Source of the DNA: Blastocatellia bacterium
GTDB taxonomy: Bacteria; Acidobacteriota; Blastocatellia; UBA7656
Reading direction: 5' to 3'
DNA length: 64,000 nt
Assembly (NCBI GenBank): GCA_963765495.1
Contig: CAVXWP010000001.1
Span: forward strand, 704,001 to 768,000
Shown here: positions 1-64,000 of the stretch, piece after piece
How positions within the stretch are numbered: the first letter of the stretch is position 1
Layout: every line of letters begins with the position of its first letter
Translations under genes and position numbers: made by a program
The notes under the pieces: model-generated
What the model was told of the DNA's origin: nothing
Databases searched by the model: none
What the model saw: the letters and a program-made list of their open reading frames with translations, nothing else

Positions 1-74
1 GCGCGAAGCATAGCGCGATTAGGCGTGCGCTCTAACCCTTCGGTGATGGTCTTACTTCGGGCATTATCACTCAT
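1..74 (-). CDS. ilvD: Dihydroxy-acid dehydratase, 5' end only (runs off the window)
   Basis: Manual translation from ATG at 74 gives MSDNARSKTITEGLERTPNRAMLR, the typical IlvD N-terminus (R-x-P-x-RAMLR). A GAGG RBS lies upstream. Not in the ORF track. Confidence 0.75.
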   Translation of the reverse strand, partial: MSDNARSKTITEGLERTPNRAMLR

Positions 75-165
75 GGTTTTTCCTCAAGTTGATATTGGTT
101 TGATTTGCTTCAACCATGTAATACCCTATCTGCGCGTGAAACGAAAGCGAAGTATGGATTCACGA

Positions 166-219
166 TAGCCACAGAGAAAGGATTCTAAAAACTCTATGTC
201 TGCGGTGCCTCTGTGGCTA
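166..219. repeat. Intergenic palindrome (TAGCCACAGAG...CTCTGTGGCTA)
   Basis: 11-bp perfect inverted repeat just downstream of the SDR stop codon. Confidence 0.6.
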
Positions 220-222
220 ATA

Positions 223-981
223 CTATCCGCACAGGACTGAGCCGCCGTTGACGTTGAGCACTTCGCCCGTAGTGTGGCGGGCAAGGTCCGAGGCCAGAAA
301 CAGGATCGGCCCGGCGATGTCGTCGGCTGTGGCCACGCGCCGGAGCGGGATGGCTGAGAGGATGCCTGCGATTTCGCGCCGGTTGTGCAGAGGTTCCGCA
401 GACATATCGGTGTCAACCCAGCCGGGCGCGACCGAGTTCACCCTTATTCCAAACGGTCCCAGTTCGCTTGCGAGCGATTTCGTGAGAGAGATTATCCCGC
501 CCTTTGACGCGGCATAGTGCGAATGAAAAGCTTCGCCTCGCTGGCCCGCTGTCGAAGAGACCGTGATGATGCTGCCCGACCGCTGTCGCTTCATCACCGT
601 CGCGGCGAAGTGGCAGCAGGCATATACGCCCTTCAGGTTTATATCAATCGTCTCTTGCCATCCTTGCTCGTCGAGTTCATCTATGGCGCTGCCGGTCCAG
701 ACGCCCGCGTTTGCGACTACTATATCAACGCGGTCAAACTCTGAAAGCGTCTGGTCGAATAAGGCTCGCACATCCTCGAAGCGCGAAACATCCGCCTGCA
801 TGGTGATCGCTCGGACGCCAAGCAAGCGAGCCTGTTCTGCTATGGCTTCGGCTTCGGCTTCGTGCTTGAAGTAATTCAAGACCAGAGACGCCCCGCACTC
901 GGCGAACCTTATGGCCGTAGCCGCGCCGATGCCCCGCGACGCGCCCGTTATCAATGCGACTCTACCGCTCAAATCTATCAT
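223..981 (-). CDS. Short-chain dehydrogenase/reductase, FabG-like
   Basis: TGASRGIG Rossmann motif, VANAG, YAASK catalytic motif, VNSVAPG. Confidence 0.9.
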   Translation of the reverse strand: MIDLSGRVALITGASRGIGAATAIRFAECGASLVLNYFKHEAEAEAIAEQARLLGVRAITMQADVSRFEDVRALFDQTLSEFDRVDIVVANAGVWTGSAIDELDEQGWQETIDINLKGVYACCHFAATVMKRQRSGSIITVSSTAGQRGEAFHSHYAASKGGIISLTKSLASELGPFGIRVNSVAPGWVDTDMSAEPLHNRREIAGILSAIPLRRVATADDIAGPILFLASDLARHTTGEVLNVNGGSVLCG

Positions 982-1053
982 CTTTCCTCCTGTGATATAG
1001 ATACACGTTTACTCTCTTCGGACGTGAAACAGGCTGTGGTGGCCGATCTGGTG

Positions 1054-1329
1054 TTAACCGCCCGCGATTGCCGGGACTATCGAAACCTCTGCGCCTTCGG
1101 GCACTCGCGTTGCCAGATTGTCAAGAAAGCGCACGTCTTCGCCGTCAATATAGATGTTTATGAAGCGGCGCAATTCGCCCCCCTCATCGCACACACGGGA
1201 TTGGAAACCCGGATAGCGCGCCTCAAGTTGAGTGATCAAGTCTCTCACGGTCCCGGTTTCGACTTCGACCTCTTCGAGGTCGCCTGTGAGCTTGCGTAGC
1301 GGTGTCGGTATGATTAGCTTGAGTGACAT
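1054..1329 (-). CDS. MoaD/ThiS-family ubiquitin-like sulfur-carrier protein (CysO/MetO-like)
   Basis: 91 aa with IPTPLR...[14 protein letters not shown] and a C-terminal AIAGG diglycine. GGAG RBS upstream. Confidence 0.9.
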
Positions 1330-1363
1330 TATGATTCTCCTTTCAATCGAAATGGTTTAGAGA

Positions 1364-1460
1364 TGAAGCGTGATCCGTGATTTTCAGCGGGCTTGCTTGT
1401 ACCAGACAATTTGCAAATCTGTTCCGGTCACGCATCACGCATCGCGCATCACGCATCACG
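1364..1460. repeat. Inverted heptamer arrays (TGAWSCG)n ... (TCACGCA)n
   Basis: 1364-1380 TGAAGCG TGATCCG TGA and 1428-1460 about 4.7 copies of TCACGCA, facing each other across about 47 nt. Confidence 0.75.
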
Positions 1461-1464
1461 TTAA

Positions 1465-2703
1465 TCAGGCAGTGGCCGCAAAGCCCGAGATCACGCTTTC
1501 GAATTGAGCGAGGCGAGGCTCGATTACTACGGGCGGCCCAAGCTCGACGGCCTCCTGCGTCTTCAGCCCGTTGCCTGTGATGGCGATGACCGTCACTTCA
1601 TCGGGATTGATGCGCCCCTGCTCGATCAACTTTATGGTCACGGCGACCGTAACGCCCCCGGCGGTTTCCGTGAATATGCCTTCTGTCTCGGCCAGTAATC
1701 GGATGCCCGATCTGATCTCGTCATCGGAAACATCTTCGGCCCAGCCGCCGCTTTCGCTGATTACACCCGCAGCATAGTAACCATCCGCCGGGTTCCCAAT
1801 CGCGAGCGATTTTGCAATCGTCGCAGGCTTGACGGGGCGGATGTCGCGCGATTTGCGCTTGACGGCATCGGCTATGGGGTTGCACCCTGTTGCCTGCGCG
1901 CCGAAAATGCGCGTCTTTACTTCTTCTTCGAGAAGCCCGAGCCGTTCAAGCTCTTTCAGCCCCTTGTGAATCTTTGTGATGAGAGACCCCCCTGCCATCG
2001 GCACTACTACGTTTGCCGGGGCGCGCCAGCCTAGCTGCTCCGCTATCTCATAACCGAAGGTCTTGGAGCCTTCGCCGTAAAAAGGTCTGAGATTGACGTT
2101 GACAAATCCCCAGGGATGCCGCTCCGAAATCTGGGTGCAGAGACGGTTCACATCGTCGTAATTGCCGCGCACGGCCACGACTCGCGCTCCATAAATCGAG
2201 GTCGCGGTGATCTTGCTCTTTTCCAGATTTTCAGGGATGAGGATGTATGCGGGCAGACCGGCGGCGGCGGCGTTTGCTGCTACCGAGTTTGCCAGATTGC
2301 CGGTCGAAGCGCAGCCGACCGCTTCGAGCTTGAACTCCTTAGCTTTATTTATAGCGACTGCCGTGACCCGATCTTTGAAGGAAAGAGTGGGAGAGTTGAC
2401 GCTGTCGTTTTTGATGTAGAGACGCGAAAGGCCAAGCCGTTTAGCGAGGCGGTCGGCCCGCACGAGCGGAGTCCCGCCGCTTGTCTGGCCTACGACGGGT
2501 TCTGAGTCCAGAGGCAAAAGCTCGCGGTATCGCCAGAGTGAGGGCGGGCGCGAATAGATGACTTTGCGTGTCAGCGCGCGTCCAATCGCTTCGTAGTCGT
2601 AATCAATTTCCAGTGGCGCGAAACAATCCGCGCATCCGGCTGAAGGTTCTTTCGGGTAGCTGCGCCCGCATTCCCGGCATCTCAATCCGTTGACAAAACT
2701 CAT
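1465..2703 (-). CDS. thrC: Threonine synthase-like PLP enzyme (possibly a sulfur-carrier-dependent O-phosphohomoserine sulfhydrylase)
   Basis: N-terminal CxxC..CxxC, PLP lysine motif PTLSFKDR, ASTGN, ITGNGLK. Confidence 0.85.
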   Translation of the reverse strand: MSFVNGLRCRECGRSYPKEPSAGCADCFAPLEIDYDYEAIGRALTRKVIYSRPPSLWRYRELLPLDSEPVVGQTSGGTPLVRADRLAKRLGLSRLYIKNDSVNSPTLSFKDRVTAVAINKAKEFKLEAVGCASTGNLANSVAANAAAAGLPAYILIPENLEKSKITATSIYGARVVAVRGNYDDVNRLCTQISERHPWGFVNVNLRPFYGEGSKTFGYEIAEQLGWRAPANVVVPMAGGSLITKIHKGLKELERLGLLEEEVKTRIFGAQATGCNPIADAVKRKSRDIRPVKPATIAKSLAIGNPADGYYAAGVISESGGWAEDVSDDEIRSGIRLLAETEGIFTETAGGVTVAVTIKLIEQGRINPDEVTVIAITGNGLKTQEAVELGPPVVIEPRLAQFESVISGFAATA

Positions 2704-2797
2704 CTGGTTTCCCTCCTGTCTTAAGAGCCGCGCGGTTTCAAACGCCGCGCGGGTTAGGGCTACAGGTTAGAGCTACAGCCACGGGCAGCAGAGCAAA

Positions 2798-2830
2798 AGA
2801 AAAAGCCCCGCGCCAAACTAGCGCGGGGCC
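2798..2830 (-). terminator. Intrinsic terminator, expression platform of the proximal riboswitch
   Basis: Minus strand reads GCCCCGCGC-TAGTTTG-GCGCGGGGC followed by TTTTTCTTTT. Confidence 0.85.
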
Positions 2831-2846
2831 TGCTTTCAGTCTCCGG

Positions 2847-2896
2847 GCTGTTTAGCAGTTTTTTTCGTGGAGCAAGTAGCCTTAAATCGCCACGTA
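2847..2896 (-). ncRNA. SAM-II (SAM_alpha)-type riboswitch aptamer, proximal copy
   Basis: Minus strand reads CGTGG-CGATTT-AAGGCTAC-TTGC-T-CCACG-AAAAAAACT-GCTAAA. This matches the SAM-II pattern: P1 CGUGG/CCACG, GAUUU, UUGC, A-rich linker, GCUAAA. Confidence 0.8.
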
Positions 2897-2912
2897 TCTG
2901 ATTAAGAAAGAA

Positions 2913-2945
2913 CAAAAGCCCCGCGCTAAACCAGCGCAGGGCTTT
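2913..2945 (-). terminator. Intrinsic terminator, expression platform of the distal riboswitch
   Basis: Minus strand reads AAAGCCCTGCGCT-GGTTT-AGCGCGGGGCTTT-TGTTCTTT. Confidence 0.85.
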
Positions 2946-2958
2946 CGAAAAACTCTCT

Positions 2959-3010
2959 CGCGGTTTAGCACATTTTTAACGTGGAGCAATTTGCATTAAA
3001 TCACCACGTC
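2959..3010 (-). ncRNA. SAM-II (SAM_alpha)-type riboswitch aptamer, distal copy
   Basis: Minus strand reads ACGTGG-TGATTT-AATGCAAA-TTGC-T-CCACGT-TAAAAATGT-GCTAAA. Confidence 0.85.
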
Positions 3011-3025
3011 CAGCTTCGAAGTCTC

Positions 3026-3054
3026 AGACTACACCTCTCGACTGACGATGTCAA
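3026..3054 (-). promoter_or_regulatory. Sigma70-type promoter for the riboswitch-thrC-moaD transcript
   Basis: TTGACA-17 nt-TAGTCT, placing the predicted TSS about 10 nt before the first aptamer. Confidence 0.75.
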
Positions 3055-3059
3055 CAAGC

Positions 3060-5945
3060 TCACTGATTTTTTTGCGATTTTGTTTCTGCGCCCGCAAGCG
3101 CATCAAACCGTCGCTTTGTTTCATTTGACCAGCCGGGGATCAACTCTGTAACTGTGCCTTTGTCGTCTACGATAAACGACATCGGGACCGACACCTCTTC
3201 CGTAGCGTACAGCTTTTCGATAGCCGGAACTCCGCCTACATAAACCGGATAGCTGACGCCTTTCTGCGCGAGGAACCCCTTGATGTCAACACCCGACTCC
3301 GTATCGACGCTCAATCCGATCAGATCGATGCCGCGCGCCGTAAAGCGCGAGCGCAGCTTTTCAAGCTCGGGCATTTCGCGGGCGCAGGGCGCGCACCACG
3401 TAGCCCATACGTTGATGAGCAGACGGCGACCGGGGCGCAGTTGTTTGCGTAGAGTGGTCGCCCGCCCGTTCGCAGTCTTCAAAGCCAGATCGGGCGCGGG
3501 GCGGCCCACGGCTATTTTTAGTCCTCGGGCGAAGCTTTCAACTCGCGTCAATGGATCGGGCAGGTTCGCGCGTTTTAAGGCAAACGGTTCGGCGGTTCCC
3601 GCGCCCTCGCGCAGCAACAGGTTTGAGCCTGCTTTCGTTTCTGCCTCGAATCGTTCGGTCTTGCCGTTTGGCCATGTGACTTCTATCCACTCGGCGCGCT
3701 CGTCTCGGCCTAACCCGAAAAGCAATCGCGGGTCGTTTTGCGAGATGAAGCCTGAGCCGCCGCTCTTGATCTTTGTCAGCGTACCGGCTGATGTCTTCAC
3801 GCGCACCACTGCGCCGTAAGCATCGCGCCCTACATCCTTGCCGCCTTCGAGCGATATTCGCAAATAGTTGTTTGCCTGCCCTACGTTATTGCGAAAGAGC
3901 AGGTGCGAATCACCCTGAATGGTTGTGATGAAAACGTCGAGGTCCCCGTCATTATCGAAATCGGCGAAGACGCCTGCGCGACCGTCGCTGATCGAATCTA
4001 TGCCGGAGACGCCTGATACATCCAGGAATTTTTTTGTGCCGAGGTTGAGATAAAGCGGATCTCGTTCGTACCCGCTGAAGGAGAATCCCTGCTCGGAAAT
4101 CAATTGATTCTGATCATTGCGGAGCGCGCCTTTTTCTTTGCTTGAGTCATTTGTCTGCGTCACGACCTGACGCCAGAAATGACTTCAGGTGTCTTTCATC
4201 GACTTGCCCGAGATAAACCCGTTTGGCGAGTACAAATCTTCCCACCCGTCATTATCGAAATCAATAAAGCCGCCGCCCCAGGCCCACCCGCCTGAAAATC
4301 CGCCCACTTCCGATGTTACGTCGCGGTACTTTCCGTTGCCGAGATTTTCATAGAGGTTGTTGCCCGCGGCCAGTTTCTTCAGCACGTTGTCTTTCGAGCT
4401 CGAATTCGGAAAGAGCCGCGACAGAATGCGATTGCCCGCGGTCGAAGACATGTTTGTGGCGTGAAGATCGAGAAGACCGTCGTTGTTGTAATCCCCGAAT
4501 GCCACCCCCATGCCGTTGCCGGGGTCGAGCACTCCCCGCTCTTTCGCCTCGTCAACAAAGTGGTCGCCTTTGTTTATGTACATGGCTTTTTCGCCGAAGT
4601 CGTTTGCCACGTAAAGGTCGAGGCGACCGTCGCCGTTTGCGTCAAAGAACTCAGCCGCGTAACTCCACCGGCGGTCGTCAACCCCCCACTTCGCGGCCTC
4701 TTCGCGGAAGCGGCCTTCGCCCTGATTTATAAAGAGCAGATTGGGCGTGCCGTTCGTAGCGCGAAACCAGGAATCCGGCGTCACCTGTCCGTAACGGTTA
4801 TAACAGGATACGTAAATATCGGGGCGACCGTCGCCGTTCACGTCTCCGGCCACGGCGCTGAAGCCTATGCCCTGTATCGAAACCCCCGCTTCGAGCGAGA
4901 CATCCGAGAATTCGAGCTTGCCGTCGGGGACCATTCGATTTTCCAGGAGGATTTGCGAACCAACCGTCGAGATGAATATGTCTTCGTCACCGTCGCCGTC
5001 ATAGTCGAGCACAAGCGGCGCGACCCCGGTGGCCAGGCTCTTTACGCCCGCTTCGGTCGAAGCATCTCGGAAACGCCCGTGACCGTCATTCAAATACAGG
5101 TAATTTCGATCAGGCGCGGTCACAAACAGATCCATCCACCCGTCGCCGTTGAAATCAGAGGCCGCCGCTCCGTGCCAGATGAAGCCGTTGTTGCCCGCCG
5201 AGCCGTAAGAGGGAAGCGTGGCTGCTACGCCTGCGGGCGCGCTCACCTCAGAGAAAACATCCGTAGTTGCGACCATCGAATCGAGGCTCGCAAGTTCGAA
5301 TGAATCAAACTGCCATCTTCCTTTTGCCGCGCGTCGGGCGTTTACGTATGTGACGCCCCGCGCCCATTCGCGCTGGCCCTCGGTGTTGCGGCCTATCACA
5401 TAAAACGCGAGGCGGGCGCGACCCACAGGATTTGCCTCCTCAGGCGAATTCTTTGCATCAGCCGAGGCGGGCGGATTGAAATTAGCCTCTTTGACCTTGA
5501 AGCGAACATCTTCGATTTCGGCGAAGTGATCAAGAAATCCCGACCAGTCTTTAAGGAAACTTTCTTTCGTCATCGTGCGAAGCGCGGGTTTGCCCTCTTC
5601 GCCGTTTACTCCCCAGTCGCGCATGGCTATCCACTTGACCTGATTCTTGACAGGCAACGGCCGGGAAGGGAACGGGGCAGCCTGTAGCTTGTCGGAGAAG
5701 AATTCCGCAGTGCGCTCCGCGTTGCGATCCCGCGTTGCGACCGACAGTTCGAGCATATCGTTGGCGAGCGATTCGGATAAATCCTCGACCTGCTCAAGGC
5801 GTGTGATCTCGCCTGCGGGTGGCGATTTCTGTTCCTGCGCGCTTGCTTTGCGAGTGACCACTGCCGCAAGACAGAGCGAAAACGCGAGGCAAAGACACAA
5901 CAGCGCCCTGCCTGAACGCGATGAGAGCAACTTTAACAACTCCAT
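3060..5945 (-). CDS. Secreted FG-GAP(VCBS)/CRTAC1-ASPIC-UnbV protein with C-terminal TlpA thioredoxin domain; candidate selenoprotein read through the UGA at 4185-4187 (961 aa, Sec587)
   Basis: ORFs 4185..5945 and 3060..4163 are in the same frame, separated only by TGA plus 7 sense codons (KDT*SHFWRQVVTQ). The product has a signal peptide, many DxNGDGxxD repeats on both sides of the UGA, an ASPIC/UnbV region (GSGFISQNDPRLLFGLG) and WATWCAPC. Confidence 0.75.
4145..4184 (-). promoter_or_regulatory. Bacterial SECIS-like stem-loop
   Basis: Directly after the UGA: AGUCAUUU-CUG-GCGUCA-GGUCG-UGACGC-AGAC-AAAUGACU. It has an 8-bp lower stem, a 6-bp apical stem starting 11 nt after the UGA, and a loop beginning with GG. 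Confidence 0.75.
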
Positions 5946-6049
5946 AAATTCAATCCTTTGATAGAGGGTCTTCTGAAGGGATTCGAGTCCGTAACACCCA
6001 ATTTATAGCTTTCGGGTTGCGCAAAATCAAGTCACTCTGCCTGAGCGTT

Positions 6050-6077
6050 TTGACAAAGCCGAGCGGCGAATTATAAT
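6050..6077 (+). promoter_or_regulatory. Consensus sigma70 promoter for the small-protein/amidase pair
   Basis: TTGACA-16 nt-TATAAT. A divergent TTGATT-17 nt-TATAAA at 6002-6030 may drive the FG-GAP gene. Confidence 0.7.
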
Positions 6078-6106
6078 GGTCCGGCCAACTACCCCAAATA
6101 AGAGAG

Positions 6107-6481
6107 GTGGAATCAGTGAGCAAGCCATCTGAGAAAGATCAGCACAGAGAAGCCCGTCGAAACTTCGCAAAGACGCTGGCGGTCGTTGCCGCAACTCCGT
6201 TTGTGTCGCGCGCAGCCCCGGCTGAATCGGGACAACCAGTATCGGCCAGGGCTTTAGCTTTGCAAACTAAAGCACCTGAAAAGCATTCGCCGACAGCCGA
6301 GGCTCTGGGCGAGGCCGTGCGCTACCAGTACGGCAAGTACCTCGACGAAGATCAACTGGACAAAGTGAAGGGCAGCATAGATCGAGGGCTGCGCTCGGCT
6401 GAAAGGCTCAAACAGTTCAAGCTGAAAAACAGCGACGAACCGGCATTCACCTTCAGCGCCGATTTACCGTCAGCAAAATGA
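6107..6481 (+). CDS. Small protein with twin-arginine signal; GatC-like amidase partner
   Basis: ARRNFAKTLAVVAA Tat-like motif and C-terminal LKNSDEPAFTF. Lies directly upstream of the amidase. Confidence 0.65.
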   Translation: MESVSKPSEKDQHREARRNFAKTLAVVAATPFVSRAAPAESGQPVSARALALQTKAPEKHSPTAEALGEAVRYQYGKYLDEDQLDKVKGSIDRGLRSAERLKQFKLKNSDEPAFTFSADLPSAK

Positions 6482-6527
6482 GGCGCGCAAGCGCTCAAGC
6501 GTCACACTTACTTGAGGAGCGATTTTC

Positions 6528-7961
6528 ATGCAAAAAGGTATAACCGAAGACATACTCTACATGTCGGTGCGCGAGCTTGGCGCAATGATCCGCGCGCGGC
6601 GGCTTTCACCCGTGGCGCTCGCCGAAGCATATCTTGATCGCCTTGAAAGCTTCGGGCCAAAGCTTGGCGCAACCGTCACCATCACGCGCCAGATAGCCCT
6701 GGATCAAGCCCGCGCCGCCGAAGACGATTTGCAGCGCCGACGCTATCGGGGGCCTCTGCACGGAATCCCTTACGGCGTGAAAGATTTGCTTGCCACCAGA
6801 GGAACCGCTACTACGTGGGGCGCGACTCCTTACATAAATCAGGTATTTGACTACGACGCCACGGTCGTCAAGAAGTTGCAAAACGCGGGCGCGGTAATGG
6901 TCGCAAAACTCGCTATGGTAGAGCTTGCGGGCGGGTTCGGCTATAACAACCCCGACGCTTCTTTCACGGGGCCGGGCAGAACCCCCTGGAATAAAGACTA
7001 CTGGTCGGGTGGATCGTCATCCGGTCCGGGCGCGGCCACTGCGGCGGCTCTGGTAGCCTTTTCGATAGGTTCTGAAACATCAGGTTCGATCATCACGCCA
7101 TCGGCCTTTTGCGGCATATCTGGACTACGCCCGACATACGGGCGAGTGAGCCGCCACGGGGCTATGGCCTTAAGCTGGACGCTGGATAAGCTTGGACCCA
7201 TGTGCCGCACGGCAGAAGATTGCGGTCTTGTGCTTGCGGCCATCGCGGGGCGCGACCCGCTCGACCCGACAAGCGACCCCCGGCCTTTTACCTATCCCGA
7301 GCGCCCGCAGCCGGCGGCGCGTGGGCGGGCGCGGGGCAAGCGATTTCGCATAGGCGTGATCAAAGGGTCAGCCGACCACGTACAGCCCGAGGTGAAAAAG
7401 AATTTCGAAGATTCGATTGAGGTGCTGAGACGATTCGCCGATGTGGAAGATGCGGTAGAGTTTCCCGACATGCCTTTTGGCCCGGTCGTCGGCACTATTG
7501 TTGACGCGGAAGGCGCAAGCGCTTTTCGAGAACTCCTGGAGAACGGCGGCGCGCGCCAGTTGAAGGCGACCGCCGACCGATGGGACGGTTATTCGGGAAC
7601 GGCAGTGCTGGCCATAGATTATCTTCAGGCGATGCGAATACGCGGACCGATGAAGCTTGCTATGGATGAACTATACTCAAAGTACGACGCGCTCGTAGCG
7701 CCGTCACGCGCCACGGTTGCTTATCCGATAGGGGTTGATTTTGATAAAGCATACACAGGTGTGGGCGGCGGGCCTCCAGTGATCCCGGCGGGCAATGCCG
7801 TAGGCCAGCCGGCCCTCTCTGTGCCGAACGGGTTTGGTGAAAATAATTTGCCTACAGGGATTCAGTTCACAGGCCGTGCCTGGAGTGAAGCGCGACTTGT
7901 CCAGATAGCGAGCGCATATCAAGATGCGACCGAATGGCATAAGAAACGTCCGCCTGTTTGA
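6528..7961 (+). CDS. Amidase-signature family enzyme (GatA-like)
   Basis: GPLHGIPYGVKD, GGSSSG and IGSETSGSI (Ser-cisSer-Lys triad motifs). Confidence 0.92.
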   Translation: MQKGITEDILYMSVRELGAMIRARRLSPVALAEAYLDRLESFGPKLGATVTITRQIALDQARAAEDDLQRRRYRGPLHGIPYGVKDLLATRGTATTWGATPYINQVFDYDATVVKKLQNAGAVMVAKLAMVELAGGFGYNNPDASFTGPGRTPWNKDYWSGGSSSGPGAATAAALVAFSIGSETSGSIITPSAFCGISGLRPTYGRVSRHGAMALSWTLDKLGPMCRTAEDCGLVLAAIAGRDPLDPTSDPRPFTYPERPQPAARGRARGKRFRIGVIKGSADHVQPEVKKNFEDSIEVLRRFADVEDAVEFPDMPFGPVVGTIVDAEGASAFRELLENGGARQLKATADRWDGYSGTAVLAIDYLQAMRIRGPMKLAMDELYSKYDALVAPSRATVAYPIGVDFDKAYTGVGGGPPVIPAGNAVGQPALSVPNGFGENNLPTGIQFTGRAWSEARLVQIASAYQDATEWHKKRPPV

Positions 7962-7995
7962 AAATAATCACAACCAAAACAGGACCGCTCAATTC

Positions 7996-8074
7996 CTTTG
8001 CGAACCTAGCGTCTTTGCAAGGGACAGGTTCACGCGCAAAGACGCTAAGGCGCATAGTTCGCAAAGCTTTTTTT
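7996..8074 (+). terminator. Long palindrome with T-tract between convergent genes
   Basis: CTTTGCGAAC..TAGCGTCTTTGC pairs with GCAAAGACGCTA..GTTCGCAAAG and is followed by CTTTTTTT. Confidence 0.55.
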
Positions 8075-8129
8075 ATTCGGCAACCAAGAATTCTTTAACA
8101 CCTTTGCCGTTCTTTACCTCAATCGGGCA

Positions 8130-11100
8130 TTAGTGTGACGCGCACACGTCATTGCACACAAACGGCAGAGAGGCTACGCCGCCCGGTGCCGGGTTCTTCA
8201 CAATGATCGGTCCGGGCAATCCCCCGCATATATTCCCTTTGAGCAAAAGTTTGTTGAAGGAATTCGTATTGCTTTGAAAATCTCTGAATTTGATTTTCTT
8301 TGGTGCGGCCCCTCCGACTGTTGCCGTTGCTCCCTGCTTGAAATTGCTTCCAGTCACTGTGAGGATAAACGCGCCGGTCGACTTTCGATTGACCCTGCAC
8401 CCGTTGACGATGGCAATGTCGGGTGGGTTTCCGCCATTGCCGTTACCACCGGTCGTGCAGGTAAACGTCACCTGGATCCCTTGCTCGTTTCCAAGTATGT
8501 TGCACGTCTGTCCCGCTACCAACGCCGACAGGTTCCTGCTCGTCCCTCCTGGGCCTGTTACGAAGATTCGGAACACCTTCCCTGCGTTAGCACTCCCGAA
8601 GTTGAATAACGCATCTATCGTGTCGTTCTTCAAGATCGTGAATACCGTCGCCTGTACCACTGTCCCGTCTTCGGCTACTGCAAACACCGATGTCACTGCT
8701 CCCGGCGTCAGGAAGCACGATCCCACTATCAGGATGTCCTGTGGTACCGCACAATTCCCTGATGACGGCGACGCACTCAACACTACCGGTGCTCTCACGC
8801 CAAGGTTCACTGCGCACACCGACGTCCTCGTGAAGTCTCCAAACACATTGTTGTCTCCATCCGTGAACGTCGTTGTCACTATTACTTCCACTACTCCTCC
8901 ACAGCATCCCAGCGGGAAGGCCGTGCTCGTCGCTGCTGCTCCGGCTGATCCGAAACTCACGGTCGGGAAACTCGCCGTGATCAGGTTCTTGCTCACTGGC
9001 ACCACGTTTGCCAATACGATCGGCACTTCCGTCGTCCCGTCTCCCTTCACGTCGACTTCGCATACCGCCTCGACCGCTGTCGTCACTGTCTTTCCGGGTC
9101 GTACTATCGGTATTCCTGTCTCCGTTCCGATCCCAGAGCAGATCGTCGTCACTTCATTTGGCAGGAATCCACATCCGACTATCTCTACTCCTACTGCGCA
9201 GAGTCGGTCTACTATGTCTGTTCCTGCGTTCGGTGTCCCGGCTCCTGCCGGTACTACCACCAGATTGCAGGTCGGGTTGGGCGGCTCTCCGCATCCTACT
9301 CCGTAGAAGCACACCTTCCCTCGATTGTTCTCATCCTGACGCAGCGGCGTGCAGTCTCCGTTTCCTTCGAATCTCAGGTCAAATGACGGTTTGGCAAACG
9401 TCACCTGTCCCTGCGAATTCACCACTGCATCAACTCCTGTGTTGAACAACTCGTAGATCTCCGGCTCCGTCCCTTCTCCTATCAAGCACGGGCAGATCGC
9501 TCCCACCTGCGCCTGATCGCAATTCGGGATCACTCCAAAGTGGCCGTCGGGCTGTTCGACTTCTCTGGCCAGACACGACAGGTTTGACGCGCACAGTCCT
9601 GGCGGGTTCAACGGATCGCGGAACCCTATGGTGTAGCCCACAAGCACCGGGCGATCCTTCGTCCCTAGCAGGTCCATCCTGCAATACTCGAAGCAGAAGT
9701 TCCCGCTTCCCGGATTGCGCGGCGGGCATCCTACGATTGTCCCTGTAACCGGTTCCACCGTGTAGCGCAGGTCGGTCGGCCCTTCCTGTCGGTCGAACGG
9801 CACGGCGTTGTTGCCTATCGGGTTTGCAGGATTGAAGGCCTGCGCCTCGTTCTCGTCGCAGCCTGTTCCATCGTCATACAGCGTCACTGAGAACGTGTTC
9901 GACGACATACACTGCGCGAAGTTTACTTCGTCGACTCCGATCGTGCCGAACTCTGGCACGTTGATCCATCGAATCTTGAACGAGTTGATGTTGGCAAATC
10001 CCAGTGCCATCACAGGGAAGGTGCCAAAGTCTGGTCCCAATCCAAAGTCTGCCCCACGAGTGTCGGGGTTTAGGTCGACCCAGGCCGGAGCGATTCTCGG
10101 AGGACCGGCTCTGAATATCAGCACATTCGGGCTTGGCGTAGGATCGCCCTCGCCGAAAGTGATGTTGCCGTTTGAGTTCCAGAAGAAGGCGTTCCAGACA
10201 TCGACGCCGTCTGAATCGCAGTTGGCTCCGATTGTCGTCCCGCCACCAAAGCAGAACTCGAATCCGCCTTCAAGCGCCCCATCAAGGGAGGGGTCGCCTG
10301 ATCCGTCATTGTCATCGCCACGGAAGGGCGTGTTCTGATCGTCTCCTCCGGCTACCTGATGGCTCGGATCGAGATCTTCAAATATGATCGGCCCTGCGAA
10401 ATCATCATCGCCAAGCACGGTCTGGGTCACACCAAGCGGGCTCCCGTCTGCTAGCGGTATCGCAAACGGGCTTGTTCCCACAAGTCGGTTTGTCTGTCGA
10501 AGGAATCCAACTGCCAATCCACTCAAGCCAGTCGGCAGCAAATTCACCGTGTCTATCGGTGCTTGATAGTAGATGTGATCGAATCGATCCGAATCTCCAT
10601 CTCCTACATTCCCTCCACTGGCTGGCGGGTTCGGGAACGAGTTCCCTCGGTAGTCCACATAATCCGCTCGCCGATCCATCGGACACCAGTCGGGGAAGCA
10701 CAACACTTCTGTCACAAACGGCGAGGCTCCCGAGTCGGCTGCCGGCGCTCCTCCGCTTATCACATACACGGTTGACTCCTGGTTTACTGCTATCCCAGAG
10801 TGCGAGGAGAAGTCTATCTGCATATCTATATGCTGGGTTATGGGGATGTTGCCTGCCAGCGCGTTCGTTCCTATGCTCGGGAGGTCTGGTCCGTTGCCTA
10901 CGACGAAGACTCTCCAGTTGCCAAAATCGCCTCCCCCGTCTGCTCGCCCGTCTGCAATTGGAAGGATGCCGCCTACATTGGGATCAATCAAGGCCACGGC
11001 CTCTCCTGAGCACATGTCAAAGGCCCCGCCGCAGTCGGCGAAACTGATCACCATCGAAGGCAATCCGTCTGGGAAGGTTGAGGTGGCCTTGAATCTGCCC

Positions 11101-12554
11101 TGAGCAAGGGACTGAATCCCGGTGTTAGAGGCAGAGACGGCTGCATAAAGCACGTTGCAGGGCCCGCAGGTGATAGCGACGATGTTGCCGAAATTCGTCG
11201 AGGCCCCGGTGTAGTTTGTCAACCTCGTCGAGCCGTTGGTCAGGGCCGTGGTCGAGGTGATTGTCGACGGGGTCGGTATCAACGGGATCACGCGGTTGAT
11301 GCGGCCCGTGTCGCCGCAAACGGTGCGTTTGAGTTCGGTAGCCTTGAAGATGGCAGCGCCTTCCGAACCGGTCCCCGTGCTCGGATTGAGAGTGACGAGG
11401 TTGACCAATTCGAAATACAAGCTGCCGTCATCATCGACGGCCACGCCCGCGACGTTTGAAAACTGGCTGCGGAGCAATTGCCGGACGTTTGTGAACTGAA
11501 CGAATCCGCCAAGCGCATCCGAATTCTCAAACAATCCTATTGCAAAAATGCGAGTACGGATGGGTTGATTGGCGGCATTCGAGGCTCCGCCTTCCGTGTC
11601 GTGAGTCGAGAAGTAAATCACCTCTCCGTGTCGCGCCTCAGGAAACGCATCCGTATCGCACAGGTCAAAATTAGAGTCAGGTCCTTCGGAAAAATCACCG
11701 AGGTCAGCTACGGGGTTAACGGCGATACCGGTTATGGTCACCTGATCGTCTGTGAAATCACCCGCAGTTGGATTCAAAAGCGTGAACCCGTTTGTCGTCC
11801 CTGTTGTGACCAGTTCGGGAACGTTGATGATCAGAATCGTATCTACAAGAGCATCCCCAAAAAAGTCTATGCCGATATAGAGATTGCCGACCGAATCACC
11901 ATAATAATAAATATTGAAGAAGGGATGGCCGTTGCCGCGTGTGTGCTCAGAGATTGCTGCCCGAGTCAAAACGAAATCGATATCAGGCTCAACTTCCGAG
12001 AGATCGTCAATCTTGACGCCGCGATCAACAGCACAATCTTCGCGACCGTCCCAGTCGGCTACCAATGCCACCTCAGAAAACTGAGTGTCGCGTCCGCCGA
12101 CCGTTGTGATGACGGCAGCCGACAAGGCGGCGTTCTCATTCAAAACGACAGGTTGGCCGATCAGAGGCGGGCTAGAGCGGCGAGACTGGCGGCCAGTGAC
12201 GCTGATCTTGCCGTCAGCAGGTCTGGCGATAGAGGCATTGGATCTACCGGCAATACCGGCTGCGATCTGCTGCCTGATAGCCCCGAGTTTGTTTTTAGGA
12301 ACGCGCTTGATGCCGAGTGCATCAAGGGTCGCCTGAGGAATCTTATTGTTGTCGCTTGAAGGCTGAGGAGCCACGGTAGTGGTGGGCTCGACAACCGGAG
12401 CAACAGGACCGGAGGAAGCCGGTCTTGAGGCAAGAGAGGCAATTGGGGGAGTTGAGGCACTGGAGGCCGAGGCGCGAAGGCCAAAGATCGGCACAGCCAG
12501 TGAGACAACTGCCACTGCCAGCACTGCCATCATCACTGCTCTTTTCGTTTTCAT
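8130..12554 (-). CDS. Very large Cys-rich secreted/surface protein with nidogen(NIDO)-like and C-terminal IPT/TIG-like regions
   Basis: Signal peptide MKTKRAVMMAVLAVAVVSLAV (the ORF track starts earlier, at 12587). NIDO-like WNSNGNITFG...PPRIAPAWVDLNP...IRWINVPEFG...NTFSVTLY. C-terminal LTVTGSNFKQGATATVGG. Confidence 0.8.
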   Translation of the reverse strand: MKTKRAVMMAVLAVAVVSLAVPIFGLRASASSASTPPIASLASRPASSGPVAPVVEPTTTVAPQPSSDNNKIPQATLDALGIKRVPKNKLGAIRQQIAAGIAGRSNASIARPADGKISVTGRQSRRSSPPLIGQPVVLNENAALSAAVITTVGGRDTQFSEVALVADWDGREDCAVDRGVKIDDLSEVEPDIDFVLTRAAISEHTRGNGHPFFNIYYYGDSVGNLYIGIDFFGDALVDTILIINVPELVTTGTTNGFTLLNPTAGDFTDDQVTITGIAVNPVADLGDFSEGPDSNFDLCDTDAFPEARHGEVIYFSTHDTEGGASNAANQPIRTRIFAIGLFENSDALGGFVQFTNVRQLLRSQFSNVAGVAVDDDGSLYFELVNLVTLNPSTGTGSEGAAIFKATELKRTVCGDTGRINRVIPLIPTPSTITSTTALTNGSTRLTNYTGASTNFGNIVAITCGPCNVLYAAVSASNTGIQSLAQGRFKATSTFPDGLPSMVISFADCGGAFDMCSGEAVALIDPNVGGILPIADGRADGGGDFGNWRVFVVGNGPDLPSIGTNALAGNIPITQHIDMQIDFSSHSGIAVNQESTVYVISGGAPAADSGASPFVTEVLCFPDWCPMDRRADYVDYRGNSFPNPPASGGNVGDGDSDRFDHIYYQAPIDTVNLLPTGLSGLAVGFLRQTNRLVGTSPFAIPLADGSPLGVTQTVLGDDDFAGPIIFEDLDPSHQVAGGDDQNTPFRGDDNDGSGDPSLDGALEGGFEFCFGGGTTIGANCDSDGVDVWNAFFWNSNGNITFGEGDPTPSPNVLIFRAGPPRIAPAWVDLNPDTRGADFGLGPDFGTFPVMALGFANINSFKIRWINVPEFGTIGVDEVNFAQCMSSNTFSVTLYDDGTGCDENEAQAFNPANPIGNNAVPFDRQEGPTDLRYTVEPVTGTIVGCPPRNPGSGNFCFEYCRMDLLGTKDRPVLVGYTIGFRDPLNPPGLCASNLSCLAREVEQPDGHFGVIPNCDQAQVGAICPCLIGEGTEPEIYELFNTGVDAVVNSQGQVTFAKPSFDLRFEGNGDCTPLRQDENNRGKVCFYGVGCGEPPNPTCNLVVVPAGAGTPNAGTDIVDRLCAVGVEIVGCGFLPNEVTTICSGIGTETGIPIVRPGKTVTTAVEAVCEVDVKGDGTTEVPIVLANVVPVSKNLITASFPTVSFGSAGAAATSTAFPLGCCGGVVEVIVTTTFTDGDNNVFGDFTRTSVCAVNLGVRAPVVLSASPSSGNCAVPQDILIVGSCFLTPGAVTSVFAVAEDGTVVQATVFTILKNDTIDALFNFGSANAGKVFRIFVTGPGGTSRNLSALVAGQTCNILGNEQGIQVTFTCTTGGNGNGGNPPDIAIVNGCRVNRKSTGAFILTVTGSNFKQGATATVGGAAPKKIKFRDFQSNTNSFNKLLLKGNICGGLPGPIIVKNPAPGGVASLPFVCNDVCASH

Positions 12555-12957
12555 CTTCTGTCCCTCCGAAACGCTGTGGGGCTTCATAACCTGCGACCAT
12601 CACTCCCGAAACACAACCCGGCCCGGGTCGTTTCTGTAAACTCGGTTTCTTAGAATCAAGTCTATTACTGAGGGTCTTATAAAGACTGCATATAATATGC
12701 CACACACTGGTAAGGTCTTCTGTCGCGGCAAATTCGTGTTATGGTTTTTTCTATCTGGATGGAATTAAAGGGCTGGAAGCATTGGCCTACGAAGTGAACC
12801 GACACTAAAGGTTGCCCCGAGCATGGATACAAAGTTTACGAAAAGTTGTCAAGAAAGTATACAGACGGTACTCAATACCCATTCGATCAGTCAGAAAAGG
12901 CCTTATTTTCTTCTACAATCAGGTGTTCATAAACACAGACGGGGCTTATCTCCTGTG

Positions 12958-14154
12958 TTATATAAACCACTTATTATCCATAAATTGGACGCATATGCGC
13001 TCAAATCCATCCTTTCCGACATAGCGGTTGCGTAATATCGCAAAGCTTTCAAACCCTCTGACAGGGCAAGTGAGTCTGACGATATCAAACTCAGGCGGCG
13101 CAGCCCTGACACAGATGCGAGCGCCGCTGCTGCTGAGATTTTCTGTTCTGCCCATCTCTTTTGAGATTGGTTTCAACGTTTCGGAGAAATATTCGACTGT
13201 GACAATCTCAAGGCGTTCGACTCGCGATATCCTTCGACGTTCGGTACCTCCCCATTTCCCTGTGCGGAATGAGGCCCAGGGTTTTTCGAGATAGCCCGCG
13301 GGCGGATGTTCGCCGATGAACTCAATACCTATCACCCTCGCTCCCTGTTTTGATCGCTCTATGCGCCGCACCAGCCCATAGACGCAATAAGTTGAAGCCG
13401 AATAGCTGTGTGTGCGCAGTTTTACCGGTAAAGGGACCGTAAGGTGTAATACCATTCCGTGTCGAACTCTTCTGTGCAACTGAAATGTGAGTCCGGTCCG
13501 GCTTACATCTATAGTGTTTGTCATCTCGTGCCACTTGCCGGATTTGCGGTCGTGGCCTGTGATGCGCGCAGGCACTGAGAGTCTGAATCGCTCGCATCGG
13601 CGGCGATTGTCGTTGGCCAGATTCTTCGTTGATTCTGTATAGACACCTTGCTGCGCCGGAATATGATTGATGTTTATGGCGGTCTGAGCGGCTGGCGCAG
13701 CCGCAACCGAACCGGCAGCGGGGCGCGCAGGCGGATTAACGCCCGGATTGGTTCTCTTTTCGATGTTGTTTGAAGATGTCCCCAGGCTGATCCTCGGAAG
13801 CACGGAATTGTCGTACTCGGTCCTTCGTCCGAAGTTGGCAAGAACGGAAAAGGCCCACGATGCGCGGCTAAAGGCTCGCTCCATCCTCACCATCAATTTT
13901 TCAGGCAGACTCGTGCTGATTCTGTATGAAGGATAGAGCAGAGCAAGAGCGTGCTGATAGGCGCACCTTATCTCTTCCTGCGTAGCGGCGCGTTGCACCT
14001 CCAGAACCTGATAATGTGTAGCGGAACTCCCAATGTTATCGAGGAACCTTTCAAGTTCCAGATAGTACGCGCTCAATTGCTCGGCAGTATATTCCGGCTC
14101 AGCCGTATGAGGCAAAGCAGATGGAGGTGTCACAAGTATCTCGTTCAAAATCAA
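12958..14154 (-). CDS. J-domain-like protein with tandem PilZ domains
   Basis: THYQVLEV..ATQEEIR.AY (J-like, HPD replaced by YPS). Two RxxxR and D/NxSxxG motif pairs (RRCER/DVSRTG and RRISR/NLSSSG). Confidence 0.75.
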   Translation of the reverse strand: MILNEILVTPPSALPHTAEPEYTAEQLSAYYLELERFLDNIGSSATHYQVLEVQRAATQEEIRCAYQHALALLYPSYRISTSLPEKLMVRMERAFSRASWAFSVLANFGRRTEYDNSVLPRISLGTSSNNIEKRTNPGVNPPARPAAGSVAAAPAAQTAININHIPAQQGVYTESTKNLANDNRRRCERFRLSVPARITGHDRKSGKWHEMTNTIDVSRTGLTFQLHRRVRHGMVLHLTVPLPVKLRTHSYSASTYCVYGLVRRIERSKQGARVIGIEFIGEHPPAGYLEKPWASFRTGKWGGTERRRISRVERLEIVTVEYFSETLKPISKEMGRTENLSSSGARICVRAAPPEFDIVRLTCPVRGFESFAILRNRYVGKDGFERICVQFMDNKWFI

Positions 14155-14667
14155 CTCCTCAACCAGGCTCGAAAAGCAATCGTGTTGTGGATGCTAGGGG
14201 CAGTCAAAAGAGGCTTTGCTTGAAATTCACGCCCATTATGATCTGTATATCTGATTTGTCAATCGTGATATTTTACAGCCTGCCGATGAGACTACCCAAA
14301 GGGGGCAGGGAAGCCTTCATCTCAGCAAGAATTATAAGAGAATATTGAAAAGTTTCCGGCAGCCTGCGCCCGGGCCGGGCGCAACCGGGTGTCAGTGAGT
14401 GTTCAAAAAAGCCACAGAGCTGTGCCCGGCTCGACAAGAAAGCCCTTTCTGTCTATATGTCTTTCTGCGGCAGGGCAGGTCCCAATCCGCACACCCGGAA
14501 GTGGAAAACGATCTCGGTCTCTCTTGCCCAGGTAGTCTGAAATCGCTGTCGAATCGCTCATGTAAAAAATTGTAATTGCAGACCCGTTTGCTTGCTCACG
14601 GGCTAAGGGGTGGCTAATAATTTCGCGTGTGAAAAAGTTTGTAGTTTGTACGGAGGAAAGGTAATCC

Positions 14668-15177
14668 ATGAATTCAAGAAGATTGTTCGCATGTGTGATG
14701 CTGCTTTGCCTCGCAACCCCGTTGCTGGCTCAGGAAGGAGGCCGTGGCGAGGCCGAGGTAATGATCAAAGGAAAGAAAATTTCTGTTGATTACGGTCGCC
14801 CCGACCTTAACGGTCGCGACATTTTTTCGCTCGCCCCGACCGGCACCGTCTGGCGGCTGGGCAAAGACAAGGCTACAAAGCTGGTGACAACCGGCGATTT
14901 GATGGTCGGAGGCAAAGCGCTCCCGGCCGGGCAATACTCGCTGTGGGCAAAGAAGACCGGCGATAGCTCCTGGGTGCTTGAGTTTCACCCCAAGGCAGAT
15001 GTCTGGGGCGCGCCCGCGCTCACCGCAGGTTATGTGGCCGAAGTGCCTATGAAATTTGAAAAAGTGGGCGACTCAGCCGAGATGCTCACAATCGCCCTGG
15101 CAGAAAACAAGGGCAAAGGCTGGATAAAGGTTCACTGGGGGAACGGAATGCTCTCTGCTCCTTTTGACGTGAAGTAA
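14668..15177 (+). CDS. DUF2911-family secreted protein
   Basis: Signal peptide, then ISVDYGRP..GR.IF...VWRLG...AT...LPAGQYSLW. Confidence 0.85.
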   Translation: MNSRRLFACVMLLCLATPLLAQEGGRGEAEVMIKGKKISVDYGRPDLNGRDIFSLAPTGTVWRLGKDKATKLVTTGDLMVGGKALPAGQYSLWAKKTGDSSWVLEFHPKADVWGAPALTAGYVAEVPMKFEKVGDSAEMLTIALAENKGKGWIKVHWGNGMLSAPFDVK

Positions 15178-15232
15178 TTTTAGCGCAGACCTACCGACGC
15201 GAAGATCGACTCTACAATCCTCTCCTATGAGC

Positions 15233-15264
15233 AAATGGCTATCACAATGTGGTAGCCATTTTTT
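15233..15264 (+). terminator. Intrinsic terminator
   Basis: AAATGGCTATCACA-A-TGTGGTAGCCATTT followed by TTT. Confidence 0.7.
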
Positions 15265-15347
15265 CTGGTTCTTTTCGGGCGCGGGTTTGACTATCAACGA
15301 CTTGTGCGAACACAATCTCAGATTGTAGACTTCGTGACCTGGCAACA

Positions 15348-16130
15348 ATGAACGAAGAAATAAGCCTCGACAAATATCTGGTCGCCGTCTGGCGCGCAAA
15401 GTGGTTCATTATAATCATGGTCCTTGCGGCAGCCGGAATCGCTGCCTATCTGGGACTCAGACAGCCTGCGCTTCACACGGCGGTGGCGCTTATTGAAGTG
15501 GGCCGGGTTTGGAAAAACTCTCTTGAAGACCCTTACGCCACGGCCGAAATCGCAAACAGCCCCGGATTCTATCAGGAGCTTGCCGAAAAGATAGGTGTGA
15601 AGCCGGGACAACTCAAGCGCAGCGTTCAGGCGGAGGCGGTGACTGCCGGGCCGCGCCGATCGCGTTACCCTATACTTGTCCGCATAACCGCTACCGCCGA
15701 AAGCGGCGAACAGGCCGTGCGGTTTGCCGAGGAAGTGGCGGGCGAATTGCTCAGGCGACACGATGAACTTTTTGATGAAGCCCTTCGCCCCAATCTGGAG
15801 CGCCAGCAGAGGATCGAAGAACGCCTGAAAGAATTCTCGTCGCCGTCCTCATCCGAATCGCGCGACCTGAGGCTCAAGCTCGAAAGCGAACTTGATGAAA
15901 TAAAGGTTCAAAATACCTCTCCGACCTTGACGGAAAAATCTCATCTGGCCTCGCCGGTTGTGCAGGCCTCGACAATCCGCCCTTCCGTCTGGCGAGGGGT
16001 CGCCACTACCGCAATCGTTGCCGCCCTGGCAACCGTCGCCGCCGCGATTCTGTTTTCCATTCTCCGGCCCGTCGGCCAGCCAGAAACCGAGCCGGTAGAA
16101 ACCGAGCAGCCAGAAGCCGCAAGCCAATAG
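15348..16130 (+). CDS. Wzz-like polysaccharide chain-length determinant
   Basis: EEISLDKYLVAVWRAKWFI N-terminus, two TM segments flanking a coiled-coil region. First gene of the polysaccharide locus. Confidence 0.75.
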   Translation: MNEEISLDKYLVAVWRAKWFIIIMVLAAAGIAAYLGLRQPALHTAVALIEVGRVWKNSLEDPYATAEIANSPGFYQELAEKIGVKPGQLKRSVQAEAVTAGPRRSRYPILVRITATAESGEQAVRFAEEVAGELLRRHDELFDEALRPNLERQQRIEERLKEFSSPSSSESRDLRLKLESELDEIKVQNTSPTLTEKSHLASPVVQASTIRPSVWRGVATTAIVAALATVAAAILFSILRPVGQPETEPVETEQPEAASQ

Positions 16131-16142
16131 TAGAATAAAATT

Positions 16143-17270
16143 ATGCTGAAGATCGTCAACGTAGTCGGCGCTCGACCGAACTTCATGAAGATAGCTCCTG
16201 TGATCGAAGAGATGCGCCGCCGCCCCGACCGGATAGAGCCGCTGCTCGTCCACACGGGTCAGCATTATGACGAGGCCATGAGCGAGTCGTTCTTTGAAGA
16301 CCTCGGAATTCCCCGCCCGGATATAAACCTCGGCATAGGCTCGGCTTCGCACGCCGAGCAAACCGCACGCATCATGATGGCCTTCGAGCGCGTTATCCTT
16401 GAACATCGCCCGGACTGGGTGGTCGTAGTGGGAGATGTAAACTCGACTATGGCGGCGACGCTTGTGGCGTCGAAACTCCTAACCCGCGTGGCTCATATCG
16501 AAGCGGGGCTGCGCAGCCGCGACCGCACGATGCCGGAAGAGATCAATCGCCTTGTGACCGACGCGCTTGCCGATCTGCTGCTGACCCCTTCACCCGACGC
16601 CGACCGAAACCTGCTCGCCGAAGGCGTTCCGGCCTCAAAGATTCGCTTTGTAGGCAATGTGATGATAGACACGCTTTATCGCAGCCTCGAGCGGGCGCGT
16701 GAATCGAAGATGCTCGAAAGGCTGGGGCTTGAGCCAGCGCGATTCTGCGCCATGACTTTGCACAGGCCATCAAATGTGGATGACCCGAATACGCTTTCGG
16801 GCATACTCGACGCGCTCGATGAACTTCAGCGACACCTGCCGCTGGTCTTTCCCGTTCACCCGCGCACGCGCGCTCGCATAGAAGAATTCGGACTCGCTGA
16901 TCGAATCAGTCGTATGCCCAATTTGATAATGACCGAGCCGCTTGGCTATCTCGATTTTCTTCAGCTTTACAGCAACAGTCGTCTGGTGCTGACCGATAGC
17001 GGAGGCATTCAAGAAGAGACTACGGCGCTCGGCATTCCCTGCCTCACACTCAGGCATAACACGGAGCGCCCCATAACCGTGACCGAAGGAACAAACCGCA
17101 TCGTAGGCAATGACCCCGCGGCGATAAAGCGTGAGGCGCTCATCGCTCTCAACGAGCCCGCAGGTCGCGGTCGTGTTCCCGCCTTGTGGGACGGCCACAC
17201 GGCTCGCCGCATCGTTGACGCGATTGAAGGCTATAGCGGGGGCCGGGGGCCGGGGGCCGGGGGCCAGTAG
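16143..17270 (+). CDS. wecB: UDP-N-acetylglucosamine 2-epimerase (non-hydrolysing)
   Basis: GARPNFMK, HTGQHYD, HIEAGLRS, MPEEINR, TDSGGIQEE. Confidence 0.95.
   Translation: MLKIVNVVGARPNFMKIAPVIEEMRRRPDRIEPLLVHTGQHYDEAMSESFFEDLGIPRPDINLGIGSASHAEQTARIMMAFERVILEHRPDWVVVVGDVNSTMAATLVASKLLTRVAHIEAGLRSRDRTMPEEINRLVTDALADLLLTPSPDADRNLLAEGVPASKIRFVGNVMIDTLYRSLERARESKMLERLGLEPARFCAMTLHRPSNVDDPNTLSGILDALDELQRHLPLVFPVHPRTRARIEEFGLADRISRMPNLIMTEPLGYLDFLQLYSNSRLVLTDSGGIQEETTALGIPCLTLRHNTERPITVTEGTNRIVGNDPAAIKREALIALNEPAGRGRVPALWDGHTARRIVDAIEGYSGGRGPGAGGQ
17238..17265 (+). repeat. (GGGGGCC)4 heptamer array in the wecB 3' end
   Basis: Four exact copies encoding GGRGPGAGG. Confidence 0.85.
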
Positions 17271-17329
17271 CAAGCGAAGCAGTATGTGCCCCTCCGGGGT
17301 CGAGGGCTTTCCTGACATCAGTGATAATT

Positions 17330-18916
17330 ATGGAATTAAGGGAAACAGGCGAGCCGGGCAACTACGCATCACGCATCACCGATCACGCATCACTTGCGAT
17401 CTTTGTTGCGGCGGTCGCGGTCAGCGTGATGGCGGCGGCGCTTTGCGCGGCAGGCAGGTACAGAGAAGCCGCCGGGGTTACGGCTGCCACGATTGCGCTC
17501 GGCGTACTCTTTTCCGCGCGTGCGTCGATAGAATCAATCCTCATCATCTGGTTTGCGGCATCTCCGCTCGTCTCTTTTTACGTTCAGTTTCCGCGAGAAC
17601 AGGCCATCATCACCTTCGACCGCGTGGTCTTCGCGCTTGTATTGATAATGTTTGGCTTTCAATTGCTATCCCGACTTGAGGACACAGCTACGCGGGAACG
17701 CGGCAATGAGTTTAGTCTTCGTCTATCGCATTTTGAAATGATCTGGGCGTTGTTGTCGGTGCTCGCGCTTCTGAGCGTGACGACGAAATCCGAGGATACG
17801 GGCTACGGCACAAGGGTAGCGATTGATTCCTTCTGGCTGCCTCTGGTCGCGTTTTATTTTGCGCGGCACAGGTTTCGGATGCGAGGCCGCGAGGGCTTTA
17901 TCTTTGCGGCTGCCGTCTGCCTGGGTCTGTTTCTGTTCGTTACGGGCGCATACGAATTTCGAACCGGCACGGACCTGTTTGCCTACAAGGGCTCTCAGAT
18001 CGTGCGCGGAGGCGAGATAAGAGTAAACGGGCCGTTTCTTTCGGATTCCTCCTACGCAGGAATATCGCTTCTGGTGAGTCTGTTCCTGATACCGGCGCGC
18101 AGAATATTGCGAGTTCGCCTGGATACAACCGCGAGGATAGCCTATTTCTGTGCCGTAGCCTCGGCGATAATCGCGTCTCTGCTACCGCTGTTCAGGGCAG
18201 TGTGGATAACGCTTGCTTTGAGCGGCCTTATCATTTTTTGGGGGCTCAGGAAAAGCAAAAAAGATTTCGACTCTGTCTCCGCGTCTCCGCGTCTCCGCGT
18301 CTCCGCGTCTCTCCTTCGCATTCGCACATCGCGCGCGCGCATAGTCGCGCTGGTTCTCGTGCTGCTGTCAGCAGCCGTGATCGGTGTGATGTTCAACGGG
18401 GAAGCGTTAGGCAAGAGGCTTTCAAGCCCGGAGAGCGTTTACAGCAGGCTCGCGACCTGGAAGGCGGCAATCGGAATTGCAATCGAGCGCCCTTTGTTTG
18501 GAGTAGGGCTGACGAATTACAGCGATTACTTTCAAGAGAAATACTGGGGCCATGACCGGTCGGGCGAATCGGTGTTCGACGAGCAGGCCGCGGCCTTTCC
18601 GCATTCCAACCTGTTGTGGATCGTCACCGAGATGGGAGTCTTTGCATTTGCCCTCTACATAGCCGCAAATGTATATATTTTTTTGATGGGCTATCGCGCA
18701 TACAAAAAAGCCGGGAACGTTCGGCAGAGGGCGGCGGCCATCTGTTATCTTGCGCTGGTTGTCGCCTACTGGATACCGGGGCTGACGCTGACCAGTGGAA
18801 TATATTCTGACTTGAACCTCTATTTCTTTTTCCTGCTCGGACTGCTGTTGAATATCTCAAGGACCGAAGAGGGGGATTTGCGCGAACGCAGGGAGGCGAG
18901 GCAAGTCGCATCTTAA
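17330..18916 (+). CDS. O-antigen ligase/Wzy polymerase-family membrane protein
   Basis: Many TM helices plus RLATWKAAIGIAIERPLFGVGLTNY...HSNLLWIVTEMGV (Wzy_C signature). The start could also be 17321. Confidence 0.85.
   Translation: MELRETGEPGNYASRITDHASLAIFVAAVAVSVMAAALCAAGRYREAAGVTAATIALGVLFSARASIESILIIWFAASPLVSFYVQFPREQAIITFDRVVFALVLIMFGFQLLSRLEDTATRERGNEFSLRLSHFEMIWALLSVLALLSVTTKSEDTGYGTRVAIDSFWLPLVAFYFARHRFRMRGREGFIFAAAVCLGLFLFVTGAYEFRTGTDLFAYKGSQIVRGGEIRVNGPFLSDSSYAGISLLVSLFLIPARRILRVRLDTTARIAYFCAVASAIIASLLPLFRAVWITLALSGLIIFWGLRKSKKDFDSVSASPRLRVSASLLRIRTSRARIVALVLVLLSAAVIGVMFNGEALGKRLSSPESVYSRLATWKAAIGIAIERPLFGVGLTNYSDYFQEKYWGHDRSGESVFDEQAAAFPHSNLLWIVTEMGVFAFALYIAANVYIFLMGYRAYKKAGNVRQRAAAICYLALVVAYWIPGLTLTSGIYSDLNLYFFFLLGLLLNISRTEEGDLRERREARQVAS
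18275..18311 (+). repeat. (GTCTCCGC)4.6 octamer tandem repeat inside the wzy-like gene
   Basis: Four exact 8-mers plus GTCTC, encoding VSASPRLRVSAS. Confidence 0.85.
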
Positions 18917-18920
18917 TCAA

Positions 18921-21023
18921 TTGCTGACCATTTCTAAAATACGCGAAAAGGTTCGAGGGCTTACGCCGTTTGAGGTCGGAGCAGAGGTGCTGCTTCGCGC
19001 CCGCAGGCGGACCGTCTGCACGATCAGCCGCCTCGCTGATCGCCCGGATACAAGCTACGTTACGGATGAGAAACTGCAAGCCTCGCTTGATGGCGAACCT
19101 GTAGACAGCGTGGCTGCGCACATACGCGAAGGCAACCGCCTGCACCTGACCGCAGGGCTTAATGATCTTGCGCGCACCGTGGAACTCATCAAACGACTCT
19201 TTCCCGATTCGGTTGATGACGCGAAGAGCGAAGCCGATCCGATTCTGGAACATCGAATCAGCGTCTTTAGCCGCGCCTTCGATTTCGGACCTCAGATAGA
19301 CTGGCACGCCGACCCGGCGACGGGCGCTCGATGGCCTTTCAATCACCATACTCGTGTGCCTTACAAGATAGGTCACGCGGCGGATGTGCGCGCGGTGTGG
19401 GAGCTTAATCGGCTCCAACACTTCACAACGCTTGGGCGCGCTTATTTGCTTACGGGCGATGAAAGCTACACCGAGGAATTTCTTATACAGCTTGCCTCGT
19501 GGTACGAAGAGAATCCGCCGAATTTCGGTGTGAACTGGATGGTCGCTATGGAAGCGGCGATCCGCGCGATCAATATCATCGCGGCGCTTGAGATGTTTCG
19601 CGCCTCCCCGAATATGACCGATCAGGCGATTGAGTTGATACTGAAGCTTTTGCTTGCCCACGCGCAATTCATTCGCTCGCACCTGGAATTTTCCTATCGC
19701 ACGTCGAGCAATCATTACCTGTCGAACCTCACAGGGCTTTTTGCGATAGGCATGGTTTTACCCTGTTTCAAAGAATCCGTAGGGTGGGTGAATTACAGCG
19801 CGCCCCGGTTGCTGAGCGAGATGGGTAAGCAGGTGACGTCCGACGGCGTTGATTATGAAGGAACGATTGGCTATCACCGGCTGGTGCTTGAGATGTTTCT
19901 GACCTTTTTCGCGATGAGCCGGGAAAGCAGGATCGAGTTGCCGGTCGAGTGCTGGGGGCGTCTGGAATCCATGTTCGACTTCGTTCGCCACTATTTGAAA
20001 CCGGATCAGACAGCGCCCGTGATCGGCGATTCGGATGACGGACGGCTCATTCGTTTCAAAGAGCGCCCGCCTGTTGACCACTCTTACCTGATGCCGATTG
20101 CGGCGGTCCTGTTTGAAAACGACATCTTCAAGCAATCGAATCGGATTGATGAAGAAGCCTTGTGGTGGTTTGGCGAAGCGGGCCACGATACGTTCGAGGG
20201 GCTTGAGATAAGTGAAATCGGCCCCGTCTCGCAAGCCTTCCCAAATTCGCAGATATACATTCAGCGCGAGGGACCGCTTTATGCCATCATAGATTGCGGC
20301 GATCACGGAGCGGGCGGGCGGGGGTCGCACGCGCATTCAGACGCACTCTCGTTTGAGGTCTACGCCTTCGACCGCACATTCCTGCGCGACCCCGGCACAT
20401 TTGTCTATAACGCGAGCGAGCGATGGCGCAATCGCTTCCGCTCGACCGCCTATCACAACACGGTGCAGGTAGACGGGCGCGACATAAGTCCGATTATGCC
20501 GGGTCATCTGTTCGCGCTTGGCCGCAATGTGCGCCCACAGGTCTATCGTTGGGAGAGCACCGATGAACAGGATGTGCTCGACGCGGCGCACTACGGCTAT
20601 ACGAGGCTCGACGAGCCGGTCACACATCGGCGCGTAATGACATTCGACAAAAGAGAAGGCTACTGGATAATCGAAGATTACTTTACTGGCAGCGGGACTC
20701 ATCAATTCGAATTCTTCTTCAACTTCGACTACGGGCTGGATGTGAATCTCGCGCCCGATCTTCGGATTACGGCAACGGGGGCGCGCGCGGCGATGGCCAT
20801 AATCCCGGCAAGCCAACACGGTTTCGAGGCGAAGTTTGCTACCCGCTGGGTATCGCTCAATTACGGGACGCGCGTCCGCGCTTCTGGTATCATATATCGT
20901 TTATACGCCGGGGTTCCTTTCGAGAATGTGACCTTGATCGTACCCTATAGACTCGGAGAAGAGGCAAGAGTCGAGCGGATAGCAGGGGCCAGGGGCCAGG
21001 GGCCAGGGGCCGGTAAGATTTGA
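18921..21023 (+). CDS. Heparinase II/III-family protein
   Basis: WELNRLQH, SNHYLSNL, DGVDYEGTIGYH, IGDSDDG, HAHSDALSF, DPGTFVY, STAYHNT. Confidence 0.9.
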   Translation: MLTISKIREKVRGLTPFEVGAEVLLRARRRTVCTISRLADRPDTSYVTDEKLQASLDGEPVDSVAAHIREGNRLHLTAGLNDLARTVELIKRLFPDSVDDAKSEADPILEHRISVFSRAFDFGPQIDWHADPATGARWPFNHHTRVPYKIGHAADVRAVWELNRLQHFTTLGRAYLLTGDESYTEEFLIQLASWYEENPPNFGVNWMVAMEAAIRAINIIAALEMFRASPNMTDQAIELILKLLLAHAQFIRSHLEFSYRTSSNHYLSNLTGLFAIGMVLPCFKESVGWVNYSAPRLLSEMGKQVTSDGVDYEGTIGYHRLVLEMFLTFFAMSRESRIELPVECWGRLESMFDFVRHYLKPDQTAPVIGDSDDGRLIRFKERPPVDHSYLMPIAAVLFENDIFKQSNRIDEEALWWFGEAGHDTFEGLEISEIGPVSQAFPNSQIYIQREGPLYAIIDCGDHGAGGRGSHAHSDALSFEVYAFDRTFLRDPGTFVYNASERWRNRFRSTAYHNTVQVDGRDISPIMPGHLFALGRNVRPQVYRWESTDEQDVLDAAHYGYTRLDEPVTHRRVMTFDKREGYWIIEDYFTGSGTHQFEFFFNFDYGLDVNLAPDLRITATGARAAMAIIPASQHGFEAKFATRWVSLNYGTRVRASGIIYRLYAGVPFENVTLIVPYRLGEEARVERIAGARGQGPGAGKI
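20984..21011 (+). repeat. (AGGGGCC)4 left flank of the four-helix-bundle gene
   Basis: Four exact copies. Near reverse complement of the array at 21395-21426. Confidence 0.85.
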
Positions 21024-21030
21024 GGCTGAT

Positions 21031-21432
21031 ATGTCGATTAAGAGCTTTAGAGACCTCAGAGTATGGCAGGCCGGAATGGATCTGGTGGAAGAAATTTATC
21101 GCTTGACGCAGGCTTTCCCTCAGAGAGAAATCTATGGTTTAACCAGCCAGATACAACGCGCGGCGGTTTCTACTTCCTCAAATATAGCCGAAGGTCATAC
21201 CAGAGAACACAGTCGTGAATATCTTCACCACCTGTCTATGGCTCAGGCATCTCTAGCCGAAGTAGAAACACAACTGGAGATTGCTGCCCGTCTGAATTAC
21301 ATCTCACAAGAGCAACCTCAAAAGCTTCTTGAAAAAGAGGGCTCTCTGGGCAGGCAGCTTTACTCTCTGCGAAACGCGCTGACAAAGAATCAAACCCCGG
21401 CCCCCGGCCCCCGGCCCCCGGCCCCCAGATAA
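21031..21432 (+). CDS. Four-helix-bundle protein (23S rRNA IVP / Avd-like family)
   Basis: SFRDLRVWQ...FP..E.YGLTSQIQRAAVS..SNIAEG...S..EVETQLEIA. Confidence 0.92.
   Translation: MSIKSFRDLRVWQAGMDLVEEIYRLTQAFPQREIYGLTSQIQRAAVSTSSNIAEGHTREHSREYLHHLSMAQASLAEVETQLEIAARLNYISQEQPQKLLEKEGSLGRQLYSLRNALTKNQTPAPGPRPPAPR
21395..21426 (+). repeat. (GGCCCCC)4 right flank of the four-helix-bundle gene
   Basis: CCCC followed by four GGCCCCC copies, encoding PAPGPRPPAP. Confidence 0.85.
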
Positions 21433-21434
21433 GT

Positions 21435-23492
21435 ATGTGCGGTATTTGCGGCATCTATGAATATGGCGTGAGCGACCCGGGCGTAAGCGGGTCGCTAGTG
21501 GCTCGCATGCGCGACACGATGATTCATCGCGGGCCGGATGACAGGGGAGCCTATGTCAGCCAGGATCGCCGCGTTGGGCTCGGGAACCGCAGGCTTGCCA
21601 TCGTAGATTTGTCGCCAGCCGGGCATATGCCCATGCCAAATGAAGACGGGCGCATCTGGGTCACGCAAAACGGCGAGATTTATAATCACGAACTCTTCAG
21701 GCCCTTGCTCATCGAGCGGGGTCACGTCTATCGCTCGCGCTCTGATACGGAAACGATAATACACCTCTACGAAGAACACGGCCTCGATTTCGTCAACCAT
21801 CTGGAAGGCGATTATGCCATAGCGCTGTGGGATACGGGCGAGCGCCGGCTTGTCCTTGCGCGTGACCGCATAGGAGTAAAGCCGCTTTATTACACCATCG
21901 CGGGGGGCCGCCTGATCTTTGCATCCGAGATCAAGGCGATACTCGCGCACCCGTCCGTCACTCGCGACATTGATGAAGAGGCGCTTTATCATTACCTGAC
22001 TTTCCTGACCACACCTGCGCCGCTCACGCTGTTCCGGGGCATCAGGAAACTTCCCGCCGGATGCCTGCTCACCTGCGACGCGCGCGGCGATATTAAAATA
22101 ATTCGCTACTGGGACGCCGTGGTCACACAGGCGGAAAATGATCACGCGCAGGATGAAGAGGAGATCAAAGAGAGGCTCCTCGGGTTGCTTGAAGAATCAA
22201 TCGAAAAGCGCATGATGAGCGATGTCGCGTTTGGTGTGTTCCTTTCGGGCGGGATTGATTCGACCGCCAACGTAGCCCTGATGGACCGGCTGATGAGCCA
22301 GCCCGTCCGCACCTTTACTGTAGGGTTCCGCGACAACCCCGAATACAACGAACTAGAAGAGGCCCGCGCTGTGGCCCGGGAGTATAAGACCGATCATCAC
22401 GAAATCCTGATCAGTCAGCAGGATTTGTTCGACTTTTTACCCGATCTGATCTTTCATCAGGATGAGCCTCTGGCCGATCCCGTGTGCGTGCCGCTCTATT
22501 ATGTCTCGAAGCTGGCTCGCGAGTCGGGTACGACCGTCATACAGGTAGGCGAAGGCTCTGACGAATTGTTCTGCGGCTACCGCGATTACGCCGATTATCT
22601 TGACCTGCACGATAAGGTCTGGAATCGCCTGACGAGACTGCCCCGGCCCGCGCGCCGAATGATCGCCGCATCAGGGCAGGCGTTTTACAGGGTAGGAGCG
22701 GCGCGGATGCTCAACAAGGGGCGCAAGATGATTCCCGATCTTATGCGCCGACTCGTTGCCGGAGAAGAATTATTCTGGAGCGGCGCATTCGTCTTTGATG
22801 AGGTGAGCAAACATCAACTCTTTACGCCCGCAACGCTGCAAAGATTAAACTCAAGCAGCAATGGAGGGGCTTTTTCTTCCTACTCGGTAGTGCGAGAAAA
22901 CCTTGACCGCCTTCTTGCAGAAAAACCCCGTGCCGATCAGCTTGAGCGGATGATTTATATGGAGCTGAAGCTCAGGCTTTCGGAGCTTCTGTTGATGCGC
23001 GTAGACAAGATGACTATGGCGACATCGGTCGAGGCCCGCGTGCCTTTTCTCGATCACAGGCTTGTCGAGTTTGCCATGACGATCCCTCGTGATCTGAAAT
23101 ATCATAACGGCCAGACGAAATACATACTCAAGGAGGCGCTCAAAGGCGTAATACCCGACAGCGTTTTGAACCGTAAAAAACAGGGCTTTGGCACTCCCAT
23201 ACACGAATGGATGTTTGACCGGCTGGGCGGATTTATCGAAGACTCTCTATTCAATTCCGGGCTTCGCCGCCGCGAGTTTTTCGACTACGATTACATAAGC
23301 CGACTCCTGAGCATTCAACGCGCAGGCCCCGTCAACTACTCGTTTTACCTCTGGAGCCTGCTGAACCTGAGCCTCTGGTATGACCGATGGATCGAAGGAC
23401 CGGCGGCAGTAGAAAGCGACGCGGGGGATCGCGGAGACGCGGAGATAAACGATCTTAACCAGCCACAGACTGTCACTACTACAGGTTCCTGA
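21435..23492 (+). CDS. asnB: Asparagine synthase (glutamine-hydrolysing)-family amidotransferase, probably amidating polysaccharide sugars
   Basis: MCGICG Ntn N-terminus, HRGPD, NGEIYN, LSGGIDS, EARVPFLD. Confidence 0.92.
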   Translation: MCGICGIYEYGVSDPGVSGSLVARMRDTMIHRGPDDRGAYVSQDRRVGLGNRRLAIVDLSPAGHMPMPNEDGRIWVTQNGEIYNHELFRPLLIERGHVYRSRSDTETIIHLYEEHGLDFVNHLEGDYAIALWDTGERRLVLARDRIGVKPLYYTIAGGRLIFASEIKAILAHPSVTRDIDEEALYHYLTFLTTPAPLTLFRGIRKLPAGCLLTCDARGDIKIIRYWDAVVTQAENDHAQDEEEIKERLLGLLEESIEKRMMSDVAFGVFLSGGIDSTANVALMDRLMSQPVRTFTVGFRDNPEYNELEEARAVAREYKTDHHEILISQQDLFDFLPDLIFHQDEPLADPVCVPLYYVSKLARESGTTVIQVGEGSDELFCGYRDYADYLDLHDKVWNRLTRLPRPARRMIAASGQAFYRVGAARMLNKGRKMIPDLMRRLVAGEELFWSGAFVFDEVSKHQLFTPATLQRLNSSSNGGAFSSYSVVRENLDRLLAEKPRADQLERMIYMELKLRLSELLLMRVDKMTMATSVEARVPFLDHRLVEFAMTIPRDLKYHNGQTKYILKEALKGVIPDSVLNRKKQGFGTPIHEWMFDRLGGFIEDSLFNSGLRRREFFDYDYISRLLSIQRAGPVNYSFYLWSLLNLSLWYDRWIEGPAAVESDAGDRGDAEINDLNQPQTVTTTGS

Positions 23493-23517
23493 GCCTCGAT
23501 TTTTCCGCCATTTATAA

Positions 23518-24909
23518 ATGTCTACCGAATCGAAAACAACAGATCAACTTGCCGAATCAGACGCAGCCGACAAGCGGGAGAATGACAAGCGGGAGAATGA
23601 CAAGCGGGAGAGCAATGCAGATTCCGTCTCCGCGTCATCTTCCCTTGTCTCTCTCTTACGCGCTCAAATAGGAGAAACGCCGCGCCAGGCCGGGATGCTC
23701 TTTTCGGCTCAAATGCTTTCGACCATCACGGGTCTGCTTGCGAGCATAGTGCTAGGGCGGGCGATGGAGCCGTCCGAGTTAGGAAAGTTTGCCTTCTGTC
23801 AGGGATTCGTAGTCATTGCCAGTCTCTTTTTCGATCTGGGAATATTTCCTGCCGGGGCACGAGTGCTTGCGCTTGCCCGAAATAAAGCGAGCGAGCAAAG
23901 GGCGCTCGGCGCGCTTGTGCTTATGGCCGTCGTAATCGGGGCCGTCTTTTCGCTCTTCATCGCAGGCGCGTCGATTCCAGTCGATCTGATCTTTAAGCAG
24001 AATGTTCGATGGGTGTTCACGGCTACGGCGGTGCTCGCCTTCTTCCTGCCGTTTCAATTGTTGATCGAGCAGAGTTGTCAGGGGTTGAATCAAATTCGCA
24101 GATTGTCTCTGTTCCAGCTTTCGATGACCGGCGCGAACCTGTTGATACTGGTCGGGCTTGCTCTGGCGCACAGCTTGAGCGCAGGATCGGCTCTGGCGGC
24201 CTATTTGACGGGCATCGGGCTGGCTTCGATGTGGACGCTTGCGCGCTTGCGTCCCAGTTTCCGCGACACGTCGCATTATGTCAGGCTCACGCTCAAAGAG
24301 GTGCGCGGCTACGGGTTGAACCTCTATTTCGCGCGGATAACCGGGACGGCGATGACGCGATTCGATGCAATAGTCATCACGTATTTTCTGGGGCGCGCAT
24401 CGGCAGGCCTCGCGCCGCTTGGGCTTTATGCGATAGCGCAAAAGCTTGGCAATCCAATAACCACGATGTCGCGGTCGCTTGCCATCACACGGTTTCGAGC
24501 CTTTACCAGACTCGCCCGCGTGCCTCGAAGGATCACTCGATGGAACGCGACAGTTCTTGTGGCGGCATCGGTGGCGCTCGTCGTTCTGGGGCCGTTTGCC
24601 ATCAACATAGTCTTTCCGAAATATGCCGGAGCGATTCCGCTGCTCGTGCCCTTTGCCCTGTACAACCTCTTTTCAGGTCTCTTCCAGCCTTACAACATGT
24701 TTTTATCTTCCCACGGACGCGGGGCCGAGCTAAGAAACATAGCTCTGATAATCACGATAGCCGGTCTGAGCGGGATGCTCCTGGCGGTTCCTCGATTTGG
24801 AGTGGCGGGCGCGGCGTGGACGGGCGCAGCCTCCATGCTGCTGGATTACCTGCTTCACTTTTATTACTACCAGAGATTCAGGCGCACGCTCGACTCAAAT
24901 AGAGAGTGA
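23518..24909 (+). CDS. Wzx-like oligosaccharide flippase
   Basis: Polytopic membrane protein with a LG.YAIAQKL and FGVAGAAW MOP-family pattern. N-terminal (DKREN)x3 comes from a 15-bp repeat at 23569-23611. Confidence 0.8.
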   Translation: MSTESKTTDQLAESDAADKRENDKRENDKRESNADSVSASSSLVSLLRAQIGETPRQAGMLFSAQMLSTITGLLASIVLGRAMEPSELGKFAFCQGFVVIASLFFDLGIFPAGARVLALARNKASEQRALGALVLMAVVIGAVFSLFIAGASIPVDLIFKQNVRWVFTATAVLAFFLPFQLLIEQSCQGLNQIRRLSLFQLSMTGANLLILVGLALAHSLSAGSALAAYLTGIGLASMWTLARLRPSFRDTSHYVRLTLKEVRGYGLNLYFARITGTAMTRFDAIVITYFLGRASAGLAPLGLYAIAQKLGNPITTMSRSLAITRFRAFTRLARVPRRITRWNATVLVAASVALVVLGPFAINIVFPKYAGAIPLLVPFALYNLFSGLFQPYNMFLSSHGRGAELRNIALIITIAGLSGMLLAVPRFGVAGAAWTGAASMLLDYLLHFYYYQRFRRTLDSNRE

Positions 24910-24994
24910 TGCGTGAAGCGTGATTCGTGACTTTCAGGCCATCACCTTTTGATAGGTTCATGGCTGACTTCACGAATCACGCTTCACGCTTCAC
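24906..24994. repeat. Inverted heptamer arrays (GTGAWKC)n ... (TCACGMW)n between convergent genes
   Basis: Arrays at 24906-24930 and 24970-24994. Each contains the stop codon of the adjacent gene. Confidence 0.75.
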
Positions 24995-27900
24995 TCCACG
25001 ACAACTCGGTCAGTCGCGCCGCGCCCAAAGGTCTCCGGGTGGTACATCTCTTCTGCTTTTGGCGGCGGTACTATGAAGTTACCGGGAGTGGTGGCGCGGG
25101 TTACATACGAATAGTTGTGAACACCCTCCCATAACAAAGAGGCAAAGGCTTCCACCCTTTCATCGCGCATGTTCTGATGCTCGAACCACGTACGCGACCA
25201 CCACCATCTGCCTTTGCTCGATTCATCCTTCGGGTCTTGAGGAATGCTGCCGGTCGTGGCAAGCGAAGGGTTCAACGGTTCAAGACCGGCGGGCAGAGGG
25301 TCTGTGAGCGCCACGTGATAGCGCCGGGCCGGGGTCATCATGGTCAATCGCACTCGCACCTTCGCGCCTGCCCTTATATGCCACACGCCGCTTGAATCTC
25401 TGGTTACATCACCGGCATCATCTACGGCTTCGTATGTTCGTTCGACTGTGAAACCGTAATCGGCGGCGGCAAGCATCAGGCTCTCAGGCGCATATCTGAT
25501 TCCAACGCGATAATAAAGGCGACCCGGCCCTTCTTTGTTGAGGATAAGGTTTTGCGCGTCGTTGCTTTCCGTCAGATAGCGCATCGGTATCTCTAAATGA
25601 AATCGCTCGGTGGTGCGGCCTCTGAATTCATGGTCTCCTGCCAGTCGGTCTCCAAGCCAGGCCCGCGCCACAAAATCGGGCGTGACTTTCTCGTAGGCAG
25701 CAAAATACTTGTCGAGTGCAAGCAATATGAAGGCATTCTCTTGAGTGTTCTCCCATCGCCCTTTTGTGCGATGCGCGAGCAGTCCGCGAACGATCTTTGG
25801 GATAAGGTCGTTTGCAGGCTGATCACCTATGAGTGCTTCAAGAATGATGCCGTCGGCGCGGCGCGAAGAGTGCAACAGCAAATACCCTCCGTCGCTGTAA
25901 GAGGTGGTGAAGTGCGCTGTCCCGGCTGTTTCTTCGGCGCGATTGTTGAGGTGTTTGCGAATGGCTGCGACTTCCGCGCTTGAGGCCGCATCGCCGGAAA
26001 GAACAGGCAAGAGCCACCCAACGGCTTCAAGCGAGAGCTTGTCTAATCCGGCCTCGGCGATCAGTCGGCGTGCTCTGGCCGCGTCTCGATCACCCATGCG
26101 ATTGCGCGTGTAGAGGGCATATGCCGTGAGCGTCCTTCTCGTTTCCGGCCCATAGTAGTCGGGCAGACGATTTTCGATTTCGCGCAGATAGCTCTTCGAT
26201 TTTTCGAGCATTGAGGGCGGCACCTCAAAGCCTTTTTCTTTGGCTCGCTCAAGCGCGTGCGCTACGTGGATGCTCACGTAAGGCCACGAAGGGTCGCCGC
26301 GTTTCCAGAATGGAAAACCTCCATCGTCGTTTTGAAGGGCTTCGAGCCGTTTTATGTCGCGCGCTACCGCGCTCACCATCTCTTTTGGCGCGGGCAATCC
26401 TCTGGCCTCGAATGCCGTCAGCACATCTTTGAGCGCGGCTACGGCCAGCACGCGAGATGAAAGCTGCTCGGAGCATTCGAACGGATAGGCCGTAAGATAA
26501 AGCACCGCGTCGGTCAATGCCCGAAGCTGAGTCGATGAGGTAGTGACTTCAAGCCCGCCAAACTGATTGACCACACCCGAAGGCGCTTTTACGGGTTGAA
26601 AGACCGCGCCGCGATCAATCTCTCCATAGGTCGCGAATGCCTCGGTCGTAGCGGGAGTCCACACGGGCAGTTCAACCTCCGCCGCGTCGGCCCATCGCCC
26701 CGATGCGGCTGCGATTTGAAAACGTGCCGTGCCCGGGGATGCGGTAGTTGCCGGAAAGCGAACCTCAAGGCGATCATTGGCCGGAACCCTTACGCGGCGG
26801 CCTGCGCCTTCGATAAGCGAGGCATTTGTGGCGCGAACCGCCACTTCTACATCCATAGGCGTATCGGTTTGATTTTGAATTGCGACGGGAAGCTCGAAAC
26901 GGTCGCCGAAGTTGAGAAAGCGAGGCGCAGACGGGCGGGCCATCAAGGGCAGACGCGCGGTGATTGCCGATTCGCCCTGACCGAAATACTTTTCACCCGA
27001 TACGGCAACGGCCATCACTCGATACCGTGTCAGGTTGTCGGGAAGCTTGACCTTTACGCTTGCGCGCCCCAATGCATCGGTAGGCACCGTGGCTGCGAAT
27101 GTCGCGAGCGCGTTGAAATCTGCCCGGACGCGAATCTGAGCGGGCTGGACGGAGGCCGCCGCCGGTGCTTTCATCTCCATTGCGACTGCCATCTGGGGAG
27201 AATAGGACCTCCCGCCGCCGCCGCCGCGCTCCAAATCAAAAGCCCCGGCAAAGACTCCTTCGGATGAATTGTTATTGCTCTTGCCGATCAGGGTGGCGGC
27301 GCTTGCCAGCAAAACATCTTTGCGCATTTGATAAGTGTTCGCTCCGGGCGGATGTTTGGGATAAAAGGCCGCTACCGGGTCGGCAAGATGATAATCCGTC
27401 AGGGCCAGGATGGCTTCGTCCACCACCACGACGGCAAGTTCGCCGCCGCTTACGGGCGCGCCGGATGCGTCTTTCAACTCGACATCCACTACGGTTTCGC
27501 CGCCCGGCTCAAGCGCTTTATCGCGTGGCGTTGCTGTAACGGCCAGCGTTCGCTCTAAAGGCGGGATTGAAAGATTCAGGTCCCCGGCGGCAAATGCGGG
27601 TCGCTTCGGCAGGTTGTCGAGCGGCCTGCCTTCATCGTCGGTTCGAACGGTTTCGCCTACGATGTCAACCCAGACATAGAGGTTGGGTACGTACTCATCT
27701 GTGATAGGAATTTTCAGCGTATAAGAAGGCCCATCCATGGTGAAGCGTTCGGAAGAGACTATACCCGACCGCCTCAAAGTCATGACGCCCTCGGCGGGGT
27801 AGAAGGGAGCCTGAACCAGAATCTCGGCAGTGTCGCCGCTTTTATACTCTTTGCGATCAGGAATCAACTCGATTCTCTCTTCCGCGACATCGCGTTTCGG

Positions 27901-30900
27901 AGGCAGTTTACCGCCCGCTACCCAGAGCGAAAGCTCGCTTTCGTTCGCTCGCTCGCGGTCATCCCGAACGGTTGCGGTCACGCGATATCTGCCGCCCGCT
28001 TTTGTTTCAAAGGTGCATTGAACCGGGGCGTTCGCGGATGTGATCGAGCACTCTTGCGCATCGACTTCCTTTTCGTGCCACTCGCCGTTTTCATACGTCC
28101 AGTCAAGCTGAACCGCCCGCATTTGAATCGCGCGGCCCGGTACGAGATTGCCGTCCAGATCGGTGGCTATTGCCTGAATGATAAGAGGCTCGCCTTTTTG
28201 AACAAAGGTGCGGGCGCTCTTGATTCCTACATAGAGGTCAGCCGGGTGCACAAGCATAGTGGAAGAGGCTGACCACGTTTGCCGGTTTACATCCGTCACC
28301 CTTGCCTCGGCCGTGACGGTCGAAGGGAGCGCAGGATTGACCGAATCGAAATCTATTCTCAAATTATGTTTGCCCGTAGCGTCGGTCTTTGCAGCAAACG
28401 CCTCGATGTGGTGGTTGCTGTCTGCCGGCCTGTCAAACCACCAGGGAGCCCATTTGCCAAATGTGAAATCGCCGCGATTGGGCGGGATGTATTGAGTGGT
28501 GGCAGAGGTTACCAGCCATTCGACATCCGCATCTGGAAGGCCCCCGCCCGCGTAATAGGCCGCCTTCACCGTAACCTGCGCGTTACCGCCTACGAAGTAA
28601 GGGCCTTCACTTGCGGATGTCGTGACCTCGTATTCCGGCCTGCGAAATTCCTGCACCTGAAAGGCATAAGGAAACACGCCCCCCCTGCCCGAAACGTTGA
28701 CGCCTTCGGCCTCAAACAATATGTACGCGTAGCCGAGATTCATCGTCTTCGGAAGCTTGAATGATGTGTCGAACCCGTCGAGCGCATTGAGCGAGAGCGT
28801 GCCCTTCAGTAATTCATTCTCTCTGGAATCCTTCAGCGTGTAGGTGATTTTCTTCGATACGTTGCGAAGCAATCCGACCTCTTCGGTTTTGCTTTCGACC
28901 ATTCGCCGAATCCATCCTTTTATGTGGACCTCTTCGCCCGGGCGATACACTCCGCGATCACTAAAGACATACCAGAGGCGCGAATCCGCAGGCTCTTTCC
29001 TGTACCACTCCCAATCATTGCCCGCCCAGTAGGCGCGCTCAGGCAGGATAGCCAAATCCTCCCCCTTGCGCGCAATCAGCAAATCCGGCCCCGGCCCCTT
29101 CTGAGCCTTCAGCGCCAGACGGGCCATTCCATCCACCCCCGTGCTTACGGCCGATGATTCGCCCGCGTTTTGAGTAAACACCTGAACCCCGTCAATCGGC
29201 TTGCCGTCTTTTAGTGACGTAGCCCACGCACGCAGATCGGTATCGTCAGAGAAGGCAGTCAGACCGATGCGCGTCGCCTGAACCCATGCGGTAACAGATA
29301 TTTGGCCTCGACCCGGCTGACCTTCGACAGGCTCTACGACAACGATCACCTGCCCAAGCCCGTCTTTGAGCGCGGGGCTAAGGTCTATGGGCGTCTCGAC
29401 CATCTCGTCGGGTTTTGCCTCAACGGCAATATCTTTGGTCAAGATGAGGCGGCCCGGCATCGAAATGGCATTGCGGCCACGCAGGTTGTATAGATTAGTT
29501 GTAAACTGCTGCCAGTGCTCGGGGCCTACGGCGTAGAGGTGAACCTGAAAGCTCTTATAATTCACAGTGAAGACCGAGTAGCGAGGCGGGCCGTTTGGAT
29601 CGAGGATCACAAAACTCTGTTTGGCCGATGTGAGCCGGGGATAAGCCGACTGCACATCTAAGGAGATCGTTTTGTCTTCTTCCAGAGTCTGGCCGAACAG
29701 GTCACCTATCGCTCGATCCAGCGTCACTTTGTATGTAGTTTGCCCGCGAGTGAGCCCCCTGATAAACAGGGTATTGCCGTAAACCTGGGACTTCATCCCG
29801 GGCAACTCAGGCTCTACGCGAACCTGGGATTGCTGAAAGGCTTCCGTGTCGAGCGGATTGCTGAAGTTGATCGAAAACGGCATGAGAGGACGGCATTCTC
29901 CGCTGTTTCCGCAACTCTGACGAACGACATAGAACGGCCCGTAAGTATGAAATGTAAACTCCTGCGCCTTATCGGTCTTGCGCGGCCCTTCGGCAGAAGG
30001 CGTGTCCGGCCCTATCGTGACCGTTATATCTGAATCGGCAGGCAAAGGAGTCTTGGAGTCTGAGCCAGCCGGAGCGACCACGCGAAACGCCAGCCAGCGA
30101 TCTTTTTCCGCCGCATCGACAAGTTCGCTTACTCTCTCGTTGGATTTGATCTCTTCCGGTGTAGCAAGGCGAACTCTGTAGCTGCCTGCCTCGGAGCGAA
30201 TACGAATTGTCTCTACAACCGAGGCGGGATCGATTCGTTGATCGAAACTTGCGAACATCACAGGGTTGCGAACGAATGGAGAGCCGCTCGGATACGCGGT
30301 ACGGAGTTGAGGCGGCGGCGTTTGGAATTTCCAGTTTACCGGAGACGCAAGAACGGCTCCTGTAGCCGATTTCACGCCCGCAGGAATTTCCGCCTCATAC
30401 TCGGTAGCCATAGGGAAACGGTCTGTCGGTTCGAAGAGCAATGTCTTTGTGCCAATCCAGCGCCATCTGCCGGGCGGCGTGGGCGTAAGCCTTACCGGGA
30501 CATCACGCGTGGAAAGTTCATCCTGTGATGTCACCTCTACCATGGGGCGAGAAAAGGTTACACTCAAATGCGGGGCGAGCGGCAGATCGCCTTCGGGCGC
30601 AAACCGCGCCACCTCAAGCGGCCCCGCTGTTTCCAGGTCGGGTTGAGGTGAGGATTCGGACGGCGGGAACGAGGCTAAAACCACACTCCCGGCTTTGCGG
30701 AGGCGGAAGCGAACGATCTCGAAAAGCGAAATCCTGCCGGTCGCCTGTTTCTGTCTTGATGACAGGCACGCGCTTCAGCAGCGACTCGACTTCATCCTCG
30801 GCCAGTGGCACGGCCTGAGAAAGAGGCGCAGCAGGCGGCCGGGTTGATTCTTCTTCACCTTTGCTCAATCGGAATTGCAATCCTTTTCTCATAGTCTCTT

Positions 30901-30997
30901 CCACCTGCGCGCCCGCTGTCGGGGCTATTCTGTCCTGGCTGGTCAAACACAAAAGGAGGATAAAAAGCGTAACGACAAGTTTCTTTTGACTCATCAT
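24991..30997 (-). CDS. Bacterial alpha-2-macroglobulin (MG2/A2M) family protein, apparently frameshifted near 30697
   Basis: Main ORF 24991..30684 has SDRGVYRPGE, FQVQEFRRPEY, LPDNLTRYRVMA and the thioester motif YPFECSEQ. The signal peptide and N-terminus (MMSQKKLVV..., start 30997, with RBS) are in another frame and join at CCG-C-AAA-GCC-GGG-AGT-GTG. Confidence 0.85.
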
Positions 30998-31075
30998 ATT
31001 TGCACTTCCTTGTTGGATTTGGGCACCGGCTGAACGACAACAATATACCCCGCCAGGGAATCGCAGAGCCACTCT

Positions 31076-31267
31076 GGCAGTAGGCAGTATGCAGTAGGCA
31101 GTAGGCAGTAGGCATTGAGTTAAGCCAATTCTCAGTCTAATTGCAACTGCATAATCAGCGAATAGAAATAGGCCACGGATGACGCGGATCAGACGGATTT
31201 ACACGGATTAGTTCTTGATTTCAATATAGCTGCCTACTGCCTACTGCCTACTGCTTACTGCTTACTG
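31076..31267. repeat. Inverted heptamer arrays (GGCAGTA)n ... (CTGCCTA)n enclosing half of a 9-mer CGGAT repeat element
   Basis: Arrays at 31076-31114 and 31230-31267. The inner 31167-31208 shares AATAGGCCACGGATGACGCGGAT with 57107. Confidence 0.8.
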
Positions 31268-32203
31268 GGTTGGATTGCTGAAGCGAGCGCGCATCATCTC
31301 GGTTGCGCGGGCGCGCGATACCTTCATCACTGCGTCTATGCGTTTGTTTACGCTGCTTACCTTCAGCAGAGAGAGCAACTCTGCCGCGTCGGCGTTTTTG
31401 GATTTCTGGGCTAGCTGCGCGCCCCAGAGTATGAGGTTCAAAGCGCCTGCCTTGGTTTTTGCTTCGTCAGCCGTAGGCGCAAATCCGGTGATCGTGAGCC
31501 GTGCCATCGAGTCGTTCAACTCAAGCTCGATAGTGTTTGACGTCAGATCGTGTATCGGCGACAGAGCGTGCGATTCGCTTATTGCATAAAGTATCTCAAG
31601 CGCCTGCTGATCTATAACGGCAGAGCCGGATTTCTTTATGATCTTCATCTGCGACAGCGACCCGTCACGCTCTATCTCGAAGCCGGCCATGATGGTGAAA
31701 TTCATAACCGGCAAATCGAGCTTGCCGCCTTTGTATTGTTCATAGACGCGACCGACAATATCTTCGATAGGCTGTTGATTTATCTGGCCAAAATCGGTAC
31801 TGGCAGGTTCCTTGTCGGCTTCTTTGGCCTTTTCCTCTTCGGCCTTCTTTTCTTTTTCGGCCTTTTCCTTTTCCGCCTTTTCGCGTTCGGCCTTTTCACG
31901 TTCGGCCTTTTCGCGTTCGCGGCGTTCCCGCTCCTTTATCTCTTCGAGCGACTCGGTCTGGCCTGCGACGGGCGCAGACATCCTGCGCGGCGGAGGCAGT
32001 GGCGCAAGCTTGACATACTCGTATGGTTTGTACGGCTTATTGACTATCTCAAGACTCGAAAACGGCGAGATTACATCCGAATAGAACAAAAACGCGGCCA
32101 GCGACACATGAAGAATCACAGAGACGGCAAGCAAAAGGATAAACCATCGACGGGGGCCTGAGCCTGCCGGCGAGAAGGTGGGAATACTTCTATCAGCTAC
32201 CAT
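31262..32203 (-). CDS. TolA/TonB-like single-pass membrane protein
   Basis: N-terminal TM (LAVSVILHVSL), (EREKA)n charged linker, TonB_C-like FEIERDGSL..MKIIKKSG...D. Start reassigned from 32278. Confidence 0.65.
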   Translation of the reverse strand: MVADRSIPTFSPAGSGPRRWFILLLAVSVILHVSLAAFLFYSDVISPFSSLEIVNKPYKPYEYVKLAPLPPPRRMSAPVAGQTESLEEIKERERREREKAEREKAEREKAEKEKAEKEKKAEEEKAKEADKEPASTDFGQINQQPIEDIVGRVYEQYKGGKLDLPVMNFTIMAGFEIERDGSLSQMKIIKKSGSAVIDQQALEILYAISESHALSPIHDLTSNTIELELNDSMARLTITGFAPTADEAKTKAGALNLILWGAQLAQKSKNADAAELLSLLKVSSVNKRIDAVMKVSRARATEMMRARFSNPTQ

Positions 32204-32498
32204 CGTCCTGATCATAACTAGAACCGGCAGACGCTGGCGGAAAATCAAGCGCCGAAAAATCAAGCGCCGAAAAATCAAGCACTACCAGTCCGCCTGCCCG
32301 GCACCTCTACTCTAATAATACAATACGCAGAGCCGAATAGAAAAAGTGCATTTGTTTATCCGCGCATTTTGTCGCCGGATCAATCGGGCGGGTTGCAATA
32401 CGGATTTGATGAGTACATCTGGAAAATATGGTATCGAAACGGACACGCGCGGCTTATCGCGTGGCGTTTGTGAGCATCTTGCGGTTCGGTAGGGTGAT

Positions 32499-33545
32499 TT
32501 ATTTCCCGTCGTTCGGATCTTTGATTTTAGGGTCTCCCATCTCGACTTTGAATTGCTTGTAGTCGAGGAACTCAAACTTTACATCCCAGCTCAGCCCTTC
32601 GAACAAAGTGAGGTCGCCGACCGGGTTGATTCGAATCAGGCTTGGGAACCATTTCCCCGTATCAAGCCGGGTTTGCTGATAGATAAGCGCTGCATTCGGG
32701 TCGGGCAGAAGATGAGACTCGGCTTTTCCTTCGGCAAATTCCGTTGCGGGCCAGCCCTCAAGCCTCACCAGAACCTTATCGTCCGCATCTATCCAGACCA
32801 CACCCGCGAGATCCAAAATATATCTCTTGTTGGAAGGAAGGTTTATACCGGCGCGAGGCTGAAACCGGAGGACTATAGTATCGCGACCGTCGAGCTTTTC
32901 TTGTCGAGGCGAGAAAAAATCGCAGGAGTGCAGGAACTCGGAAAGATCTATCGAAACTCTCACGCGTTTACCGTGAGCGTTTCCCAGGACTCCCGCAGAT
33001 ATATAATGTGGATCGACCGCCTTCCCGTCATTTTCCCTGGTCCGTTCGGCCGCCATCAATTGCTCGCCCGCGTTCTTGCGCTCCAATCGCACCCGCCAGG
33101 GGGGCACCGGCTCGCCGTCAGTGCTCAGCTTTATGAGAACGTGTTCTCCTCGCACGGGGTAGGCCTCAAAAAGCTCAACGCTTTCGTCTTTCACCTTGCC
33201 CTGTTCGTTCAAAGTAGTCCTGACCTTTTTCAGGGTATAGGTGTAGTCGAATATGCCCTTGTGCATGGCCGCGCCATTAATCTCGCACAGACGCAAAAGT
33301 TCGGGAATATCAAAACCATTCGAACCGGGCTGTTCCGCCATTCCCTGAGCGTTGCCTGTGGCATGTTCGATTCCATCGGATGAGCGTAACCCCTGATTTT
33401 GAGGATTGCCGGTCTGGGCAAACGCGCTGATGATCGCGATTTCAAGAAACAGAGCAGGCAGGATAATAGCCGTCAGACCCGGCTTGAGGATGGATAAAAT
33501 AATCTTAGCCAGGTGCGTATAGCCTGCTAGAGGGTCCGATTTCAT
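32499..33545 (-). CDS. Exported hypothetical protein (lipoprotein-sorting-like, acidobacterial type)
   Basis: N-terminal hydrophobic segment, DYTYT, GRDTIVLRFQPR, GVVWIDADDKVLVRLEG, FLDYKQF. GAGG RBS before 33545. Confidence 0.65.
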   Translation of the reverse strand: MKSDPLAGYTHLAKIILSILKPGLTAIILPALFLEIAIISAFAQTGNPQNQGLRSSDGIEHATGNAQGMAEQPGSNGFDIPELLRLCEINGAAMHKGIFDYTYTLKKVRTTLNEQGKVKDESVELFEAYPVRGEHVLIKLSTDGEPVPPWRVRLERKNAGEQLMAAERTRENDGKAVDPHYISAGVLGNAHGKRVRVSIDLSEFLHSCDFFSPRQEKLDGRDTIVLRFQPRAGINLPSNKRYILDLAGVVWIDADDKVLVRLEGWPATEFAEGKAESHLLPDPNAALIYQQTRLDTGKWFPSLIRINPVGDLTLFEGLSWDVKFEFLDYKQFKVEMGDPKIKDPNDGK

Positions 33546-33721
33546 AACCGCCTCTCGACTGATTAAGCCTGATTGATTCCCAGCATCTCCATAACGCAAG
33601 CGCAATTCGATCCTTACGTCACAGGTTCGTTCTTAAATATCAGCCGTATCAAGATGGCTGCGCGAAACTGCCGCAATGATAAATGAATCGAGCCGTCTGA
33701 GCAATTCGTTTTCGTTCAAAC

Positions 33722-33877
33722 CAGGGCTATTGCAAAGTCGAGCAAAAATGTAGGGGCAGCCCTTGTGGCTGCCCGAATCGCGCGTAAGCGCGATGACAGT
33801 CATCGCCCTTCGGGCGATCCGGGCAGGGACAAGCCCTGCCCCTACCATACATGTCAAGCTACTTTGCAATAGCCCTG
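33722..33877. mobile_element. 156-bp MITE with 17-bp TIRs and 9-bp target-site duplication, carrying an inverted GTAG-REP pair
   Basis: TIRs CAGGGCTATTGCAAAGT / ACTTTGCAATAGCCCTG. Direct repeats CGTTCAAAC at 33713-33721 and 33878-33886. Internal GTAGGGGCAGCCCTTGTGGCTGCCC ... GGGCAGGGACAAGCCCTGCCCCTAC. Confidence 0.85.
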
Positions 33878-33960
33878 CGTTCAAACAGGTACTACTATGT
33901 GGAAGTTCTTCAAGGCTATTCAGTCTTTTGCCCGCAGATATTCGGCTGAAATCTCAACAA

Positions 33961-33992
33961 AACTCAAAACTCAAAACTCAAAACTCAAAACT
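33961..33992 (+). repeat. (AACTCAA)4.5 heptamer array
   Basis: Exact tandem copies just downstream of the aldo/keto reductase stop codon. Confidence 0.8.
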
Positions 33993-34004
33993 TCAGGGGG
34001 GGAG

Positions 34005-35114
34005 CTATTCGCTGGAAAAGAGTTTCATGAATTCTTCGACCGTTGCGGGTGGCAGCTTCGCTACCTGCATATTCTCTTCTACGTGGGTGCGCTGGCTCAT
34101 GCCCACAAGCGCCGTGGTCACACCGGGAGCGGATCGCACGAACTGGATGGCGCGCTGGGCATCTGAATCCAGCCCTTGCAACGCATTTGCGACGAAGGGC
34201 GGGAGATTTTGCGTCAGCCTGGATTGAAATATGGAAGCGCTCGCCATTACGGTCAGGTCGAAGCGGTTTGCGGCAAGTAGAGGCGAGAACTGTTTGTCCT
34301 CGATTGTCTGATTAGCCGTAGTGATAGCTTCCGGCATGGCAAGATTGCAGGGCAATTGGACTACGCGGAAGCGATTACTTTCGCCTCCGACCTCGCGGGC
34401 TATTTTAACCATCTCGGCAAGCGAAAGATAATCGCGCGAACCGGGTGATTGACGATATCCGTTCCACGTCGCCGTACCGTAAAATTGTATTTGCCCAAGG
34501 CTTGCGGCCTCTTCCAGAAACTCGAAAGCCGCGCGAACGCGATTTAGAAACTCTTCTCTTGTGACGCCGTCAAGTTGTGATTCAGGGTTGTGAATATAAT
34601 AGATGTCTATGGTATCAAGCCCGAGGTTTTTCAGACTGCGCGAAAGCTGATCGCTCAGATAGCCGGGCGACATGCAATGACTATCCACAATGTCTTTGAT
34701 GTCGGCCACGCCCGGCTCTATAAGGTTTTCCATCACCCAGCCGCGAGCGTCGCGCGGTGGTTCGTTTTCGAAGGGGAAAAAGCCGCCTTTGGTTGCTACG
34801 ATAATTTCGTCACGCGCAGCTCTTCCCGATTCAAATAAATTTTTGAGGGCCGCCCCTATAGCCCGCTCGCTGCGCTGAAAGCGATAATTGATGGCTGAAT
34901 CAATCACGTTGCAGCCAAGCTCCGCAGCGCGCTCGACTGCCTCCTGATACATACTGTCGGTATGGTCGTCCCAGTGGCCCAGATAAGTTCCCAGCCCTAT
35001 CGACGACATGTAGAGTTCCTGTTGCAATCGAAAATGGTCCGGGACCACCTCCGACATCATTCGCTCGGCATACCTGCGGGTTCCTTCCGGGGTCGCGCCG
35101 TTCGGTTTATTCAT
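34005..35114 (-). CDS. Aldo/keto reductase
   Basis: SSIGLGTY, NVIDSAINY..QRSE, IVATKGG, SLKNLGLDTIDIYYIHNP, ALVGMS. Confidence 0.9.
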   Translation of the reverse strand: MNKPNGATPEGTRRYAERMMSEVVPDHFRLQQELYMSSIGLGTYLGHWDDHTDSMYQEAVERAAELGCNVIDSAINYRFQRSERAIGAALKNLFESGRAARDEIIVATKGGFFPFENEPPRDARGWVMENLIEPGVADIKDIVDSHCMSPGYLSDQLSRSLKNLGLDTIDIYYIHNPESQLDGVTREEFLNRVRAAFEFLEEAASLGQIQFYGTATWNGYRQSPGSRDYLSLAEMVKIAREVGGESNRFRVVQLPCNLAMPEAITTANQTIEDKQFSPLLAANRFDLTVMASASIFQSRLTQNLPPFVANALQGLDSDAQRAIQFVRSAPGVTTALVGMSQRTHVEENMQVAKLPPATVEEFMKLFSSE

Positions 35115-35132
35115 TTTCCTCTCCTCTTCTTT

Positions 35133-37451
35133 TTACTTTTCTTCGGCTGCGATCAGCGAAGAGACCTCAAGCCTGCGAGAGATCGCATTGCGCCATGCAT
35201 CTTCGACCTCGGCCACGGAGCGGTTGATTATGACCTGCCCGCCCGCGCTGATCTTCAGCCAGTCGCCGCCTGTTCGTCCTATGACAGATATGCTTGCGCC
35301 AAAACTCTCCGCAATCTTTTTTATCTGATCGAGATTATTATCGCCCGCCGTGAGGATTATTCGAGAAGGCGTTTCGGAAAACAGGAGCGCGGCCTGCGAG
35401 AGATCGCCTTCCAGATTGACCTCGCACCCCACTGCCGAGCGGCGATAACTCGAAAACGCGCACTCCGCAAGCGCCACACTCAACCCGCCGTCAGAGCAAT
35501 CGTGAGCCGATTCGACGAGTCCTTCCTGAATGATCCTCAAACACGCTTCCTGCACATTGCGTTCACGTTCAAGATCGAGGTGCGGCACGCGGCCTTCTAC
35601 TCGCCCTCCTTTTACTCGCTCGCCTTCTACTTGCCCGCGAGTAGCAAGTGCGTACTCGGTTGCGCCGAGATCGTTTTCGGTAGTGCCGAGCAGGATGATC
35701 GCGCAATCTTCGTGTTTGAACCATTGAGTAGCCGTATGGCGAATCTCTTCAATGATCCCGACCATGCCGATAACAGGGGTTGGGAATATGCCGCGCCCGT
35801 CCGTCTCGTTATAGAAACTGACGTTGCCGCCCGTGACCGGCGTCTTGAACACCTCGCAGGTTTCTCTCATCCCTTCGATGGTTTCGCTGAACTGCCACAT
35901 CACTTCGGGCCGTTCGGGCGAACCGAAATTCAAACAGTTGGTCAGAGCGACAGGCCGCGCCCCGCTTGCGACCAGATTGCGACAGGCTTCGGCTATGACG
36001 AGCCGCGCGCCCGCTCGCGGGTCTGCCTGGCAGTAGCGGGCATTGGAATCGAGCGTCATGGCGAGCGCCCGCCGCGTCTCCTTTATTCGAATAACGGCGG
36101 CGTCTGAGCCGGGCAGCGTCACCGTGTTTGTTCGCACCATGTGGTCGTACTGTCTGTAGACCCATCTCTTTGACGCGATATTTGGGGACGCGATGATTCG
36201 CATGAATGTCGCGTCGAGTTCTTCGGCGGATGTCTCCTGCTGGTCTATCTCCTCAAGCGGGACAGGGGAATCGGGCCGTTTTATCGGGCGATTATAAACG
36301 GGGGCCGCGTCGGTGAGCGCCTCGTTGGAAATATCGGCGACCGTCTCACCGCCCTGCTTTACGCGCAGGTGGCCGTCATCTGTGACGCGGCCAATGACTA
36401 CGGCGTCAAGCTCCCACTTGTTGAATATTTCGACGACCTGGCGTTCGCGTCCGGCGGCGGCCACTATCAGCATTCGCTCCTGCGATTCGCTGAGCATCAT
36501 CTCGTAGGCGGTCATGCCGGTTTCGCGTTGCGGAACCAGATCGACATCTATTTCGATGCCGGTTCCGGCGCGCGCCCCCATCTCGCAGGAAGAGCTTGTC
36601 AGACCCGCCGCTCCCATATCCTGGATGCCCACGATTGCGCCCGCGCGCATGGCTTCGAGACAGGCCTCGAGCAGGAGCTTTTCAAGAAACGGGTCGCCCA
36701 CCTGCACGGTAGGCCGTTTTGACTGGGCCTCTTCTCCGAACTCTTCGGATGCCATCGTAGCGCCGTGGATTCCGTCGCGTCCCGTCTTGGCCCCGACATA
36801 GATGACCGGGTTTCCTATGCCCGAGGCGCGACCGTAAAAAATCTGGTCCTGTCGCATTATCCCGAGAGTGAATGCATTGACCAGAGGGTTGCGCGAATAA
36901 CATCCATTGAAGCGCACCTCGCCGCCGATGGTCGGAACGCCAAAGGCATTGCCGTAATCGCCTATGCCCTTGACGACCCCGGCCATAATCGAGCGGTTTC
37001 GCGCAATCGTGGACTGCTCTTCGAGGGAAGCATCGGAGGGCGCGTCAATCGGGCCGAAATGGAGCGAGTTCATGGCGGCGAGCGGGCGCGCGCCCATCGT
37101 GAAGACATCGCGCAGTATGCCGCCCACGCCCGTGGCCGCGCCCTGATAAGGCTCGATAAACGAAGGGTGGTTGTGCGATTCGATCTTAAAGGCCGCGGCA
37201 AGGTCCCCGCCTATGTCGATTATACCGGCATTTTCGCCCGGCCCCTGAAGCACGTACTCGCCTTTCGTGGGAAGCCGTTTGAGATGAACTCGCGAAGATT
37301 TGTAAGAACAATGTTCGGACCACATGACCGAAAAGATGCCAAGCTCGGTAAAGGTGGGCGCGCGTCCGAGCAATTCCAGTATGCGGTTGTATTCGTCTTC
37401 TTTGAGACCGTGGCTGCGGATCAATTCAGGTGTGATTTCAGGTACGTTCAT
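35133..37451 (-). CDS. purL: Phosphoribosylformylglycinamidine synthase subunit PurL
   Basis: [39 protein letters not shown]. The start could also be 37475. Confidence 0.97.
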
Positions 37452-37643
37452 ATCGGAATGCCTTATTCGCCTCATGCGGACGGAAAAGATTGACGAGTAT
37501 GCTACCCGACAGGCAATGGCTTTATCAAGTTAGGATGGAGCGAGACGTGATCGAAAACTCAAACAGGATTCACAAGATTGCCCGGAGGGGTTTCCGGGCG
37601 ATCCCGGCAGTTGAATTCAAGTCCTTGGCATCAAAGGTTGGCC

Positions 37644-38351
37644 CTAAGATGCCTTCGCAAGCTCGGCCAGCGTATCGGCCAGCGAATAAAAGACGATGCG
37701 GCCGTCGTTGCTTCCAAGCAACGCTTCGCTTGCGCGCTCGGGGTGCGGCATCAGCCCCAGCACGTTGCGCTCGCGGTTGCAAATGCCAGCGATGTTGTCG
37801 AGCGAGCCGTTTGGATTTGCATCACGCGTGATAGCGCCGTTTGCGTCCGAGTAGCGAAAGATGATGCGGTTTTCGCGCTGAAGCTCGGCAAGCGTATCGC
37901 TGTCGCAGAAATAGTTGCCATCGCCGTGGGCTATGGGAACCATCAGCACTTGATTGCGCTGACAGCGAACCGTAAACGGAGTGTCGGTGGCTTCGACGCG
38001 CATCTGAACATGCTCGCAGATAAACTTCAAATTACTGTTTCTCATAAGCGCACCGGGAAGCAATCCGGCCTCGCACAATATCTGAAAGCCGTTACAGATG
38101 CCCATCACCAGCCCGCCCTGCGAGGCGTACTCTTTTATCGCACCCATCACGGGGCTGAACCTCGCAATCGCGCCGGTCCTCAGATAATCGCCGTATGAGA
38201 ACCCACCCGGCAGTATGACCGCGTCATAGTCTGCAACGGAAGACTCGCGGTGCCAGATAAAGTCTACAGGCTGTCCGATGACTTTGCTGATGACGTGGTA
38301 TGTATCGTGATCGCAGTTGGAACCCGGAAACACTACTACTCCGAATTTCAT
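37644..38351 (-). CDS. purQ: Phosphoribosylformylglycinamidine synthase subunit PurQ
   Basis: [48 protein letters not shown] before 38351. Confidence 0.97.
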
Positions 38352-38521
38352 TCTTCTATTCCTCTCCTGGGCCTGAAAAGGGTCAGGGCCGTTATCAGGG
38401 GCTTTGGTAAGAGGCATTATCTCATGATTGGTCATTGGAATCTAGCTCTTTAAGTATTCTTATTTTGTTGCAAGTACCGTCCACAAGGGTTTTAACCTGC
38501 TTTGAGATTATTTGCGGGTCC

Positions 38522-38576
38522 TTAGGACGGCGCGTCTTTGCGAGAATCTATCGCTTGCAAAGACGCGCCGTCCTAA
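38522..38576. repeat. 20-bp perfect inverted repeat (possible terminator or palindromic element)
   Basis: TTAGGACGGCGCGTCTTTGC / GCAAAGACGCGCCGTCCTAA downstream of the M16 protease. Confidence 0.7.
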
Positions 38577-38597
38577 ACCATTTTTAGCCCGTTGCCA

Positions 38598-41384
38598 CTA
38601 CTTCTGCCCGTCGGAGGCTGTCGCCGATTTGAGCGGCTTCCCGTCAGCGTCAATAAACCTGATCTCGCCCAACCCAAGCTGGCGAATGCCCGTTTCTATC
38701 TTTGCGCGGTCGCCTACGACTACCCACACAAGTTTATCGGGCTGGATGATGATCTTTGCCGCGGGCGAGATATTTTCGATCTTCAGCGCCCGAATCCTGC
38801 TGGCGTAGGTGTCATAGTACCTGTCATCCAATCCGTAGCTTACGATGTCGCTTATAGTGCTTGAAAGCGCGCTCATCGTTTCCCACGAGCCGGGAAGCGT
38901 CAGCGTCTTGGATGCCTGCGCCTTCTCAAGCTCATCGGCAAGGACGGGTCGCGCGCCCAGAATGCCGCGCAACTCTTTGGCAAGCTCTGCCACCGATTCT
39001 TTTGTCTTGTCGGTCTGCACCGGGGCGTAGGCGATGAACGGGCGCTGACCACGAGCGTCCATAATAAAGCTGAAGGAACCATAAGACCAGTGCTTGTCTT
39101 CTCGAAGGTTCATGTTGATTCGAGAAGTGAAATTCCCGCCGAGCAAAGCGTTCATGGTCTCGATGGCTATCTCGTCGGTGTTGGCCTTTGGAGGGGCAAG
39201 CGTTCCCGCGAGGATGATCGACTGCTCCGAGCCCGGACGATCAAGCAAATAGACGACCGGCTTTGACTGCGCCGGTACGGTTGCAAGGTTCTTGGTCGGG
39301 ACCTTGCCGGATTGCCACCCTTGAAACAGCTTTTCAAGTTTTGGCTTTATCTCGGCCATAGTCGTATCGCCTACGACGACAAGAGTCGCGTTATTTGGCT
39401 TAAACCAGGTGTCGTGCATCTTTGCCAGGTCCTGCCGTGTGAGTTTTGATACCGACTCTTCGGTCCCCGATCCGGTCAGCGGATTGCTGTAGGCGTGTCC
39501 CGCGCCGTAAAGCAATCCGGGCAACACCCTGAGCGCCATATAAATCGGCTGAACCTTCTCCTGTTGAATGCTGACAAGTTGCTGCTTTTGCTGACGAGAA
39601 AAATCATCCTGCGGAAACGCGGGATTGAGGATTACATCGGCAAAGATGTCGAGCGAAGGATCGAGATTCTCCTTGAGCGCCGATAGATTAACTCTCGATG
39701 TATCGAGGTCTGAACTCGTCCGCAAATTGGCTCCAAGCATTGCAAGCTCTTCGCTGATCTGTAGGGCGGTGCGCCGTTTTGTTCCCTCATCGAGCATGCT
39801 CATCGTCAGGTCGGCAGTGCCCGGAACCCCGAATTGATCTGAGGCATAACCCGCATCTATCAGAAGCTCGAAATTGACCTGGGGAATCGAGTGGCGCTCG
39901 GCCAGAACGATTTTGAGCCCGTTGGCAAGTTCTGCGCGCTCAAGGGCAGGGAATTTCGCTTCTGGCGGCTTGCCTGCATCCGGGAGTTTCGAGCGATCAA
40001 CACCCGACTCCGCGGCTTCGTATTCCGGGAAAGGATGAACCTCTAATATATACACTCCATCCGAAAGCCAGCGCGTGGCGGCAGCTTTCAAATCCGTGGG
40101 GGTGGCATCGGCTACGCGTTTGAGCGTGGTCTTGTAATAATCCGGGCTGTCCCCGAAGACCTGATTCACAGCCAGCACATCAGACTTGCCGCCGAAGCCG
40201 CCTATCCGCTCGATGCTGCGGATAAAATTGGCTCGATACTGTGTCTTGACTCGTTGCAGTTCTTCCGGGGTCGGCCCCTCGGCGAGAAATCGAGACATCT
40301 CTTCATCTATTGCCCGCTCGATTTTTTCAAGCGACTCGCCGGGCCGCGCCGTTGCCTGTATGAAAAACAGCCCGCCGATTTCGGGCAGGTATGTCTCGAC
40401 CTCAACCTCGCTCGCGATCTGATCGTCATAAACCAGCCGCTTGTAAAGCCGCGAGGTCTTTCCCGAAGCCAGGATATTGCTTACGAGGGTAAGGTAATTT
40501 GCGTCGGCGGTTCCCCATTGCGGGATGTTCCAGAATTTGTATATTCGCGCCTGCGGAACGCGGTCCTGCATCTGCTGGCGATGCGTGCCGGTTCGTTTGG
40601 CTATCCAGGCATCCTGCTTGGCGATAGGGGGGCCGGGAGGAATATCGCCGAAGTATTTCTCGACCTTCTCTTTCGCGGTCTTTGCATCTATGTCTCCGGC
40701 TATGACTATAGTGGCGTTTGCGGGGCCGTAATAGGTGCGGAACCATTCGCGCACATCCTCAAGGCTTGCGGCGTTGAGGTCTTCCATCGAGCCTATAACT
40801 TCCCACGAATATGGATGCCCTGCCGGGTAGAGGTTTGGCGTAGCGACGGAGAATACCTTGCCGTAAGGCTCGTTTTCGCCCTGTCGCTTCTCGTTTTGAA
40901 CCACGCCGCGTTGCTCGTCGAGTCTTTCCTGCGAGATCGCTCCCAGAAGGTGCCCCATGCGATCCGACTCCATCCACAACGCTACGTCCAGAGATGAAGA
41001 CGGGACATTTTCGAAATAGTTTGTGCGGTCTTCGTTTGTAGTGCCATTCATATCGGTTGCGCCTATGCGCTCGAACGGCTGAAAGTAATCGTCGTTGAAA
41101 TTTTCGCTGCCGTTGAACATCAGGTGCTCGAACAGATGAGCAAAGCCGGTCTTGCCGGGTTTCTCATTCTTTGAGCCTACGTGGTACCAGATATTGACGG
41201 CCACAATCGGCGCTTTGTGATCTTCGTGAACGATGAGCGTCAACCCGTTTTTGAGCACGAATTTCTGATAAGGGATATCAATCTCTGCTTTGCCGGAATT
41301 CTGAACCGGCGCTGAATAGGTTGCCTGACTTAACAGGATGATTAGCGAAAGAGCGATAACCGCCCTTGCAGTGCGTAGGTACAT
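38598..41384 (-). CDS. M16 (pitrilysin/insulinase) zinc protease, secreted
   Basis: Signal peptide, GKTGFAHLFEHLMF (HxxEH), two M16 halves, NLREDKHWSYG. Confidence 0.93.
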   Translation of the reverse strand: MYLRTARAVIALSLIILLSQATYSAPVQNSGKAEIDIPYQKFVLKNGLTLIVHEDHKAPIVAVNIWYHVGSKNEKPGKTGFAHLFEHLMFNGSENFNDDYFQPFERIGATDMNGTTNEDRTNYFENVPSSSLDVALWMESDRMGHLLGAISQERLDEQRGVVQNEKRQGENEPYGKVFSVATPNLYPAGHPYSWEVIGSMEDLNAASLEDVREWFRTYYGPANATIVIAGDIDAKTAKEKVEKYFGDIPPGPPIAKQDAWIAKRTGTHRQQMQDRVPQARIYKFWNIPQWGTADANYLTLVSNILASGKTSRLYKRLVYDDQIASEVEVETYLPEIGGLFFIQATARPGESLEKIERAIDEEMSRFLAEGPTPEELQRVKTQYRANFIRSIERIGGFGGKSDVLAVNQVFGDSPDYYKTTLKRVADATPTDLKAAATRWLSDGVYILEVHPFPEYEAAESGVDRSKLPDAGKPPEAKFPALERAELANGLKIVLAERHSIPQVNFELLIDAGYASDQFGVPGTADLTMSMLDEGTKRRTALQISEELAMLGANLRTSSDLDTSRVNLSALKENLDPSLDIFADVILNPAFPQDDFSRQQKQQLVSIQQEKVQPIYMALRVLPGLLYGAGHAYSNPLTGSGTEESVSKLTRQDLAKMHDTWFKPNNATLVVVGDTTMAEIKPKLEKLFQGWQSGKVPTKNLATVPAQSKPVVYLLDRPGSEQSIILAGTLAPPKANTDEIAIETMNALLGGNFTSRINMNLREDKHWSYGSFSFIMDARGQRPFIAYAPVQTDKTKESVAELAKELRGILGARPVLADELEKAQASKTLTLPGSWETMSALSSTISDIVSYGLDDRYYDTYASRIRALKIENISPAAKIIIQPDKLVWVVVGDRAKIETGIRQLGLGEIRFIDADGKPLKSATASDGQK

Positions 41385-41626
41385 CGTAGCCTCCTTAAAC
41401 TTTTTACAAATGCGGCCTCGTGATGCAGGTTTTTCACTCTAACCCTGACCCGCGTGTCTGTCAAATCGGCCCGGTTATGACGATAAGCGCGGTGATGAAA
41501 AATACAACATGCATCACAAACAGCGTTTGACCGAGAAAGGATTGAGGGCTAAAATGCCTGCCAAACCGGGTTTTGATATAAAAGACGCCCGGCTGATACT
41601 TGAGCAAAAGGAGATTGAGCAAAGAT

Positions 41627-41785
41627 ATGAGAGAACGTGAGCGTGAGATAAAACGCCGCCGCCACCGTTATGAAAAGCGCAAGAAGCTACTTGCAAGACT
41701 TGCTTCGGCCGAGACGGATGAGCAGAGGCGCGAGATTCAAGAGAAGATCCGCAAGACCTATCCGAAATACACCTCTGAGATCTGA
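41627..41785 (+). CDS. Small highly basic protein (DUF6800-like)
   Basis: MREREREIKRRRHRYEKRKKLLARL...IQEKIRKTYP. The start could also be TTG at 41600. Confidence 0.55.
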   Translation: MREREREIKRRRHRYEKRKKLLARLASAETDEQRREIQEKIRKTYPKYTSEI

Positions 41786-41907
41786 GGCTGCAAGGGAGAC
41801 AAAAAATCGGGCAGGCAACATCGCTTGAAAAAACGCGCAACGTCGCCTGCCCCGTGGATGAATTCGACCTCTGGTCGGCTTCTTTGAGAAGATGCCTCTT
41901 CCGCCAG

Positions 41908-44610
41908 TTAACACTCGGAGTAGCCGCAGGCATAACAGGACTGGCAGCCTTCGATTCGCACAAAAGCCGAATCGCCGCAGCTTGGGCACAGGTCTATAGA
42001 AGTGCCGGGCGTCGCTTCGGCCTTGAGCTTTTCTGCCTCCGTCGGCTCTGTCGTCTCCACTCCCATCTCCGCACCCTGACCCGGCTCCTTGTTTCCGTAG
42101 CTCACTCCAAGATAATTCTCGGCCAGCGCCTGGCCCACCGCATCCGGCAGAGAGAGAACGCGCCGCTTGCCAAACCCGTAAGACCGCGCTCCGCCTATGC
42201 CGGTGATCTGTTTGACGATCTCGCGCACGCGCTCGACCGGAGAGACGGGCGAGGCCATGCGCAACGTAAGCGACATCAATCGCCCCATGGCTTCGGCCAT
42301 AGCCTTGATGTCGGAACCGGCTTTGCCTATCTCAAGAAACACCTCGAATGGCTGCCCCGTCTCGTCTTCATTCATAGTGATATGAGCAGTGCCCGACGGC
42401 GTCGTTTTGCTGACCGTATAACCGCGCCGCTTGTAAGGACGCGGGCGCACCTTTGGCTGCACTCCCCCTTCGCTTTGAATGAGTCCGCCCGTGGTCGCGC
42501 CGACTGCGCCTGCTGCCTTTTGCGGCTCAGATGCTTCGGCCTTTTGAGGTGAATCGGACGACGTACCTGCCTTCTTACCTTCCGCCTTGAGGTTAAGCAC
42601 CTGCACGTCGCGTGAACCGTCGCGGTAAATCGTTCCACCTTTACACCCGAGGCTGTAGAGCAATTCGTAGATTTCCCGTGTCTGGTCCACCGAGTAGGAA
42701 TTAGGCAGGTTGCAGGTCTTCGAAATCGAAGAATCAACCCATCGCTGTATGGCCGCCTGCACTTTGACGTGCTCTTCGGGCGCGAGGTCCATAGCCGTTA
42801 CGAAGTAAGGAGGAAGCGGCTCGTCTTTGTGCGCCTTCTGCCACTCTTCGAGCACCTTTACGCGTTCTTCGTGCTGACCCAGCCGCGATGTGCGGAAATA
42901 GCTCCAGAAATAGAACGGCTCGATTCCGGTCGAAGTACCCGCCATCGTGCCTATAGTTCCGTTCGGCGCTTGCGTAAGCAGTGTGACGTTGCGCACGCCC
43001 TTTTCGCGAACCGCCCGACGCACATCTTCCGGCATCTGCCGCATGTAACCCGATTCGAGAAACTTTTCTTCATCGAACATCGGGAATGATCCCTTCTCAG
43101 CGGCGATGTCCGTTGAAGCATAATATGCCTCGCTTGAGATAAAGCGATAGAGCCTGTCAATAAATTCGACCGACTCATCCGACCCGTAGCGAATGCCCAG
43201 ACGGATCATCATTTCGGCCAGCCCCATCGTATTCAAACCCACGCGCCTTTCGGCCGTTTGCTGATCGAAATTCTCGTCGAAAAAGTAAGGCGTCGCGTCA
43301 ATCACATTGTCGAGGAATCGCACGGAATATCGCACTGCCTTGCCCAGGTCATCCCACGCCACATCACCGTCTCGCACGAATTTCGACAGGTTGATCGCTC
43401 CCAGATTGCAGACCCCAAAACCCGGCAAAGGCTGCTCGCCGCAGGGATTTGTGCAGCCCAGATAACCCGCGTCGTAGTACCACGAATTCGACATCTTGTT
43501 GGAACGCTCTATGAAATAAACGCCCGGCTCGGCCGAAGCCCACGCCGATTCGATTATCGAATCCCAGATTTCACGCGCCTTCACGGTCTTGTGCACGACC
43601 GTCTGTTTGCCCGCAGCAATCCACTTGTCGAGATTGCCGTTCCACAAATGCCCGTAATCAGGATCGGACACGTCCGGGAATACCAGGTCCCAGTCGGCAT
43701 CGGCGTGGACCGCATCCATGAATGTATCCGTAATACCTACCGAGATATTGGCATTTGTGATCTTGCCCATCTCGCGTTTAGAGTTTATGAACTCAAGCAC
43801 GTCCGGGTGCCAGCAGTTCAGTATGAGCATCAGCGCCCCGCGCCTTGAACCTCCCTGTTCGATAAGCCCGGTGACGAATGAATAGAGCGCGCCCCACGAT
43901 ACCGAACCCGACGAACGGCCGTTTACGCCCTTTACATACGAGTGACGCGGGCGCAGACTGCTGACGTTGATGCCGACTCCGCCGCCGCGCGACATGATCT
44001 CCATCATCTGTGAAAGGGTGTCTACGATGCCCCGGCGGGAATCCTTCGGGGACGGCACTACATAGCAGTTATAAAATGTCAGCTGCTGATCGGTTCCGGC
44101 TGCGGTCAGTATTCGGCCAGCAGGCACGAACTTCCAGCCGTTAAGAAGCCAGCGAAAATTATGATACCACTCCTCGGCCTGCTCTCCCTCAATTGCGGCA
44201 ATTCCGCGCGCTACCCGCTCCATCATCTGCTCCGGCTCGGTCTCTATAGGCTTGGAGACATGCTCGGAGAGGCGATCTATAACCGCGCCGTCTCTGAGCG
44301 CAACCGTTACGCGACCGGCTCCCCCGGCGGCTCGCTCATCAATCGAACGAACAAATCCTATCTCGCGCTGGCCGGTCTTGTCGTCAACACAGACGATCAC
44401 CATATCGCCGACCGTAAGCGTCCTCTTGCTCATGTCCTTCATCGCATACCGATCCAGAAATATCTTCTGGCCGAGCTCGCTGAGCCGGTTGTTTTCAGCC
44501 CCGTCGTCCGTCGCATGTTCCCCTTCATGTGAGACAAGAGGCGAAATCGACTCTTCAAGTGAGGACTGGCCGTTCGATTTCCGTAGATCGCCGATAGATC
44601 GGGTAGCCAT
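41908..44610 (-). CDS. nrdJ: Class II adenosylcobalamin-dependent ribonucleotide reductase with TSCPD and Zn-ribbon C-terminus
   Basis: [43 protein letters not shown]-terminal [28 protein letters not shown] before 44610. Confidence 0.95.
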
Positions 44611-44975
44611 TATTTTCAGTCTCCTTCCGCTTTGAGTAATTTTTATATTCGCAGACACATCTCCTGCTTTCAAGAGAGACCCGTCTGATTCCCTGCACAA
44701 GCCGGGTAACCTGGGGACTACTGGTTTGCCTGCTATCTATGATTTGACTATACAGCCAGACCTCTTACCCCCCTGCATGGTGGCCGGGCCGGGCTGCTCC
44801 GAGGAGTGTTCCACTACTATTTCCGTACAATAGATCGCCGCTGACAGCAAATTTCGCCATACATAGTGCCGGGTAGACACTGGTCCCAACCCGAATCTAT
44901 AACAGCGATTGTATTGCCCAATCACAAGGGCTTACCTGCGTTTTAATGATTTCTTTTTCCCTCGAGCGGTTTCGG

Positions 44976-45004
44976 AGTTTACCCCATACATAGACCTATG
45001 TCAA
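44976..45004 (-). promoter_or_regulatory. Sigma70 promoter of nrdJ
   Basis: TTGACA-17 nt-TAAACT on the minus strand. Confidence 0.7.
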
Positions 45005-45027
45005 CCGAAAAGTACAATATATTGTGG
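44981..45027. promoter_or_regulatory. Tandem NrdR boxes overlapping the nrdJ promoter
   Basis: GTACAATATATTGTGG (45012-45027) and ACCCCATACATAGACC (44981-44996) are 31 bp apart and match the acaCwAtATaTwGtg consensus. Confidence 0.7.
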
Positions 45028-45179
45028 TTTGATAAGATTCGACCACCGGGGCTTTGCCCAAAATGTCTAACAAAAGGCACTTACGGTAACAATCCAAAAT
45101 CACTTTTTGGGCAAGTAGCGGTTTTGCCTAAAAAGTCACATGCCAGATACGCTTTACGGTTAGGCAGCGTAATTCTATA

Positions 45180-45199
45180 TGTGGAAAAGATGTGGAAAA
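45180..45199 (-). promoter_or_regulatory. Two tandem DnaA-box-like 9-mers (TTTTCCACA)
   Basis: TGTGGAAAA at 45180-45188 and 45191-45199 fit TTWTNCACA. Confidence 0.5.
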
Positions 45200-45294
45200 C
45201 TTGTTTTCCGCCCGATCCGCGCTATCCGTGGTCTTTTGCTACTTTCCCAATCCTGCAAGTGCATTTACAGGCATAAGTGTCCTTGCTCAACTGC

Positions 45295-45438
45295 CTACTT
45301 CTTACTATCTTTGGCCGGATCGCTCTCTTGATCAATCCCGAGCGTCCAGCCGGGAGGGTCGCTGGCCGGGAAAGACTCTTCGATGGTTTCGTCTATCTCT
45401 TCTTCGGTCGGATGTTGTTCGTGTCGGCTGTCGGTCAT
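45295..45438 (-). CDS. 47-aa acidic small protein with [11 protein letters not shown] motif
   Basis: [47 protein letters not shown] with a GGAG RBS. Below the ORF-track length cutoff. Confidence 0.7.
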
Positions 45439-45467
45439 ACATTATTCTCCTTGAATTCTGGCAGGGC

Positions 45468-46259
45468 TCATCCGATTTGAACCGAGAGCATTGATACGGA
45501 ACCGCCATCAACGCCTTCGACCGGAAAGCTTACCTGATCGCCTTCCCGGCGAAGCGCCATCACATAAAGAAGCGGCAGGAAATGCTCGGGTGTGGGGATT
45601 GAAAGTAAAGCATCGCGCCCCAGACTCTCATAAGCAATGAGCGGGCCGTCATCTCCTTCGAGCAACATCTCACGTGCCCGCTCTTCGAAACGCACGGCCC
45701 AGTCGTAAGGGGCAACCTCGTGTCGCCCCCAGGCGTACGCGTGCAGGTTGTGAATGATATTGCCGCTGCCGATGATCAAAATCCCTTCGTCGCGCAACGG
45801 CGTGAGCCGCTTTCCTGCCTCATAGTGAAAGAGGGCCGGTTGTGTCTCATCAATGCTCAATTGCACAACGGGAATATCGGCCTGCGGGAAGACGTGATAT
45901 AACACCGACCAGGTGCCGTGGTCGAGACCCCATTGCTCATCGCGGCTCACACGAATGGGCGCTAGCAAATCCTGAACGCGGGTTGCCAGCTCCGGATCAC
46001 CCGGGGCCGGATATGTGGCCTGATAAAGTTCGCGCGGGAATCCGCCAAAATCGTGAATGGTGCGGGGCGAGACCATCGCCGTCACCGCACTGCTCGGAAC
46101 GTACCAGTGCGCCGATACGGAAAGCACCGCTCGGGGTCGCCCGATCTTGCTCCCCAGAGCGGCCCAGCCCCGCGTATAGTCGTTATCCAGCAACGCATTC
46201 AACGGGTTTCCGTGCCCGAAGAAAATGGTCGGCATCGGCCCTGGAATATCCGTACTCAT
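45468..46259 (-). CDS. ygiD: 4,5-DOPA extradiol dioxygenase (LigB family)
   Basis: FFGHGNP, SAHW, TIHDFGGFP, GLDHGTW, GSGNIIHNL, PTPEHFLPL. Confidence 0.9.
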   Translation of the reverse strand: MSTDIPGPMPTIFFGHGNPLNALLDNDYTRGWAALGSKIGRPRAVLSVSAHWYVPSSAVTAMVSPRTIHDFGGFPRELYQATYPAPGDPELATRVQDLLAPIRVSRDEQWGLDHGTWSVLYHVFPQADIPVVQLSIDETQPALFHYEAGKRLTPLRDEGILIIGSGNIIHNLHAYAWGRHEVAPYDWAVRFEERAREMLLEGDDGPLIAYESLGRDALLSIPTPEHFLPLLYVMALRREGDQVSFPVEGVDGGSVSMLSVQIG

Positions 46260-46314
46260 CGCATTATCGAGATAGCCTTATTTGATCGGTTCCCTTTCGG
46301 TCATCACACGAAAT

Positions 46315-46617
46315 TTACTGGGGAAGCTTTGCCGCCAACACGTCTACCTGTTCGATGACAGGCGGTTCTGAGAGAAGATCGGACGCCTTTTGCATCAGCG
46401 CCGCGGCGACCCGGCCCGACAGATGCGCCTGTCTGCCCGCTTCATCCGGGAATGCGTCGAATATGCCAAAGGTCGAGGGTCCGAGGCGAATCGCAAACCA
46501 CGCCGTCGTTGCAGGCTCTTCTTCCACGATTGCCAGCCCTCCGCGCAGGAAGTCTGCGACCTCATCCTCTTTACCCGGTTTTGCTTCCAGTCGAACGAGC
46601 AGTGCTACTTTTACCAT
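46315..46617 (-). CDS. Antibiotic biosynthesis monooxygenase (ABM)-family protein
   Basis: LEAKPGKE...EEPATTAWFA...FGIFDAFPDEAGRQAHL. Confidence 0.85.
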   Translation of the reverse strand: MVKVALLVRLEAKPGKEDEVADFLRGGLAIVEEEPATTAWFAIRLGPSTFGIFDAFPDEAGRQAHLSGRVAAALMQKASDLLSEPPVIEQVDVLAAKLPQ

Positions 46618-47016
46618 GATTTATCTCCTTTTCATTGCCGGGTTATTGAGACAAAAATTATACCGGAGCATCTGTAGTCTTTTGATATGACGCCTCGGCA
46701 AACACAACTATCAAGTGTCGTCGATGATTTGCCCTTAAAAAGGCGGACCTTTTGCGCTCAAAAAGATTCTTCATCGTGTGGCCTCTGGCAAGAGGCTGTG
46801 ACACGTCTGACAAGCTTATTCTACCAGCTTGCCGCAGGGCTTGCGAACCGCTTCCTAATGTAATTTCGCGAAATCGTACTGCGCACGACGGGCATCCCTC
46901 TCACATTTGCGGGCGATCAGGGCTACCCCTCAAAATCAACGCTATTGTAATTATCCTGACTCGAATGGCGCGGATCAGGAGGTTACGCTAAGATGTCGGG
47001 CAAGGAGGGATGATTA

Positions 47017-47442
47017 ATGCTCGATAGAGTGATGTCACGTTTTGGTGACTATGCGCCTTTGCCTCTGCGCATAGCGGTGGGGATGATCTTTCTGGCCCAC
47101 GGCTCTCAGAAGCTGTTCGGGGCTTTTGGCGGGTTCGGAATTTCAGGGACGGCGCATTTTTTTGATCAGATGGGTATTTCTCCGGGCACGTTCTGGGCGG
47201 TCGTGGTTGCAGTGGTCGAATTCGGGGCCGGTCTTGCGGTGCTCATAGGATTGCTGACCCGCTATGCCGCTTTGCTGCTGGCAATCAATATGCTTGTAGC
47301 CATCCTGACAGTCCATCTCGCCAACGGCTTCTTCCTGCCGCAAGGCTTTGAATACCCCTTTGCGTTGTTCTGCGCGAATCTTTCGCTGTTGATAAGCGGT
47401 TCAGGTCCCCTGTCGGTTGATCGCGCTCTAAAACGCGGATAA
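47017..47442 (+). CDS. DoxX-family membrane protein
   Basis: LRIAVG.IFLAHGSQKLFG...GFEY...GSGPLSVD. Confidence 0.92.
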   Translation: MLDRVMSRFGDYAPLPLRIAVGMIFLAHGSQKLFGAFGGFGISGTAHFFDQMGISPGTFWAVVVAVVEFGAGLAVLIGLLTRYAALLLAINMLVAILTVHLANGFFLPQGFEYPFALFCANLSLLISGSGPLSVDRALKRG

Positions 47443-47583
47443 AGCATCTGAGATTTGAAACCTAATATGCGCAGGCGTGATCGGTAAAGAGCGAGAAAGA
47501 AATAGACAGGGTTAACAAGATTTAGCGGAGCAGTTTTCCGACAACGGTTCTTCCGTATTCGGCAAGGCTTGTCTGCTTGTCGC

Positions 47584-49569
47584 CTATTTACCCGTTTCTA
47601 TGACCTCTCGCAGCTTACGCGCAAGCATATTCGGCGTAAATGGCTTTTGCAGATACGGGATGTCCGAATCCAGTATTCCCGGATGATTGATCGCATCCGC
47701 AGAGCCTGATATATACAGCACTTTCATCTCCGGCCTGTGTTGTTTCAGGCGATTTGCCATCTCTCTCCCGCTCGTCCCCGGCATGATCTTATCGGTCAGC
47801 AGCAGATGCACCGGCCCTTGATGGCTCTTACAGATTGCAATCGCGCATTCTTCGTCTGTTGCGTCCAGCACTTCGTATCCATTGCATCTCAATACTTCCT
47901 TTACGAGATTGCGCACCATCTCGTCATCTTCTATCAGGAGGATACTCTCTGTCCCTCTCAGGCTTTCCTCGGTCTCGTTGCTTTGATTTATCGCCTCCGC
48001 CTCTTCGGATGTGCGCGGCAAATAAATATTAAAGGTCGTTCCCTCACCAGGCTCGCTGCATACCCGGATATAACCGCCCGAATGTTTGACGATTCCATAG
48101 ACGGTCGAAAGCCCGAGGCCGGTTCCTTTGCCCGGTCCCTTGGTAGTGAAAAACGGCTCAAACAGGTGCGCCTGAGTCTCGGCGTCCATGCCGGTTCCGA
48201 TATCACTTACGGTAAGCATCGCGTAAGACCCCGGCACCAGGGGGATTTGCCCGGGGGGGCACTCCTCCTTGAGGAATATGCTGGCGGTCTCAATGGTCAA
48301 CTTGCCCCCCTGTGGCATGGCATCGCGGGCATTGACAACGAGATTCACTATGACCTGCTCGATCTGACTCGAGTCGGCTTTGACGCTTCCGATCTCAGGA
48401 TCGAGCGCCGTTTTCAAATCTATATCCTCTCCGATGAGTCGCCGCAATATCATTTCCAGGTCCGAGACTATGAAGTTGAGGTTAAGATTCTTGAGTTGCA
48501 CGATATGTTTGCGGCTGAAGGCGAGCAACTGGCCGGTCAAAGAAGCGGCGCGCCGCCCGGCCTTTAGAATCTCTTCTATCTCTTTGTGAAATTCACTTTC
48601 CGGGTGAAGACGGGACTGTATGATCTGGGTGTAGCCGATGATTGCCGTCAGCAGGTTGTTGAAGTCGTGCGCGATTCCCCCGGCTAAACGTCCGATGGCC
48701 TCCATCTTCTGCGCGTGTTGAAGCTGCTCCTCGCTTTTGCGAAGCGCTTCTTCGACTCTTTTGCGCTCGCTGATGTCTATCGTGACGCCGCGCAAGCCTA
48801 CGGGCCAGCCGTCATCATCCGTAATGACGGCCGACCTTGACTCGACCCACACCGCGCGCCCGTCTTTGGCGATCCATCGGAATTCAAGCGCGCTGCTTTT
48901 GCCGCTGGCAAACGTTGCGGCGGCACGCGCAATCCGCTCTCTGTCATCCGGGTGGATGATCGAGAGCCAGAAATTTGGCGTCGAAACCCATTCGGCCACG
49001 CTGTAGCCGAGCAACTCTTCAATATATTCGCTCACGAAAGTAGCCCGTTGCGTTTCAGCGCCCGGCTCGCCCCACGATTCCCAGAAGACGCCCGGCACAT
49101 TCGCCACGATGTTATCCAGGCGTTTGCGCTGGCTTTCGATCTGGGCGATCAGTCGTTTTTTCTCTTCTTCGTCCTCTCTTCGCGCCTGCCGGGTTTTCGC
49201 CTCTTCCATCTCTCGCTCGATGACCGGGCCGAGTCGCGCCAGATTATCCTTCATCAGATAGTCGTGCGCCCCGGCGCGCATGGCCTCAACGGCGAGAACC
49301 TCGCCCACGGTCCCGGAAATGATGATGAAGGGGATGTCCAGCCCCATTCCTTTCAGAAGCGCCAGAGCCCCGAGCGCGCTGAATTGCGGCATCGAGTAGT
49401 CGCATAAGATTACATCCCACTCTTCTCTTTCGAGCGCCGCCCTCATCTCGGCGGATGTCTCCACCCGGTCGAAAATCACCTCATAGCCCGAGCGCGATAA
49501 GTGACGAAGAAGCAACTCAACATCTCGCTCCGAGTCTTCGATGTTCAATACTCTTAATGTTTTCTTCAT
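47584..49569 (-). CDS. Hybrid sensor histidine kinase (REC-PAS-HisKA-HATPase-REC)
   Basis: AGGIAHDFNNLL, NLVVNARDAM, FEPFFTTK, GTGLGL, with receiver domains at both ends. Confidence 0.92.
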   Translation of the reverse strand: MKKTLRVLNIEDSERDVELLLRHLSRSGYEVIFDRVETSAEMRAALEREEWDVILCDYSMPQFSALGALALLKGMGLDIPFIIISGTVGEVLAVEAMRAGAHDYLMKDNLARLGPVIEREMEEAKTRQARREDEEEKKRLIAQIESQRKRLDNIVANVPGVFWESWGEPGAETQRATFVSEYIEELLGYSVAEWVSTPNFWLSIIHPDDRERIARAAATFASGKSSALEFRWIAKDGRAVWVESRSAVITDDDGWPVGLRGVTIDISERKRVEEALRKSEEQLQHAQKMEAIGRLAGGIAHDFNNLLTAIIGYTQIIQSRLHPESEFHKEIEEILKAGRRAASLTGQLLAFSRKHIVQLKNLNLNFIVSDLEMILRRLIGEDIDLKTALDPEIGSVKADSSQIEQVIVNLVVNARDAMPQGGKLTIETASIFLKEECPPGQIPLVPGSYAMLTVSDIGTGMDAETQAHLFEPFFTTKGPGKGTGLGLSTVYGIVKHSGGYIRVCSEPGEGTTFNIYLPRTSEEAEAINQSNETEESLRGTESILLIEDDEMVRNLVKEVLRCNGYEVLDATDEECAIAICKSHQGPVHLLLTDKIMPGTSGREMANRLKQHRPEMKVLYISGSADAINHPGILDSDIPYLQKPFTPNMLARKLREVIETGK

Positions 49570-49579
49570 CGTAGGGTAT

Positions 49580-50020
49580 TTATTCGAGGGGCGCGACCTG
49601 ATTCAAGACGAGCCAGTAGAGCCCCAGTTGCTTTGTCGCTTCCAAAAATTGCTCGAAATCGACAGGTTTTCGGACATAACTGTTGGCCCCGAGGTTGTAG
49701 CTGTTAATGAGGTCTTCTTCTTCGTCCGAGGATGTGAAGACGACTACGGGCAATCGCCTTGTGCGTTCGTCCTCTCGAATCCTTCGCAAAACCTGCAATC
49801 CGTCTACTTTGGGCAGCTTCAAATCGAGCAGGACCATTTGCGGCATCATGGACATATCACGCCCGGCATAGATTCCGGTCCCGAACAGATAATCGAGCGC
49901 CTCGACACCGTCGCGCGCAACCATTACGTCATTGACGATATTGCCTTTCTTCATAGCGCGCAGGGTCAGAGCCTCATCTCTGGAGTTATCTTCGACCAGT
50001 AGGATGACTTTGTTTTCCAT
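49580..50020 (-). CDS. Single-domain response regulator (Rcp1-like)
   Basis: ILLVEDN, LLDLKLPKVDG, GANSYVRKPVDF. Confidence 0.92.
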   Translation of the reverse strand: MENKVILLVEDNSRDEALTLRAMKKGNIVNDVMVARDGVEALDYLFGTGIYAGRDMSMMPQMVLLDLKLPKVDGLQVLRRIREDERTRRLPVVVFTSSDEEEDLINSYNLGANSYVRKPVDFEQFLEATKQLGLYWLVLNQVAPLE

Positions 50021-51917
50021 ATTTTACCTCCTTGAAATCAGGGAGCGTAAAATAGAAGCTTGCCCCCTTATTCACCTCACCTTCGGCCAGGACCCTACCG
50101 CCGTGTCGGCGAGCGATTCGCTCGACAGTCGCCAGACCAATGCCTGTGCCTTCGAATTCACTATCACTATGGAGACGCTGAAACGCGCTGAACAATCTGT
50201 TTACATAACTGATATCGAATCCCGCGCCGTTATCGCGGACGAAATAAAACATCTCGTCGTCTTTCTGCTCTCGCCCGAAAGTGATTCTCGCCTCTTCCCG
50301 CTTCGACGTGAATTTCCAGGCATTCCCAAGAAGGTTATTGAGCAGGATGCGCAACAACCTCTTATCGCCGTATGTCGTAAGCCCCGCTTCGATGTTGACG
50401 ATCACACGTCGTCCCGCATCTGCACCTTGCAACTCTTCTATTACCCCGCGAGCCATCTCGCTTAGGTCGAGTGTTTCGCGGTGCATCTCGCTGCGCGTCA
50501 CCCGCGAGAGTTGCAGCAGATCATCAATCAGAGATGCCATCTCATTGCTTGCTTCGCATAACTCTCGAAGATAGCCCTTGCCTGTTTCATCAAGTACATC
50601 CGAATAATCTTCCAGCAGCGCCTGAGAGAACCCGTTGATATGCCGCAAGGGGGCGCGCAGGTCGTGCGAGACGGAATAGGAAAAGGTCTCGAGTTCCTTG
50701 TTGGCGTTCTGGAGTTGCGATGTGCGCTCGTTGACGCGCTGCTCAAGCTCTTCATTGAGCCTGTGAACCTCTTCTTCGGCCTGCTTGCGCCCGGTAATAT
50801 CCACAATCGTTCCGAGTATCATTACCCCTTGCTGTGTGTCGAGCGGGTTCAGGCCGATCTCTACCGGAAACTCGCCTCCGTCCTTGCGAAGCCCGAAGAG
50901 GTCCCGCCCGGCCCCCATCGGTCTGGCAACAGGGGTGGCTGTGAATTGACTGCGGTAAGAGCCGTGATGCGCGCGAAATCGTTCCGGCACGAGCATCTCT
51001 ATTGATTGCCCGAGCAATTCATCGCGGCTGTAGCCAAATGTTTTTTCTATCTGCGCGTTGACAAGCGCGATTTTGCCATCCTGATCAACCATCACCATTC
51101 CATTAGGCGCGTGCTCGATAACCTGACGGAATCGCTCCTCGGCGCGTTTGTATTCGGTAATGTCGCGCATTATGACGGTGTAGAGCTTCTGTCCTCCGGC
51201 TTCGACCTGTGAGATAGAAGCCTCGAGAGGGAACTCCTCGCCGTCAGCGCGAACTCCATAAACCGTTTTTGCTCCGGCCATGGCGCGAGTCGTGGTGCCG
51301 GTCTCGCCAAAAGACCGGATATGTGAATAATGGACGGCGCGAAACCGCTCGGGAAGAAAGCGATCAAGCTTATGCCCGATGACTTCCCCGGCAGAGCATC
51401 GAAACATCTTTTCGGCAGCCGCGTTGAAGAGCAGGATGTGCTGCTCGCTATCGACGGTGATGATGGCGTCCATCGCCGAATCAACGATACCGGCGAGCCT
51501 CGCCTGATTTTCGCGCAGCGCCTCTCCGGCACCTTTGCGTTCAAGCAACTGAGTTACCTTCGTAAGCAAACGCACTGGATCGTAAGGTAATTCCAGATAG
51601 TCATCTGCTCCGGCCCTTAAACCTTCAATTACTCTTTCGCTGTCTGCGGGGCCGCCGCTGATCAGAAGAACAGGCGTGGCGCACAGTTCAGAATGCTGAT
51701 TTATCGCGCGGCATAACTCGATGCCTCCAAGGCGCGGTATCGAGATGTTGCTTATGATCAGATCAGGATGTTTCTTTGCGGCAAGCCTAAAGCCTTCCCT
51801 CCCATCACTAGAAGATAAAACGCTGTAGCCGGACTGGCACAGTAATAGACACGTCGTCTCCAGTTGACCCGCTCTCTGATCGAGCACCAGAATTTTGACC
51901 CCAGCGTTTTTTTCCAT
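49986..51917 (-). CDS. Sensor histidine kinase (degenerate REC-PAS-PAS-HisKA-HATPase)
   Basis: FSYSVSHDLRAPLR, NLLGNAWKF, DNGAG, GTGIGLA, two PAS domains. The N-terminal REC has N at the phospho-Asp position (LIISNI). Confidence 0.9.
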   Translation of the reverse strand: MEKNAGVKILVLDQRAGQLETTCLLLCQSGYSVLSSSDGREGFRLAAKKHPDLIISNISIPRLGGIELCRAINQHSELCATPVLLISGGPADSERVIEGLRAGADDYLELPYDPVRLLTKVTQLLERKGAGEALRENQARLAGIVDSAMDAIITVDSEQHILLFNAAAEKMFRCSAGEVIGHKLDRFLPERFRAVHYSHIRSFGETGTTTRAMAGAKTVYGVRADGEEFPLEASISQVEAGGQKLYTVIMRDITEYKRAEERFRQVIEHAPNGMVMVDQDGKIALVNAQIEKTFGYSRDELLGQSIEMLVPERFRAHHGSYRSQFTATPVARPMGAGRDLFGLRKDGGEFPVEIGLNPLDTQQGVMILGTIVDITGRKQAEEEVHRLNEELEQRVNERTSQLQNANKELETFSYSVSHDLRAPLRHINGFSQALLEDYSDVLDETGKGYLRELCEASNEMASLIDDLLQLSRVTRSEMHRETLDLSEMARGVIEELQGADAGRRVIVNIEAGLTTYGDKRLLRILLNNLLGNAWKFTSKREEARITFGREQKDDEMFYFVRDNGAGFDISYVNRLFSAFQRLHSDSEFEGTGIGLATVERIARRHGGRVLAEGEVNKGASFYFTLPDFKEVKYGKQSHPTGRR

Positions 51918-52342
51918 TCTCGCGGTTCCTGCTTGATTGCTGAATCTGTTCGGTCTCTTCCCATTGTGATCAAGCTAAAGAGAAAATCACCGGATAATAC
52001 CCTTTAGGCTAACCCAATCTTATAAAAATAAGATTTATGACAGTTTGTGGGGGGGAATCAGTACAGGCAATAAATTATAACAATCTGATTGATGATAAAA
52101 AATCAGCAAAAACTGGATTCTTATGTAAGGATAAAGACAGTTTGCCTGTCGGTGTTTCCCTTACGAAATGCTCTTTGAGGAGATGGATCGGCAAACAATA
52201 GCGCAAAGGGAGTTGCGGAAGAAATTCTTGTGCGGGCCGGTGCCGGTGGGGAGGGAGACGACCGTTCACCATCCCGAATTTAGGATTTCGATCACGGCCC
52301 TTGATTCTGCTCAGCCTGGCCTCTCTCCAAATCATCGGCGCG

Positions 52343-52975
52343 TTAATCAACAAGATCATTTTTTATAGCATAATGAGTGATTTCGGCGTTTGTCTTCATG
52401 CGCATCTTCTCAAGGATGCGCGATCTGTAGGTGCTGATGGTCTTGTCGCTTAGGGCAAGCATCTCGGCTATCTCGCTTACGGTCTTGCCCGACGCGATCA
52501 GCCGCATAACCTCGAACTCACGATCCGAGAGGGCTTCGTGAGGCGGGCGGTCCGTGCCTCTTTCGATGTCGAAGACGAGTTTTTCGGCAAGCGAGGAGCT
52601 TACATAGCGTCCGCCTTCGATCACTTTATTGACGGCCCTGACGAGTTCGACACGCGAAGAGTCTTTTGTGATATAACCGGCAGCGCCTGCCTTAAATGCC
52701 CGGCGCGCATACTGTTCCTCGGAATACATGGTCAGAATAAGCACGGGGAGTTTCGGGCGGATATGTTTTATTTCCTTCAGGACATCCAACCCGTTTTTTC
52801 CGGCCAGAGATATAGCGAGGATCACAACATCCCAACTTTCCTGGCTGGCGAGTTTGACGGCTTCCTGAGCAGTGCCGGCTTCGCCAAAGGTGATTTCACT
52901 GAATTGCTCGGCGAGGATTTTCTTGACGCCGTCTCGCACAACCACGTGATTGTCTACTATCAGGATACGCAACAT
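52343..52975 (-). CDS. NarL/LuxR-family response regulator lacking the phospho-acceptor Asp
   Basis: REC plus LSDREFEV..IA..LALS.KTISTYRSRI HTH. It reads VVILAIS where LDIS is expected. Confidence 0.9.
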   Translation of the reverse strand: MLRILIVDNHVVVRDGVKKILAEQFSEITFGEAGTAQEAVKLASQESWDVVILAISLAGKNGLDVLKEIKHIRPKLPVLILTMYSEEQYARRAFKAGAAGYITKDSSRVELVRAVNKVIEGGRYVSSSLAEKLVFDIERGTDRPPHEALSDREFEVMRLIASGKTVSEIAEMLALSDKTISTYRSRILEKMRMKTNAEITHYAIKNDLVD

Positions 52976-53044
52976 GTCCCCTCCTCAGGTGAGGAGCCGG
53001 GTTGTCTGAATGGAATCCTACTTTCCAGCAAGAGAGATTCGGCC

Positions 53045-53513
53045 TCAATCAGAAGCCTGGCTTTGAAGGGGGATTCGCAGTGTCAGGGTCATCCCTTTCC
53101 CGCGAACCCCGATGATATTGATCTTGCCGCCTTTGAGATGAGCGCGTTCCCTCTTACCCAAAAGACCGAGCGAGCGCGACCCGATTATCTCATCTTCTTG
53201 AATACCTCTCCCGTTGTCCTTAATCTCTAAGACGAATTCTCTCACATCTTCTTCCATTATGATACTGACACTGGTTGCTCCGGGAAGAGAGGATATCTGT
53301 CAGGGGCTTCTTGAAAAATGCGGGAAAATGGCTGTTACGTGTTCCCGGCTCAAAGCAGAATTCGTTGCTTTCTAGTCCTTGTTTGAAGTATGGGATCAAG
53401 ATGTCGAGCAGGTTCTGCCGGGTCTCGAAGAAATGGCAGAAGTGCGTTCCCCAGGGTATGTCACCCAAAATGCTTATCCCTGTTTGCCTCAATTCCGTTA
53501 CCATCTCAACCAT
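53045..53513 (-). pseudogene. Remnant of a MEDS-domain NarX/UhpB-type histidine kinase (internal deletion plus frameshifts)
   Basis: MEDS-like start (GDIPWGTHFCHFFET...YFKQGLESNEFC) joins directly to a broken TAIF/RIFQEA/LT..GATSV..LEIKDNGRG..SLGLLG.RERA HATPase end. Single extra C bases disrupt the frame. Confidence 0.75.
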
Positions 53514-53764
53514 CCCCTTTCACGCCCGGAGTGATTGCTCAGAATTTCAGCCTTAATATCTGAGCAATCAGCCCAGATCTAAAGAACAGTTCGCCAGATT
53601 TGTCAAATAAACTCGTGGGAAACCCAAACACCAATCATTATATACCCAATCGCGTGCAATCTTGAGGGCAATGTTGTAGCCTCAGACACGCAAATATTTT
53701 TCCATCAAGGGGGATGTGTGGCATACTTGAGCGGCCTTTTTATACCATCTTGCCACAATAAGAT

Positions 53765-54235
53765 ATGAGCAAGAAACCGACATCACAATGGCGCGATCAT
53801 GGAGTGAAAGTGATTCCGGGCGACCGCCTCGATTCAAATACTCCGCAAACGCCCGGCATGAAGCGCGAGGCAGCCGTCACGCACGCGAGGACCGGAGCCG
53901 CCTCCCTGTGGGCGGGCACGGTCATAATCGAACCCGACGCAAAGACGGGCGCGCACCATCACGGCGAACTTGAAAGCGTGATATATGTAGTCAGCGGACG
54001 GGCGCGCATGCGCTGGGGAGATAATCTCGAATTCACGGCCGAGGCCGGAGCGGGCGATTTTATCTTTGTTCCGCCCTTTGTGCCTCATCAAGAGATCAAT
54101 GCCGCAAGCGACGAAGCTCTCAGTTGCGTGCTGGTGCGAAGCGGACAGGACCCGGTGGTCGTCAATCTGGACATCGAGCCGGTAGAGAAACCGGAAGATG
54201 TCTACTGGGTTGACCCGATTCACCCGCATCCGTGA
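53765..54235 (+). CDS. Cupin domain protein
   Basis: TGAHHHGELESVIYVVSG...GDFIFVPPFVPHQEIN. Confidence 0.9.
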   Translation: MSKKPTSQWRDHGVKVIPGDRLDSNTPQTPGMKREAAVTHARTGAASLWAGTVIIEPDAKTGAHHHGELESVIYVVSGRARMRWGDNLEFTAEAGAGDFIFVPPFVPHQEINAASDEALSCVLVRSGQDPVVVNLDIEPVEKPEDVYWVDPIHPHP

Positions 54236-54282
54236 CAGACGGATGCGCATTCGATCTATATTTCGATCTGGAGGGAGTTACT

Positions 54283-57048
54283 ATGACGGCAAGATCCGTG
54301 CGATTATTATTCGCGCTCGTTTGTATGATGATGCTTTTATTGACCCGCGCGCCTCTTGCGTCCGCGACTCAGACAGAAGCAACAGTCACGGGGCTTCGGA
54401 CCGAGTACAAGGCGAACCCAATCGGGATTGACGCTCTGCGACCCCGCCTGAGCTGGCAAATTCAAGCGCCCGGGCGCGGGCGCTCGCAATCGGCCTATCA
54501 AATCCGCGTAGCGAAAAATGAACGCGATCTTCTGGCCGGAAAATCTCTGCTGTGGGATTCGGGCAAAGTGGTTTCGGATGAGTCGGTTCATCGCGTTTAT
54601 GAGGGGGCCGCGCTTGAATCGGGAGGGCGGTATTTCTGGCAGGTACGAGTCTGGGATGCAGGCGATAAGGCGACCGATTGGAGCGCGCCCGCCTTCTGGG
54701 AAATGGGGATGCTCAATTCCGGTGATTGGAAAGCCGCGTGGATCGAGCCTGACTTGCAGGAAGACGTTAAAGAATCGAACCCCGCCCCCATGCTGCGCCG
54801 CGAATTCAAACTGAACGGCCCGATTGCGCGCGCGCGCGCCTATGTGACCAGTCACGGGCTCTATGAACTGCATCTGAACGGCCAGCGCGTAGGCGATCAA
54901 CTCTTCACACCCGGCTGGACGAGTTACAACAAACGACTCCAGTACCAGACCTATGATGTGACGAACCTCTTGAAGAGCGGTGAAAATGCCGCAGGCGTGC
55001 TGCTCGGCGACGGCTGGTATCGCGGGAATCTTGCGTGGGGAGGCAGGCGCAACATCTACGGCGAGCGGCTCGCGCTCCTGCTCGAAATCCGTGTCACATA
55101 CAAAGACGGGCGTGAAGAGGTCATCACGACCGATCAGGGCTGGAAAGCGGCTACGGGCCCAATCCTGATGTCGGAAATTTATCACGGCGAAACCTATGAT
55201 GCTCGATTAGAGAAGGCCGGATGGACGAACGCCGGGTTTGCAGACGCGCAATGGAAGGGTGTGAAGATAGCCGATTATCCGAAAGATGATCTGGTTGCGC
55301 CCGCCGGTCCTCCCGTTCGGAGGATCAAAGAGATAAGGCCCGTCAAGATTTTCAAAACGCCCGAGGGCGACACCGTAGCCGATATGGGTCAGAACATGGT
55401 CGGCTGGATCAGGCTCAAGGTTCAGGGAGGGGCCGGCACGGTTGTCACGCTCCGGCACGCGGAGGTGCTCGACAAGGAGGGAAATTTCTACACGGAAAAT
55501 CTCCGCGCCGCAAAGGCGACCACCCGGTACACGCTCAAAGGCGGCGGGGTAGAGACATTCGAGCCTCATTTCACCTTCTTCGGCTTTCGCTATGTGGCCG
55601 TGAGCGGTTATCCCGGCGAACTCGCGCCGGACGATTTGACCGGAATAGTAGTTCATTCCGACATGCAGCCGACGAGCGAGTTTGAAACCTCAAACGGGCT
55701 TATCAATCAGCTTCAACACAATATTTTGTGGGGGCAGAAGGGCAACTTCCTCGATGTTCCTACCGATTGCCCGCAACGCGATGAGCGGCTGGGATGGACG
55801 GGCGACGCGCAGGTATTTGCGCGCACTGCCGCCTTCAACATGGATGTAGCCGGATTTTTTACCAAGTGGCTCAAAGATGTAGCCGCCGATCAATTTGACT
55901 CGGGCAGTGTTCCCTATGTCATACCAAACGTGCTTGGCAACACGGCGGGCGGTTCAGCCGCGTGGGCCGATGCGGCGGTCATAATTCCCTGGACGGTTTA
56001 TCTCAGCTACGGCGACAAGCGGATTCTGGAAGAGCAGTACGCGAGCATGCAAAAATGGGTCGAATACCAGAGAGTGCGCGCGGGCGAGGATTACATCTGG
56101 GACGGCGATTTTCATTTTGGGGACTGGCTGGCCTTTGCAACCACCTCGCCTGATTATCCGGGCGCGACCACGAGCAAAGACTTTATCGCCACGGCCTTTT
56201 ATGCTCACTCGACCGATCTGCTGCAAAGAATCGCTCGGGTTCTCGGCCATCAGGAGGACGCAAGGCGCTACGGCGAACAACTCGCCAAAATAAAGGCGGC
56301 GTTTCGCCGTGAGTATGTGACCGAGGCAGGGCGTGTAGGCGAAAATACGCAGACCGCCTACGCCGTGGCCCTGCAATTCGATCTGCTGCCGGATGAGTTG
56401 CGCCCGGTCGCTGCCCGAAGGCTTGCCGAAGAGATTCGTCAACGCAAGCATCTGACGACAGGCTTTGTAGGCACGCCTTACCTCTGCCACGTGCTCAGCC
56501 GTTACGGGTATCTGGAAGAGGCTTATATGTTGCTCAAACGCGAGCAGTATCCTTCGTGGCTTTATCCGGTCAAGCAGGGGGCGACGACCATCTGGGAGAG
56601 GTGGGACGGTCAGAAGCCCGACGGCACGTTTCAGGATAAGGGGATGAACTCGTTCAATCATTACGCCTACGGGGCCATAGGCGAATGGATGTATCGAGTA
56701 ATGGCCGGAATCGAGATAGATGAAAAGTCACCCGGGTACAAACATATTTTCATTCAACCTCTTCCGGGCGGCGGGTTCACAAGCGTCAGGGCGAGCCACG
56801 ATTCCCTGTACGGCAAAGTGAGTTCCGCCTGGACGATCAAAGACGGCAGGTTCGAACTCGCCGTCGAGATACCGGCAAATACGAGCGCAACCGTGCGGCT
56901 GCCAAAAGCGGAGCTTGCCACGGTCACCGAATCCGGGCATGCGCTTGCCGATGAAAACGGCGTAACGGCAAGCAGGCAGGAAGGCGATACGGTAATCGTT
57001 GAAATCGGGTCGGGGCGATACGTGTTTAGCTACGCTATGGGGAAATGA
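54283..57048 (+). CDS. Alpha-L-rhamnosidase (GH78), secreted
   Basis: Signal peptide, DMGQNMVGW, PTDCPQRDERLGWTGD, GATTIWERW, SFNHYAYG. GGAGGGAG RBS before 54283. Confidence 0.95.
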   Translation: MTARSVRLLFALVCMMMLLLTRAPLASATQTEATVTGLRTEYKANPIGIDALRPRLSWQIQAPGRGRSQSAYQIRVAKNERDLLAGKSLLWDSGKVVSDESVHRVYEGAALESGGRYFWQVRVWDAGDKATDWSAPAFWEMGMLNSGDWKAAWIEPDLQEDVKESNPAPMLRREFKLNGPIARARAYVTSHGLYELHLNGQRVGDQLFTPGWTSYNKRLQYQTYDVTNLLKSGENAAGVLLGDGWYRGNLAWGGRRNIYGERLALLLEIRVTYKDGREEVITTDQGWKAATGPILMSEIYHGETYDARLEKAGWTNAGFADAQWKGVKIADYPKDDLVAPAGPPVRRIKEIRPVKIFKTPEGDTVADMGQNMVGWIRLKVQGGAGTVVTLRHAEVLDKEGNFYTENLRAAKATTRYTLKGGGVETFEPHFTFFGFRYVAVSGYPGELAPDDLTGIVVHSDMQPTSEFETSNGLINQLQHNILWGQKGNFLDVPTDCPQRDERLGWTGDAQVFARTAAFNMDVAGFFTKWLKDVAADQFDSGSVPYVIPNVLGNTAGGSAAWADAAVIIPWTVYLSYGDKRILEEQYASMQKWVEYQRVRAGEDYIWDGDFHFGDWLAFATTSPDYPGATTSKDFIATAFYAHSTDLLQRIARVLGHQEDARRYGEQLAKIKAAFRREYVTEAGRVGENTQTAYAVALQFDLLPDELRPVAARRLAEEIRQRKHLTTGFVGTPYLCHVLSRYGYLEEAYMLLKREQYPSWLYPVKQGATTIWERWDGQKPDGTFQDKGMNSFNHYAYGAIGEWMYRVMAGIEIDEKSPGYKHIFIQPLPGGGFTSVRASHDSLYGKVSSAWTIKDGRFELAVEIPANTSATVRLPKAELATVTESGHALADENGVTASRQEGDTVIVEIGSGRYVFSYAMGK

Positions 57049-57106
57049 TCGCGGGATGTCGGCGGCAATTAATGACAAAAGCATATTTGATTGAGAGGCA
57101 AATACG

Positions 57107-57199
57107 AATAGGCCACGGATGACGCGGATGCGACGGATTTTCGCGGATCTGACTCTTTATGAGCTAATCCGCGTCGATCCGTGTCATCCGTGGCCTATT
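57107..57199. repeat. Palindromic element built of 9-mer (..CGGAT) repeats
   Basis: AATAGGCCACGGATGACGCGGAT ... ATCCGTGTCATCCGTGGCCTATT. Confidence 0.8.
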
Positions 57200-57228
57200 T
57201 CTTCTTACGCTACTTTGGAAATCCTTAA

Positions 57229-59421
57229 ATGAAGAACGAGAACCCGGAATACAAGTTTGTAAAAAACCTCTGGCAGGATGAAGAGGCTGACCGTCTGAGT
57301 GGAGTAGATCGTCTGGTCTATCGCTCTAATAAACTCGGCGAGGATTTGACGCTTACAAACACGGGCGGCGGCAATACCTCTTCCAAGCTGATCGAGCAAG
57401 ACCCGCTCACCGGCGAAAGCGTCGAGGTGTTATGGATCAAAGGGTCGGGCGGCGATTTGCGCACAGCGCGTCCCGAGGGCTTTGCCTCGCTTTATCTCGA
57501 AAAGGTGCGGCGGATGAAATCGCTCTACCTCGGCAGCCCCGAGCGCGGGCCAAAGACCAGAATCGAAGACGAAATGTACCCGATGTATAGCCACTGCGTC
57601 TTCAATCTGAACCCGCGAGCCTGTTCTATTGATACGCCTTTGCACACGCTCGTTCCTTACCGCCACGTTGACCATCTGCATCCAAACGCGGTCATAGCAA
57701 TCGCCGCTTCGGTAAATCAGGAAAAGCTTTGCAAAGAGATTTACGGCGACGAAGTGATCTATATCCCGTGGCAGCGACCGGGCTTTGACATAGGCTTGAA
57801 GATCGAGCAGTTGATAAAAGAGAACCCGCAGGCCAGAGGCGTGCTGCTTGGCCATCACGGGATGAGTTCGTGGAACAACGATGACAAAACCTGCTACGAG
57901 ACGGCGCTTGAGATAATTGACCGCGCGGCTCGCTATATCGAAGAACGCGACCGGGGTGATGAGACCTTCGGCGGACAGAAATACAAACCGCTGGCCGAAT
58001 CCGAAAGAAGGAGGATCATCGCAGAGATCATTTCATTCTTGCGCGGGCAGGTATCGGTTTACAAAAGATTCGTGGGAACGGTTCAGGACGACGAGAAGAT
58101 GTTGCGCTTTGTAAATAGCCGCGATGCGATGCGTCTTGCCGCGCTCGGCACTTCGTGCCCCGATCATTTCCTGCGCACAAAGATCAAGCCGTTCTTCATA
58201 GACTGGAACCCCGAAAGCGGCGACATTGAATCGCTAAAAAAAGCGATCACCGACGGACTGCCTCCGTACCGCAGGGATTACAAGGATTACTATAATCGCT
58301 CGAAACACCCCGACTCGCCCGCGATGCGCGATCCCAATCCCACAGTGGTTCTGATACCGGGTCTCGGTATGATTGCCTGGGGCAAGAACAAAAGCGAGTC
58401 GCGTGTGACCGCTGAATTTTACAACTGCGCCATCGAAGTGATGCGCGGGGCCGAAGCGATAGACGAGTATGAGGCGATGGATCAACAGGAAGCCTTTGAC
58501 ATCGAATACTGGCCGCTTGAAGAGGCAAAGCTTAGAAGACAGCCGCCTGAAAAAGAGCTTGCCCGCCAGATCATCGTCATCATAGGCGCGGGCGCAGGCA
58601 TCGGGCGAGCAACGGCTCATCGTCTGGTAAAAGAAGGCGCGCACGTTGTATGCGTAGACCTTGACGGAGCCGGAGCGGAAAAGACGGCGGAAGAGATCAT
58701 CACCGAGTACGGCGAAGGCATCGGCGTGGCGGGCACAGGGATAAGCAATTGCGGCCCGGCCATCGGGCTTTCGTGCGACATCACAGATCGCCGGAGTGTC
58801 GCTCGAATGTTCGAAGATGTGATGCTTGCCTACGGCGGGTTGGACGCGGTGATAGTGACGGCTGGAATATTCGCCCCGCCCGATAAACGGGGCCGTGTCG
58901 AAGACCATCAGTGGGCGCACACCTTTGCCGTCAACGTCACGGGCGCTTATATCGTCGCCGACGAGGCGCGCAGGATTTTCGAGAAGCAGAATCTGCCCGG
59001 GGCTATAGCGCTTACTACAAGCGCAAATGCCGTCGTAGCCAAGAAGGGAAGCCTCGCTTATGACACGAGCAAAGCCGCGGCCAACCATCTGGTTCGGGAA
59101 CTTGCAATTGAGATGTCGCCGCTGGTCCGGGTAAACGCCGTGGCTCCGGCTACGGTAGTTCGAGGCAGCACGATGTTTCCGCGTGACCGCGTGATCGCCT
59201 CGCTCGCGAAATACGATATAGCTTTTAACGAGGAAGAAGAGACCGACGCTTTAAGAGAGAAGCTTGCGGCATTTTATGCCCGGCGTTCGTTGACACAGAC
59301 TCCTATCGAACCCGAAGATCAGGCCGAGGCTATATTCCTGCTCGTGTCGAAGCGGTTGTCGAAGACTACGGGTCACATCATTCCCGTAGACGGCGGGCTA
59401 CAGGATGGGTTTTTAAGATAG
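57229..59421 (+). CDS. rhaEW: Bifunctional rhamnulose-1-phosphate aldolase / short-chain (lactaldehyde) dehydrogenase
   Basis: GGGNTSSK, KGSGGDL, SIDTPLH, TSCPDHFLRTK, IEYWPLEEAKL, plus a C-terminal SDR domain (GAGAGIG, YDTSK). Confidence 0.9.
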   Translation: MKNENPEYKFVKNLWQDEEADRLSGVDRLVYRSNKLGEDLTLTNTGGGNTSSKLIEQDPLTGESVEVLWIKGSGGDLRTARPEGFASLYLEKVRRMKSLYLGSPERGPKTRIEDEMYPMYSHCVFNLNPRACSIDTPLHTLVPYRHVDHLHPNAVIAIAASVNQEKLCKEIYGDEVIYIPWQRPGFDIGLKIEQLIKENPQARGVLLGHHGMSSWNNDDKTCYETALEIIDRAARYIEERDRGDETFGGQKYKPLAESERRRIIAEIISFLRGQVSVYKRFVGTVQDDEKMLRFVNSRDAMRLAALGTSCPDHFLRTKIKPFFIDWNPESGDIESLKKAITDGLPPYRRDYKDYYNRSKHPDSPAMRDPNPTVVLIPGLGMIAWGKNKSESRVTAEFYNCAIEVMRGAEAIDEYEAMDQQEAFDIEYWPLEEAKLRRQPPEKELARQIIVIIGAGAGIGRATAHRLVKEGAHVVCVDLDGAGAEKTAEEIITEYGEGIGVAGTGISNCGPAIGLSCDITDRRSVARMFEDVMLAYGGLDAVIVTAGIFAPPDKRGRVEDHQWAHTFAVNVTGAYIVADEARRIFEKQNLPGAIALTTSANAVVAKKGSLAYDTSKAAANHLVRELAIEMSPLVRVNAVAPATVVRGSTMFPRDRVIASLAKYDIAFNEEEETDALREKLAAFYARRSLTQTPIEPEDQAEAIFLLVSKRLSKTTGHIIPVDGGLQDGFLR

Positions 59422-59442
59422 GATAGATGCGGAGAGATTGTC

Positions 59443-60741
<1,299 letters not shown>

Positions 60742-60743
60742 TT

Positions 60744-60771
60744 GGGGGCCGGGGGCCGGGGGCCGGGGGCC
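60744..60771 (+). repeat. (GGGGGCC)4 heptamer array after rhaI
   Basis: Four exact copies. A short complementary CCCCGGCCCC lies near 60836. Confidence 0.85.
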
Positions 60772-60852
60772 AGGGTTCTCTGGGATGAGAAGCGCTATTA
60801 AATTTCAACTCGCGGTATGTACTCCACAACCTGTTCCCCGGCCCCTACTCTT

Positions 60853-62340
60853 ATGAAAGATTCGCTTTACATCGCGGTTGATCTCGGCGCAGGGAGTGGA
60901 CGTGTCTTTCTGGGCGGGGTCGAGGAGGGTGAGTTTCTGCTTGAGGAGGTGCGCCGGTTTTACTATCCGGCAAGGCATTTGGCCGGGCATCTTCGATGGA
61001 ATCTGAGCCGGATACTCGACGAGATAAAGACGGGTTTGCGCGAAGCGGGCGAACGGGCGCGGCGGCTCGGTCGGTTTATTCTGAGCATAGGGGTTGATAG
61101 CTGGGGCGTTGATTACGGGCTAGTTGACGACGCGGGCCGCCTCATCGAAGACCCCGTCTGTTACAGAGACGAGCGGACACAGAAGGTCGCGGAGAAGGTC
61201 TTTGCAATTATGGGCCGCGAGGAAATCTTTAACCGCACCGGCATTCAGTTTTTAAACTTCAACACGCTGTTTCAACTCTACGCCCACGCGCAAGATGAAA
61301 TCCCTCCGGCTGCCGCGAGGCTGCTTTTGATCCCCGATCTGATCAACTTCTTTCTCACCGGGCGAGCCGCTACCGAGTACACGAACGCCACTACGACGCA
61401 GATGATCAATGCCCGGACGGGGACGTGGGATCGCGAAATGCTCGAACGCCTGGGCTTGCCCACAGGGTTAATGACAGAGATAGTTTCTGCGGGCACATAT
61501 CTCGGGCCGCTTGAGCCTGCGCTTGCTCGTGAGCTTTGCCTCGACGGCGCGCAGGTAGTGGCTACGGCTACGCACGATACGGCGAGCGCAGTCGCGGGCG
61601 CGCCGCTCGAAGCCGGGTGGGCTTATATATCTTCCGGGACGTGGTCTCTGATAGGTGTGGAGCGCGAGAGCGCGCTCATCAACTCCGATGTAGCGCGTCA
61701 CAACTTCACCAATGAAGGCGGCGTGTTTGGAGGGTTCCGCTTTCTCAAGAATGTCTGCGGGCTGTGGATTCTTGAATCCTGTCGAAAGGAGTGGGAAACG
61801 CGCGGCCTCGATGTAGACTATGACATGCTCTTGAAACAGATCGAGACAAAAGGTGATTCTGTGGGCTTGATTTATCCCGATGATCCGCGTTTCTTCAATC
61901 CGCCGAGTATGCTTCGGGCGATAGCCGCACATCTTGGCGAAAGCGATCAACCTGTCCCCACGGAGCCGCCCTCGGTCGCCAGAATGATTCTCGATTCGCT
62001 CGCTTTGCGATACGGGTCCGTGCTTCGCGCTGTCGAATCGCTTACGAAAGAAAAGATCGCCGGAGTTCATATAGTCGGCGGGGGCAGTCGGAACGATTAT
62101 CTGAATCAGGCAACCGCAGATGTCACCGGGCTGCCGGTGCTGGCCGGGCCGGTGGAAGCAACCGTCACGGGTAATCTGCTGGTTCAGGCCATTGCCTCGG
62201 GCCGCTTTCGATCACTCCGAGAGGCGCGGCGGCATGTGGCTGAAAACATCCGGCTCAGAAAATTCATGCCGCACCCTTCAATCGAATGGCAGGAAACCAT
62301 CCGGCGATACGCAGGTCTCGAAGCGCGCTACGGGAATTGA
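60853..62340 (+). CDS. rhaB: Rhamnulokinase
   Basis: AVDLGAGSGR, GVDSWGVDYG, YRDERT, HDTASA, SSGTWSL, FTNEGG, GPVEAT. Confidence 0.93.
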   Translation: MKDSLYIAVDLGAGSGRVFLGGVEEGEFLLEEVRRFYYPARHLAGHLRWNLSRILDEIKTGLREAGERARRLGRFILSIGVDSWGVDYGLVDDAGRLIEDPVCYRDERTQKVAEKVFAIMGREEIFNRTGIQFLNFNTLFQLYAHAQDEIPPAAARLLLIPDLINFFLTGRAATEYTNATTTQMINARTGTWDREMLERLGLPTGLMTEIVSAGTYLGPLEPALARELCLDGAQVVATATHDTASAVAGAPLEAGWAYISSGTWSLIGVERESALINSDVARHNFTNEGGVFGGFRFLKNVCGLWILESCRKEWETRGLDVDYDMLLKQIETKGDSVGLIYPDDPRFFNPPSMLRAIAAHLGESDQPVPTEPPSVARMILDSLALRYGSVLRAVESLTKEKIAGVHIVGGGSRNDYLNQATADVTGLPVLAGPVEATVTGNLLVQAIASGRFRSLREARRHVAENIRLRKFMPHPSIEWQETIRRYAGLEARYGN

Positions 62341-62350
62341 CGCGAAATCT

Positions 62351-63079
62351 ATGCGAGTATCTCTATTCATCACATGCCTGATTGACCAGTTGTGGCCGGA
62401 GATAGGCACGTGCGCGGTCGAGGTATTGAGACGCGCCGGATGCGAGGTTGTCTTTGATCGCAGGCAAACCTGTTGTGGTCAGCCTGCATTCAACACTGGT
62501 TACAGAAGCGAGGCGCGAAAGCTTGCCCGCCGATTTATTGAAATCTTTGAAGAGGCCGACGCGGAGTCAATCGTCTGCCCGTCAGGTTCGTGCGCGGCGA
62601 TGGCGCATCACTTTGAGGAACTCTTTCCAGATGACCAGGAATGGCGCAATCGCGCGCGGGCACTTGCGGAGCGCACTCACGAATTCGGTTCCTTTTTAGT
62701 CAACGTGCTTGGCATCGAAGATGTCGGGGCAAGCTTTCGCGGGCGTGTGACGTGGCACGATGCCTGTCACGGCTTGCGCGATCTGAATATTCACAGCGAG
62801 CCGCGCCGTCTGATTCAGAACGTGCGCGGGGTGGAATTTGTCGAGATGGCGAATGCGGATGCCTGCTGCGGCTTCGGTGGAACTTTTTCTGTGAAGTACC
62901 CGGAGATTTCCGTCGCCATCCTCGATACTAAGATTGATTCAATCGAGAAGACGGGAGTAAGAGCCGTAATCTCAGGCGATGCGAGTTGCTTGATGCAGAT
63001 CGGCGGTCGCCTGACCCGAAAGAAATCTCAGGTCAGGGTAATGCACCTGGCCGAATTGCTCGCTTCACGGGAAGAATAG
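62351..63079 (+). CDS. lutA: L-lactate utilisation protein LutA/LldE (CCG-domain Fe-S protein)
   Basis: MRVSLFITCLIDQ, QTCCGQPAFNTG, HDACH, CCGFGGTFSVK. Confidence 0.9.
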   Translation: MRVSLFITCLIDQLWPEIGTCAVEVLRRAGCEVVFDRRQTCCGQPAFNTGYRSEARKLARRFIEIFEEADAESIVCPSGSCAAMAHHFEELFPDDQEWRNRARALAERTHEFGSFLVNVLGIEDVGASFRGRVTWHDACHGLRDLNIHSEPRRLIQNVRGVEFVEMANADACCGFGGTFSVKYPEISVAILDTKIDSIEKTGVRAVISGDASCLMQIGGRLTRKKSQVRVMHLAELLASREE

Positions 63080-63207
63080 TATGCAGTAGGCAGTTCGGAA
63101 TAACCCGACAAATTGCGCTAAAGCGAGCAAGCCAGAGGCAGGGAGCCGGGTATTGATATGAATAGTTGGTTCCCGGCTCCGAACTGCCTACTGCCTACTG
63201 CCTACTG
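63077..63207. repeat. Inverted heptamer arrays (GCAGTAG)n ... (CTGCCTA)n between lutA and lutB
   Basis: AGTATGCAGTAGGCAGTTCGGA pairs with TCCGAACTGCCTACTGCCTACTGCCTACTG. Confidence 0.75.
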
Positions 63208-63210
63208 AAT

Positions 63211-64000
63211 ATGGAACATCAAACATCAGAAACCTTCGATCAGAATGCGCGCCGGGCGCTCAAGGATGACCAACTGCGCGGCGCGTTGCGTAATCTTGTT
63301 TCTACGTTTGGAGAACGCCGAAAAGCGGCTATCTCGACCGTTGATGACTGGGAGGGTTTGCGCGAACGCGCCCGCGCCATCAAAGATGAAACTCTTGCTC
63401 ATCTGGATCATTACCTTGAAACCTTCGCCGACAATGCGGAGCAAGCCGGAGCACAGATTCACTGGGCGCGCGACGGGGCCGAAGCGTGCCGGATCGTCAT
63501 AGGCTTGCTCAAAGAGCGCAACGCTACGCGCATAGTCAAATCCAAAAGCATGGCGACCGAAGAGATTCATCTAAACGCCGCGCTCGAAGCCGAGGGGCTT
63601 GCCCCGGTAGAGACCGACCTCGGCGAATGGATTATTCAACTCGCCGGGGAAACGCCGTCTCATATCGTAGTTCCGGCCATTCATAAATCGAAAAAACAGA
63701 TCGCCGAGTTGTTTGTTGAAAAGGTGGGAATCGCTCCTACCGATGACGTGGCGGAATTGACCGGCGCGGCGCGGCGCACCTTGCGCCGTCGTTTCGCCGA
63801 AGCCGATGTGGGCATCAGCGGGGTCAACTTTGGCGTAGCCGAGACGGGAACCATTCTGATTCTTGAGAATGAGGGAAATATTCGCCTGACTACGAGTTTG
63901 CCAAAAACTCATATCGCGCTCATGGGGATTGAAAAAGTGATTCCGCGTTTTGCTGATCTCGACGTGTTTTTGAAACTGCTGCCGCGCTCGGGGACCGGGC
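63211..64000 (+). CDS. lutB: L-lactate utilisation protein LutB/LldF, 5' part (runs off the window)
   Basis: Manual translation from ATG 63211 gives MEHQTSETF...VKSKSMATEEI...ETDLGEWIIQLAGETPSHIVVPAIH...ENEGNIRL. Confidence 0.9.
   Translation, partial: MEHQTSETFDQNARRALKDDQLRGALRNLVSTFGERRKAAISTVDDWEGLRERARAIKDETLAHLDHYLETFADNAEQAGAQIHWARDGAEACRIVIGLLKERNATRIVKSKSMATEEIHLNAALEAEGLAPVETDLGEWIIQLAGETPSHIVVPAIHKSKKQIAELFVEKVGIAPTDDVAELTGAARRTLRRRFAEADVGISGVNFGVAETGTILILENEGNIRLTTSLPKTHIALMGIEKVIPRFADLDVFLKLLPRSGTG

Follow-up and report, generated by a model that had tools for sequence, protein, structure and literature searches.

The window described here is a stretch of 64,000 nucleotides from the genome of an acidobacterium of the class Blastocatellia. 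Near its left end, on the minus strand, the window carries genes for a ThrC-family PLP enzyme, a ThiS/MoaD/SAMP1-like protein and an SDR-family oxidoreductase. The leader in front of the first of these genes contains two aptamers in series, each followed by an intrinsic terminator. Both aptamers are complete and share one leader and one strand, neither an open reading frame (ORF) nor a promoter lies between them, and a spacer of about 10 nt separates the U-tract of the first terminator from the P1 stem of the second unit. Terminator 2 is separated from the ribosome-binding site (RBS) by about 80 nt, with two more small hairpins. Upstream of the leader, a TlpA/redoxin-like ORF ends with its stop codon at 3062-3060, and transcription of the leader would start at about 3019. 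The minimum-energy structure predicted for the entire leader, at -91.7 kcal/mol (z = -4.27), includes the P1 hairpin and the terminator of each unit. A sequence-only reading of this DNA had described two complete SAM-II-type aptamers, each with its own terminator, and all of these parts were found on the minus strand at the same positions.

The features are listed below in the order of transcription. RF00521 is the Rfam family SAM_alpha, and R1 is a covariance model built in this work, in which both window units are seed members.

3026..3054, minus strand: promoter-like site, with -35 TTGACA (3054-3049), a 17-nt spacer and -10 TAGTCT (3031-3026); read by eye
2959..3009, minus strand: aptamer 1, distal type; RF00521 20.6 bits, E 0.022; R1 74.3 bits (seed member)
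2925..2969, minus strand: anti-terminator 1, tail GCUAAACCGCG (2969-2959) with CGCUGGUUUAGC (2936-2925); minimum energy of the nascent fold, tail duplex
2904..2947, minus strand: intrinsic terminator 1, hairpin 2947-2913, then U-rich UUUUGUUCUUUCUU to about 2904; terminator scan and full-leader fold
2846..2895, minus strand: aptamer 2, proximal type; RF00521 30.2 bits, E 5.4e-5; R1 70.6 bits (seed member)
2812..2856, minus strand: anti-terminator 2, GCUAAACAGC (2856-2847) with GCU-A-GUUUGGC, that is GCUAGUUUGGC (2822-2812); minimum energy of the nascent fold, tail duplex
2795..2831, minus strand: intrinsic terminator 2, hairpin 2831-2803, then UUUUUCUUUU to about 2795; terminator scan and full-leader fold
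1465..2703, minus strand: ThrC-family PLP enzyme, 412 aa, ATG at 2703, RBS AGGAGGG at 2717-2711; TIGR00260 and PRK08197 profiles
1054..1329, minus strand: ThiS/MoaD/SAMP1-like protein, 91 aa, C-terminus ...AIAGG; profile matches and sequence
223..981, minus strand: SDR-family oxidoreductase, 252 aa, probable last gene of the operon; profile matches

Aptamer architecture and class assignment

Each unit reads as an H-type pseudoknot, a P1 hairpin whose loop is predicted to pair with the 3' tail through P2a and P2b. In aptamer 1, P1 is built from ACGUGG (3009-3004) and CCACGU (2984-2979), and the third strand GAUUU lies at 3002-2998. Its P2a joins UGC (2995-2993) to GCG (2961-2959), while P2b joins UUGC (2989-2986) to the GC.AA inside GCUAAA (2969-2964). 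Aptamer 2 repeats this layout, with CGUGG (2894-2890) and CCACG (2870-2866) as P1, GAUUU at 2888-2884, GGC (2881-2879) and GCC (2848-2846) as P2a, and UUGC (2875-2872) and GCUAAA (2856-2851) as P2b. The bases of GAUUU, UUGC and GCUAAA form the ligand site of such a pseudoknot, with the U of GCUAAA standing opposite the ligand; for part of these roles the source is PMC6061858.

The pairings were examined in an alignment of 91 distinct units, comprising the two of the window, a third copy from the same genome and 88 from relatives. The GAUUU, UUGC and GCUAAA columns are invariant throughout, and the P2b pairs between UUGC and GC.AA are formed in 91 of 91 units. Because this ligand-binding core never varies, covariation speaks neither for nor against P2b. 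The three pairs of P2a are well supported by compensatory changes, for example GGC:GCC against CAAC:GUUG against CAGC:GCUG. Pair 22-57 is CG in 76 units, UG in 13 and UA in 1; pair 21-58 is GC in 73, AU in 10, GU in 4 and other in 4; pair 20-59 is GC in 46, AU in 15, GU in 5, UG in 1 and other or unpaired in 15. P1 is paired at 94.1%, with one covarying pair only, and pair 5-37 of this stem is CG in 72 units, AU in 14, UA in 2, UG in 2 and unpaired in 1. Taken together, 90.4% of the cells are paired, against 26-43% with slid partners. The covariation score was reached by none of 500 shuffles, a control that overstates significance, as the alignments contain related sequences.

The class of the aptamers was approached with Rfam. 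A scan of the whole 64-kb window at gathering thresholds gave no matches. In E-value mode on positions 2650-3150, RF00521 was the best Rfam family for both units, at 30.2 bits (2831-2903) and 20.6 bits (2945-3017), both below its gathering cut-off of 36 bits. Consensus elements matched in the alignment are GAUUU, CUUGC, CCACG, the A-rich L3 and GCUAAA; the segment from L1 to P2a and the L3 loop are shorter in the window copies. Sub-threshold matches to RF00521 at E <= 1 were also found in 8 of 14 unrelated control genomes, so that the raw Rfam score alone is weak evidence. More telling are the relatives: among 20 of their loci scanned, four units pass the RF00521 gathering score (42.9, 41.4, 39.4 and 37.0 bits). 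All four are of the distal type and align column for column with the window units, and it is for this reason that the latter are filed as SAM-II. The third copy in the window's genome scores 24.6 bits, again below the cut-off. We regard the window aptamers as compact, sub-threshold members of SAM-II, with SAM as the predicted ligand.

The sequence-only reading had pointed to two covariance models, SAM_alpha and the SAM-II long-loop family RF01726. The first came out on top for both units, yet under its gathering cut-off; the second is weaker, reaching 18.5 and 16.7 bits where 44 are required, and was rejected as a better family. SAM-V (RF01826) was set aside as well. No match to it is among the 36 obtained at E <= 10, the platform of either unit is a terminator, and the RBS is placed well past terminator 2. 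Additionally, ctRNA_p42d, F6, Thr_leader, Leu_leader and ClpQY_promoter gave sub-threshold matches over the terminators, where a hairpin followed by a U-run resembles them, and were rejected.

The likeness to SAM-II, known also as the alpha-proteobacterial metA motif, extends over the same pseudoknot, P1, GAUUU, the P2b strands UUGC and GC(U)AAA, and a covarying P2a. It includes the association with methionine genes and the mostly terminator-based control. That SAM-II often occludes the RBS, as the sequence-only reading held, is not supported by the available text of two sources (PMC6061858, PMC2258182), according to which these riboswitches are mostly tied to transcription terminators. The host is a further point on which the window differs from the literature, which in the portions available names alpha-, beta- and gamma-Proteobacteria and Bacteroidetes as hosts (PMC2258182 among the sources), whereas the window belongs to an acidobacterium. 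A full-text literature search returned no paper linking SAM-II to Acidobacteria/Acidobacteriota, Blastocatellia or Chloracidobacterium; the available text of PMC9481103 names neither the host lineages nor the genes of its 44 tandem examples.

Expression platforms and the promoter-like site

A terminator scan recovered both hairpins, of 16 pairs (2947-2913) and 13 pairs (2831-2803), with 9 G-C pairs in each and a U-run after each. The scanned region holds 3 terminator-like sites, against 1.4 +/- 1.3 in shuffles. In both units, the tail of the aptamer is complementary to a stretch that runs from the far end of the terminator's 5' arm through the loop into the start of the 3' arm. This complementarity had been noticed in the sequence-only reading; both pairings are present, and both are predicted as the minimum-energy structure in nascent folds. 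When 46-50 nt of the platform are available, the anti-terminator is the minimum-energy fold, at -19.1 kcal/mol in unit 1 and -20.3 kcal/mol in unit 2. The duplex formed by the tail reaches -17.4 kcal/mol in unit 1 (-9.0 for shuffled tails) and -13.0 kcal/mol in unit 2 (-9.6 for shuffled tails). In the complete platforms the terminator is the most stable fold, at -25.5 and -28.3 kcal/mol, respectively. As the terminators outweigh the anti-terminators once the platforms are complete, read-through would have to be kinetic. Kinetic switching is the mode of most transcriptional riboswitches.

The same organization is found across the relatives. A terminator was defined as a hairpin with 7 or more pairs, 5 or more of them G-C, and with 5 or more U among the 8 nt after it, the last G-C pair serving as anchor. 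All 115 of the analysed units have one, after the second units of two loci (L036 and L037), found by regular expression and devoid of a U-run, had been dropped. Under an earlier criterion, by which the U's were counted only beyond stems lengthened with A-U pairs by RNAfold, 44 of the 115 failed. UUYRGC, which is complementary to the tail, occurs within the terminator in 76 of 114 distinct units, and the other 38 have no exact copy of it. The base that follows GCUAAA pairs with the base that precedes UUYRGC in 69 of these 76 (C:G 42, G:C 19, U:A 6 and wobble 2), with a mismatch in 7. In 105 of 114 units the most stable duplex that the 12-nt tail can form takes in the terminator loop, and the median energy across units is -11.15 kcal/mol, against -7.5 kcal/mol for shuffled tails. 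The duplex is weaker than -8 kcal/mol in 19 units, mostly distal units of more distant loci, and these may use another anti-terminator. By eye, the tail of the weak-duplex units seems to repeat part of the terminator's 3' arm.

The sequence named as a promoter in the sequence-only reading, TTGACA-17-TAGTCT, is present at 3054-3026. A consensus promoter scan reported no sites by its criteria; it missed this one because TAGTCT agrees with TATAAT at just 3 of 6 positions. An equivalent site can be recognized in the relatives. The regular expression TTGA[CT]-17..19-T[AG]nnnT matches 58 of 64 leader rows from the window's genome and its relatives, mostly 12-25 nt ahead of the P1 of the first aptamer in the relatives.

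The regulated operon and the distribution of the tandem

The 412-aa protein belongs to the ThrC family, matching TIGR00260 at 289.6 bits and PRK08197 at 285.8 bits, the latter under its cut-off of 303. To this extent the sequence-only reading, which had called the gene thrC, holds. The gene is probably not the housekeeping thrC, since the window's genome has four ThrC-family genes over the TIGR00260 cut-off, a ThrC paralogue (in locus L090) scores 611 bits to PRK08197 and, judged by its sequence, is the likely housekeeping ThrC, and a ThiS-like gene lies next to the regulated one. From the gene context, the regulated gene is a probable MetM-type homocysteine synthase. A search of PDB sequences with the 412-aa protein returned threonine synthases only, a result that does not separate MetM from ThrC.

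MetM is a ThrC-like homocysteine synthase of Streptomyces, which acts with the sulfur carrier MetO on O-phospho-L-homoserine, according to the available parts of PMC13759103 (GapMind 2026, Table 2) and PMC12172450, citing Hasebe et al. 2024. In the window, the gene for an enzyme of the ThrC fold adjoins that for a ThiS/MoaD-like carrier with a C-terminal Gly-Gly, which is the pairing expected of MetM and MetO, and the sequence of the 91-aa protein makes it a probable sulfur carrier of the MetO type. The same 91-aa gene is found 3' of the ThrC-like gene in two related loci, L068 and L073. The probable product of the operon is homocysteine, formed from O-phosphohomoserine via the MetM/MetO route, so that repression by SAM would represent end-product control. 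The text available for PMC12172450 places a SAM riboswitch upstream of metM in Streptomyces albulus. By gene context, the operon can be likened to this metM-metO system, with a ThrC-like PLP enzyme, a small sulfur carrier and a SAM riboswitch upstream; unlike it, as far as that text describes the system, the window operon also has an SDR.

For the survey of related genomes, 80 loci were retrieved with the ThrC-like protein. Nearly all are labelled as Blastocatellia, Acidobacteriota or Terriglobia metagenome genomes, next to a few Nitrospinota and some oddly labelled bins. The covariance model R1 was built from alignment A1 with P1 only, and the scores of the window units against it hold by construction, as these are seed members. 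R1 gave 136 matches in the 80 loci, of which at least 21 lie outside the seed alignment. The tandem arrangement, which the sequence-only reading had proposed to look for in relatives, is widespread among them: on the gene strand, 64 of the 80 loci have two matches, 7 have a single one and 9 have none. Of the nine loci with no match, two have no DNA upstream of the gene, and most of the remaining ones are Nitrospinota-type or deep acidobacterial bins. Seven loci have the pair some 0.9-1.25 kb ahead of the ThrC-like gene, and in the two of these that were checked, L068 and L073, an SDR gene lies between the pair and the ThrC-like gene. The SDR of the window is 58% identical to that of L068, which is first in its operon in this position.

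The two units of the pair are of different and conserved types. In 41 of 45 distal units, column 10 is U and GCUAAA is preceded by G; in proximal units column 10 is C in 40 of 40, and CU precedes GCUAAA in 37 of 40. With such distinct types conserved, the duplication must be old, and neither copy has been lost since. C also stands at column 10 in the single units (5 of 5) and in the third copy of the window's genome.

Beyond the related loci, 151 genomes evenly sampled from the phylum were scanned with R1 at E <= 1e-4 under stricter filters. Matches were found in 13 of them, namely all 12 genomes of the window's class and one elsewhere with a weak match; in 5 of these genomes a pair occurs within about 150 nt. 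In each of the 12 genomes sampled from the class, R1 finds two to four copies. The window's genome contains exactly three. The third copy is a single aptamer with a terminator, placed before a gene that matches bifunctional homocysteine S-methyltransferase/MTHFR, so that both settings of the riboswitch in this genome, the tandem leader and the third copy, precede predicted methionine-metabolism genes. Among the sequencing runs searched, no RNA run was found, and one soil-metagenome DNA run contains 0.42 of the sampled words.

Proposed mechanism and its alternatives

From the anatomy, conservation, covariation and predicted folds described above, we infer a ligand, a mode of termination and an enzyme function. 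The leader very probably consists of two SAM-II-class riboswitches in series, each of which works as a kinetic transcriptional OFF switch. Transcription would start a few bases ahead of aptamer 1. With SAM bound, the H-type pseudoknot would close, and the tail GCUAAAC, together with the P2a strand after it, would be taken up into the P2b triple helix and P2a. Sequestration of the tail would leave the G+C-rich hairpin and its U-tract free to form, and unit 1 would terminate near 2910-2904. In the absence of SAM, the free tail would pair with the end of the terminator's 5' arm, the loop and the first bases of the 3' arm, giving an anti-terminator and read-through. Unit 2 would then repeat the decision, with a stop near 2800-2795, and expression of the operon would require read-through at both checkpoints. 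Two checkpoints in series should cut the leak and steepen the response to SAM, which amounts to pseudo-cooperativity. SAM-dependent termination by sequestration of GCUAAA had been put forward in the sequence-only reading, and it appears to be the best reading of the leader in view of the alignment to RF00521, the covariation and the conservation of the anti-terminator.

The tandem SAM-II design with two terminators is already known from Sherlock et al. 2022 (RNA Biol 19:1059, PMC9481103). The available text of that paper counts 44 tandem SAM-II examples, reports that some have their own intrinsic terminator for each aptamer, and suggests a pseudo-cooperative function for these. The arrangement in the window resembles the SAM-II/SAM-II tandems described there in having two complete SAM-II aptamers in one leader. 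Many of the latter, in the same text, combine a terminator with RBS control, whereas in the window both platforms are terminators. The sequence-only reading had taken the arrangement to be unusual for its class and lineage. For the class, the 44 examples speak against this; for the lineage it can be said only insofar as our literature search found no paper on SAM-II in Acidobacteria. A further parallel is the SAM-II/SAM-V leader of 'Candidatus Pelagibacter ubique' (Poiata et al. 2009, as given in the available portions of PMC9481103 and PMC6061858), with two serial SAM pseudoknot aptamers, the first with a terminator. There the second aptamer is described as a SAM-V with translational control; the window has no match to RF01826, and terminators at both places.

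Several other explanations deserve consideration. It is conceivable, and in our estimate quite improbable, that one unit alone works, while the other is a duplicate in decay or does no more than terminate transcripts of the TlpA-like gene upstream. Terminator 1 does lie only about 115-155 nt past the stop of the upstream ORF, aptamer 1 is the weaker of the two against RF00521 (20.6 bits), and a single unit is found in seven related loci, some with an apparent decayed first terminator upstream, as in L024. A decaying copy is hard to reconcile with the alignment, in which every invariant core base is kept at both positions in all 91 units. The terminator and the anti-terminator are likewise kept at both positions, and the long maintenance of two distinct types, told apart at column 10, argues for function. 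The units of relatives that pass the Rfam cut-off are the distal ones. As to a plain terminator for the upstream gene, the promoter-like site sits between the upstream stop codon and aptamer 1.

The aptamers could also sense something different from SAM, for instance SAH or some other adenosyl-sulfur compound, or they could be bound by a protein or an sRNA. The window scores under the Rfam cut-off and the loops shorter than the RF00521 consensus leave some room for this, which we consider very unlikely and somewhat more so than a single working unit. The bases aligned to the RF00521 core (GAUUU, UUGC and GCUAAA) are invariant nonetheless, and the regulated genes are predicted to serve methionine synthesis. 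According to the available text of PMC6061858, the triplex bases around the ligand of SAM-V are more than 97% conserved, the structure of SAM-V superimposes on that of SAM-II, and both classes tell SAM from SAH via the same triplex. The least probable of the alternatives, to which we give hardly any credence, is that the leader RNAs released by early termination (about 110 nt and about 225 nt) make up the main product and work in trans as sRNAs, with cis control being secondary. A SAM-II riboswitch of Sinorhizobium meliloti is reported to yield an sRNA on termination (available text of PMC9373788), and the window does combine a strong promoter-like site with strong terminators. Against it, none of the computations made here indicated a target or a function in trans, and the element is always directly upstream of the same operon.

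A more far-reaching proposal may be attached to the two serial switches, and it should be taken as speculative and on balance doubtful. The distal and proximal units would be old, separately maintained paralogues, tuned to different SAM levels or to different folding-time windows. Together they would form a near-digital gate with two thresholds where the threonine and methionine routes part, at O-phosphohomoserine, and the SDR would be an unrecognised component of the MetM/MetO system in Acidobacteria.

The leader adds another natural case of serial riboswitches for the same ligand. As the principle is known, the gain lies in annotation and in a clean model system, with no new mechanism. Rfam gathering thresholds miss these switches, which leaves methionine and SAM regulation unannotated in Blastocatellia, a large soil class, and in its neighbours. 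For the genome of the window, the predicted switch marks which of the four ThrC paralogues would serve methionine rather than threonine synthesis, and it flags the SDR as a candidate member of the pathway.

Placement of the SDR gene

The SDR-family oxidoreductase gene occupies two different positions in the predicted SAM-controlled operon, closing it in the window and opening it in two of the relatives' loci, where it lies immediately 3' of the tandem riboswitches:

Window 223-981, minus strand: SDR-family oxidoreductase, final gene of the putatively SAM-controlled operon
L068 699-1469: SDR-family oxidoreductase, opening gene
L073 656-1477: SDR-family oxidoreductase, opening gene

The SDR proteins of the window and L068 share 58% identity. 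No function in the MetM/MetO route has, to our knowledge, been ascribed to an SDR.

Surroundings of the tandem pair and the ThrC-like gene

The intervals on either side of the tandem pair contain the following:

Window 3060-5945, minus strand: FG-GAP/ASPIC-repeat protein genes, upstream of the pair
Window ~2725-2790, minus strand: two extra small hairpins, between terminator 2 and the RBS of the ThrC-like gene

One of the FG-GAP/ASPIC-repeat proteins is a fusion with a TlpA/redoxin-like thioredoxin domain. The first extra hairpin is formed by GGCUGUAGC...CUGUAGCC and the second by CCGCGCGG...CCGCGCGG, and the beginning of this stretch is common to the close relatives L006 and L007. A series of imperfect GATGCGT-like heptamer repeats was also seen by eye at ~1427-1460 (minus strand), inside the 135-nt spacer from the ThrC-like stop to the ThiS-like start.

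Unusual riboswitch units in relatives

R1, the covariance model built from the aligned aptamer units, has a third match in L062:

L062 845-896, minus strand: third R1 match, 59.8 bits

This match lies on the strand opposite the tandem pair, ~300 nt upstream and oriented away from it, and presumably controls a divergent gene. The distal unit of L025 (1250-1371) carries a directly duplicated tail (AUGUGCUAAACCGCAAG, twice) between aptamer and terminator. No recognisable U-tract terminator was found for the proximal aptamer, the second unit (~1345-1468), of L036 and L037, which may use a different expression platform.

Related genes elsewhere in the same genome

The gene 3' of the third SAM-II copy, a single aptamer in locus L002, matches bifunctional homocysteine S-methyltransferase/MTHFR in two overlapping ORFs:

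L002 (contig C12) 1624-2463 and 2364-3071: homocysteine S-methyltransferase/MTHFR match

The two ORFs cover profile positions 3-243 and 246-475, a break that could be a true split or could stem from a frameshift or a misassembly. A further ThrC-family paralogue is encoded in locus L089 (contig C9; PRK08197, 303.4 bits). Because this paralogue stands immediately 3' of a cysK-like cysteine synthase gene, with an SsnA-like aminohydrolase gene nearby, its neighbourhood points to another use of the ThrC fold, one related to sulfur or selenium.

Follow-up and report, generated by a model that had tools for sequence, protein, structure and literature searches.

Two adjacent open reading frames on the minus strand of a Blastocatellia bacterium contig, one of 586 amino acids starting with ATG (4185..5945) and one of 367 amino acids starting with GTG (3060..4163), raise the question of whether this locus holds two genes or a single gene in which a TGA is decoded as selenocysteine (Sec). 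Within the window, the 64,000-nt stretch of DNA analyzed here, both frames proved to be one and the same, as an initial annotation had proposed, with a single TGA (4187-4185) dividing a 586-codon frame from a 374-codon frame along 5945..3060. The whole coding sequence (3060..5945, minus strand) comprises 961 codons and a terminal TGA (3062-3060), followed after ~110 nt by a terminator-like hairpin of 16 pairs with a T-rich tail (2913..2947, minus strand). Translating the internal TGA as U gives 961 residues, with U587 within GFISGKSMKDT-U-SHFWRQVVTQ, which would form a single polypeptide if UGA587 is Sec. We place the proposed Sec587 at 4185..4187 (minus strand) on the basis of the translation, the codon position and the retention of the TGA in relatives. 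Judging from sequence comparison, 5945..3060 very probably constitutes a single gene whose product is an exported protein of ~100 kDa, with UGA codon 587 decoded as Sec by SelB and tRNA-Sec.

One reading frame continues across the TGA

All public gene callers give two ORFs here, an in-frame GTG lies seven codons past the TGA, and UGA elsewhere in the genome functions as a normal stop, including at this gene's own end. On these grounds the TGA could be a genuine stop, leaving two separate proteins, or else a gene that is split or in decay, with the downstream hairpin either incidental or serving translational coupling. We consider this exceedingly improbable. The called GTG (4163-4161) straddles the boundary between the loop and the 3′ arm of the hairpin described below, and inspection of the window sequence revealed no Shine–Dalgarno-like sequence upstream of it, in keeping with the earlier view that this start lacks a ribosome-binding site and lies within a hairpin. 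Moreover, protein-level selection acts in frame on the codons that separate the TGA from the GTG: an S-x-F-W-R motif is conserved, and in a 45-sequence alignment the Ser codon directly 3′ of the TGA alternates between AGY and TCG among relatives, which indicates that it is translated in this frame. The tblastn matches of relatives likewise cross the TGA in one frame. The downstream part also lacks a separate signal peptide although its domains are of extracytoplasmic type, and the break falls inside a propeller fold that AF2 models as one continuous domain (pTM 0.86). In one soil-metagenome DNA run, a contig spans the TGA with 0 differences at a depth of ~4, although this run is possibly the source sample and hence not independent support; a search of sequencing runs found no RNA run holding the gene.

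The TGA is retained at one column in relatives

Of 90 related loci, 49 share the TGA at one column, 24 have no alignable column and 17 have other codons there; the 49 span Acidobacteriota, Latescibacterota, Planctomycetota and Verrucomicrobiota. All 30 loci of a second, phylum-wide sample carry it as well, as do 56 of 60 match rows from 401 sampled Acidobacteriota genomes and 44 of 48 match rows obtained with a Ser-form query. The gene was present in 44-46 of the 401 sampled Acidobacteriota species (~11%). Across the 49 + 30 TGA-form loci the column never holds TAA or TAG, and no decay of the gene was seen over at least four phyla, both of which argue against a genuine stop.

Homologues had been expected to carry either TGA or Cys at this position. 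The first expectation was borne out, but Cys was found in only 3 of 37 full-length homologues (P0002, P0011 and P0017), most of the non-Sec forms having Ser (10), Arg (10) or another residue (Ala 4, Leu 3, Glu 2 and five singletons); Trp was found in no homologue. Such non-Cys variety is unusual for a catalytic Sec. In a FastTree phylogeny the non-Sec forms are nested among Sec forms, and one metagenomic variant, P0018, is without the entire Sec region. Conserved positions specific to the Sec form were limited to N505, A526, K581, S624 and P796, with no clear active-site signature among them.

The genome encodes the selenocysteine machinery

If codon 587 is read as Sec, the machinery for its insertion should be encoded in the same genome, and all four components that the initial annotation named for checking were recovered: selB (374 bits), selA (566 bits) and selD (386 bits), all above cut-off, and a tRNA-Sec (71 bits) with anticodon UCA. 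The genome further encodes an FdhA selenoprotein (G000:C10; ARI-U-HSASVPG) with an in-frame TGA, in which the UGA is followed by 11 nt, a 7-bp stem and a GGUCU loop. FdhA and the gene studied here thus share an in-frame UGA, an 11-nt spacer, a short G+C-rich stem, a 5-nt loop starting with GGUC and the same machinery. The protein families are unrelated, however: the Sec of FdhA, within a U-H-x-x motif, is a ligand of Mo or W, whereas Sec587 follows D-T and begins a helix in a propeller excursion. Outside this genome, selA and selB scored above cut-off in all five TGA-bearing genomes chosen (from Latescibacterota, Akkermansiaceae, Planctomycetota, Marinacidobacterales and another Acidobacteriota lineage). 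Within the family, selA was found in 52 of 53 genomes, so co-occurrence with the TGA form cannot discriminate there.

A conserved hairpin lies 11 nt downstream of the UGA

By folding, alignment and comparison with the bSECIS model, we identified a proposed bacterial SECIS core at 4157..4184 (minus strand). An 11-nt spacer (4184-4174) leads from the UGA to a 6-bp stem, formed by a 5′ arm GCGUCA (4173-4168) and a 3′ arm UGACGC (4162-4157) around a GGUCG loop (4167-4163), which is where the initial annotation had located the apical stem. The SECIS of E. coli fdhF has an 11-nt spacer and a CAGGUC apical sequence. A longer hairpin, starting at the base after the UGA, had also been described. Its outer stem AGUCAUUU/AAAUGACU is indeed present in the window, where 4184-4177 pair with 4152-4145 (3′ half AAAUGACU, 4145..4152, minus strand), but it is specific to the window and absent among relatives in the 45-sequence alignment, in which only the apical 6-bp hairpin is conserved.

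The 71-nt stretch folds with a minimum free energy of −19.2 kcal/mol (z = −2.78), which 1 of 200 shuffles equaled. RNAalifold recovered the identical six pairs unprompted (consensus fold −9.47), and across relatives 257 of 258 cells are paired (99.6%), against at most 68.6% for slid registers. Compensatory changes, which the hypothesis called for, are evident at pair 33-43, found as UA (24), CG (12), GU (5) and AU (2) and broken in none, with a paralogue carrying a fifth type, GC. Covariation reached 0.294 compared with 0.133 ± 0.014 in shuffles (0 of 500 reach the observed value), the cells here being related sequences and not independent events. This covariation signal comes mainly from one pair. 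One of the covarying bases occupies the third position of an Arg codon and the other the first position of a Thr, Ala or Ser codon, and there is no protein-level reason for the two to covary. Codon usage around the hairpin differs by position: all 64 Val codons at Val(+8) are GTG, the loop Val(+7) has G in 19, C in 33 and T in 14, and Thr(−1) uses all four bases. In non-Sec homologues encoding the near-identical peptide WRHV(V/L)A, 1-3 of the 6 pairs were broken in each of the three DNA controls (n = 3).

The published bSECIS model specifies a loop of 3-9 nt with a G in the first two loop positions, a spacing of 16-37 nt and a minimum free energy ≤ −7.5 (PMC13188914, section 5). The candidate agrees with that section of the model on each point, having its GGUCG loop 17 nt from the UGA, a 6-bp stem and a local minimum free energy of −19.2. 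A search of the whole window against Rfam at gathering thresholds gave 0 matches, which is uninformative for bacterial SECIS elements because no bacterial SECIS family was seen among Rfam matches. We propose that this small hairpin, situated inside the coding sequence, would direct Sec decoding.

Since downstream structures stimulate read-through in other systems, the hairpin might instead act as a general stimulator of selenium-free read-through by, for example, a near-cognate Trp or Cys tRNA. We regard this as extremely unlikely, given that the full Sec machinery is encoded here and selA and selB accompany the gene in all five distant carriers, that in spacing and GGUC loop the hairpin agrees with the SelB-type consensus and with the genome's own FdhA SECIS, and that Sec alternates with Cys, and never with Trp, at the column.

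The predicted product joins a CRTAC1-type propeller to a TlpA-like domain

Decoding UGA587 as Sec yields a predicted protein composed, in order, of a signal peptide, an NTF2-like domain, a CRTAC1-type FG-GAP propeller, a UnbV/ASPIC domain and a TlpA-like thioredoxin domain (all coordinates below are on the minus strand). The predicted signal peptide (residues 1-36; 5838..5945), with a basic n-region, a hydrophobic core and an ASA|Q junction, was read by eye from the translation; in the AF2 model an N-terminal helix is followed by a low-confidence stretch at 31-38. AF2 and Foldseek point to an NTF2-like (ketosteroid-isomerase-like) alpha+beta domain at residues ~44-233 (5247..5816; pLDDT 89.9), for which the top Foldseek match was 3hx8_B (E 3.5e-5, TMt 0.76). 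Pfam at E ≤ 10 gave no match on residues 40-240 or on the 60 residues after Sec.

Residues ~255-700 (3846..5183) form an FG-GAP/integrin-type beta-propeller with DxDxDG loops, matched by Pfam FG-GAP_3 (1.1e-44) in six stretches that flank the TGA, so that the repeats do run on both sides of the break as first noted. This propeller matches CRTAC1 (PDB 9etn_A) both by sequence (E 1.7e-27) and by fold (E 2e-28, TMt 0.74), and the UnbV/ASPIC domain that follows it (residues 709-767; 3645..3821; PF07593, 5.3e-16) aligns to CRTAC1 373-484; a propeller followed by UnbV_ASPIC is the arrangement that places the protein in the CRTAC1/ASPIC-UnbV family. Relative to murine CRTAC1, with which it shares the propeller, the UnbV_ASPIC domain and secretion, the window protein adds the N-terminal NTF2-like and C-terminal TlpA domains, and the stretch around Sec (~567-635) is unaligned. 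We found no paper on structure 9etn in the literature. The placement of Sec inside the beta-propeller, as the initial annotation had it, holds for the region but not for the blades themselves: the propeller is interrupted by a helical excursion (residues ~575-630), and in the AF2 model a helix (587-596) in this inter-blade segment starts with Sec587, which is not part of a blade strand.

The position of the break also bears on whether the UGA could be a selenium-dependent switch, such that low selenium leaves only a 586-residue product with a function of its own. Bacterial Sec insertion competes with termination, and variant P0018 dispenses with the Sec region altogether. A 586-residue product would, however, break off within the propeller, with the last blades missing, and is unlikely to fold, and no data point to a function for this form; we hold the switch to be very unlikely.

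The C-terminal TlpA/ResA-like thioredoxin-fold domain (residues 813-943; 3117..3509) was identified by Pfam AhpC-TSA/Redoxin and by Foldseek matches to ResA and TlpA (TMt ~0.8), confirming that the 961-residue product has a CxxC domain of its own; the structures listed include PDB 4txo and 4txv, in which TlpA is trapped with ScoI and CoxB. Its redox motif C851-A-P-C854 (3384..3395) retains both Cys in all 44 Sec-form ORFs that cover the region. Because NCBIfam ResA/TlpA matches, equivalog and subfamily alike, all scored under cut-off, we assign the domain to the TlpA/ResA class, on its thioredoxin fold and WCxxC motif (WCAPC) and an extracytoplasmic location read from the signal peptide by inspection, and not to ResA or TlpA orthologues.

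Sec587 may act in a redox relay with the fused TlpA domain

In 47 Sec-form ORFs no Cys other than the CxxC pair is conserved, and on the alignment Sec587 is the only conserved redox-capable residue of the mature protein besides this pair. We propose that Sec587 would be the redox-active center of an extracytoplasmic oxidoreductase, with reductase or peroxidase action on a substrate that either the propeller or the NTF2-like domain would hold. The fused TlpA CxxC would then resolve the oxidized Sec587 (Se-OH or Se-S) and would itself be re-reduced by a membrane DsbD/CcdA-type protein; DsbD_TM was found in the genome. A Sec at a helix N-terminus beside Thr and Ser resembles redox-active sites. 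In PilB-type MsrA/MsrB, which are extracytoplasmic, an oxidized catalytic chalcogen is recycled by a fused TlpA/DsbE-like CxxC domain fed by DsbD; the likeness to our proposal would be one of functional analogy, the catalytic parts having no sequence or fold relation. We put this relay, which is deduced from sequence features, at somewhat under even chances.

The TlpA domain was present in 41 of 43 Sec rows and 4 of 35 non-Sec rows, and a test on independent pairs of Sec and TlpA gave 3.8 pairs changing the same way, 0.2 opposite and 2.0 unchanged (median p 0.125, not significant). In L073 and L074 the TlpA domain is present but farther from the C-terminus, L079 has no TlpA but a U-S-C motif, and P0014 has C..C by chance. 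A Ser clade, P0003-P0010, is without both Sec and TlpA, and the CxxC is kept in P0012, P0015 and P0016, relatives that have the TlpA fusion but Val, Leu or Ser at the column, so TlpA does not need Sec.

The latter relatives would also suit a selenoprotein in which Sec587 is a metal or metalloid ligand and TlpA works independently on other periplasmic substrates. The propeller has many DxDxDG cation loops, a vanadium-haloperoxidase-like gene directly follows in 5 of 41 loci, and several bacterial selenoproteins listed in Table 1 of PMC13188914 bind metal. The alignment shows no second conserved soft ligand (a Cys or His cluster) near Sec, though, and the joint loss of Sec and TlpA in the Ser clade, together with the redox-like setting of Sec587 at a helix N-terminus next to Thr/Ser, leads us to rate the metal-ligand role as unlikely. 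The neighborhood offers little further guidance on function: the window neighbors (an SDR, a PLP enzyme, an amidase, a 1485-aa ORF with no Pfam match and a PilZ/DnaJ protein) have no apparent functional link to the gene, and clustering of 41 loci showed only partial conservation. Of the explanations considered, a single exported selenoprotein gene with the proposed redox-relay mechanism is, taken as a whole, with high probability the best.

Relation to known selenoproteins and implications

Sec-containing TlpA-like families (WAxxUGC and UGC-TlpA) also combine an exported thioredoxin-fold reductase domain with Sec. Their Sec lies in the redox motif, whereas the motif found here, WCAPC, carries two Cys and the proposed Sec is in a different domain, 264 residues upstream; NF041054 scored 43.9 bits against a cut-off of 300. 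Among the envelope selenoproteins without a thioredoxin fold in Table 1 of PMC13188914 are the FCYXU-type TonB-dependent receptor, an MtrB/PioB-family barrel and the ExtKL cytochrome. As described there, these are likewise exported, carry a non-thioredoxin Sec and were found by comparative genomics; their folds and motifs differ, and none is a beta-propeller. That table, a 2026 catalogue of 119 prokaryotic selenoprotein families and subfamilies, has no FG-GAP, ASPIC or CRTAC1 entry, consistent with the earlier statement that such proteins fall outside the classical families. The terms FG-GAP, ASPIC, CRTAC1, VCBS and propeller have 0 occurrences in the accessible text of PMC12013277 and PMC13326102. 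We found no literature linking selenoproteins to FG-GAP, CRTAC1, ASPIC/UnbV/VCBS or propellers, although the deep-Sep or BSepDB candidate lists could include the family.

The "two genes" of the databases are most likely one 961-residue exported protein with UGA as Sec. Since public databases cut the gene at the UGA, with 81 of the best 120 matches ending exactly at ...SGK(S/T)MKDT, soil-metagenome domain statistics for "VCBS/FG-GAP repeat proteins" and TlpA-like proteins are distorted. The decoding mechanism is textbook; the protein family, missing from Table 1 of the 2026 catalogue (PMC13188914), would place Sec outside any thioredoxin-type motif, in the beta-propeller of the CRTAC1 family. 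The list of known bacterial selenoproteins would gain a family that is common in soil Acidobacteriota.

More tentatively, with the chances again a little short of even, Sec may be ancestral in a CRTAC1-like clade that reaches across four or more phyla and ~11% of the Acidobacteriota species sampled, set on a propeller helix and served by a self-contained periplasmic relay through the fused TlpA, which would make this protein the founding member of an unrecognized selenoenzyme class. If so, the family could rank among the commonest non-FdhA selenoproteins of soil bacteria, and the enigmatic CRTAC1/ASPIC fold, which occurs from bacteria to mammals, would have an enzymatic, redox-based origin. 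A conserved Sec with a built-in reductase would offer an experimental entry to the chemistry of CRTAC1-like proteins.

Two reading frames joined by a single TGA

As the initial annotation had proposed, the 586-aa ORF (4185..5945, minus strand) and the 367-aa ORF (3060..4163, minus strand) lie in one frame, with just one TGA (4187-4185, minus strand) between them; read-through translation yields 961 residues, with the junction ...GFISGKSMKDT-U-SHFWRQVVTQ.... The FG-GAP repeats do run across the break, with six FG-GAP_3 stretches identified by Pfam on its two sides, and the product also contains UnbV_ASPIC (residues 709-767) and an AhpC-TSA/Redoxin domain (813-943) with WCAPC at residues 850-854 (C-A-P-C at 3384-3395, minus strand). 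By inspection, AAGGA lies 9 nt upstream of the ATG at 5945 and no comparable motif lies upstream of the called GTG, consistent with the claim that this start lacks a ribosome-binding site. Because UGA also terminates the gene, it serves as an ordinary stop too in this genome. Among the best 120 database matches, 81 terminate precisely at ...SGK(S/T)MKDT, under the names VCBS or FG-GAP repeat proteins.

A terminator-like hairpin of 16 pairs with a T-rich tail (2947-2913, minus strand) lies 3' of the gene. A second (2831-2803, minus strand, 13 pairs), about 115 nt away, closely resembles it; both are built on GCGCGGGGC plus a T-rich tail and sit in the gap that separates the candidate selenoprotein gene from the next one, perhaps as copies of one repeated element. 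Elsewhere in the window, the 1485-aa ORF at 8130-12587 (minus strand) matched no Pfam family at E<=0.001.

Selenocysteine machinery and a formate dehydrogenase control

Searching the window's genome (7.3 Mb, 17 contigs, 97.9% complete) for the decoding machinery recovered all four components: selB at 374 bits, selA at 566 and selD at 386, each over its curated cut-off, and tRNA-Sec (71 bits; ARAGORN call SeC, anticodon tca). The gene for this genome's formate dehydrogenase alpha subunit (FdhA; contig C10, 124691-127717) is itself a selenoprotein gene: it has a single in-frame TGA within ARI-U-HSASVPG and, past a spacer of 11 nt, a SECIS with a 7-bp stem and a GGUCU loop, alike in spacing and loop motif to the gene under study. 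Both selA and selB exceeded cut-off in 5/5 distant TGA-bearing carriers tested; within the window's family selA is non-discriminating, since it is found in 52/53 genomes.

Conservation of the TGA and its hairpin

The candidate SECIS core (4184-4157, minus strand) lies directly 3' of the TGA and comprises 11 nt, arm GCGUCA, loop GGUCG and arm UGACGC, as originally described, and it fits the bSECIS model published in section 5 of PMC13188914 on every constraint. An outer stem, AGUCAUUU/AAAUGACU, encloses it. The local fold (-19.2 kcal/mol, z -2.78) was equalled by 1/200 shuffles; alone, these statistics are modest, and comparison carries the weight.

In a set of 53 genomes from the window's family, exactly one TGA is present in each of three orthologues (71-72% identity) and in a further relative (35% identical). 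A scan of species-representative genomes yielded 79 loci which, with 11 earlier loci, gave 90 mapped at the Sec587 column (including the window itself, L022, and two duplicates, L033 and L052, of L024 and L025). The column was TGA in 49, unalignable in 24 and a different codon in 17, the last being more distant homologues (GAG 5, GGG 3, others). By record title, TGA forms occur in Pyrinomonadaceae, Blastocatellia, Vicinamibacteria, Marinacidobacterales, Latescibacterota, Planctomycetota and Akkermansiaceae. Across 401 genomes sampled evenly over the phylum, a Cys-form query gave 60 matches in 50 genomes, 56 with one TGA (one row coming from the unpublished G106), a Ser-form query gave TGA in 44/48 matches, and all 30 loci retrieved had TGA at the same column.

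We then aligned 45 stretches of 60 nt, leaving out the two duplicates as well as L026 and L079, in which the hairpin is displaced. The RNAalifold consensus was precisely the six apical pairs, with 257/258 cells paired, against at most 68.6% in slid registers. Pair 33-43 takes four forms (UA 24, CG 12, GU 5, AU 2; none broken), with a GC contributed by a paralogue, and pair 35-41 is AU in 42 and GC in 1; the covariation score of 0.294 (shuffles 0.133+-0.014) was reached by 0/500 shuffles. The apical part of the hairpin is kept with compensatory changes, whereas the outer stem seen in the window is not conserved in this alignment.

The bases that covary are the Arg(+5) wobble base and codon position 1 of Thr/Ala/Ser(+9). 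Across 66 distinct stretches Val(+8) is GTG throughout, Val(+7), a loop position, is encoded by three different codons, and all four bases occur at the third position of Thr(-1). In the 45-stretch alignment the Ser codon directly after the TGA is AGY or TCG by sequence, an alternation that shows protein-level selection in the read-through frame. In a small control (n=3), non-Sec homologues with Ser, Glu or Leu at the column, encoding WRHV(V/L)A or WQHVVA, had 1-3 of the six pairs broken.

Variant relatives and gene neighbourhood

In L071 (4696-4850), from a Planctomycetota MAG, the conserved Sec codon is 577 and two extra in-frame TGAs (codons 598 and 602) sit within a lineage-specific insert; 11 nt past codon 602 comes another hairpin, GCGCCA-GGUCC-UGGCGC, whose geometry matches the first. 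These may be a duplicated SECIS with additional Sec codons or a local assembly error. A second, longer paralogous clade (L148, L149, L073-L075 and phylum-sample rows), with open frames that run to about 1330-1414 aa and 36-39% identity, has the motif DDL-U-SF(F/L)WRQVV; here too a single TGA occupies the column, accompanied by a matching hairpin and a TlpA CxxC. Divergent TGA forms without the TlpA domain occur in L079 (3982-4041, Pirellulales MAG), which has a Cys two residues past Sec (U-S-C), and L026 (contig C359 of genome G020), with hairpins a few bases further downstream. In the metagenomic protein P0018 (705 aa) two DFDNDG repeats are joined directly, so that about 100 residues, the Sec region among them, are missing, while ASPIC and TlpA are retained.

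Of 41 orthologous loci, 5 carry a vanadium-haloperoxidase-like gene (DUF6851, VCPO_2nd and PAP2; L034:5910-7469 and four other loci) immediately downstream and on the same strand, and 13 have a TPR + FG-GAP protein downstream; the window has neither neighbour.

Evolution and possible function

One check suggested at the outset was whether homologues hold TGA or Cys at this column. Among 37 gene-called full-length homologues, Cys accounts for 3, with Ser 10, Arg 10, Ala 4, Leu 3, Glu 2 and five residues seen once each. On a 78-row FastTree, whose topology carries the usual long-branch caveats, Sec rows are paraphyletic, with Ser, Cys and other forms nested inside, and Sec requires 7 changes. 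The simplest reading is that Sec is probably old in this lineage and was lost repeatedly.

The only conserved Cys in 47 Sec-form ORFs are the TlpA CxxC pair, both kept in 44/44 ORFs covering the region and, by read-through, in L071. TlpA occurs in 41/43 Sec rows versus 4/35 non-Sec rows, and the Ser clade lacks both Sec and TlpA; an independent-pairs test of the Sec-TlpA association was not significant, and TlpA is also present in P0012, P0015 and P0016, which have neither Sec nor Cys at the column. In an AF2 model (31-row alignment; pLDDT 88, pTM 0.86), Sec587 opens a helix (587-596) in an excursion between propeller blades, and the linker to the TlpA domain is modelled confidently. By Foldseek the product matches murine CRTAC1 (9etn_A) at E 2e-28 and TMt 0.74; it also matches ResA/TlpA, with TMt about 0.8. 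The N-terminal domain is NTF2-like in the model and by Foldseek. The genome also encodes a DsbD_TM protein. We tentatively propose a redox relay, in which oxidised Sec587 might be resolved by the fused CxxC; the main rival is that Sec587 instead acts as a metal or metalloid ligand.

Outside the TlpA domain, the protein is not covered by any NCBIfam model. The suggestion that FG-GAP/ASPIC proteins are not among the classical selenoprotein families agrees with Table 1 of a 2026 catalogue of 119 families (PMC13188914), where an FG-GAP/ASPIC/CRTAC1 entry is absent, and with searches of the main text of articles, which found no selenoprotein of this type. Judged from sequence comparison, the gene at 3060..5945 (minus strand) is very likely a SECIS-decoded selenoprotein gene, and it represents a new selenoprotein family inside a known type of decoding system.
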